The translations under genes and the position numbers were made by a program. The notes below the pieces were generated by a model, which was not told the origin of the DNA, made no database searches, and saw only the letters and a program-made list of their open reading frames with translations. A stretch of 27,523 nucleotides of DNA from Candidatus Hodarchaeota archaeon (GTDB lineage Archaea > Asgardarchaeota > Heimdallarchaeia > Hodarchaeales > Hodarchaeaceae): positions 1-27,523 of the forward strand of contig JAEOTQ010000138.1 in assembly GCA_016839785.1 (NCBI GenBank), read 5' to 3'. Below are positions 1-27,523 of the stretch, piece after piece; the first letter of the stretch is position 1, and the number at the start of each line of letters is the position of its first letter.

Positions 1-801
1 CATATCGCAATTAGCCCAAAATCGACTGAAATAGGCTTAAAATTATTTGAACGGCTCCAAACAATGAATCCTTACTATTTACGGTATATTGATTATAAAA
101 GTCTTCAGTGGATAACAAAGAATGAGGAAATCAAAACAGTATTTAGGAACGCTAAATCAGGTGTAATTGTAGCGAGTTATTTGGAGAAAGATTGGATTAA
201 CACTCGGGGGAATTCAGAAAAGTTTGATAACACATTACAGCCAGACATCGCTCTTGACTTATGGCAAGACCGTTTCTATACATTAAGATTAAAAAGAGGA
301 GGCCCTTCAATTATTGTCAGTGAGGTTATTGTGCCATCTAATGCTCTTGAAGAATTTTTGGGACATTTAGAAAATTGGTTTATGAAAGAGAAATATAGTA
401 TCGAAATCATATCATTGACAAATCATAAGTCAATGGCAATGGTGTGGTTCCCCACAGATCAAAGGAAACGTTCCCTACCAATATTAGGGTCTCTTCCATA
501 CTTAATTCGTTGGATTAGATCTTTTCTAGTTATTAGAATTGCTTGGAATGTTGGCGGCTCAACCTACAATAATGGGGGATTATGGCTCAGCCCCTTTCCA
601 AATGAAGAGAATCTTATTCAAGTACAACAAATCAAGGAAATAAAAAAGAAAACTGATCCAAAACTGATATTCAATCCTGGAAAAATTACTGGTTCAAGAA
701 TTCCAAGATTCTTTCCTATCCTCCCCTGGAAGCTATTCTTAAAAATTGGTTTGCCAATTGCTAGTATATTGTACCGTGCTTTACCTAGACGATATCGTTA
801 G
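1..801 (+). CDS. FAD-linked oxidase/oxidoreductase (GlcD/D-lactate dehydrogenase-like), C-terminal part; 5' end truncated by the window
   Basis: The frame is open from base 1 (CAT ATC GCA...) into the ATG at 64, so the true start lies upstream. The C-terminal KKKTDPKLIFNPGK matches the K..DP..I.NPGK signature of FAD-oxidase_C domains. It ends in a hydrophobic/basic tail. Confidence 0.75.
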   Translation, partial: HIAISPKSTEIGLKLFERLQTMNPYYLRYIDYKSLQWITKNEEIKTVFRNAKSGVIVASYLEKDWINTRGNSEKFDNTLQPDIALDLWQDRFYTLRLKRGGPSIIVSEVIVPSNALEEFLGHLENWFMKEKYSIEIISLTNHKSMAMVWFPTDQRKRSLPILGSLPYLIRWIRSFLVIRIAWNVGGSTYNNGGLWLSPFPNEENLIQVQQIKEIKKKTDPKLIFNPGKITGSRIPRFFPILPWKLFLKIGLPIASILYRALPRRYR

Positions 802-833
802 GTCTATAAGACATATGCTGAAAGAGTGATATT

Positions 834-1607
834 TTACCCTCTTTGCGTAATATCTTTGATGAAATCTTCGATTTGATTGAACGCTGGTTCCGCGTCTGAA
901 GATTGTAAATACCATCGTGGAGAAGAAGTGCTCATTGTATATTTTTTCTTCTCTTGAGCATTGGTAAGCTTATCAAAAATAAAATCAACCGAGCCTTCCA
1001 AAGTCTGGGTATTTATAACAAGAGTAGGCTGAGAAATATTTGCTAATCGATGATTAGTAAAACCAATTACTCTATACAATTCTATTAATGCTGTGGTTGG
1101 ACGTTTAGAATAGAAGAATTGTCCTTGATCACGTAATTCATCATTCACATTCTCTTCAACCATTGCAAAATCTTTCTTGAAGAATTTTACAAAAGGAAGT
1201 ATATTTTTAACCAATGCAGATGGAGAATGTTGACTAGGTGAAATTAAAATCAATCCATTAATTGTAACACTCAGATGCGAAGCGGCTAAAATAGTTGCAA
1301 GGACGGATCCAAGTGCTACTCCAATGACAAAAACATGTGAATATAAATCTTTCAAATAATATAGTGAATCTCGAGCAACTGCATACCAATCCAACCATGT
1401 CGTATTTCCAAGATCTTCAGGCACACTACCATGACCTGGCAGTAAAGGGGCTATTCCTGAATAGCCTTTATTACGAAGATATAACCCTAAAGGACGAACT
1501 TCACTTGGGGAAGCAGTAAAAGAATGTAATAATAGACAACTAATGTTTTTATTTTCATCAGTTCCTTGAAATTCAAAAGGTAAAGCAAGAGGGTCTACAT
1601 CATGCAT
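834..1607 (-). CDS. Alpha/beta-hydrolase, Est30/YvaK-type carboxylesterase homolog, apparently catalytically degenerate
   Basis: LLLHSFTASPSEVRPLG...APLLPGHG...DW matches the family pattern. The nucleophile elbow reads GVALG instead of GxSxG. Confidence 0.8.
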   Translation of the reverse strand: MHDVDPLALPFEFQGTDENKNISCLLLHSFTASPSEVRPLGLYLRNKGYSGIAPLLPGHGSVPEDLGNTTWLDWYAVARDSLYYLKDLYSHVFVIGVALGSVLATILAASHLSVTINGLILISPSQHSPSALVKNILPFVKFFKKDFAMVEENVNDELRDQGQFFYSKRPTTALIELYRVIGFTNHRLANISQPTLVINTQTLEGSVDFIFDKLTNAQEKKKYTMSTSSPRWYLQSSDAEPAFNQIEDFIKDITQRG

Positions 1608-1727
1608 TTTAATCTCTCTATACGCTATTTCACAAAGCTTCTAAGGATCTTTATGATAACAGTTCTTGGAAAATTGCACATTGGAGTTTCAGGAAAGGTA
1701 GAGAAATAATACTCTTTATTCATTTCC

Positions 1728-1747
1728 AAAAAGATATATATCTTTTT
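1728..1747. promoter_or_regulatory. Perfect 20-bp palindrome AAAAAGATATATATCTTTTT; candidate BRE/TATA element or operator in a divergent intergenic region
   Basis: The sequence equals its own reverse complement. It ends 25 bp before the ATG at 1773 and lies between divergent genes. Confidence 0.5.
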
Positions 1748-1772
1748 AGTTTATGGGTTTCACGGTGAAGAA

Positions 1773-2552
1773 ATGAAATCTTTGAGGACAATTCGAACTG
1801 GGGTTCAATCATTGGATCTTTTTCTTGGTGGAGAGGATGACCCTGGAATACCAAATAAAAGCGTTATTCTCGTTTTAGGAGAACCAGGTACAAAATTTGA
1901 AGTTTTTACTCAACAAATTCTCTTTCATATGCTAAGGACAGGAGCCACTGAAAAAGTGGTTTATTTAAATTATGATGGGAGACCAAATGAAATTGTAGAT
2001 GAATTATCTATCTATAATTATCAACTAGAACCATTTATCGTCGCAGGGGAAAAATGGAAATTCATGGATGCCTTTTCAGCTCGAATAGCAGCAGAAGGTG
2101 CGGTTATTGGGTACCAATCTGATGCAGGGGTCGATCTAGAGGATAGGTATGCTCAAGATTCTCTTCGATTCTTCACTAGGAGGTTTATTCCCGAAATTAT
2201 GGAGTATGATAATATTTGTACATGTATCCATTCGGCCTCTTCCTTACTTCGTACAAATTCGATTGAAAGTGTTTCGATCGCAATAGAGACACTTAAATAT
2301 GTTGTTCGAGATTTAGGATCAGGATTGCATTTTATACTTATGGTTAAGAATCTACATGATCCTAATGTCGAGGTGCTAGCATCTCATATTGCTGATTTCG
2401 TTTTTGACATTTCTTTTGGTCGTGTCGGGGCTGGAAAAATTGCTATTAATTTTTCCGTTCAGAAAGCTTGGAAATCAGTTCTTTTACCTATCTCTGTTCC
2501 AATGACAATTGATCGAAAAGGGATCCGTTTGGAAACAACAGTACGTGTGTAG
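1773..2552 (+). CDS. RAD55/KaiC-like RecA-superfamily protein, single domain, degenerate Walker A
   Basis: IRTGVQSLDLFLGG...GIPNKSVILVLGEPG, KFMDAFS, HIADFVFDI and a C-terminal IDRKGIRLETTVRV are typical of the family. The P-loop reads GEPGTKFE rather than GxPGTGKT. Confidence 0.8.
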   Translation: MKSLRTIRTGVQSLDLFLGGEDDPGIPNKSVILVLGEPGTKFEVFTQQILFHMLRTGATEKVVYLNYDGRPNEIVDELSIYNYQLEPFIVAGEKWKFMDAFSARIAAEGAVIGYQSDAGVDLEDRYAQDSLRFFTRRFIPEIMEYDNICTCIHSASSLLRTNSIESVSIAIETLKYVVRDLGSGLHFILMVKNLHDPNVEVLASHIADFVFDISFGRVGAGKIAINFSVQKAWKSVLLPISVPMTIDRKGIRLETTVRV

Positions 2553-2569
2553 GGTTCTTTCTTTATAGC

Positions 2570-3544
2570 CTAGGTATTAGTTATCAATCTAAGAAAATCT
2601 CTGGTACCCGTTGCTAATCCGAGAAGGAAGACAACCCATAACAGCCATCGTTCTAGGTTTCGATTTTCAAACCCACGTAGTGACCAAAGAAAGAACATAA
2701 CTATTCCAAATTTGATGAATAAAAACGACCAGGATCCAACAGGTGATTGGAAGAGAAGCGCAGGTAGATAATGTTTTTCTTCATAAGCAAAGAATTCAAT
2801 AGCTATTACTGTATTCATTGCATCAAACATTTGTGTAAGCATGGCCAAGTTCTCTTCTCTTCGTATTGGAACATCAGGGAAAAATCTTTGTGACCACCAA
2901 TCGGCTGTGTAGTGAAAAAGAATGGCGAATAGGGCGGTTGATAATAGTATCACAAATCCACCCGTCATATTCGTTTGATCTTCTAGCAATAAAGGGATAA
3001 ATGGTATAATAAGTAATAATTCTATTATAATTCCAATTATGGCAAAAGTAAATCTCCAATTTGAAATATAGTCCTGTTTTTTCAAATACTCTTGAGAAAT
3101 AACAATAGAAACAATTCCTATGAATATGGTTAGGAGTATAGTAACAATATATACGCCAGGAGTGACAAAAACCCTATCTGCAAAGAATTCATAAGGAGAA
3201 ATAATGTTTCCTTCTACTGCCACATCCTGTAATGCTCGTAATGAAGAACCAATGAAAATGTAAGGGAGTACGGCAATAAAAAACTCATTATCCATTTGTA
3301 TTGGAGAGAATGAATCTTCGCCCCAGCGTTGAATTCCCCATTTATTCAAACTGATAATGATCTTCCCGACTAGTAAAATGGCAAGTATCCCAATGGTTGA
3401 GTACGTTAGCGTATTATAGAGGTTGTAACCAGGAGCTGAAAAGAAATAGGTGTCAAAAAAAGTGATAGGATCTGAAAATAGTAACCCTAAGTCATCCATA
3501 AGCATTGTGATGAAGTTTTCAACAGGATTCTGAAGTTTAGTCAT
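2570..3544 (-). CDS. DUF63 family archaeal multi-pass membrane protein
   Basis: Motifs GYNLYNTLTYS, GSSLRALQD, FVTPGVY, QMFDA..T, YEEKH and LGLATGTRDFLR, plus many hydrophobic segments. Confidence 0.8.
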   Translation of the reverse strand: MTKLQNPVENFITMLMDDLGLLFSDPITFFDTYFFSAPGYNLYNTLTYSTIGILAILLVGKIIISLNKWGIQRWGEDSFSPIQMDNEFFIAVLPYIFIGSSLRALQDVAVEGNIISPYEFFADRVFVTPGVYIVTILLTIFIGIVSIVISQEYLKKQDYISNWRFTFAIIGIIIELLLIIPFIPLLLEDQTNMTGGFVILLSTALFAILFHYTADWWSQRFFPDVPIRREENLAMLTQMFDAMNTVIAIEFFAYEEKHYLPALLFQSPVGSWSFLFIKFGIVMFFLWSLRGFENRNLERWLLWVVFLLGLATGTRDFLRLITNT

Positions 3545-3546
3545 AA

Positions 3547-4446
3547 CTAGACAAACCGTATAGTGCGATGAAGAACGTTCTCGACTGGTCTATTTGAATA
3601 TATCCTATTTATGCTATCCAACTTCGCTGGTGATAACTTATTGAGTGAAACTTCGACTTTTTCAAGTGTTAAATCAATGGTTGCGAAATGATAACACGCT
3701 AATGGTCCAGGATTAACGTAGGTGATTTCATCGCTGGTCTTAGTAAGAGAAAACTCATGATAGTGACCAAAAATGACCAATCTCGGGTTTAATTCCCTGA
3801 TGATTGCTGAAACTTTTTGAGAACCTCCTTTTATGACATCCCTATCATTTAATTCGACTTCAAATTGAGGTGGTTCATGAGTGACAAGGATATCAATTTT
3901 CTTGTCTATTCCTCGCTTGGTAAAATTATCCCACTTATCTTCATAAGCTTTTAAATGATATTCATGATCACATATTGGTTCAGAGTAAAAAGGAGGAATT
4001 ATTGCACCACCTGTTCCAATAATCATTAAACCTTGTCCTTCGTAAGGATTTGAATCCAAAATATGAATTTTCGGTTTTTGCTGATCCTTAATAAACTGTA
4101 ATGCTTCGTAGCTATCCACATTACCTGGTATGTATATGATAGGCGCTTCTAAGAATGAGAGAAGACTAATAATTTTGTTTATAGATGAGATTTGTTTTTT
4201 AACAAAATTCTGTCTTCCTTTACCTTTATAAACCCAGTGAGTAAATCCTTTCTTTGATAATGCGTTAAAAGGATGACTTATCATATATTGTGCCATAACA
4301 GATAACGATGTAGTAGCAGGTAAATCTCCAGCTACTATTATTAAGTCAATGTCATAAGGTTTAGCATTTATGTGTTCAACGAGATCTTTAGTAGCTTTTA
4401 CATTCCCATGGATGTCTGATAGAGCTAATATATGAACAGCCTTCAC
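3547..4446 (-). CDS. Calcineurin-like metallophosphoesterase (Icc-like)
   Basis: Motifs SDIHG, AGDL, PGNVD, VTHEPP, FGHYHE and VNPG. GTG start. Confidence 0.9.
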   Translation of the reverse strand: MKAVHILALSDIHGNVKATKDLVEHINAKPYDIDLIIVAGDLPATTSLSVMAQYMISHPFNALSKKGFTHWVYKGKGRQNFVKKQISSINKIISLLSFLEAPIIYIPGNVDSYEALQFIKDQQKPKIHILDSNPYEGQGLMIIGTGGAIIPPFYSEPICDHEYHLKAYEDKWDNFTKRGIDKKIDILVTHEPPQFEVELNDRDVIKGGSQKVSAIIRELNPRLVIFGHYHEFSLTKTSDEITYVNPGPLACYHFATIDLTLEKVEVSLNKLSPAKLDSINRIYSNRPVENVLHRTIRFV

Positions 4447-4464
4447 CTTCCGTGGGGAGTGTTT

Positions 4465-5016
4465 TTAGTTCTCGATAAGAAGTTTCCCCAAAGCAACAAA
4501 AGGATCGTAGTTATTTTGTCGGTTAATGGCTGAAGCTTGAATATAAGGAGTAATTAAACCAGTCATTGATGAAATATGATTAGCGAATTCTTGTGCTTCT
4601 TGATGAGATACAGTTTCTTCGCTTGATTCTAATAGATCTATTTTATTTCCTACTAATACAAGGGGAATTATTCCTGTTTGGTCTAGGATTTCCTCTAGCC
4701 AAGAAGAAAGATTTGTAAATGATTCCCTTCTTGTGATATCAAAAACTAATATGACTCCGTCACTCCTATTGTAGAACTGAGGGCGAATCATTTTGAACGT
4801 TTGTTGACCAGATAAATCCCAAATTTGGTATGTTAATTCCGTTGAATCCAAAGTAAAAATTTTACGACCAATATCGACTCCCATAGTCGGCTTATAGCCC
4901 TCAAGAAATGCGCTATCTTCATCTAGAAATGTTTTCACAAAAGTAGTTTTGCCTACTGCGAAATCTCCGCAGATAACAACTTTGTACGTCTCATTAGTAG
5001 ACATTGGATGTGCCAA
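4465..5016 (-). CDS. Rab/Ras-like small GTPase (eukaryotic-signature type)
   Basis: G1 GDFAVGKT, G2 YKPTMGVD, G3 WDLSGQ, G4 GNKID, G5 ASA. No C-terminal Cys prenylation motif. The start may be the ATG at 5004 rather than the TTG at 5016. Confidence 0.93.
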   Translation of the reverse strand: MAHPMSTNETYKVVICGDFAVGKTTFVKTFLDEDSAFLEGYKPTMGVDIGRKIFTLDSTELTYQIWDLSGQQTFKMIRPQFYNRSDGVILVFDITRRESFTNLSSWLEEILDQTGIIPLVLVGNKIDLLESSEETVSHQEAQEFANHISSMTGLITPYIQASAINRQNNYDPFVALGKLLIEN

Positions 5017-5298
5017 TTACCGATATTCGTGGCCGATTTGTGTCAATCGATCAGCAATTGAATCTTCTTCAGATTCAAGTTTGAAACTAATTCCAATTCG
5101 CTTTCCATTACCAAGCAAGAATCCTGATTTGCAGATACTCTCAGCTTGTCTCCGAGCAGTTCTTCGCATGACTAGTCCAACATCAGGGGAGTATTCTAAT
5201 TTTCCCGTTTGAGTAACTTCATCTAAGATTAAAACGGCATCCCCAGATTCCTCTCTACCTTCTGAAAATGTTCTATTTTTGAATATTAATCTGACCAT
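5017..5298 (-). CDS. Small protein, possible divergent single-domain gelsolin-like protein
   Basis: AGGAG RBS upstream of the ATG. The segment SGDAVLILDEVTQTGKLEYSPDVGLVMRRTARRQAESI resembles the gelsolin strand-strand-long-helix core. The ORF is credible; the fold call is tentative. Confidence 0.5.
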   Translation of the reverse strand: MVRLIFKNRTFSEGREESGDAVLILDEVTQTGKLEYSPDVGLVMRRTARRQAESICKSGFLLGNGKRIGISFKLESEEDSIADRLTQIGHEYR

Positions 5299-5425
5299 GT
5301 GTTAATTAACTCCTGTTCAATCATAAGAGTAAGTAAAAGTTTTCAGATAAGTTGATGTTGTACTTTTCCTATAAAAATATTCTCAAAATACGAATATCCA
5401 ATCTATAAGTAATCATAGTTATGGC

Positions 5426-6967
5426 TTATAATTTGACATCTAAAAGTCGTGGAACTTTCCACGATACTTTTTGAAAATCGTACCACTCCTCCTGTAAACC
5501 TTTTGCACGATAAACTGAATGAATTTGTCTAACCTGCCAAGATAATTGAGTTTCAATCCAATTAAGAAAATTCAAGGAAAGAGGAGCAATCAATATTGTC
5601 TTCTTTTCTGTTGAAAGGATAGATGCCCATGGTAACAAATGTAGAAAAGTGGGTGCTGTACATTCCCATTTAGGAGGAATTTCTACCCAATACAGATCAA
5701 GTGAATATTCATTTAGGATATTCCGAACCGTAAACGTGGGTCCAGCAATTTTCTTTGAAAAAAACTTGGCAAGTAAAGCAAGATCAGCTTGAGTAAAGAT
5801 GGAATTATGATAATCCTCCCCAAGTTTGATCGGGAGGTTTCCAAAGGAGAATGCCTTAAAAGTCTTAATGTACACCTTTATGGCTTGTTGAGGGGATTCC
5901 AAGACTTTATAATTGAGATTATTGGATAATCGAGGAGTAATACACCCTAATTTCAACGTTACATCTTTTGAATTAATTCTTCTTCTGCTTTCAATTGAAT
6001 TCTTGAATTCTGGGGGTATATAGCCATCTTCCCACCCGTTGTCTGCAGAATATAGTGTTAAAGAGGACCCCGCTTGAGTTGAAATAACTGGTTCAATTGA
6101 TACGTCCGTAAGAGTATTATTTCTTACTTGTTCTTCAAAATGAGTTATAAGTTGAGGTACAGATTCACTGGGAGTATAGATAAAACCAAAAAATGAATTG
6201 GGACAGTTAGGAGTGCTATAAACATTACTCATCCCCAAAACAAAATTGTCTGGGGAATTAAAATCTAAAATGGATTCAAATTTTGATTTCTCAACCAAAT
6301 TTAGCTTAAACATTGAAATACTTATTCCAAAGGCCTCTGGAAACATCCACACCCCCCATCTTGCATCAAGACGAGAGAATAGATGGTGTAATCCACGAAA
6401 CTGCTTTGACACGTGGACATTTTTCGCTATCTCTCGAGTTAAATAATGCTGATCCATTGCTCGTAAAGGGTCTGAATTGACCATCGAATAAATAATTCTT
6501 AAGATATTCATTTGAGTCTCAGTTAAAGGGTCATGTATTTCATTACAGTAATACTGTAATAATTCCCACTTAAGATTCTTAAGAGAAGTCTGATTTTGTA
6601 AAAGTTGAAAAAACCCCTGTGTGTTGGTGTCTCCTCGTAGAACACGTACAAGATATTGTATGAAATTGTCAGCATGGAAACTTGCTTCAACCAATAAACG
6701 TCTTGCGTTCAGAAAAAAAGTATTTGAAAACCACAAAAACGGTGTATTAAAATATTCAATTTCGTCCATGGTATTTCGGACGAATTGATCCATACTAGCT
6801 AAAAATCTGTCTCGTTCCCCTTGAGTGCTCACACTACCTTGAGAAAGAATTTCAAAAACGGCACTAATTAAGATCTGTTCAGATGCAGAATAGTTCGTAA
6901 TAAGAGGTGGTATACGTTTAAGGATCGTTTGTAAAAATCGGTTCCAAGTTTCTCTTCGATAGGTCAT
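5426..6967 (-). CDS. Large hypothetical protein, possibly with degenerate tandem wHTH/Lrp-AsnC-like modules
   Basis: 513-aa ORF. PLTETQMNILRIIY...FPEAFGIS resembles an Lrp-type HTH-linker-ligand domain, and a second similar helix (FTQADLALLAKFF) occurs later. Confidence 0.55.
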   Translation of the reverse strand: MTYRRETWNRFLQTILKRIPPLITNYSASEQILISAVFEILSQGSVSTQGERDRFLASMDQFVRNTMDEIEYFNTPFLWFSNTFFLNARRLLVEASFHADNFIQYLVRVLRGDTNTQGFFQLLQNQTSLKNLKWELLQYYCNEIHDPLTETQMNILRIIYSMVNSDPLRAMDQHYLTREIAKNVHVSKQFRGLHHLFSRLDARWGVWMFPEAFGISISMFKLNLVEKSKFESILDFNSPDNFVLGMSNVYSTPNCPNSFFGFIYTPSESVPQLITHFEEQVRNNTLTDVSIEPVISTQAGSSLTLYSADNGWEDGYIPPEFKNSIESRRRINSKDVTLKLGCITPRLSNNLNYKVLESPQQAIKVYIKTFKAFSFGNLPIKLGEDYHNSIFTQADLALLAKFFSKKIAGPTFTVRNILNEYSLDLYWVEIPPKWECTAPTFLHLLPWASILSTEKKTILIAPLSLNFLNWIETQLSWQVRQIHSVYRAKGLQEEWYDFQKVSWKVPRLLDVKL

Positions 6968-7168
6968 AGGGGTTACCTTTTCTCTTTAATATTTTTTTTT
7001 GAGAAATTTGAATTCCTTTATTATTTATGAATTAAAAAATGCCTTTAGTTAAAAACTCCTAGGCTTCTGTGCAACATATTCAATCTTATCGAGTAAAAAC
7101 TTAACGATCCCGATTGAAGATGTCAGATAATATTTAAAAAACTGATCTATAAAAACTAAATATGATAA

Positions 7169-7513
7169 GTGGCGTGGAGATTGATGAAACAAGTCGTCAT
7201 TAGATTTTCAGTGATTGGTCAGTTCAGTGAATGGCCTCACTTTCAACCGTTTTGTGAGAAAAGTATAAGTGACTCAACTGGTATATCGGTGGGTATAATA
7301 TCTAAGTCCATCATAACAGATTTTGGAACCTTTCCTGTCAAATTCATAATATTATTTCTTGGAGAGAATATTCATCATCATCTAAAGCTAATACATCGAT
7401 ATACAGTGGAAGAAGTTATTCAAGAAGGACTCGATACAATATTAAACAAATTAGGTAAGAAGGTACTTATCAATATACACCTGAAGAATGATTCTACGAT
7501 TTTAAAGACTTAA
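7169..7513 (+). CDS. Hypothetical protein, possible degenerate small-GTPase remnant
   Basis: 114-aa ORF filling the intergenic gap, with an alternative ATG at 7184. It has weak by-eye similarity to the beta1, beta2-beta3 and last helix of Rab-like GTPases but no G motifs. Confidence 0.5.
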   Translation: MAWRLMKQVVIRFSVIGQFSEWPHFQPFCEKSISDSTGISVGIISKSIITDFGTFPVKFIILFLGENIHHHLKLIHRYTVEEVIQEGLDTILNKLGKKVLINIHLKNDSTILKT

Positions 7514-7534
7514 TATTCTGAAACAATGCAATCA

Positions 7535-8410
7535 TTAAGTCAAATCAATCAGTTCACTTAATAAAGTAATTTGTTTATCCGAAAGTTTAGAAGGAAATCG
7601 ATATACAACTCGAATTTTTTTCACTACTCCAAGATCTGATGTAAAATCCAGTAAATCACCTTCTCGAGTGTTTTCCGGAATTTTTCCCCTTAAACTGTCA
7701 CCTGAGGGAGATTTGATCGATAGTCCTCCTGATCCCCGAATTGCAAGAAAAATAGATATTGGAATGGTTAGGATATCATCTTCCACTGAGATTTTTACTA
7801 ACAGATCACCTGGAGGACCACCCTGTTTTCCTTGGTTGCCTTTAGAGGGTATTCTTAGAATCTTCCCATTTTCAACATTTTTAGGGATAGGAATCCTTAT
7901 TTTCTCGGTTTTCTCACTCCCATCAGCAAATCGTCTTTTCAGGCTAATCACCTTTTTTAAAATTGTATCATCAATTGCTAGCTCGGAGCTTGTCACTTTA
8001 AAGGAGATTTGAATGTCTGAACCTTTTTGGGGATGTGATTGTCTTTGGAAACTCGAAAATGGTGATCCACCCATATTTTGAAAAGAAAAACCACCAGAGG
8101 AACCTCCAAAGAATTGAGAAAAGATCTCAAAGGGATCAATTGTCGAACGAAATCCACTTTGGCCTCTAAATTGAGAAAAATAATCAGAACCAAACTGGTC
8201 ATATTGTTGCCTTTTAGTTTCATCTGATAATACTGAATAAGCCTCGGAAATTTCTTTAAATTTTTCTTCGGCTCTTTTTGGATCTATACCACTTTTTACT
8301 GCTCTGTCAGGATGATATTTTAGTGCTAATTTTCGATATGCTTTTTTTATCTCACTCTTTGAAGCACTTTTGGAGACGCCTAGAGATTTGTAGTAATCAG
8401 TGGATGACAT
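7535..8410 (-). CDS. DnaJ-class co-chaperone, class B (J domain, G/F-rich region, C-terminal domain, no Zn finger)
   Basis: DYYKSLGV...[15 protein letters not shown]...[13 protein letters not shown], a G/F-rich stretch, and [12 protein letters not shown]. No CxxCxGxG repeats. Confidence 0.92.
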
Positions 8411-8466
8411 AATGAGAACTCGCTACCAATTGAGGACTAAATAGGAAATAAATTAAAAATATAGCG

Positions 8467-8475
8467 AAAAAAAAA
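8467..8475 (-). terminator. T9 tract downstream of thioredoxin; possible archaeal-type terminator
   Basis: A9 run on the + strand (T9 on the minus strand) about 55 nt after the thioredoxin stop. Confidence 0.3.
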
Positions 8476-8529
8476 GAATCAATTGCTCTTTTTTGGAACA
8501 ACAAGAGGGTAATCAGAATTTAGTATCCT

Positions 8530-8865
8530 TCAAGCTTCTTTAATGGCTTCCTGTATTTTTTTCTCCACTTTACGCATGTCAGCACCAACTATTTTGGCAA
8601 TAAGTTTGTTTCCTCGAAGTATGGCGAACGTAGGAACGCCTCGTACGTTTAATTTATGAGCTACTCCGGGATTATTATCTACATTTATTTTTACAAAATC
8701 TGCTTCAGTGTACTTTTTACTTAATGATTCATAAACCGGTGCTGATACCTTACAAGGCGGGCACCAATCTGTAAAACAATCAACTACTAATGGCCTAGTG
8801 TTATTCGTTTCCAGATTCGTTTTAATCTTTTCTGCAAATTCCTTCTCATCTATAATGGTTACCAT
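8530..8865 (-). CDS. trxA: Thioredoxin
   Basis: VVDCFTDWCPPCK active site, KINVD and cis-Pro motif GVPTF. The start is placed at ATG 8865 because the GTG at 8874 is part of an AGGTGA RBS. Confidence 0.92.
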   Translation of the reverse strand: MVTIIDEKEFAEKIKTNLETNNTRPLVVDCFTDWCPPCKVSAPVYESLSKKYTEADFVKINVDNNPGVAHKLNVRGVPTFAILRGNKLIAKIVGADMRKVEKKIQEAIKEA

Positions 8866-9114
8866 TAGCTTCACCTATTTTTTGATGATACCTTCCTTAA
8901 TCAAAGGAATGATAGCCCTACCAATAAAAATTCTCCTACGAAGATGTAAATGCGAGTCTTGAGTTGAAAGAATGAGTGTCATAAGACGCTGATCCACGAT
9001 AGTATTAAAAATATCTCTATTAAATAGTGAAATGAGAGATTTTTGACGAGGATTGCTTTTTAGAAATTAAGGTATCAATTAGTTTATCAAATAAGAAACA
9101 AGTGAGATCTATAC

Positions 9115-9936
9115 ATGCTATTACCTGAAGAATTTGAGTTCCTCATCCCTTTCTGGGATTTAGCCTTTTTTCTATTCGGTGTACCATTTGTTCTTTGGTT
9201 AAATAATAAAACACGGAATGATTGGATTTGTCTAGGGTTAGGTATCTTATATATGGTTCTTTATGAAATAGTGTTTGAACCAGATTTAAATTTATGGGCG
9301 TTTTTCTGGTTTGGATTAATTCTTGGGTATATTACTGATTATTGGGGTGTTAGTTCGAATAAATGGAAGTATCACCCTTGGGATTCATCTTTTGGATATA
9401 GTTATTATGTAGGTTTTGCGTGGGGAATGGTGAGTATGTTTACATTGTCGATTAGTCGGATTGTAGAAGCTCCTTTGGATCAATTCTTTCTGCCTGGAAT
9501 TCTTCTCGTCATTCCAACGATTTTATTTGAAGCTCGGTTTGGAGAAACAAGAAGAGATCAATATTTCTTATATCTCCGTGCAGTTAGTGGATTCTTTGCT
9601 TTCTATTTTGCAGATGAGTTAGGTTTATTGTTCATTGCAATTTTCGTGGGTTCATACATCGAATTTGCTGGCGTAAATTGGATAAAAAATTGGCTCTATA
9701 TTGATACATTAAGTTACATTTTTCTTTCATTTGGGTATTCTTTGATAATTCTAGCTGCGAAGATGACCTATGACCTATTGGTGGAAAATCCGATTGATCC
9801 ATTATCTTTCTTCTTCTTTTTAGGAGCAATATTATTCTATGCCATTGACACCTTCTGGTGGCAAAAGCACATAACTGTTGATACTACAAAAGCTGTGGTT
9901 GCAGCTGATAAGTATCGAGAAAAATTCAAGAGTTGA
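9115..9936 (+). CDS. Integral membrane protein of unknown function with an internal two-fold repeat
   Basis: Highly hydrophobic. The repeated motifs are GYITDYWGV...WKY...GFAWG and GSYIEFAGV...WLY...SFGYS. Confidence 0.7.
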   Translation: MLLPEEFEFLIPFWDLAFFLFGVPFVLWLNNKTRNDWICLGLGILYMVLYEIVFEPDLNLWAFFWFGLILGYITDYWGVSSNKWKYHPWDSSFGYSYYVGFAWGMVSMFTLSISRIVEAPLDQFFLPGILLVIPTILFEARFGETRRDQYFLYLRAVSGFFAFYFADELGLLFIAIFVGSYIEFAGVNWIKNWLYIDTLSYIFLSFGYSLIILAAKMTYDLLVENPIDPLSFFFFLGAILFYAIDTFWWQKHITVDTTKAVVAADKYREKFKS

Positions 9937-10018
9937 AAAAACGATTCAAGAGCATTAAGTGGGAATAGTAAAAATCGCTGTTATCAATAATCACTGAACT
10001 CGAAGATAAGTATCCCTG

Positions 10019-11002
10019 TTAAATTGCTAAGTCACGAATTAAAGAATAAGCATAGCGATCCACCGATTTTTTCTTCTGTGTATCAATTAATGGGACTTTG
10101 ACTAGATTTAGATTTTGTTCTCCAACCATAATTCCAGTATCCCCTTCTAAAATGCAGTCTATGGCAAAAGCGCCCATGCGAGTTGCATTCCATCGATCTA
10201 CGGCACTAGGAGATCCACCTCGTTGAAGATGTCCAAGGATGGAAATATGAGTGGAAAATTCTAGCCCTGGTTGACTCGTTAATTTTTTACAAAATGTGAA
10301 GATATCTGGTTGACTGACTCCTTCGGCGACAATTATGATTAAGCTTGTTTTACCACGATCTCGTGCTGCTTTTATACGAGTAGCTACAGCATTTAAGTCA
10401 ATAGGTGCATCTTCTGGAATCAGAATTTCCTCAGCCCCACTTCCAATGCCAACTTTTAACGCAATAAAACCAGAATGACGACCCATGACTTCAACAATAA
10501 AAACTCTTTCATGGGAATCAGCTGTGTCCCGGATTCGATCAAGAGCTTGAATAGCTGTATCAATAGCTGTGTCAAATCCGATTGTATAGTCAGTTCCAAA
10601 TATGTCGTTGTCGATAGTTCCTGGAATTCCAATGATCTGACCATCCCAAAATTTACCTAACTCTAATAGACCACGAAAGGTCCCATCTCCTCCTATGGCA
10701 ATTAATCCATCAAAATTATATTTTTTCAGGATTTCAGCAGCAGATTTAATTCCTTCCTCCTTATAAAACCGCTTACAACGTGCTGTCTTAATGACTGTCC
10801 CACCAGTTTGAATGATGTTCCCTACTGAGCGTGGTATCATCTTTTCGAATGCTTCATCAAGAATTCCTTTATACCCTCTATGAATAGCTACAATATTTAA
10901 TCCTCGTGCGATTCCCCTTCGGACTATGGATCGTAGAGCAGCATTCATTCCTGGGGCATCTCCTCCTGAGCACAACACTCCAACTTTCTTCTTTCCAGAC
11001 AT
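10019..11002 (-). CDS. pfkA: ATP-dependent 6-phosphofructokinase, bacterial PfkA type
   Basis: SGGDAPGMNAA, GGTVIKTARC, IGGDGT, PGTIDND, EVMGRHSG and LGHLQRGG. Gly in GGDG and in PGTIDND indicates the ATP-dependent type. Confidence 0.96.
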   Translation of the reverse strand: MSGKKKVGVLCSGGDAPGMNAALRSIVRRGIARGLNIVAIHRGYKGILDEAFEKMIPRSVGNIIQTGGTVIKTARCKRFYKEEGIKSAAEILKKYNFDGLIAIGGDGTFRGLLELGKFWDGQIIGIPGTIDNDIFGTDYTIGFDTAIDTAIQALDRIRDTADSHERVFIVEVMGRHSGFIALKVGIGSGAEEILIPEDAPIDLNAVATRIKAARDRGKTSLIIIVAEGVSQPDIFTFCKKLTSQPGLEFSTHISILGHLQRGGSPSAVDRWNATRMGAFAIDCILEGDTGIMVGEQNLNLVKVPLIDTQKKKSVDRYAYSLIRDLAI

Positions 11003-11231
11003 ATTTTCAGCATCCTAAAGGTTATTTTTAGAGTTATTCTTTTGTATCGACGTCAAACCTGTCAATTGAGAGCTTATGAAAGTATTATTTTGAAAGTTTA
11101 TGAAAATACTTTACTCGAATTACGAGGATGTAAGATAAATCGTTTTTTTTTTAAATGAAAGAAAAGAAGCTTAAGATAAGGTTGGTTTAAGTATAAACCA
11201 CTACTAGATTCAATTCTATGGATTTGATGTT

Positions 11232-11822
11232 ATGTCATGGAAACAAACGCTCGGTAAACCTGGTGAGGAATTTATAATTGGGAAAAGATGGCTAAAGAAG
11301 CACGTTCCTAAGAAAGATAGAGTATCAAAGGCAAATCACAAAGAAGCTTTTCCTGGTGCGATATATGATCTAGGAGAACAATTTGTGCCAAGCGTAAATA
11401 AAAGGCAGCACATTTGGATCTGTATGGAAACAGGGAAAATTATCACTAAAGCTCCGTCTGTACTGGCTATTCCTAAACCTAAACCACGGAAAGAGAAGCC
11501 AGTGGTAGCTGTAAAACCCACGAAAAAAGTAGCACCAGTAAAAAAAGTTGTTAAGCCTAAAGTGGAAGCTAAACCAGAACCTGTGCTTGAACCAGTAGTA
11601 ACACCCGCTACCAAGCCTACTCCTAAATTTACTAAAGAAACTTCAATTCAAGAGGTAAAAGGTATAGGAAAAGCTGCTTTCGATAAATTGACTATAGCAG
11701 GGATACAAACGATTGATGATTTACTTGGCAAGCATAGTCAGGAAATCGCAACCCTAATTGGCAGAAAATCTGATGCTCAGATTAAAACTTGGCAAGATAA
11801 TGCTTTAGCCATGCTAGATTAA
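11232..11822 (+). CDS. Helix-hairpin-helix domain protein (RadA-N/HHH_5-like C-terminus) with a Lys/Pro/Val-rich linker
   Basis: C-terminal IQEVKGIGKAAFDKLTIAGIQTIDDLL is a HhH motif. The centre is a low-complexity K/P/V/E tract and the N-terminal domain is basic and unassigned. Confidence 0.75.
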   Translation: MSWKQTLGKPGEEFIIGKRWLKKHVPKKDRVSKANHKEAFPGAIYDLGEQFVPSVNKRQHIWICMETGKIITKAPSVLAIPKPKPRKEKPVVAVKPTKKVAPVKKVVKPKVEAKPEPVLEPVVTPATKPTPKFTKETSIQEVKGIGKAAFDKLTIAGIQTIDDLLGKHSQEIATLIGRKSDAQIKTWQDNALAMLD

Positions 11823-11842
11823 TTTCCACTAACAGATTTTAC

Positions 11843-13960
11843 TTATTTCCTCTCCGAGGGTAAATAAGCATTTCGGACATACTGTTTAAGCATTCGTCTG
11901 GCCGAAAATTGCGGTGTGACCGTCTTAATGGAGTTTTTAATCACATCGCACCATTCAAGGGGAATATTTTCTGCGTTTCGTTTATAAAATAATGGTCGAA
12001 TTTCTGTTTCTAGGATATCGTAAAGACTTTCTGCATCATAACGATTTTGTTCATCTTTATTCGAAAAATCTTCTCCACCCACAACATACCCATTGCCCCC
12101 TCTATAAGCCTCTGGCCACCACCCATCTAAAATTGAAAAGTTGACTACACCATTGATAGCAGCTTTCATACCGGAAGTTCCTGAAGCCTCCATTGGTTTT
12201 TGGGGAGTATTAAGCCATACATCACATCCTTGAACAAGATATCTTCCGATTTGCATATCGTAATCTTCAATAAATGCAATTCGTCCTCCATAATCAGCAG
12301 ATACCACCTTTTTGAAAATATTCTGTAATACATGTTTCCCTGGATCGTCTTGAGGATGAGCTTTTCCTGCAAAAATGAGTTGAATAGGAGTATAGGGATC
12401 AAGTAAGTTTTTCTTAATTCGTTCAAGATCGTGGAATATTAAATCCGCACGTTTATAGGTGGCAAACCGACGTGCAAATCCAATTGTCAATGCTTCAGGA
12501 TCAAGTAGTGCTCCAGCGGCAAGAGTAAGACGTGAGTCTCGATCCCCTTGAATACGATGGAGTCGTGTTTTCTCTCGTAAAAAAGAGAACATATGTTGAC
12601 GTGCTGCATGGCGGGTATTCCATAAATCAGCATTTGGGATATCATCTAAGCGCTCCCATATTTCAGGATCATCCTGCCGGTTGAACCAGTTTTTTCCGAG
12701 ATATTTCTTGTAAAGATTCTGAAATGGGCCACTTACCCATGTAGGGACGTGTACACCATTAGTCACATATGACAAGGGAGGGCGGTTTTGAAATTCCGGG
12801 CTTGAATAAAGATTCATCCACATCTTTCGACTAACCTCACCATTCAACTTTGATACCGCATTTTGGTAGCGACTAAGCCGTATGCCAAGAGTAGTCATAT
12901 TAAATTTTGGACCATCACCTTGTCTCCAGTCAAAGGCTCCAAGGGATAGAAAGTCTTCCCGACTAATTCCTAAAGTTTCCCAGAACGATTGGAAGTATTT
13001 GGATACTAGCTCGAAGGAAAATTGATCATGTCCTGCACTCACAGGTGTATGGGTTGTAAATACAATTTTCTTCCTTACTTCGTCTTTTGCTTCTTCAAAA
13101 CTTAGACCTTTATCAAGTATTTCATGTCGAAGAAGCTCTAATACAGCAAATGACGTATGACCTTCGTTCAAGTGATATACGGCCGGATTATGTCCAAAAT
13201 GTGCAAGTATTTTGAGGGCACCGAAACCTAAAACAATTTCCTGCCTGATACGCATCTCATTATCTCCACCATACAAACGTGCTGACAATCCTCGATCCCA
13301 AGGCTGGTTCTGCTCAATGTCAGTATCCATTAGATATAGAGGTGTACGTCCTACCTTCATACTCCAAACTCGTAAGAAGAGAGAAGTTGGATATTGGAGT
13401 TCAATTGTAAGTTGAGAGTCACCGTTTTCTGGGACAGGTTTTATAGGTGATTTCGAGAAATCTATGTTCTCATACTCTGCTTGCTGCCATCCCTCTCGTG
13501 AAATCGTTTGCTTAAAATATCCTTGGGGGTAAACAAATCCCACTCCGATAAAGGGTAAGCCAAGATCGCTACTTTCCTTTACATGATCTCCACTGAGGAT
13601 GCCTAATCCACCTGAATAGATGGGTAAAGATTGGTGCAATCCATATTCAGTTGAAAGATACGCTATTTCATCATTAAACTCCGGATATTCCCTAGTAAAC
13701 CATTTTTCCTGGGTTTCAAGAGTTTCTTGGAAAGAATGAATCATATCATCATATTTCTTCAAGAATGAAGGATCCTTCGCTGCAGCCTGAAGCCGTTCTT
13801 GGGGGATTATTTGTAACATATGAACTGGATTGTGACCAGTCGAGTTCCATGCTGGATGATCTAAAATTTTAAATAATTCACGTGCTTTAGGTTTCCAAAC
13901 CCAAATTAGATTTTCTGCCAAGTCTTGTAAATGTTTAATACGATTAGGAAGTCTACTCAA
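11843..13960 (-). CDS. glgP: Alpha-glucan (glycogen/maltodextrin) phosphorylase
   Basis: YSGGLGILSGDH, HLNEGH, FTTHTP, GFARRFATYKRA and PLP-lysine motif EASGTSGMKA. TTG start with AGGAG upstream. Confidence 0.96.
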   Translation of the reverse strand: MSRLPNRIKHLQDLAENLIWVWKPKARELFKILDHPAWNSTGHNPVHMLQIIPQERLQAAAKDPSFLKKYDDMIHSFQETLETQEKWFTREYPEFNDEIAYLSTEYGLHQSLPIYSGGLGILSGDHVKESSDLGLPFIGVGFVYPQGYFKQTISREGWQQAEYENIDFSKSPIKPVPENGDSQLTIELQYPTSLFLRVWSMKVGRTPLYLMDTDIEQNQPWDRGLSARLYGGDNEMRIRQEIVLGFGALKILAHFGHNPAVYHLNEGHTSFAVLELLRHEILDKGLSFEEAKDEVRKKIVFTTHTPVSAGHDQFSFELVSKYFQSFWETLGISREDFLSLGAFDWRQGDGPKFNMTTLGIRLSRYQNAVSKLNGEVSRKMWMNLYSSPEFQNRPPLSYVTNGVHVPTWVSGPFQNLYKKYLGKNWFNRQDDPEIWERLDDIPNADLWNTRHAARQHMFSFLREKTRLHRIQGDRDSRLTLAAGALLDPEALTIGFARRFATYKRADLIFHDLERIKKNLLDPYTPIQLIFAGKAHPQDDPGKHVLQNIFKKVVSADYGGRIAFIEDYDMQIGRYLVQGCDVWLNTPQKPMEASGTSGMKAAINGVVNFSILDGWWPEAYRGGNGYVVGGEDFSNKDEQNRYDAESLYDILETEIRPLFYKRNAENIPLEWCDVIKNSIKTVTPQFSARRMLKQYVRNAYLPSERK

Positions 13961-14088
13961 GGTTCTTTCTCCTGTATATAGTAAATAATAAGCATAAAAT
14001 TCATAAATGGCTTAAAAAGGATAATTGTAGATATTTTCCAGTATAAATAATAATCTACTCTATCAAGGATATTCATGTACAAGGTTGA

Positions 14089-14616
14089 TTATTTCTTCAT
14101 TGCTTTTATAACGTAAGATTCATTATTCCAATAAGAACTCCTTTTTCGTGAGGAAAGAGTTTCTATTACTTGTATGTCTGTAAATGGAAGATCTCTTAGA
14201 AGAGGATTAAGTTTCACGAGAGGTAAGGGATGTGGAATCCACGATACAGGCGTTTCTGAGGTATAATCTACTATTATAATAATTCCTCCACTTTTTAGTT
14301 GATTAAAAGCATTTTTTATTGCAATCTGGGGAATAGGGTGGTAATGAAGTGAAAACCCGAATAAAATGCCATCAACCAATTGATCAAACCATTTTGATGA
14401 ATTAAAATCAATTTGCTTAGTGAGTATGTTTGTTTCTGTAGTAATTCTGGAGTTTAAATAGCTTAAATCATTTGAATTTTTATCAATTGCAATCACATTA
14501 TCAACAAGTGTCGCTAGGGGAAAGGTATAGGTACCGTTCCCACATCCAGCGTCAATCCATACTCCTCCCTGAATTTTACATCGATTCAGCTGGTCAATTA
14601 TTTGTTGAAATTTCAT
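14089..14616 (-). CDS. Class I SAM-dependent methyltransferase
   Basis: Motif I WIDAGCGNG, VIAID, FSLHY and LKSGGIIIIVDY. Confidence 0.88.
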   Translation of the reverse strand: MKFQQIIDQLNRCKIQGGVWIDAGCGNGTYTFPLATLVDNVIAIDKNSNDLSYLNSRITTETNILTKQIDFNSSKWFDQLVDGILFGFSLHYHPIPQIAIKNAFNQLKSGGIIIIVDYTSETPVSWIPHPLPLVKLNPLLRDLPFTDIQVIETLSSRKRSSYWNNESYVIKAMKK

Positions 14617-14788
14617 TCTCTTCGGTTGTCAGGATTACTGGGTATTTTAATTGTATTATTATGAAATTATCACAGAGATTCAGAGCAAATTGCTAGTATA
14701 GATTGAAAATCAATATTGTGATGAAAATTTATTTAACCATCTTGAATCAGACAAATATTTACTGCATTCCTAAACTGGTGAACAAAAA

Positions 14789-16246
14789 ATGGCTGTTACT
14801 GAATATAGACCAAAGCGTTTTCAAGGATTTTCGTGGGCATTTGGAAATTTCGGCAGCGCAATTATGTCGAATGTCCTTAACGTGTTTATTATTGCATTCT
14901 ATCTGAAAGAAGTACTTGTAACACCATCAAACTTCGATGCTTTATTTGTGACTATGGTTACATTTTCTGCAAAGCTAAGTGAAGGTTTAATCAATGTGCC
15001 TGTAGCTCGATTTTCAGATAATATACGTACAAGATTTGGTAGAAGACGACCTTTCTTCTTGTTGACTCCAGTTTGGGTTGTATTTTTTGTATTAACATTC
15101 GCCTGCCCGTTCGAAGATACGCTATTAATTCTCATTTGGCTTCTCATCACATATGGAGGATTTAGATGGACTAATGCGGCGGTTGTAAATCCTTATCTTG
15201 CCCTTCTTCCTGAAATAGCCCCAGAGGAACATCAAAGGACAACATACAATTCCTATCGTACTTTATTTGTTTTGCTTGGGACCATTCTAGGAATTTTGAG
15301 CTTTCCTATTCTCCGAGATATATTTGCAGGTCCATTTGGAGACACAAAAATTACCGCTTTCTATGCTACGGTTCCAGTCGCAATTTTAACATTCATTGGA
15401 ATGGCAATCGTATTTTTTGGGGTGAAAGAAAACCCGAATGTGACAGTAGCTCATTTCGGTATGATAGAATCGTTTAAAGAGACATTTAAAAATAAGAGCT
15501 TTTTCCCTAGCTATTTGGCTACAGTGAGTACGTTAATGCTCGCTGAATCAATGCTCCTTGCTTCCCTCCCAATGATTGCTCAAGACTATATTGGACTTTC
15601 CCCAGATGATTTAATGGTTTCATTGATTTCAGGAATATTTGTTGTCTCAGCGATTCTTTCAATCCCATTCATTTCCATACTCTCTAAACGTTTCGGTAAA
15701 GCCAAAGTATACTACTATTGCTGCTTATCTTTCGGCGTCTTTGCTTGGTTACTACTTCTTGTAGGTCAGATTCCATTTATTACTCCTGAAAATACTGTTT
15801 CGTTTACAGTGAATGCTGACGACACTCTTCAAGTAGTTACTAGTGCTGGATGGAAAAACTTCATCCTATTTCAAACATTTCTTACAATTATGATTGTTGG
15901 CCTTCCTGTTGGTGGTGTTATGGTTCTAGGATATTCAGTCTTTTCTGATGTCATAGATTTTGATGAAAAACTCACAGGTCAGAGAAGAGAGTCAATGTAT
16001 TTTGCTGCTCAAGGAGTGGTAGATTGGTTCTTCGCTGCTGCAGGAGACCTAATACTTGGTATTCTATTGACACTATTCGGTAGGGAATACTTTTCTGCAA
16101 CATTTACAACAGAATCTGGTCTGTTAAATACTGGACCAGCAGGTTTGCTGCTAGTTGGACCAGTAGCAGGAGTCGTTCTTATACTTGGAGCATTAGTGTT
16201 TCGTAAATATCCATTAATGGAAGGTAAGGAGCATAATAATGCATAG
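14789..16246 (+). CDS. MFS transporter, GPH (MelB-like) family sugar/glycoside symporter
   Basis: FSDNIRTRFGRRRPF, PYLALLPEI, SDVIDFDEKLTGQRRESMYF and about 12 hydrophobic segments. Confidence 0.9.
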   Translation: MAVTEYRPKRFQGFSWAFGNFGSAIMSNVLNVFIIAFYLKEVLVTPSNFDALFVTMVTFSAKLSEGLINVPVARFSDNIRTRFGRRRPFFLLTPVWVVFFVLTFACPFEDTLLILIWLLITYGGFRWTNAAVVNPYLALLPEIAPEEHQRTTYNSYRTLFVLLGTILGILSFPILRDIFAGPFGDTKITAFYATVPVAILTFIGMAIVFFGVKENPNVTVAHFGMIESFKETFKNKSFFPSYLATVSTLMLAESMLLASLPMIAQDYIGLSPDDLMVSLISGIFVVSAILSIPFISILSKRFGKAKVYYYCCLSFGVFAWLLLLVGQIPFITPENTVSFTVNADDTLQVVTSAGWKNFILFQTFLTIMIVGLPVGGVMVLGYSVFSDVIDFDEKLTGQRRESMYFAAQGVVDWFFAAAGDLILGILLTLFGREYFSATFTTESGLLNTGPAGLLLVGPVAGVVLILGALVFRKYPLMEGKEHNNA

Positions 16247-16330
16247 AATAAATTATAAGTTGGGATTTATCTGGTAATTACTGAAAAAGTGCGTTTTCAA
16301 CTGCCCTCCAGTCGAAACTATTTTTGTGAA

Positions 16331-16567
16331 ATGAGTAGAATAGAAGAAGGGTACGAGCTTATATTCTACCAAGCTATTACAAGAGTTAAAACAATCCATA
16401 TAACAGAAGCACAAATTGATCGTCAATATTTGCATAAGGTTGCAGTTAACGTTGGTATTGAGTTTTATGCTCTTACTGGACCTTATGATTGTGCAGATGA
16501 AATATTACGTCAGTGGCATAAAAACTTCAAAAAGAAAGGGTGGAAAGAACGCATATTTGGACGATAA
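16331..16567 (+). CDS. Small hypothetical protein
   Basis: The ORF fills the gap between the transporter and the convergent dehydrogenase. ATG 16331 is preferred over GTG 16289. No motif recognised. Confidence 0.5.
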   Translation: MSRIEEGYELIFYQAITRVKTIHITEAQIDRQYLHKVAVNVGIEFYALTGPYDCADEILRQWHKNFKKKGWKERIFGR

Positions 16568-16572
16568 ATCTC

Positions 16573-17526
16573 TCAACTATCGTCAAATTTGGCAAGTAAT
16601 TTATTAATCATATCCCGTGTCATTTTAGATAGATCATATACTGGATCCCAATTCCATTCTGTGCGGGCAATAGAGTCATCTACTGACTGAGGCCAGGAAT
16701 CAGCGATTGCTTGACGAAAATCTGGCTTATATTCAATAGTAAACTCTGGAATGATTTCTTTGATGGATTCAGCAAGGGTGCCTGCACTGAAGCTCATAGA
16801 TCCGATATTAAAGATCCTGTGTGTTAACTGAGAATTGTCTACCTCAGCTAAATCAATCAATCCTTTAATGGCATCTGGCATATACATCATGGGTAAAACA
16901 GTATCTTCACGAACAAAACATGTATATGACCCTTTTTGTACCGCATCATAATAGATAGCTACGGCATAATCTGTGGTTCCTCCACTAGGAAATGTCTCAC
17001 TGCTTATGATTCCAGGATATCTAACAGAACGAATATCCACACCATATTTAAGATAATAATATTCCGCAAGAAGTTCACCTGCGACTTTTGTGACCCCATA
17101 TATGGTAGTAGGTCGTAAAATCGTCTCGTTTGGAGTATTCACTTTTGGAGTATCAGGTCCAAATGCTGCAATTGATGATGGCCACATAACGCTGATATCG
17201 TAAGTACGTGCCACCTCCAAGACATTGTACAACCCATTAATGTTTATATCCCATGCTAATTGAGGTTTTTGTTCCCCAACCGCACTTAGAATGGAAGCCA
17301 TATGATAAATGGTATCCACATTATTCTCAAAGGCTGTTTCTTCTAATTGATTGCGGTCGAGGACATTCAGGTAACAAAAGGGGCCGCTGTTCTTTATATA
17401 TGCTGGAAGTTGGGTACGTCGTCCTGTAGCAATAACTACAGCATCTTTCCCATAGCGTTGACGTAAAGTGGTCACCAATTCAGTACCTATTTGCCCTGCA
17501 GCACCAGTAACAAGAATATTCTTCAT
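16573..17526 (-). CDS. L-threonine 3-dehydrogenase, SDR (UDP-galactose 4-epimerase-like) type
   Basis: TGAAGQIG, HMASILSAVGE, PSSIAAFG, YGVTK, GGTTDYAV and RQAIADSWP are characteristic of GalE-like TDH. Confidence 0.88.
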   Translation of the reverse strand: MKNILVTGAAGQIGTELVTTLRQRYGKDAVVIATGRRTQLPAYIKNSGPFCYLNVLDRNQLEETAFENNVDTIYHMASILSAVGEQKPQLAWDININGLYNVLEVARTYDISVMWPSSIAAFGPDTPKVNTPNETILRPTTIYGVTKVAGELLAEYYYLKYGVDIRSVRYPGIISSETFPSGGTTDYAVAIYYDAVQKGSYTCFVREDTVLPMMYMPDAIKGLIDLAEVDNSQLTHRIFNIGSMSFSAGTLAESIKEIIPEFTIEYKPDFRQAIADSWPQSVDDSIARTEWNWDPVYDLSKMTRDMINKLLAKFDDS

Positions 17527-17619
17527 AAAAATTCCCTTCAGATGTTATTTAGTACATTTATTACAAGGATTATTTGAACTCTTCTTGTGATATACTGAAA
17601 AGTAATGGAGAGAATTTCG

Positions 17620-17634
17620 AAAAAAAGGAAAGAA
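17620..17634 (-). terminator. Pyrimidine/T-rich tract after tdh; possible terminator
   Basis: The minus strand reads TTCTTTCCTTTTTTT about 30-45 nt after the tdh stop. Confidence 0.35.
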
Positions 17635-17664
17635 TTGAGTGTGGTGTGTAGGAAGAATTCAAAG

Positions 17665-18741
17665 TCATTTAAATGGATCCATTACTACTTTGATTGCTCG
17701 TTTTTCATGAATTTCTATCATCCCTTTTTCCCAGTCACTCATATTGACACGATGTGTAATTATATTATTTTTGAGTTTGTTTTGAAGGTCTTTTGACTTT
17801 AGGAGTCCTTTCATAACTTGCCAAGTCTGAAACATACGTCTTCCTGCAATTCCGTATACTGCGGCACCTTTACTTATCATTAAAGAATTTATATCAAATT
17901 CTATCGATCCAGGAAAGAATCCTAGTAGCGAAACACGCCCACCATATGTTAAGGCTTCTAAACCATGTCTGAGGGCATAAATATTCCCAGACATCTCGAG
18001 AAGAACATCAACACCTACTCCGTCAGTAGCATCCTTAATAATTTTCGGAATTTTGTCCCCCTCTTCGCGAGCGTTAAGAACCATGTCTGCTCCAAGCTTT
18101 TTTGCAGTTTCCAATCGTAATAAATTATTTCCCCCTGCCGTTACAAATACTTGACCTGCTCCAAGCATTTTCACTACAGGTATAGCCATCAGACCAATAG
18201 GACCTGCACCGGTAATGAGAATATTTTTGCCAGCGATATCTTCAACATTATCTTTCGGTAAGATGGTATGGACCGCATTACCTAGAGGATCCTGGAGAGA
18301 CGCAATAGCAGGATCAAGATTATTATCATTCTTGACAGCATTTAATTCAGGAATAACTACATAATCTGCAAATATTCCATCTCTATCCACGCCGAAAATC
18401 TTAGTATTACTACAAATATGCATGCGATCACTCCTACATTGATAGCAGGTTCCACATGCTTCGTGACATTCCATTGAAACCTTGTCCCCTATCTGAAGGT
18501 TTTTTACATCAGGACCAATATCAACCACTTCAAGTCCCGCTTCATGTCCAGCAATAAAAGGAATAGTTGGAGGAAGACGTTTCTGAGCCCATTGATCATA
18601 CACCCACATGTGGTGGTCTGTACCACATATTGAAGCTACGTCAACTTTAAGTTTTACTTCATTACTGTGTCTAATAGCAGGTTCTGGAGTTTCTCGAATT
18701 TCGAATCCTTTCTCTTCCTTAATCTTCATGATGGCTTGCAA
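17665..18741 (-). CDS. tdh: Zn-dependent L-threonine 3-dehydrogenase (MDR family)
   Basis: SICGTDHH, GHE, structural-Zn motif CGTCYQC...C, IFGVDRDG, QDPLGNAVHT, GAGPIG, LLEMSG and YGIAGRRMFQTW. Confidence 0.9.
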   Translation of the reverse strand: MQAIMKIKEEKGFEIRETPEPAIRHSNEVKLKVDVASICGTDHHMWVYDQWAQKRLPPTIPFIAGHEAGLEVVDIGPDVKNLQIGDKVSMECHEACGTCYQCRSDRMHICSNTKIFGVDRDGIFADYVVIPELNAVKNDNNLDPAIASLQDPLGNAVHTILPKDNVEDIAGKNILITGAGPIGLMAIPVVKMLGAGQVFVTAGGNNLLRLETAKKLGADMVLNAREEGDKIPKIIKDATDGVGVDVLLEMSGNIYALRHGLEALTYGGRVSLLGFFPGSIEFDINSLMISKGAAVYGIAGRRMFQTWQVMKGLLKSKDLQNKLKNNIITHRVNMSDWEKGMIEIHEKRAIKVVMDPFK

Positions 18742-18916
18742 TTTCTAGTCATTCTCCAATTGGTTCTTAGACAAAGCATTTATTGAGTCGAATTTTGAAC
18801 TTTCTCACTTCTTCAAGATGCTAGCAAATTAAATAGTTCCATAGCTTAATCTTGACATTGGTTCTTGGAAAGTAATTCTTATTAATTCTGAACATTGGTA
18901 AGAAATAGGAGATTTA

Positions 18917-19369
18917 ATGAGATTTACACAAAAGCGTCCAATTTGTGGAAGTTCAGAAATCATTGGCCCTCATAAAGTTTATGGTTACTATGGTATTCGT
19001 ATTAGGGTATCAGGCTTCCAATCTGCCAAAATTAATGCTTTAACCTGTTTAATGTGCGGATACACTCAATTATATGCTGATAATCAAGATTTGCAAAAAA
19101 TTAAAGAAGAAGGTATAGAAGGAAGAATTCATGATCTATCTGAGGCTGAATTTGATGAATTCTGTCCGAGTTGTGGAGCGGTATTTGAAAATGGGTCGAG
19201 AAAATGTTCGAATTGTGGAAGAGTTGATATTCCAGACTTTGTATCAAAAAAACCACTGGATCCTCTCCAAATTCCTTGTGAGAATTGTGGATTAAGTTTA
19301 GATTTTGGTACCACCACTTGTCCAGCCTGCGGATTTAGAAAACCAGAATCACAAAATCGAGATTTATAA
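18917..19369 (+). CDS. Multi zinc-ribbon protein
   Basis: Five CxxC knuckles (CLMC, CPSC, CSNC, CENC, CPAC) plus an N-terminal RPIC half-site. AGGAG RBS upstream. Confidence 0.8.
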   Translation: MRFTQKRPICGSSEIIGPHKVYGYYGIRIRVSGFQSAKINALTCLMCGYTQLYADNQDLQKIKEEGIEGRIHDLSEAEFDEFCPSCGAVFENGSRKCSNCGRVDIPDFVSKKPLDPLQIPCENCGLSLDFGTTTCPACGFRKPESQNRDL

Positions 19370-19372
19370 GGA

Positions 19373-20281
19373 TTATTTCCCAGGACATAAGGGTTTGTTA
19401 CTAATTAAGAGCTCTGGATTTTTATTCCGAGTGTTGTTCATATCATTATATGTATTATATCCTAAGATATGGAATTGACTGAAGACCTCTCTGACAGTAG
19501 GAGTATCTCGATTCGATAATAACCAGTGCAATGAAAGATCTGATAAAAGCTCTTTTAACAAATAGATGTCTATTTGATTGAATTTTTTTCCATACAACGA
19601 TCCTTTCTGAGCAACATCATAATAAGGGGGATCCAAATAAAGGAAAGATCCATTTTTCTCTTCATTTCTAGATAATGAACCTATTATGTCTTCATAACCA
19701 AAATTAGTAATTTTTACCCTTTTTTCCTGAAAAATCCTATAGATAATATGCCAAATACTCGGTTTATTCTCATACCACTTTCGGTGAGCTTTTGCATTAC
19801 TATAACCACCTCCAGCTCCATTAGGGGAGCAATTAAGAATAACTAATCTCCTTATCGCGCGTTCTAAAGTTGTTGCTGGGTTTGACTCTTTCCATTGATA
19901 ATAATCATCCTTTTCGATAGGTTCTAATGATTTGACAAATTCTATGAGTTTCTCTAATAACGAAAAGTCGTTTAAACAGGATAAAAGCGCAAATATTTCA
20001 GGATCTTTATCATTTAACCAAACTTGTGATACTCGTGGAGATATTGTAATGAATACATTACCTAAACCCGCAAAAGGTTCCACAAAATAATGAATTTTCT
20101 TCGGAATCGATAAGTATAGTGGGAGATGTTTTTTCTTATCACTCTTGCCTCCAGGAAAACTAGCAATGGTGGTACGTTTTGGAAAAAACAGTTGTTCATC
20201 AGATAAAGTTGAATTATCAGACCTTTTTTCCACATTTATAGACTCCAATCTTAGGTCGAGAATAGGAATACTATGGTGCAA
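19373..20281 (-). CDS. DNA N6-adenine methyltransferase, Dam/D12 class
   Basis: FPGGKS, FVEPFAG (motif I), LNDKD, YLDPPYY (motif IV), WLLSN and ELLISN. The start is uncertain and could be an internal GTG near 20233. Confidence 0.88.
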   Translation of the reverse strand: MHHSIPILDLRLESINVEKRSDNSTLSDEQLFFPKRTTIASFPGGKSDKKKHLPLYLSIPKKIHYFVEPFAGLGNVFITISPRVSQVWLNDKDPEIFALLSCLNDFSLLEKLIEFVKSLEPIEKDDYYQWKESNPATTLERAIRRLVILNCSPNGAGGGYSNAKAHRKWYENKPSIWHIIYRIFQEKRVKITNFGYEDIIGSLSRNEEKNGSFLYLDPPYYDVAQKGSLYGKKFNQIDIYLLKELLSDLSLHWLLSNRDTPTVREVFSQFHILGYNTYNDMNNTRNKNPELLISNKPLCPGK

Positions 20282-20285
20282 ATTA

Positions 20286-20735
20286 TCAAGTAAAATTCAC
20301 CTTTATATTCTTAAATTTATCTTCTAGGCCAGTTGTAAATTGACTGAACTGTTTTAATTCCTCAATTTCATTAATTCTAACTGCACGGAAAAATTGATAC
20401 AAAAGTTGTCTGGGATATGGATCAATAACTCCATGACCTTTACGTTTCTGAAGTTCTGCCTTCATTCCACTCCACATATGCCTCCCCTCTTTATCAAAAT
20501 CCAAAAGTAATATGATCACTTGAAAAGAGTAAATTTGATCTGCAATACTGGTCAATGAAATACCTTTTCTTGCCAGTATCTTACCTTGGATTAGTTTGAT
20601 ACCTATTGCATCCAAAGCTTCAATGTCTCGGTTTCCTTCGACTACTAGAACAACAGGTTCAGTGATCGTGTTACAATATTTAATAAAATGAAGCAATAAA
20701 TCCAGAGGGACTTTAGTGGACGGTTTCATTTTCAT
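20286..20735 (-). CDS. Stand-alone TOPRIM-domain protein (small primase-like/RNase M5-like)
   Basis: VLVVEGNRDIEAL and ILLLDFDKEGR give the E and DxD motifs; ends with EIEEL. Confidence 0.85.
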   Translation of the reverse strand: MKMKPSTKVPLDLLLHFIKYCNTITEPVVLVVEGNRDIEALDAIGIKLIQGKILARKGISLTSIADQIYSFQVIILLLDFDKEGRHMWSGMKAELQKRKGHGVIDPYPRQLLYQFFRAVRINEIEELKQFSQFTTGLEDKFKNIKVNFT

Positions 20736-20743
20736 TAAAATAT

Positions 20744-22267
20744 TTATTCCCTGGCTAGAAGCATACCCTCTATAGTGACTGGTAAATCTCCCTTAGTTAA
20801 TTCAGCTTGTGCTGCTGTTAGTTTCGTATCATTAGACGCGTGTAACGTAAACAAAGGCTCACCCCGTTTAACAGAATCTTTCTTTTTATGGAAATATATC
20901 CCAGCACGTTTATCCATAGGAGCTCCAGCGGCACGCGCAGCTCGTCCTATCACTTTATTATTAATTTCAACAACGTAACCACTTTGAGGAGCTAAATAAT
21001 CATATGTTGCTGATCCTACTTCAATATCTTCGGGCTTCAGGTTTGAATCAGCATTTTGGGCTCCAATTATTTCCTGGAATTTTTGATAGGCCTTTCCTGA
21101 ATTCAAAATATCATATGCCATTTCTTGGCCAGAACCGACAATTGCTTTTCCAGCCATTTCTAAGAGAATTCCTGCTAAGGAGGTACTTTTTCCAACTAAG
21201 GAATGAGGAGCCTCTAAAGGATGCATTAAGCTAGTTAATGCTTCTCGAGCTTCTAAAGCGGGGCCGATGGCGTTACCAACAGGTGAACTACCATAAGTTA
21301 TACCACTTTCAATACGAATTCCCACTAAACGACCCAATTCAGCAAACCGATGAGCGATACGTTTACCATCATCTAAATTGGGAACTTTTGTACCGTACCC
21401 AGTGGGAATGTCTAAAACAAGAAATTTCACTCCCATAGCGACTTTTTTGGAAATTACAGAAGCCATCATCATTGGCTCAGGGTCAATGCCTAGAGGGTAC
21501 TGAACATCACGGATGATTTTTTCGTCAGCTGGAACAATATTTAAACCACCAGTCCAAGCTACTAGCCCCCCAACGTTATGGGCAATATCTACCATTTCAT
21601 CAATGGTGAATTCAATGTCACATCCAAGAGCTTCCATAGTATCCGCTGTTCCAGAGGGACTAGTGATAGCACGTGAGGAAGTTTTTGGGATAGTCAACCC
21701 AACAGCAGCGATTATAGGAACAACAAGGAGCGTAACCTTATTTCCTGGAACTCCACCTAAAGAATGTTTATCGAAAATTACTGTTTCGCCCCAATTAATC
21801 ATTTGCCCTGAGTGAGCCATTGCATTGGTGAGACATTCAATCTCTCCAATACTCCACTCTTGAAGCATTTGGGAGGTAAGAAATACAGACACTTCAAGGG
21901 GGGTCATATTGTCGAGAGTGATGTCACTAATAATCTGGTCTATTTCATTCTTTGTGAACATTCTGCCAGGTTGAGCTATTCGCTGTTTAATAATCGAAAA
22001 ACTTTTTGATATCGTTCTCCCGATTGATTGTAGTTTCACCATCTCGCCTTCTGCTACACCAAGCTTATTCATCATAACTTGTGACAGAGCTATTTCATTT
22101 TCTTCCAAAAAACATTTTAATTTGAAAACTTGCCCAACTTTTTCTTCTGTCCCTTTAAAAGATAATATAAACTTTGCTTGTGTAACTATTTGCTGATTAT
22201 TATTAGTTGAAATGATTACGGTATCTCTTGGATCAATTTTTGATGTTACTACTTTGAATTCTGGCAT
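20744..22267 (-). CDS. AMP (nucleoside 5'-monophosphate) phosphorylase, thymidine phosphorylase family
   Basis: DKHSLGGVPGNKVT, PKTSSRAITSPSGTADTME and ARAAGAP, with an N-terminal extension of about 80 aa typical of archaeal AMP phosphorylase. AGGTGA RBS. Confidence 0.93.
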   Translation of the reverse strand: MPEFKVVTSKIDPRDTVIISTNNNQQIVTQAKFILSFKGTEEKVGQVFKLKCFLEENEIALSQVMMNKLGVAEGEMVKLQSIGRTISKSFSIIKQRIAQPGRMFTKNEIDQIISDITLDNMTPLEVSVFLTSQMLQEWSIGEIECLTNAMAHSGQMINWGETVIFDKHSLGGVPGNKVTLLVVPIIAAVGLTIPKTSSRAITSPSGTADTMEALGCDIEFTIDEMVDIAHNVGGLVAWTGGLNIVPADEKIIRDVQYPLGIDPEPMMMASVISKKVAMGVKFLVLDIPTGYGTKVPNLDDGKRIAHRFAELGRLVGIRIESGITYGSSPVGNAIGPALEAREALTSLMHPLEAPHSLVGKSTSLAGILLEMAGKAIVGSGQEMAYDILNSGKAYQKFQEIIGAQNADSNLKPEDIEVGSATYDYLAPQSGYVVEINNKVIGRAARAAGAPMDKRAGIYFHKKKDSVKRGEPLFTLHASNDTKLTAAQAELTKGDLPVTIEGMLLARE

Positions 22268-22278
22268 TCTTTCACCTA

Positions 22279-22319
22279 AGTCTCGTTCCCAAGATATCTC
22301 CTTTCGCGAGATGGGGACT
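22279..22319 (-). promoter_or_regulatory. Possible structured 5' leader (GAAA-capped stem-loop) of AMP phosphorylase
   Basis: The minus strand reads AGTCCCCATCTCGCGAAAGGAGATATCTTGGGAACGAGACT with nested complementary segments. It lies between a TTTATA box (22338-22343) and the AGGTGA RBS. Confidence 0.35.
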
Positions 22320-22514
22320 ATGCACTCTTCTTTGTAGTATAAATATTTAGTCCTTTTTCAACGAAAATTATTTGGATTAGAGAGGGTTTAAGGTTTATTA
22401 GGAAAGAGACATAAGCTGAATAAACCATGTTGGAATCTAATTCAGGTGAAATATTATTTTCGTGTGAAGTAATGTAAAAAAGATAAGAAAAAATTACAGA
22501 GGAAGAAGATTACA

Positions 22515-23804
22515 TTATTCCTCTGGTTCTTTCTTCATTTTGACAACCATTTGAAAATTCTGAGCTAGTGAATCATAAAAATCGATCAATGTCTCTAAAT
22601 CATCTGCCATCAAGCTACCCCCACGACCCATTTCACCAATTTTACGTAACATTAACCGATCCGCTTCACCTAAACCAATTGCATAGAGGACTACTTCTGG
22701 GTATTGTTCGACATGTTGCTTTACAATTGGAATGGGGTTTACTCCAAGTCCATTTCCCTTATTGGGGTTGCCATCGGTTAGAACAATAATCATTGTAGGA
22801 TTCTTCTTCTGAATTGTAGGATTATCGTCGAAGTTGTCAATGCTTTTGTATGCTTGGTCGAGTGCTCCACTCAAAAACGTTAAACCAGTGCTTTCTGCGG
22901 TTTTTTGGACAACATGATCAATTATACTTTCAATTCCTGCTTTTTTTGTCTCACCAACACAAGAGATGACATTTGAATCTCCGAGGGTGTATTTCTCCAC
23001 CTCACCTGAGAAAGTCACTAACTGAATTTGCTCACCCCATCCTTTAGCAATCTTAAGTGACATGAATAACATTATAGCCATAGCAGCGGCATCAACCCTG
23101 GACACTTTCTTCCCATCCTGAAATTTCTCAATGAACAGATTCAACTCATCTGATTCATCTAAACCTTTCTTTAATCCTTCTAATGCACCACTAATATTTT
23201 TAACTTTCATATCCTTTTTTGACATACTTCCTGATACATCAAGGACTAAAACAGCGTTGAAACTCATCTCAGTAAATGGAATGATGTTAATTTCCACTTC
23301 CCGCCCAGTTGGATCAACAATTCCGATATCTTCATCAGGAATCGGGGGGTCTGCTCCAAGAAATCTTACAGTTAGATTTCCAATTGGGCAATCTTCCCAA
23401 GCAATTTGCAGATTGTTGAATACGGGACGGTTTTTGAGCAATGTTGACAACTGTTCAAATTCAGTTGCGATCCACAAGATAGCTTCTTCAACTTCTTGTC
23501 CTGCAAGAGGCTCTATACCTAGTTTAATCGATTTAATACCTGCTGTAGCTTTAACTGCTTCAACTTCGACTGCATCCCCATCGGAAATGTTCGCTGAAGA
23601 GAGAACACTACCATCTACCGCAATTGTTCCCTGTTCCACTTCATCCGAAGAAAGAATTTGCACAGCACCCCAATCCTCCCATTCTGTAACCATTTTAACA
23701 TAATCGAATTCATTAATGGCTAGTTTTTCAATATCAAGAGTGTGGAGATAAGCTCTCCCTTCAATATTTCCTACATTTACAACATTCAGCGGAATTTTGG
23801 TCAT
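22515..23804 (-). CDS. Cdc48/p97 N-domain (double-psi barrel plus CDC48_2-like subdomain) fused to a vWA domain; no AAA ATPase
   Basis: GRAYLHTLDIEKLAINEFDYV...GTIAVDGSVLSSANISDGDAVEVE and LKNRPV...RFLGADP follow the Cdc48 N-domain pattern. The vWA MIDAS is present: LVLDVSGSM, TGLT, IIVLTDG, plus YAIGLG. AAGGAG RBS. Confidence 0.82.
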   Translation of the reverse strand: MTKIPLNVVNVGNIEGRAYLHTLDIEKLAINEFDYVKMVTEWEDWGAVQILSSDEVEQGTIAVDGSVLSSANISDGDAVEVEAVKATAGIKSIKLGIEPLAGQEVEEAILWIATEFEQLSTLLKNRPVFNNLQIAWEDCPIGNLTVRFLGADPPIPDEDIGIVDPTGREVEINIIPFTEMSFNAVLVLDVSGSMSKKDMKVKNISGALEGLKKGLDESDELNLFIEKFQDGKKVSRVDAAAMAIMLFMSLKIAKGWGEQIQLVTFSGEVEKYTLGDSNVISCVGETKKAGIESIIDHVVQKTAESTGLTFLSGALDQAYKSIDNFDDNPTIQKKNPTMIIVLTDGNPNKGNGLGVNPIPIVKQHVEQYPEVVLYAIGLGEADRLMLRKIGEMGRGGSLMADDLETLIDFYDSLAQNFQMVVKMKKEPEE

Positions 23805-23909
23805 CGTAAAGTCTCCTTACTAAATTTATCCTTTATTATTTCAGTCTAGATTGTTTTTCCCTTTAAAAATTAAATCCTTTGAGATGAACGAACATTATGA
23901 TATCAATTT

Positions 23910-26900
23910 TTATAAATCCAAGTTCTTTCTTTTTTCGAAAGTAGATTTCGTAGTTAATCCGTACACCCCGATTGGCTCGGATAATAAGTGCATTGGAAGA
24001 ATACCTTTTTCAGTACGGATTTGAGCATCAAAGATTAAGTATCCACACTTTTTGGGTGTTTTAAATTTTACAGTCGGTGCACTAAACTCATCCCCTTTAT
24101 CTATATACCGTTTTAATTGTAAACTGGTTAATTTTTTTGTCTCACCTTGAGGGAAAGTGTTTACATATATTGCGATACTAACAGGTGGAAGAGATCTAAG
24201 AAAATGAAATACAAAATCAACAGCATAATGAGTTTTTGGTTCTACACCCTGCCACAAATCATTTTTTGATCCAGCCCGCGTAACAAATGACCAATCAACC
24301 ACTATTTCGCGCAAAACAGGAACATGTATACTTTTAAAAGCTCTATTTTTCTTTAAAAGTCCTGTGGTTATACGGGCTAGAATATAGAAGGAACTATGCT
24401 GATAATCTATTGATAAATCAATACTTCGTGCGAATTCAAATGAGGCACGTGGTTTTAGAGTAAATTTTTCTTCATAAATTACGATAGGTGTTGAGGAAGC
24501 CTGTGTAGCCAATAATAATGTTAGATCTCCCCTTTCTTCTTTCTTTGAATCATTGGTTGCTTTGTAAATGCACTCTACAGATCCAAAATTACTCGTGATA
24601 TAGAATTCTTTAGGCGAAATACTAATTTCATCTTTACGCTCAACTGTAAAGACAAAATTTTTTGGTAATAATCGATGATTTGTAGAAGTGACTGCTTCTA
24701 CTCGAAGCTTTAACTTCCCATATAATTCTCCTAAACTGATAGAACAAGGGATTCTAACCATTTGACGCTTTTCAAGTCTTGAAATATCCACAAACGTCCT
24801 TAAAGTGGCTATTTCATTATTTGTTTGATTATCATAAAATCTCAGTGTTATTGGGTTGTTGCGGAATTGATACATGACTTTTTTAATATCGCTAAATGAG
24901 AATTCAATATAGCCAAATAACTCGGGACCAGATATTAGTGCTGGAAAGACCGCAGTCTGCTTTTTTGGAAAAGGTTTGAACTTAGACTCTTCTTCTTTGA
25001 GATGTTCTCGGAAGAACACGACTCGCTTTGCTTCTATTTCCTGGCGTCGTGTACGCATGATATTTGCAATTTTGGAATTAATTTTTTGGTACTTCGGTTC
25101 AATCTCAATCATAGGTGAATAGATTTCGAGATCCTCATTTTCATCAAATGCAGAAATCACCTGTTTTTCTTCTACTTTTACCACTTGTTGTGGTATAGTC
25201 ACTGGTTCTTTCTTTGCAGCTTTTGGTTTAGCTCCAACTTCTACAGGCTTTTTAGGTTTTGGAGATTCAGGTGGTTTTGTTTTTTTACTTGGAACTTTTT
25301 TCTTGGGTGGAGTTTTTCTTGGAACTACAGCAGGTTCTTTTTTTGGTATTTCTGTAACAGGTTTCTCTTTAGGAGCCACAGGTTTCTTTTTCTTTCGTTT
25401 TTTAGGTATCGGGCTTGGTGTACTCTTAAATTCCTGCCGTGTTGCAATATCTTGTTTTAGGAGTTGGGTTAAGTTCTGTTGTTGTTCATCAACCTCTATA
25501 AAAGAGTCAGGAGGATTTTCAACAAGGAACGAAGAAAAATCACCTGCAACCTGAGGAGGATAGGTGAGTTTTTCGGTGTAATACACTTCTTTAAGAAATT
25601 CATTCATATTTTGACCTTTGTCTGTATAGAGAGAGAAAAGATAATCACATACTGAAAATGGGGGAGCAAATTTTTTCGATCCTAAGACTGGTAGAAGGAT
25701 TTGGTCTAAATATGCGGAGTTAAATTCCAGTAATTCGTCTTCGATGTAAATTAGTAAAGCTAACACTGAATGCATTAATTTGGAAGCTTTAACTCCATTT
25801 TCAATATCGTAATTATAAAACCAAGCAAATTCTCCTGTTAGATTCTCATCCCTGGTAAATTGGGCTAATAGTCCAAATTGAACAGCTTTTCTGCGATTTT
25901 CGTACAAGCTCAGGGAAGATACCGTCGGTACTGGTTTTTTTTGTTTAATTAACTCTTTTGTTTTTTGAGCGAGGGCTTGTATCAGTAATACCATAGCTAA
26001 TCGATTTTCCCTCCAAGGTTGTGCATCAAAAAATCTGAGCTCTATAGTCGAGTAATCTGTATAAGGAAAAAGATCAATCATTCGATCTTCAGGTGGAACT
26101 TTCTTTATTGCACGGGCAAAGTCTTCTCGTGTGGTCATATCATCTATAATAGGTAAATATTGAGGAATATTTGGTCCCATTTGGCCCGTATTATTAGCTA
26201 GTCGATATGAATGAATTCCCCTACTGATTACTTGTTTTTTCCCATCTTTTTCCTTAACAATTATTTTACCGCTGGGTTTTTGATTGAGAAAAGGAGAGGT
26301 AGAACTTAATGCAATTAAATGTGGAATGTAGTTCCGAAGCATATTGTACACAGGTGCTCGAAAAAATGAAGGGATTCCAATATGATGATGTTCCCCACAT
26401 GTTAAACCACTCCGTACCCGTTTTTCCATGGGATTTAAACCTATAGGTAATAGAGTAAATTTGTTTTTTACTTTTGATAAGCCATGTGCGGCAGCTGCGT
26501 ACAGAGAATCAATCCAAAATGCAATTTCTTCAAGATACTCACAGGGAGGGGTCACTAATTCCAATAACCAAGTTATTTGGGATATATTAGGGTCAGGGCC
26601 AAATACATTGACTCGTACCGTTCTTTTACCTAACCGATAATGAATAAAAATGAAGTTTAACCGTTTTTCCCTTTTTATTTCTTCAGTTACTTCAATCTTG
26701 ACGATTTTTTTTGCGATTGTCTTTGGGGTGTGTTTTGCTTTTTTCAAACGTTCAAGGTACTTAGCTGCTTCAGCAAACATCTCGTCCCATGTACTTAACA
26801 ATTCATTTCCTACAAGTACCTCTCCTGTAGCAATATCCACAAGGTGATTTTCAACTTCAATCCCATGGGAGAAGAATAATGGGGTCTCCAATAAATAGTC

Positions 26901-26921
26901 TTTAAGTTCCATTTTTTTCAC
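23910..26921 (-). CDS. GCS2/YbdK-family carboxylate-amine (glutamate-cysteine ligase-like) ligase fused to a Lys/Pro-rich linker and C-terminal beta-sandwich-like domains
   Basis: GIEVENHLVD, LELVTPPC, TCGEHHHIG, LIALSSTSPF and TIELRFFDAQ. Low-complexity linker at about aa 497-575 and beta-rich C-terminal ~340 aa. The start is GTG 26921 or ATG 26912. Confidence 0.85.
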   Translation of the reverse strand: MKKMELKDYLLETPLFFSHGIEVENHLVDIATGEVLVGNELLSTWDEMFAEAAKYLERLKKAKHTPKTIAKKIVKIEVTEEIKREKRLNFIFIHYRLGKRTVRVNVFGPDPNISQITWLLELVTPPCEYLEEIAFWIDSLYAAAAHGLSKVKNKFTLLPIGLNPMEKRVRSGLTCGEHHHIGIPSFFRAPVYNMLRNYIPHLIALSSTSPFLNQKPSGKIIVKEKDGKKQVISRGIHSYRLANNTGQMGPNIPQYLPIIDDMTTREDFARAIKKVPPEDRMIDLFPYTDYSTIELRFFDAQPWRENRLAMVLLIQALAQKTKELIKQKKPVPTVSSLSLYENRRKAVQFGLLAQFTRDENLTGEFAWFYNYDIENGVKASKLMHSVLALLIYIEDELLEFNSAYLDQILLPVLGSKKFAPPFSVCDYLFSLYTDKGQNMNEFLKEVYYTEKLTYPPQVAGDFSSFLVENPPDSFIEVDEQQQNLTQLLKQDIATRQEFKSTPSPIPKKRKKKKPVAPKEKPVTEIPKKEPAVVPRKTPPKKKVPSKKTKPPESPKPKKPVEVGAKPKAAKKEPVTIPQQVVKVEEKQVISAFDENEDLEIYSPMIEIEPKYQKINSKIANIMRTRRQEIEAKRVVFFREHLKEEESKFKPFPKKQTAVFPALISGPELFGYIEFSFSDIKKVMYQFRNNPITLRFYDNQTNNEIATLRTFVDISRLEKRQMVRIPCSISLGELYGKLKLRVEAVTSTNHRLLPKNFVFTVERKDEISISPKEFYITSNFGSVECIYKATNDSKKEERGDLTLLLATQASSTPIVIYEEKFTLKPRASFEFARSIDLSIDYQHSSFYILARITTGLLKKNRAFKSIHVPVLREIVVDWSFVTRAGSKNDLWQGVEPKTHYAVDFVFHFLRSLPPVSIAIYVNTFPQGETKKLTSLQLKRYIDKGDEFSAPTVKFKTPKKCGYLIFDAQIRTEKGILPMHLLSEPIGVYGLTTKSTFEKRKNLDL

Positions 26922-27523
26922 TCTTGTGCCAATAATTCAGTTAGTTTAGCATGTAGTTTCTCCAAGGATAGTTTTTTTGCTCTTTTCAAAGATTTTTGAG
27001 TTGAAAAAAGAGGGAAAATACAATGCTCATTATAGTTAACCTCATGGATAGACTGATGAACAGATTGAAGTAGGATTTCTTGTAGATTGGTTGTTTCATA
27101 GATAATAAATGAAATTTTTGATGATTCTTTGCCCAGAGTGAGTATTTGGACTACTTGGTTCTTATTATTGTCATATCCCAAATCTATTCTCAGGTAGTTT
27201 CCATCAGTGGTTATGAATTTCTTTAGAAATTGGAGAAAAATATCCTTAGGAACCTTATACTTGAGTTGAGAGGTTTTACTGGTTATTTTATTCCATGCGA
27301 CTGGGATTAAGTCTAATGCGTTAGCCCCTAAGATTTTAAATGCAATATTGAGAGGATTCTTCTCTGTGTACTTCTCAAGTAGCATTGTACGAAAGATTTT
27401 TGAAAATAGGAATGCTATTACATCTGTAGCTTGTAGAACACTAAAATAATTATGATCTGTTCCAAATAAGAGTTTATCCTCCCAATTTGGAACGTCCATT
27501 ACATGGTTAAAGAAGACTTCGAC
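26918..27523 (-). CDS. Amidohydrolase-superfamily (TIM-barrel, Amidohydro_2-like) protein, C-terminal part with an extra C-terminal region; 5' end truncated by the window
   Basis: The frame is open to the window edge (VEVFFNHV-MDVP...). DKLLFGTD and KILGANALDLI match the strand-8 FGTD and terminal GxNA motifs. The stop overlaps the ligase GTG (GTGA). Confidence 0.7.
   Translation of the reverse strand, partial: VEVFFNHVMDVPNWEDKLLFGTDHNYFSVLQATDVIAFLFSKIFRTMLLEKYTEKNPLNIAFKILGANALDLIPVAWNKITSKTSQLKYKVPKDIFLQFLKKFITTDGNYLRIDLGYDNNKNQVVQILTLGKESSKISFIIYETTNLQEILLQSVHQSIHEVNYNEHCIFPLFSTQKSLKRAKKLSLEKLHAKLTELLAQE

What the first reader, a model, noticed from the sequence alone, without database searches (positions are those of the whole stretch)
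22515..27523. Candidate protein-tagging/turnover system: amidohydrolase + giant GCS2-type ligase + Cdc48N-vWA adaptor
Seen: three co-oriented genes. The amidohydrolase stop overlaps the ligase start (GTGA), and the Cdc48N-vWA gene follows after 105 bp. Known: the glutamine-synthetase/GCS fold includes protein-modifying ligases (PafA in pupylation, with Dop as deamidase/depupylase), Cdc48/Ufd1-type N-domains bind substrates and cofactors, and vWA domains serve as adaptors for AAA+ machines and the proteasome (Rpn10, MoxR partners). Inference: this may be a writer (ligase), eraser or activator (amidohydrolase) and reader/adaptor set that glutamylates or peptide-tags proteins. I know of no described system with this composition. 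Caveat: the 105-bp gap is AT-rich and could hold its own promoter, and genes beyond the window are unseen.
Basis: partly seen in the sequence, partly recalled or inferred. Interest (0 to 1): 0.85.

Follow-up and report, generated by a model that had tools for sequence, protein, structure and literature searches.

The report
Asgard ligase-hydrolase-vWA gene trio
Three neighbouring genes of an Asgard archaeon (a metal hydrolase, an ATP-dependent amide-bond ligase with a long tail, and a docking protein built like the front of the eukaryotic nutrient-sensing protein DEPDC5) are kept together across Asgard archaea and look like one undescribed system whose target is still unknown.

Summary
On the minus strand lie the last 201 codons of an Amidohydro_2-type hydrolase (A, cut by the contig end), a 1003-aa YbdK/GCS2-type carboxylate-amine ligase (B) and a 429-aa Cdc48N-like + vWA protein with a complete MIDAS metal site (C). 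The 4-nt A/B overlap and the 105-nt B-C gap are as described. The trio is inherited together. Of 400 Asgard genomes, 225 have all three, 133 none and 42 one or two. In all ten complete same-genus loci the order is A-B-C, and other families keep the genes close in other orders. Natural fusions exist: C-B with active-looking sites, and A-C as inactive copies. B and A keep their catalytic residues. C is the most conserved and its best whole-chain fold matches are Iml1/DEPDC5 and p97 N-D1. I read it as one complex that makes and removes (or primes) an amide bond on a docked, probably protein, substrate. That function is inferred, not shown. A's nearest folds are small-molecule enzymes, which keeps a metabolite reading alive. 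Nothing links it to the proteasome or to Cdc48. I found no paper describing it. This scan has met the same module before in other genomes.

The parts
26918..27523 (-). Gene A, 3' part only (last 201 codons): Amidohydro_2-type metal hydrolase. It holds the last barrel strand with the invariant Asp (FGTD) and a poorly conserved C-terminal alpha/beta domain.
   Evidence: 65% identical to aa 266-466 of the 466-aa orthologue L001:7160-8560. D288 is invariant and present in the window copy; orthologue model with pLDDT 91.2 and Amidohydro_2 fold matches.
25542..26921 (-). Gene B, ligase domain (aa 1-460): YbdK/GCS2-type ATP-dependent carboxylate-amine ligase.
   Evidence: One search gives the invariant residues E22, E24, N25, E121, H178, H180, R196, H201, S209, E294, R296 and D299. 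One search matches two core motifs to YbdK 1r8g/1tt4 at E 5e-6.
25167..25424 (-). Gene B, Lys/Pro-rich low-complexity tether (about aa 500-585).
   Evidence: Translation. One search shows this is the least conserved part of the protein (block identity 0.28-0.35).
23910..25166 (-). Gene B, conserved Arg-rich helix region and beta-rich tail (aa 586-1003) plus the stop codon.
   Evidence: invariant P725, G780, G973; weak profile matches to the tails of long B forms of other families (i-E 8e-5 to 8e-3). CARDB-like lead, score 0.89, lead only.
23805..23909 (-). 105-nt AT-rich spacer between B and C, with GGAG 8 nt upstream of the C start. A promoter of its own is possible.
   Evidence: the spacer is 86-126 nt in 10 of 11 same-genus loci and 555 nt in L002 by my first-start ORF calls.
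23277..23804 (-). Gene C, N-terminal Cdc48N-like region (aa 1-176): double-psi barrel plus a second subdomain.
   Evidence: CDC48_N 25.7 bits. CDC48_N in 39 of 43 family members, best E 9.1e-11; weak profile hits to p97/VAT N domains; pLDDT mostly 85-95. Foldseek p97 N-D1 at E 3.8e-12.
22515..23276 (-). Gene C, vWA domain (aa 177-429) with a complete MIDAS (D189-x-S191-x-S193, T309, D344), and the stop codon.
   Evidence: all five MIDAS residues are invariant in 43 sequences. Z 20.0, rmsd 2.1 A over 178 residues to ITIH4 9c4f_I; TFIIH p44 Z 19.5; Rpn10 Z 18.5.
22268..22514 (-). Spacer after C with T-rich runs (terminator-like) ahead of the AMP phosphorylase gene.
   Evidence: read by eye. No terminator scan was run.

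Best explanation
A, B and C are the three subunits of one Asgard-specific module. B is an ATP-dependent carboxylate-amine ligase. By analogy with its superfamily it would activate a carboxylate as an acyl phosphate and join it to an amine. A is a metal-dependent hydrolase that either removes that amide or prepares the substrate for ligation. C is a motor-less docking hub. Its Cdc48N-type domain and its MIDAS metal site, which in other vWA proteins clamps an acidic side chain or carboxylate, hold the enzymes and the substrate together. Because the enzymes are wrapped in protein-binding parts, I think the substrate is a protein, or a ligand presented on a protein, rather than a free metabolite. 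Those parts are the vWA, the Cdc48N domain, the tethered beta-rich tail, inactive scaffold copies, and a ubiquitin-like fusion in one branch. Shown: the gene set, its co-inheritance, the fusions and the intact catalytic and metal-site residues. Inferred: complex formation, the chemistry, the nature of the substrate and the role of A. My odds: one functional module 0.9; an amide write/erase (or prime) cycle 0.6; a protein-borne substrate 0.4-0.45.
For: Co-inheritance: B is in 252, C in 247 and A in 249 of 400 Asgard genomes, each in 47 of 85 genera, with the same families positive and negative. All three occur in 225 genomes, none in 133, two in 31 and one in 11. Linkage: of 47 loci centred on B homologues, A lies within the fetched DNA in 33, C in 34 and both in 28. 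The order is A-B-C with a 4-nt A/B overlap in 10 of 10 same-genus loci that have both flanks. In other families the order is A-B with C 7.3-7.6 kb away, A then C convergent on B, C-x-B-A, or B-A. In six genomes of family f31 that I compared by eye, A-C lie 10-12 kb from B on the same contig (coordinates). Fusions: P0265 and P0357 (962 and 968 aa, two metagenome contigs) are C followed by B. The C profile matches at E 7.7e-44 over aa 3-409, and the B ligase matches at 31% identity, E 1e-54, over aa 456-884. The MIDAS (D-T-T-T-D) and 9 of 12 ligase residues are kept. An 876-aa A-C fused paralogue lies 3.6 kb from B in L031. Catalytic integrity is shown (B; A: D18, H20, H22, H172, D204, H235, D288; C MIDAS). 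C is the most conserved: 80-97% identity within the genus, against 53-85% for B and 51-71% for A. One C branch carries a C-terminal ubiquitin-family domain (PF00240, E 8e-9). No anti-phage defence family matches A, B or C.
Against: No experiment and no structure of a complex exists. A's nearest solved folds are small-molecule enzymes: a LigI-like lactonase 4i6k at E 7.7e-9, then IDCase and ACMSD. B's only sequence relatives with solved structures are YbdK proteins, and by recall those act on free amino acids. A ligase and a hydrolase of the same bond that are translationally coupled would burn ATP unless regulated. In the largest family (f20) C was not within about 8.5 kb of B-A in the 3 loci read. 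The A-C fused copies have lost their metal and MIDAS residues, so they show association, not activity. Genomes of related species are not independent samples, so the co-occurrence counts overstate the number of independent events. The 47 loci were picked from the best-scoring matches, not at random.
Confidence: 0.45

Rival explanations
1. Small-molecule metabolism. B makes a gamma-glutamyl-type or other small amide (a thiol, polyamine or cofactor conjugate) and A hydrolyses it or a related lactone or amide. C and the tail only regulate or localise the enzymes.
For: B's only PDB sequence relatives are YbdK-type ligases, and NCBIfam names it a carboxylate-amine or glutamate-cysteine ligase relative. 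A's best fold matches are all small-molecule Amidohydro_2 enzymes. Ligate-then-hydrolyse logic is known from gamma-glutamylation pathways such as Puu and ergothioneine (recalled, not from a call).
Against: No transporter or further pathway gene is conserved beside the trio across families. Every NCBIfam equivalog cut-off is missed by far (64 bits against 371). It is hard to see why a metabolic pair would be co-inherited, and in some lineages fused, with a MIDAS-vWA/Cdc48N protein and inactive scaffold copies.
Confidence: 0.3
2. Signalling scaffold of the DEPDC5/Iml1 kind. C is an archaeal counterpart of the NTD-SABA half of the GATOR1 scaffold and works with small GTPases or Roadblock proteins. 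A and B make and destroy an amino-acid-derived ligand that C senses.
For: The best whole-chain Foldseek matches of the C model include Sea1/Iml1 (8ae6_W, E 3.2e-12, 453 columns) and DEPDC5 (9o5e_H, 9xzy, 9v0j_C; rmsd about 10 A, TMq 0.33-0.35). A review states that the DEPDC5 NTD resembles the NSF/Sec18 N domain and that SABA resembles a Sec23 domain, which is the same domain order (passage in PMC8534245). A small GTPase gene precedes the operon in 8 of 10 same-genus loci and in this genome. A Roadblock/LC7 gene lies directly upstream of the long C form in the two f19/f20 loci scanned.
Against: p97 N-D1 scores equally well (E 3.8e-12). TM-scores are low. No member of the C family hits the Iml1 Pfam family (0 of 43). 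As a single domain, the vWA part matches ordinary MIDAS vWA proteins best. GTPase and Roadblock genes are very common in Asgard genomes (recalled), so adjacency may be chance, and the GTPase neighbour is confined to one genus. The p303 neighbour shows no longin or Roadblock match.
Confidence: 0.1
3. The three genes are unrelated neighbours, and the cluster in this window is a chance arrangement.
For: Gene order differs between families, and C is not adjacent in f20.
Against: The family-level presence and absence of all three is identical, and 225 of 267 genomes carrying any of them carry all three. Natural fusions exist. The A/B overlap is conserved.
Confidence: 0.02

Closest known systems
YbdK / GCS2 carboxylate-amine ligases (Pfam PF04107; E. 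coli YbdK 1r8g, Salmonella 1tt4)
   Same: B shares the core motifs (G-x-H-x-H-x-G ... P-H-x-I-A-L-S-x-x-S-P and D-x-x-P ... T-I/V-E-x-R-x-x-D) and the N-terminal G-I-E-x-E motif. ATP-dependent amide-bond formation is therefore expected.
   Different: B is about 80 residues longer in the catalytic domain. It misses every NCBIfam equivalog cut-off. It carries a Lys/Pro tether and a roughly 420-aa beta-rich tail. It is found almost only in Asgard-labelled records. It is always paired with A and C.
Pupylation (PafA ligase, Dop deamidase/depupylase, Pup) of actinobacteria
   Same: The logic is the same: a glutamine-synthetase/GCS-superfamily ligase that could write an isopeptide, with a hydrolase that primes or erases, encoded together (the comparison is recalled knowledge).
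   Different: B has no Pup_ligase family hit. The hydrolase is a TIM-barrel Amidohydro_2 enzyme, not a PafA paralogue. No Pup-like gene was looked for. No proteasome genes lie in the loci read. A vWA-Cdc48N subunit has no counterpart in pupylation.
DEPDC5 / Iml1 (Sea1) N-terminal NTD-SABA half of GATOR1/SEACIT
   Same: The domain order is the same (Cdc48/NSF-N-type domain followed by a vWA/Sec23-trunk-type alpha/beta domain), and these are the top whole-chain Foldseek matches (review passage).
   Different: There is no sequence-profile link. C keeps a full MIDAS. C lacks the SHEN, DEP and CTD parts. Its conserved partners are a ligase and a hydrolase, not NPRL2/3. Common descent is not shown.
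MIDAS-type vWA adaptors (Rpn10, TFIIH p44/Ssl1, BatB, ITIH, Mg-chelatase D subunit)
   Same: The vWA domain of C superposes at Z 18.5-20 with rmsd 2.1-2.5 A and has the DxSxS...T...D metal site.
   Different: C is fused to a Cdc48N-type domain without any AAA+ motor. There is no UIM or zinc finger. Its partners differ.
Amidohydro_2 enzymes (PF04909: LigI lactonase, IDCase, ACMSD, gamma-resorcylate decarboxylase)
   Same: A has the TIM-barrel fold and the HxH / H / D metal ligands.
   Different: A is only a remote relative (Foldseek E 1e-8 to 1e-6, 10-15% identity; no PDB sequence hit). It has an extra roughly 115-aa C-terminal alpha/beta domain of unassigned fold.

Membership tests
GCS2 / YbdK carboxylate-amine ligase (PF04107) | Pfam model matched above its gathering score | tested here: met
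   31.3 bits against a cut-off of 21, E 1.8e-7. Only 50 residues (aa 169-218) are aligned.
GCS2 / YbdK carboxylate-amine ligase (PF04107) | Reaches the curated score of a YbdK or GshA equivalog (NCBIfam) | tested here: not met
   the best is NF010039 at 64.3 bits against a cut-off of 371. B is a superfamily member, not an equivalog.
GCS2 / YbdK carboxylate-amine ligase (PF04107) | Conserved core motifs shared with solved YbdK structures | tested here: met
   two motifs align to 1r8g/1tt4 (E 5e-6), and their His, Glu, Arg and Asp residues are invariant in 24 family members.
GCS2 / YbdK carboxylate-amine ligase (PF04107) | ATP-dependent ligation of a carboxylate to an amine | not testable with these tools
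   Needs an enzyme assay.
Pupylation system (PafA/Dop/Pup) | Ligase and hydrolase belong to the Pup-ligase/deamidase family | tested here: not met
   One search lists only GCS2 for B at E <= 0.01. A is Amidohydro_2.
Pupylation system (PafA/Dop/Pup) | Small tag protein gene (Pup-like) in the locus | not tested
   ORFs under 60 aa were not examined.
Amidohydro_2 (PF04909) | Pfam model matched above its gathering score | tested here: inconclusive
   2 of 4 A orthologues scanned match (L012 39.6 bits, L022 48.0 bits, cut-off 26.4). The two same-genus ones and the window fragment do not.
Amidohydro_2 (PF04909) | Metal ligands HxH, His and Asp on a TIM barrel | tested here: met
   D18, H20, H22, H172, D204 and H235 are at least 90% conserved and D288 is invariant; the model (pLDDT 91.2) matches LigI-like, IDCase and ACMSD structures.
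vWA domain with MIDAS | vWA fold | tested here: met
   (VWA_2 36.5 bits, VWA 35.1 bits). Z 20.0, rmsd 2.1 A, 178 residues aligned.
vWA domain with MIDAS | DxSxS ... T ... D metal-site motif | tested here: met
   D189, S191, S193, T309 and D344 are invariant in 43 sequences.
Cdc48/p97/VAT N-terminal domain (PF02359) | Pfam model matched above its gathering score | tested here: inconclusive
   Window protein 25.7 bits against a cut-off of 35.1. 39 of 43 family members match at E <= 10, best 9.1e-11.
Cdc48/p97/VAT N-terminal domain (PF02359) | Double-psi barrel N domain by fold | tested here: met
   p97 N-D1 chains at E 3.8e-12 and below; profile hits to p97, VAT and designed DPBB proteins at E 0.02-0.3.
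DEPDC5 / Iml1 NTD-SABA | Sequence-profile membership (Iml1 Pfam family) | tested here: inconclusive
   the Iml1 family is not among the 25 families shown (of 27 matched) for the 43 members at E <= 10, and the two unshown ones match at most one member each. HMMER's filters drop most weak matches, so remote homology is not excluded.
DEPDC5 / Iml1 NTD-SABA | Two-domain fold match over both domains | tested here: inconclusive
   8ae6_W at E 3.2e-12 and 9o5e_H at 1.1e-11, but TMq is 0.30-0.35, rmsd is 10-12 A, and p97 N-D1 scores the same.
DEPDC5 / Iml1 NTD-SABA | Partners NPRL2/NPRL3 and Rag-type GTPases | not tested
   Only neighbouring genes were read: a divergent GTPase in this genus and Roadblock in f19/f20. 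No binding or co-occurrence test was run.

The most novel reading that the evidence does not exclude
Asgard archaea have a protein-conjugation system of their own that needs no E1 or E2. The GCS-type ligase B joins a carboxylate (a Glu side chain, or the C-terminus of a peptide or ubiquitin-like tag) to protein amines. The hydrolase A primes or erases the mark. C presents or reads the mark through its MIDAS and Cdc48N-type domains, and is an archaeal relative of the N-terminal half of the eukaryotic nutrient-signalling scaffold DEPDC5/Iml1.
Probability: 0.15. Interest if true: 0.95.

Novelty: new variant of a known kind. Interest (0 to 1): 0.68.

Why it matters
The trio is present in about two thirds of the 400 Asgard genomes searched. 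Its docking subunit is as conserved as housekeeping enzymes. Even so, I found no paper on it and nobody knows what it acts on. If it modifies proteins, it would be a third prokaryotic route to ATP-driven protein tagging, beside ubiquitin-like systems and pupylation, and it would sit in the closest archaeal relatives of eukaryotes. If C is truly related to DEPDC5/Iml1, it would give the first archaeal foothold for the scaffold of GATOR1. A survey of Asgard genomes reported NPRL2-like proteins but, in the one passage that mentions it, named DEPDC5 only as a GATOR1 subunit and reported no Asgard homologue. If it turns out to be metabolic, it still defines an unknown Asgard-specific amide compound. 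All three proteins are soluble and of ordinary size, so the question can be tested directly at the bench.

Tried and rejected
- Complex prediction of the B tail (aa 585-1003) with C scored 0.11 and 0.01 against a mark of 0.32. The controls were not run. This is no verdict either way.
- I looked for the genomic context of the C-B fusion P0265 in metagenome contigs and genome contigs. No locus was found, so I cannot say whether A lies beside it.
- The search for public RNA runs listed no RNA holder. No reads were laid, so nothing can be said about expression.
- The PDB sequence search with the A family profile gave no hit at E <= 0.1.
- The Atlas look-up of A's C-terminal domain gave no usable hit. 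For the B tail it gave only a CARDB-like lead at 0.89.
- I tested whether the separate 361-381-aa (f16/f17) and 600-649-aa (f19/f20) genes next to short B forms are split-off B tails. None matched the B profile even at E <= 10. There is only a weak TRAPPC13_C hit for one of them (E 5e-4, below cut-off). This stays unresolved.
- I tested whether C's N domain is a recent copy of the N domain of the neighbouring AMP phosphorylase. There is no pairwise similarity. The only links are profile-level: TIGR03327 at E 4.6e-4 and 4ga5 at E 0.0048.
- The upstream GTPase and p303 got no informative PDB sequence hit and no Pfam hit for p303.
- The anti-phage defence library gave no hit for A, B or C.
- The word-index search for short stand-alone relatives of the ligase outside Asgard found only 20 proteins, most of them partial. 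Of the 12 that carry a source name, all are Asgard-labelled except one labelled Bathyarchaeia.
- pdb_via re-ranking filled its 50 rows with vWA domains, so it gave no Z-score for DEPDC5 or p97.
Full report
**What is in the window**

The window is a whole 27,523-bp contig (C96) of a 4.04-Mb, 248-contig, 36% G+C assembly. Names attached to near-identical proteins place it in the Hodarchaeales/Heimdall group of Asgard archaea. At 22515-27523 the minus strand carries three ORFs.
- A, 27523..26918, is 201 codons long and runs off the contig end.
- B, 26921..23910, is 1003 aa.
- C, 23804..22515, is 429 aa.

A's TGA overlaps a GTG start of B (GTGA). An ATG 9 nt further in is the start used by the 1000-aa database copy. 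The B-C spacer is exactly 105 nt, is AT-rich, and has GGAG 8 nt before the ATG. T-rich runs and 247 nt separate C from the next gene, an AMP phosphorylase (TIGR03327, 543 bits). The one limit is that the 'amidohydrolase' in the window is only a C-terminal fragment and gives no family hit on its own.

**The three proteins**

B has a GCS2 hit above Pfam's cut-off, but over 50 residues only. It also has YbdK-type NCBIfam hits far below their equivalog cut-offs. In an alignment of 24 family members the residues E22, E24, N25, E121, H178, H180, R196, H201, S209, E294, R296 and D299 are invariant. The family profile finds only YbdK structures in the PDB (1r8g, 1tt4, E 5e-6), through two core motifs. 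Behind the roughly 460-aa ligase domain come three further parts:
- a poorly conserved Lys/Pro tether (about aa 500-585);
- a conserved Arg-rich helix;
- a roughly 400-aa tail.

The tail is weakly homologous to the tails of long B forms of other families. A CARDB-like, that is Ig-like, character is only a lead. Earlier reports of this scan call the tail three beta-sandwiches, and I did not check that.

Full-length A orthologues are 463-482 aa. Two of the four I scanned match Amidohydro_2 (E 6.8e-10 and 1.9e-12). D18, H20, H22, H172, D204 and H235 are at least 90% conserved, and D288 is invariant and present in the window fragment. The AlphaFold model of the orthologue L001:7160-8560 has pLDDT 91.2 and pTM 0.91. 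It shows a TIM barrel plus a C-terminal alpha/beta domain at aa 353-466. Its nearest solved folds are a LigI-like lactonase (4i6k, E 7.7e-9), IDCase, ACMSD and related Amidohydro_2 enzymes.

C has VWA and VWA_2 above cut-off and CDC48_N below it. CDC48_N is found in 39 of 43 family members. The MIDAS residues D189, S191, S193, T309 and D344 are invariant in 43 sequences. The C model (pLDDT 83.9) gives a canonical vWA at Z 20 (ITIH, BatB, TFIIH p44; Rpn10 at Z 18.5).

**Are the genes linked elsewhere?**

Yes. Searching 400 genomes of the phylum gave B in 252, C in 247 and A in 249. Each is in 47 of 85 genera, and the same families are positive and negative for all three. Combining the three lists gives 225 genomes with all three, 31 with two, 11 with one and 133 with none. 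In the window's own genus, each of the five mismatches I looked at was a hit cut at a contig end or a partial or weak match, and I did not inspect the mismatches in other families. Related genomes are not independent, so the strength lies in the family-level concordance, not in the raw counts.

I then fetched DNA around 47 B homologues. These were chosen from the best-scoring matches. Eight further loci centred on C were not counted. A lies in the fetched stretch in 33 of the 47, C in 34 and both in 28.
- **Same genus:** all ten loci with both flanks have A-B-C with the 4-nt A/B overlap.
- **f7:** A-B are 24-45 nt apart, and C lies 7.3-7.6 kb away on the other strand in 7 of the 9 loci (of the other two, one contig ends and in one C lies just beyond the fetched stretch).
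- **f13, f14 and f8:** A is followed by C, and C converges on B.
- **f16 and f17:** the order is C-x-B-A, as one operon.
- **f19 and f20:** the order is x-B-A.
- **f31:** A-C are adjacent and lie 10-12 kb from B on the same contig, in the six genomes whose coordinates I compared.

**Fusions**

A full HMMER pass over 1.84 billion representatives shows that the B ligase family is small: 188 clusters at E <= 1e-3 and 76 at E <= 1e-30. Among them, P0265 (962 aa) and its cluster mate P0357 (968 aa, on a different contig) are a complete C joined to the ligase.
- The C profile matches at E 7.7e-44 over aa 3-409.
- BLASTP to the window's C gives E 6e-19, and to B's ligase domain 31% identity at E 1e-54.
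- The MIDAS reads D-T-T-T-D, and 9 of 12 checked ligase residues are kept.

Separately, an 876-aa gene 3.6 kb from B in L031 is A-like at its N-terminus and C-like at its C-terminus. Related long genes lie beside the modules of L037 and L054. These copies have lost the metal ligands and the MIDAS, so they are scaffolds, not enzymes. Other B relatives sit at the end of 2,200-3,800-aa proteins or carry zinc ribbons or a helix-hairpin-helix domain.

Together the fusions tie C physically to both enzymes. They fit C being the most conserved of the three: 80-97% identity within the genus, against 53-85% for B and 51-71% for A.

**What C looks like**

The best whole-chain Foldseek matches are Sea1/Iml1 of the yeast SEA complex (8ae6_W, E 3.2e-12), human DEPDC5 in GATOR1 entries (E about 1e-11, rmsd about 10 A) and p97 N-D1 (E 3.8e-12, rmsd about 19 A). 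All have TM-scores of only 0.3-0.35.

A review states that the NTD of DEPDC5 resembles the N domain of NSF/Sec18 and that its SABA domain resembles a Sec23 domain (passage read, PMC8534245). That is the domain order of C. A survey of Asgard genomes reports NPRL2-like proteins but, in the one passage where DEPDC5 occurs, names it only as a GATOR1 subunit and reports no Asgard homologue (10.1101/2020.10.19.343400).

There is no sequence-profile link to Iml1, so I treat this as a resemblance of layout, not membership.

One side branch of the C family (P0202 and P0203, and the loci L041 and L042) adds a C-terminal ubiquitin-family domain (PF00240, E 8e-9) and keeps the MIDAS. By recall, both Cdc48 N domains and the MIDAS of Rea1 bind ubiquitin-like domains. 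This is a hint that the family handles such folds, nothing more.

**Mechanism**

I commit to one complex in which C docks the ligase and the hydrolase to a substrate, B makes an amide bond with ATP, and A removes it or prepares the substrate.
- **Shown:** the gene set, the co-inheritance, the fusions and the intact sites.
- **Inferred:** binding, chemistry, substrate and direction.

I favour a protein-borne substrate (about 0.4-0.45) for three reasons. The enzymes are embedded in protein-binding modules and inactive scaffold copies. No pathway or transporter gene travels with them. No anti-phage defence family matches.

The main rival (0.3) is a small amide metabolite. It is supported by the YbdK kinship of B and by the lactonase/decarboxylase kinship of A.

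A signalling reading built on the DEPDC5 likeness (0.1) draws on the GTPase upstream of the operon in this genus. That GTPase is seen in 8 of 10 loci, and in this genome at the end of contig C125. It also draws on a Roadblock gene upstream of C in f19/f20. Such genes are abundant in Asgard genomes (recalled), so these adjacencies may be chance.

**Literature and earlier scan notes**

Five full-text searches for this composition found no relevant paper. Subscription-only papers are not covered.

This scan has met the same module before on other DNA. Those notes reached the same picture: an undescribed Asgard ligase-hydrolase-vWA trio, a DEPDC5-like layout and dead fused copies. I re-derived each point used here from my own calls.

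As far as those notes show, three points are new here: the active-looking C-B fusion, the ubiquitin-like fusion branch, and the GTPase-p303 pair that precedes the operon in this genus.

Noticed in passing
G000 contig C125:30423-36072 (not in the window); orthologues L001:2037-7080: The DNA upstream of the window continues on another contig. A HerA-like ATPase of about 970-1040 aa is transcribed divergently. Then come a divergent 197-aa P-loop GTPase (68-92% conserved within the genus) and a 303-aa protein without family hits, directly before gene A. This order is kept in 8 of 10 same-genus loci. The first 265 codons of A are not assembled in this genome.
   Followed up: partly
P0202, P0203; L041:9691-11448 (-); L042:2213-3964 (+): A branch of the C family carries a C-terminal ubiquitin-family domain after a linker. 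It ends ...PASTAG or ...PASTAGCK. The gene sits directly after a 370-aa coiled-coil gene, with no A or B nearby.
   Followed up: partly
P0250, P0255, P0256, P0262, P0271, P0282 (2232-3804 aa); P0243, P0251, P0257 (about 1240 aa): Relatives of the B ligase domain sit near the C-terminus of giant proteins whose first 1500-3300 residues have no Pfam hit. One (P0262) has a helix-hairpin-helix DNA-binding domain. Others end in a double zinc ribbon.
   Followed up: no
L043:11592-11981 (-), L051:13778-14170 (-): In families f19 and f20 the C homologue is about 750 aa long, with extra N-terminal barrels. In L043 it is directly preceded on the same strand by a 127-130-aa Roadblock/LC7 gene. In L051 that gene lies on the opposite strand, divergent from C. 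An actin-family gene lies 3.6 kb away in L043.
   Followed up: no
A1 alignment; f7 orthologues such as P0167 and P0171: C orthologues of family f7 end in a poly-acidic tail of about 65 aa. B carries a Lys/Pro-rich basic tether here, and an earlier scan note reports a far longer one in an f7-sized 1089-aa form (unchecked). An electrostatic pairing is conceivable but untested.
   Followed up: no
window 20744-22267 (-): An AMP phosphorylase (TIGR03327, 543 bits) follows C in the window and in 6 of the 12 same-genus loci (L001-L006). Its family profile weakly matches C's N domain (E 4.6e-4; PDB 4ga5 at E 0.0048), but the two proteins of this window show no pairwise similarity.
   Followed up: yes
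window 19373-20735 (-): A small Toprim-like protein (149 aa, PRK04017 type) lies next to a Dam-family N6-adenine DNA methyltransferase (302 aa). The methyltransferase is present only in the closest relatives.
   Followed up: no
window 4465-5016 (-) and 5426-6967 (-): A Ras-family small GTPase (PF00071, E 6.9e-39) lies beside a 93-aa ORF and a 513-aa ORF that have no Pfam hit. Proteins with a related GTPase domain lie between C and A-B in the f7 loci.
   Followed up: no
P0073/P0177, P0081/P0194, P0114/P0247: A few B and C homologues are labelled Zixibacteria, Bathyarchaeia or Thermoplasmatota by their sources. In two of these cases the B and C homologues report the same longest-contig length, which suggests one contig and possibly mis-binned Asgard DNA.
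   Followed up: no

Follow-up and report, generated by a model that had tools for sequence, protein, structure and literature searches.

The window, the whole stretch of 27,523 nucleotides from a Candidatus Hodarchaeota archaeon that was analysed here, ends in three genes read from the same strand, which encode a metal hydrolase cut off by the contig end, a carboxylate-amine ligase and a two-domain protein, hereafter Cdc48N-vWA (Table 1). A Ras-family GTPase of the window lies 17.5 kb from the Cdc48N-vWA gene. The Cdc48N-vWA chain stops at residue 429; a regular expression for Walker A (G/AxxxxGK[ST]) finds no occurrence in it, Pfam gives no AAA match, and none of 42 scanned relatives, long forms included, carries an AAA domain. 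The window's protein is a stand-alone, ATPase-less Cdc48N-vWA adaptor, as an earlier note had claimed from the letters alone when it described an N domain of the Cdc48/VAT pattern followed by a vWA domain, without Walker motifs or an ATPase. Its full-length model has a pLDDT of 86.1 and a pTM of 0.84 and ends in a short flexible tail; the last residue of 81 full-length members is Glu in 33, Tyr in 18 and Asp in 10.

Table 1. Features of the three-gene locus, in coordinates of the window
Feature	Position	Strand	Basis or remark
Cdc48N-vWA gene (P0001)	22515..23804	-	429 aa, ATG start; ORF and translation
N-domain subdomain 1, aa ~1-90, predicted double-psi beta-barrel	23535..23804	-	CDC48_N at aa 15-85; VIA
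N-domain subdomain 2, aa ~91-177, predicted second barrel, Cdc48 N type	23274..23534	-	whole-domain fold matches
vWA domain, aa 178-422	22539..23273	-	Pfam VWA/VWA_2; VIA
MIDAS motif DVSGS, aa 189-193	23226..23240	-	sole DxSxS of the protein
Insert after DxSxS, aa ~196-235	23100..23219	-	strand, two helices, strand (model)
MIDAS Thr309 (GLT)	22878..22880	-	invariant in A1; at least 90% of A4
MIDAS Asp344 (TDG)	22773..22775	-	invariant in A1 and A4
Flexible tail KMKKEPEE, Glu at end	22518..22538	-	pLDDT under 50 for aa 425-429
GCS2/YbdK-type carboxylate-amine ligase, 1003 aa, long C-terminal extension	23910..26921	-	Pfam GCS2 E 1.8e-7
Amidohydro_2-type metal hydrolase, C-terminal part only (contig end)	26918..27523	-	orthologues; Pfam in relatives

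The first 177 residues are, in the predicted models, a two-subdomain N domain of the Cdc48/p97 type. Among the profiles with which the earlier note proposed to check its assignment, those for VWA score above their cut-offs, CDC48_N (PF02359) recognizes aa 15-85 with an E of 1.3e-5 and 25.7 bits, below its cut-off of 35.1 (28.6 bits in the genome-wide search), and neither CDC48_2 nor the UFD1 N1/N2 models list the window's protein at E<=1. Alignment by hhalign to the N domains of the four Cdc48 proteins of the same genome gave a probability of 81.8% (E 1.1e-5, columns 4-136). Modelled alone, aa 1-180 reached a pLDDT of 84.4 and a pTM of 0.75 in one model, the remaining four models reaching 59-68 only. 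Structural comparison by VIA superposed this model on CDC48A-N with Z 16.1 and an rmsd of 3.1 over 166 of 182 residues, and on the whole N domains of PEX1 (Z 15.8), NSF (14.5), VAT (14.1) and UFD1 (13.3), the whole-domain matches covering model residues 2-179; against p97-N alone the TM scores were 0.74/0.77 (rmsd 3.5). Since whole two-subdomain domains such as CDC48A-N and p97-N are matched, the region does model as the double-psi barrel plus CDC48_2-type subdomain on which the earlier note had staked its reading. The first barrel, aa 2-85, likewise superposes on that of VAT (7dbo_B; Z 13.2, rmsd 1.7) and on the N domain of AMP phosphorylase (4ga5_B; Z 14.4, rmsd 1.4), and NCBIfam TIGR03327 gives a weak match to aa 8-105 (E 4.6e-4). 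A recent duplication from the N domain of the neighbouring AMP phosphorylase was considered and rejected, profile comparison giving a probability of 3.8% only.

The second domain has a vWA fold with an intact and conserved MIDAS. Pfam VWA_2 (PF13519; E 7.9e-9, 36.5 bits, cut-off 27) and VWA (PF00092; E 2.1e-8, 35.1 bits, cut-off 23.8) both recognize it, and its predicted model superposes on 4fx5 over model residues 104-417 (Z 21.7, rmsd 2.3, 182 aligned), as well as on TFIIH p44 (Z about 21), ArnB (8s05_B; 20.1), Sec24 (19.0) and Rpn10 (5ln1_A; 18.7). The MIDAS residues D189, S191, S193, T309 and D344 are invariant across the 27 homologues of alignment A1; in alignment A4, whose 29 sequences reach down to 20% identity, D189, S191 and D344 never vary, and 90% or more of the sequences retain S193 and T309. 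The note's call of DVSGS at aa 189 with a downstream T and TDG is thereby borne out. The insert that it placed after DxSxS is also present, at about 40 aa in the model and not the estimated 35 or so; the first vWA helix (236-254) follows it in the full model, and the VWA_2 alignment spreads 105 profile positions over 161 residues. An EF-hand in this insert was tried and discarded as helix-loop-helix noise: parvalbumin matches stand at E 0.019-0.08 and the acidic residues do not fall at the loop positions. When the protein and profile A1 were each used to search solved structures by sequence, the matches were weak vWA ones, beside formylmethanofuran dehydrogenase subunit D (0.032) and AMP phosphorylase (0.12); the ESM Atlas returned vWA clusters alone, and a scan of metagenome contigs a single, unrelated vWA locus. 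At E<=1 Pfam reports neither a UIM nor a zinc finger nor a C-terminal part of the ArnB type, in a search that easily misses motifs as short as the UIM.

The neighbours of the gene are an enzyme pair. The ligase also matches the NCBIfam carboxylate-amine ligase model (E 7.7e-18, below cut-off). Orthologues of the truncated hydrolase, 466-482 aa long, lie upstream of the ligase at loci L002-L004 and L006; Pfam Amidohydro_2 matches relatives at 5.1e-9 to 1.5e-18, and all 16 sequences compared share the metal ligands D18/H20/H22, K170, H172, H235 and D288. For ligase and hydrolase alike, sequence search found no solved-structure relative at E<=0.1. The order hydrolase-ligase-vWA recurs at L002, L003 (where all three genes are intact), L004 and L006, and L005 has ligase-vWA at a contig start; at L007 (48% identity) ligase and hydrolase lie 6-7 kb from the vWA gene, and at L008 (43% identity) 1 kb separates it from a ligase downstream. 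Overall, a ligase stands within about 10 kb of the vWA gene at 18 of 24 loci, which we picked from eight families and which are non-independent since the genomes are related; it is out of reach at the other six (L009, L053, L056, L062-L064). The copies at L053 and L056 are paralogues that stand without the ligase. Four loci of family f11 encode proteins of 873-899 aa in which a hydrolase-like half is fused to a Cdc48N-vWA half. All four lack the DxHxH, DxSxS and TDG motifs, and the fusions therefore attest to an association of degenerate copies, not to an active pair.

The family is more than a chance match, with 86 homologous clusters at E<=1e-3, and its taxonomic distribution was surveyed as the earlier note had proposed. 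When the vWA and ligase profiles were run over the same 301 sampled Asgard genomes, they were found in 182 (about 60%) and 168, respectively, and their distributions across families are nearly identical. Both occur in ten families (f1, f7, f10, f11, f12, f14, f23, f27, f28 and f29), with vWA and ligase counts of 15/20 and 15/20 in f1, 11/11 and 11/11 in f7, 68/76 and 62/76 in f11, 5/5 and 5/5 in f12, 61/68 and 61/68 in f14, 6/6 and 6/6 in f23, and 7/7 and 4/7 in f27. Neither profile is found in f3 (0/29 genomes), and four genomes of the window's own genus lack both.

We give a probability of roughly one half to the reading that Cdc48N-vWA, itself non-enzymatic and without an ATPase, is the docking subunit of an Asgard module of three genes that the ligase and the hydrolase complete. 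What is shown of this module is two folds, a conserved MIDAS, no nucleotide-binding motif, co-location, matching distributions and the fusion to a hydrolase. Since an amide-bond ligase and a metal hydrolase are passed on along with it, Cdc48N-vWA probably docks partners, in what would be a previously undescribed protein-modifying system. By the model of integrin I domains and of the Rea1 MIDAS bound to UBL domains, the MIDAS metal may clamp a partner or substrate by a carboxylate or an acidic side chain, and a MIDAS-UBL contact has a precedent in Rea1 (PMC6624252). The groove of the Cdc48-type N domain could hold a peptide or a ubiquitin-like fold, so that N domain and MIDAS together would position a protein for the two enzymes; the GCS2-type ligase would form an amide bond and the hydrolase would take it off. 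GCS2 enzymes of known activity produce small molecules, so that ligase and hydrolase may instead work on a metabolite.

A bolder version takes the three genes for a protein-tagging or tail-editing system of Asgard archaea, in which the ligase would write, the amidohydrolase would reverse, and Cdc48N-vWA would serve as carrier or reader. In this scheme the ligase would link an amine to a carboxylate on a protein. That carboxylate would come from the flexible acidic tail of Cdc48N-vWA itself, at its last Glu (or Glu-Tyr), or, where a ubiquitin-like domain is fused on, from that domain's exposed Gly. We regard such a system as rather doubtful. If it existed, the archaeal relatives of eukaryotes would have arrived at ubiquitin/Pup-like or tubulin-tail-like signalling by a third, independent path.

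Several other readings draw on parts of the same evidence. A doubtful candidate is a receptor or carrier in ubiquitin-like conjugation, whose N domain or MIDAS would bind a ubiquitin-like fold in the manner of Ufd1, Rpn10 or the Rea1 MIDAS. A ubiquitin-like link does exist in one lineage of relatives: P0083, P0084, P0089 and P0090 carry a C-terminal ubiquitin-family domain in which ...LIPAS[TH]AG is conserved, with 0-5 residues after it. Another relative, P0166, has an N-terminal ubiquitin-like domain of the YukD type. The fused gene at L077 adjoins genes for a ubiquitin-domain protein, a ThiF/E1-like protein (3e-58), a JAB/MPN protein (6.2e-14) and a weak RING-like protein, and L076 again has E1 and RING-like neighbours. 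Against this, full-length fused forms occur in only 2 of 400 genomes, both of one family, in which ThiF/E1-like neighbours are found in the two and JAB/MPN in one; the RING-like matches stay below threshold at both loci, and neither the window's protein nor the window carries any ubiquitin-like domain or ubiquitin-system gene. Ligase and hydrolase are absent from both fusion loci, which counts against the docking module. The earlier note proposed a stand-alone adaptor or decoy, comparable to Ufd1, for a AAA+ machine of the Cdc48/VAT or MoxR kind. Cdc48-type N domains usually serve a AAA+ motor and vWA proteins often partner MoxR ATPases; by fold the N domain belongs with those of Cdc48 and Ufd1 (Z 16.1 and 13.3), and the genome holds four Cdc48 and four MoxR genes. 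All eight, however, lie on other contigs, a Cdc48-type ATPase is found near only one of 27 loci and MoxR near none (470 neighbouring ORFs), and UFD1 Pfam models give no match at E<=1. The ATPase-less adaptor thus survives from that proposal, whereas its AAA+ partner, and with it the decoy, is unlikely.

The linkage itself could mislead: Cdc48N-vWA may be a general vWA scaffold that is tied to ligase and hydrolase by inherited gene order only, as related genomes supplied many of the loci and six of the 24 lack the ligase, the paralogues of L053 and L056 among them. Yet the linkage outlasts rearrangement, persisting with changed order and strand at L007, L008, L052-L058 and L065, the family-level distributions match and fused hydrolase-vWA copies exist, and we consider inherited order alone quite unlikely. 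Finally, the protein could be a prokaryotic counterpart of the NTD-SABA part of DEPDC5/Iml1, a subunit of GATOR1/SEACIT, acting with longin/Roadblock proteins and a small GTPase as a proto-GATOR1. The Foldseek search that the earlier note had suggested aligned the whole model to chains of DEPDC5 and Sea1 (9o5a_B with E 2.4e-11, TMq 0.36, rmsd 10.5, 434 columns; 8ae6_W with E 1.0e-10), p97 N-D1 aligning at an rmsd of about 22; the N domain matches DEPDC5 residues 3-166 with Z 12.2 and 11.0, and the long forms of f14 and f27, and only these, adjoin a Roadblock/LC7 gene. A review likens the DEPDC5 NTD to the Sec18/NSF N domain and SABA to a Sec23 domain, and describes the domain composition of DEPDC5/Iml1 as found in no other protein (PMC8534245). 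Nevertheless, Pfam IML1 (PF12257) finds nothing anywhere in the genome at E<=10, the N domain is nearer to Cdc48-N (16.1) than to DEPDC5 (12.2), and DEPDC5 is missing from the top 50 rigid matches of the full model, every one of which has a Z of at least 16.5. SHEN, DEP and CTD parts are missing, with no DEP match in Pfam, and the conserved neighbours are ligase and hydrolase, not a GTPase. A functional counterpart of this kind is very unlikely, and the models suggest DEPDC5/Iml1 NTD-SABA as the nearest eukaryotic layout by likeness of layout only. The relevance to the origin of p97 and proteasome cofactors suggested in the earlier note is not supported; the comparison leads to DEPDC5/Iml1 and not to Ufd1 or Rpn10.

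Both domains are well known, and their combination was found in print nowhere else. No publication was found on Asgard Cdc48N-vWA proteins, which supplementary tables of Asgard gene-family surveys may nonetheless list, nor on archaeal Iml1/SEACIT homologues or an Asgard carboxylate-amine ligase; the papers found on DEPDC5 or GATOR1 in Asgard archaea all report NPRL2-like longins. Here, about 60% of the Asgard genomes sampled keep a protein whose Cdc48-type N domain stands without a AAA+ motor, in the company of ligase and hydrolase. Should the docking module edit or tag proteins, the closest archaeal relatives of eukaryotes would possess a post-translational system of a new kind.

Compared with known systems, Cdc48N-vWA shares its N-domain fold with Cdc48/p97/VAT, NSF and PEX1, but lacks their AAA+ rings and Walker A and stays below the CDC48_N cut-off. 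With Ufd1, the counterpart invoked in the earlier note, it has in common the same fold without an ATPase (160 residues aligned at the Z of 13.3); it differs by a vWA domain where Ufd1 has its C-terminal part, and by the lack of gene linkage to Npl4 or Cdc48, the latter absent at 26 of 27 loci. Rpn10, TFIIH p44, ArnB (24% identity to 8s05_B over the vWA domain) and the MIDAS of Rea1/midasin resemble it in vWA fold and in all MIDAS residues, whereas the N-terminal partner domain and the insert of about 40 aa set it apart. PafA and Dop are counted in the same superfamily as GCS2-type ligases, and the Pup ligase/depupylase pair (PafA/Dop) and the tubulin tyrosination cycle offer, by analogy only, a similar pairing of carboxylate-amine ligase and hydrolase, to which the flexible acidic tails of the vWA family, ending in Glu or Tyr, add a further likeness. 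DEPDC5/Iml1 (Sea1) appears to have the same order at similar size, a two-lobed N domain of the Cdc48/NSF type followed by a domain like vWA or the Sec23 trunk; Cdc48N-vWA, by contrast, keeps a full MIDAS, ends before any SHEN, DEP or CTD part and matches no IML1 profile, and both of its domains lie nearer to ordinary Cdc48-N or vWA structures than to DEPDC5. It is nonetheless the only prokaryotic protein type in this analysis that seems to follow the front half of DEPDC5/Iml1 in domain order, which makes the origin of that nutrient-signalling scaffold, with this family as a candidate relative, a question that can be tested.

The Cdc48N-vWA protein of the window is proposed to serve, by way of its MIDAS, as the docking subunit of a ligase-hydrolase module of Asgard archaea that has not been described before; we give this prediction roughly an even chance (about 0.5). 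A literature search (supplementary material lay outside it) found no paper on the protein or the module, and in their passages on GATOR1 two Asgard papers mention NPRL2-like longins only. The source genome is an Asgard assembly of 4.04 Mb, 84.5% complete, of which the window is one entire contig of 27.5 kb, and close homologues carry the source labels Hodarchaeales and Heimdallarchaeota.

Features of the window and of loci holding relatives
Feature	Location	Coordinates	Strand	Remarks
Cdc48N-vWA ORF	window	22515..23804	-	ATG start, 429 aa
C-terminal tail of the same ORF, ending in KKEPEE	window	22518-22538		low-confidence model segment
GCS2/YbdK-type carboxylate-amine ligase	window	23910-26921	-	1003 aa, upstream of vWA gene, same strand
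Hydrolase ORF, cut by contig end	window	26918..27523	-	
C-terminal ~190 aa of hydrolase	window	26918-27499		
AMP phosphorylase	window	20744-22267	-	TIGR03327, 542.8 bits; next downstream of vWA gene
D12-class N6-adenine DNA methyltransferase and small Toprim-domain protein	window	19373-20735	-	follow AMP phosphorylase gene
Ras-family small GTPase	window	4465-5016	-	Pfam Ras 6.9e-39; 17.5 kb from vWA gene
Long vWA form and neighbours	L062	11352-12741		
Ubiquitin-fused gene and neighbours	L076	2213-7338		
Ubiquitin-fused gene and neighbours	L077	3851-9949		
Distant member and zinc-ribbon gene	L010	56-1147		29% identity

An earlier note had described the protein as an ATPase-less Cdc48/p97 N domain joined to a vWA domain with an intact MIDAS, and this description is borne out. 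Pfam CDC48_N matches residues 15-85 (E 1.3e-5; 25.7 bits, below the cut-off of 35.1), and neither CDC48_2 nor UFD1 matches at E<=1. When a profile of seven family N domains was compared with four Cdc48 paralogues of the same genome, columns 4-136 aligned to their N domains with a probability of 81.8% (E 1.1e-5). The AlphaFold2 model of the whole protein (27 aligned sequences) reached a pLDDT of 86.1 and a pTM of 0.84, and that of residues 1-180 alone 84.4 and 0.75, its remaining four models being poorer (59-68). The N-domain model matched the N domains of CDC48A (Z 16.1, rmsd 3.1, 166/182 aligned), PEX1 (Z 15.8), NSF (Z 14.5), VAT (Z 14.1) and Sec18 (Z 13.8), as well as UFD1 (Z 13.3); by Foldseek, isolated p97-N aligned with TM 0.74/0.77 and rmsd 3.5. 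Since the matched structures are complete two-subdomain N domains, the outcome that the note named as refuting, a region that does not model as a double-psi barrel plus CDC48_2 subdomain, did not arise, and the observation is confirmed. The double-psi fold of this N domain is also that of the N-terminal barrel of AMP phosphorylase (4ga5_B; Z 14.4, rmsd 1.4); comparing the two profiles gave a probability of 3.8% only, and recent common origin is therefore unsupported.

The vWA domain lies above Pfam cut-offs (VWA_2 E 7.9e-9, VWA E 2.1e-8), and DVSGS at 189-193 is the sole DxSxS of the protein, whose 429 residues hold no Walker A motif. The five MIDAS residues (D189, S191, S193, T309, D344) are invariant across 27 homologues, and invariant or at least 90% kept among 29 sequences with identity down to 20%. 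Its model resembles solved vWA domains, namely 4fx5 (Z 21.7), TFIIH p44 (Z ~21), ArnB (Z 20.1, 24% identity), Sec24 (Z 19.0) and Rpn10 (Z 18.7). The insert reported after DxSxS is recovered as about 40 residues, modelled as strand, two helices and strand ahead of the first vWA helix (236-254).

A word-indexed search returned 86 clusters at E<=1e-3, nearly all Asgard by source label, with single rows for Zixibacteria and Bathyarchaeia, and an exhaustive representative search of 1.84 billion proteins returned 93, 77 and 21 clusters at E<=1e-3, 1e-10 and 1e-30, respectively. Those distant members that have names are Odin-, Thor-, Hel-, Heimdall- and Promethearchaeota, and one is labelled Korarchaeota. 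At E<=1e-10 the vWA profile matched 182/301 sampled genomes of the phylum (65 of 90 high-quality ones), with one to five copies per genome. The ligase profile, run on the same set, matched 168/301 with an almost identical family pattern: vWA and ligase counts agree in f1 (15/20), f7 (11/11), f12 (5/5), f14 (61/68) and f23 (6/6), stand at 68/76 and 62/76 in f11 and at 7/7 and 4/7 in f27, and both are present in f10, f28 and f29. Some families gave no vWA match, f3 (0/29) lacking the ligase also, and four genomes of the window's own genus were negative in both profile searches. Because the genomes are related and the loci author-chosen, these counts describe a pattern and are no statistical test of it.

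The ligase scores 1.8e-7 with Pfam and 7.7e-18 with NCBIfam (below the NCBIfam cut-off), and its gene overlaps by 4 nt the ORF cut by the contig end, whose full-length orthologues have 466-482 aa and, in relatives, an Amidohydro_2 domain; 16 sequences all keep their metal ligands D18/H20/H22, K170, H172, H235 and D288. Hydrolase, ligase and vWA genes follow one another in this order in L002, L003, L004 and L006 as well, and in part in L005; in L007 and L008 (48% and 43% identity) the genes remain close, their order rearranged. With 20 further author-chosen regions added from eight families, the ligase lay within ~10 kb of the vWA gene in 18/24 loci, where the hydrolase usually adjoined the vWA gene directly. 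The ligase is lysine- and proline-rich around residues 500-600 and continues for ~400 residues devoid of Pfam matches; f14 frames have only about 550-590 aa. The hydrolase C terminus is 39% and 64% identical to those of L002 and L003, loci whose vWA proteins are 96-97% identical to the window's; this hydrolase tail evolves much faster. Both loci also share the methyltransferase/Toprim order.

In four f11 loci, a hydrolase-like half is fused to a Cdc48N-vWA half (873-899 aa). All four lack DxHxH, DxSxS and TDG, whereas stand-alone vWA proteins keep DxSxS (15/15) and stand-alone hydrolases DxHxH (5/5). The fusions are degenerate copies, and they still argue for the hydrolase and vWA protein working side by side.

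The note's interpretation is supported in part; its proposal that the protein may serve as adaptor or decoy for an AAA+ unfoldase fared less well. An AAA domain is absent from all 42 scanned relatives, 700-960-aa forms included. The genome's four Cdc48 and four MoxR genes lie on contigs other than the window, and BLAST with such queries matched one of 470 ORFs in 27 loci (in L053); the proposal is therefore left without support from context. The tails are flexible and acidic, 81 full-length members ending mostly in E (33), Y (18) or D (10); as the members are related, this pattern is a lead only. Beside a carboxylate-amine ligase, it prompts a novel, rather unlikely reading in which the module would tag proteins or edit their tails. 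Four relatives carry a C-terminal ubiquitin-family domain closing in LIPAS[TH]AG followed by 0-5 residues, a sequence that fits a processed, conjugatable ubiquitin-like protein; another has an N-terminal YukD-type domain, and the window's protein has no ubiquitin-like domain. Full-length forms fused to the ubiquitin-like domain occur in 2/400 genomes, both of f33. In L077 the fused gene has four neighbours, of which one is ThiF/E1-like (3e-58), one is of the JAB/MPN type (6.2e-14), one encodes a small ubiquitin-domain protein and one a protein whose RING-like matches stay below threshold; E1-like and RING-like neighbours recur in L076, and neither locus holds the ligase or hydrolase.

In one clade the tails are polyacidic and end in -[DE][DE]Y, which brings those of tubulin to mind, and the double-zinc-ribbon gene preceding the L010 member recalls the zinc-ribbon and vWA pairing of ArnA/ArnB. 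Forms of 720-765 aa (L062-L065), with an extra N-terminal barrel and weak Molydop_binding matches, adjoin a 129-aa Roadblock/LC7 gene and an uncharacterised protein of 279-323 aa, in one case with a weak gelsolin match (E 0.016). No link between the Ras-family GTPase and the vWA gene was seen in the window. As for DEPDC5, descent from a common ancestor is undemonstrated, because Pfam IML1 gave no match at E<=10, DEPDC5 is absent among the best 50 rigid matches of the full model, both domains resemble ordinary structures of Cdc48-N and vWA more closely, and the conserved neighbours, save Roadblock beside long f14/f27 forms, are not GTPase regulators. By Foldseek, the whole model matched p97 N-D1 (E 7e-12, rmsd about 22) and GATOR1-KICSTOR and yeast SEA chains (E between 2.4e-11 and 1.1e-10, with TMq 0.32-0.36 and an rmsd of 9.5-11 across 434-455 columns). 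The N domain identifies these chains, aligning at residues 3-166 with both 9o5a_B (Z 12.2) and 9xzy_H, titled 'DEPDC5 dimer' (Z 11.0). According to a review (PMC8534245), the NTD of DEPDC5 resembles the Sec18/NSF N domain and its SABA a Sec23 domain, a composition stated to occur in no other protein. Taken together, these alignments and likenesses point, at the level of predicted models, to one layout common to the Cdc48N-vWA protein and DEPDC5.
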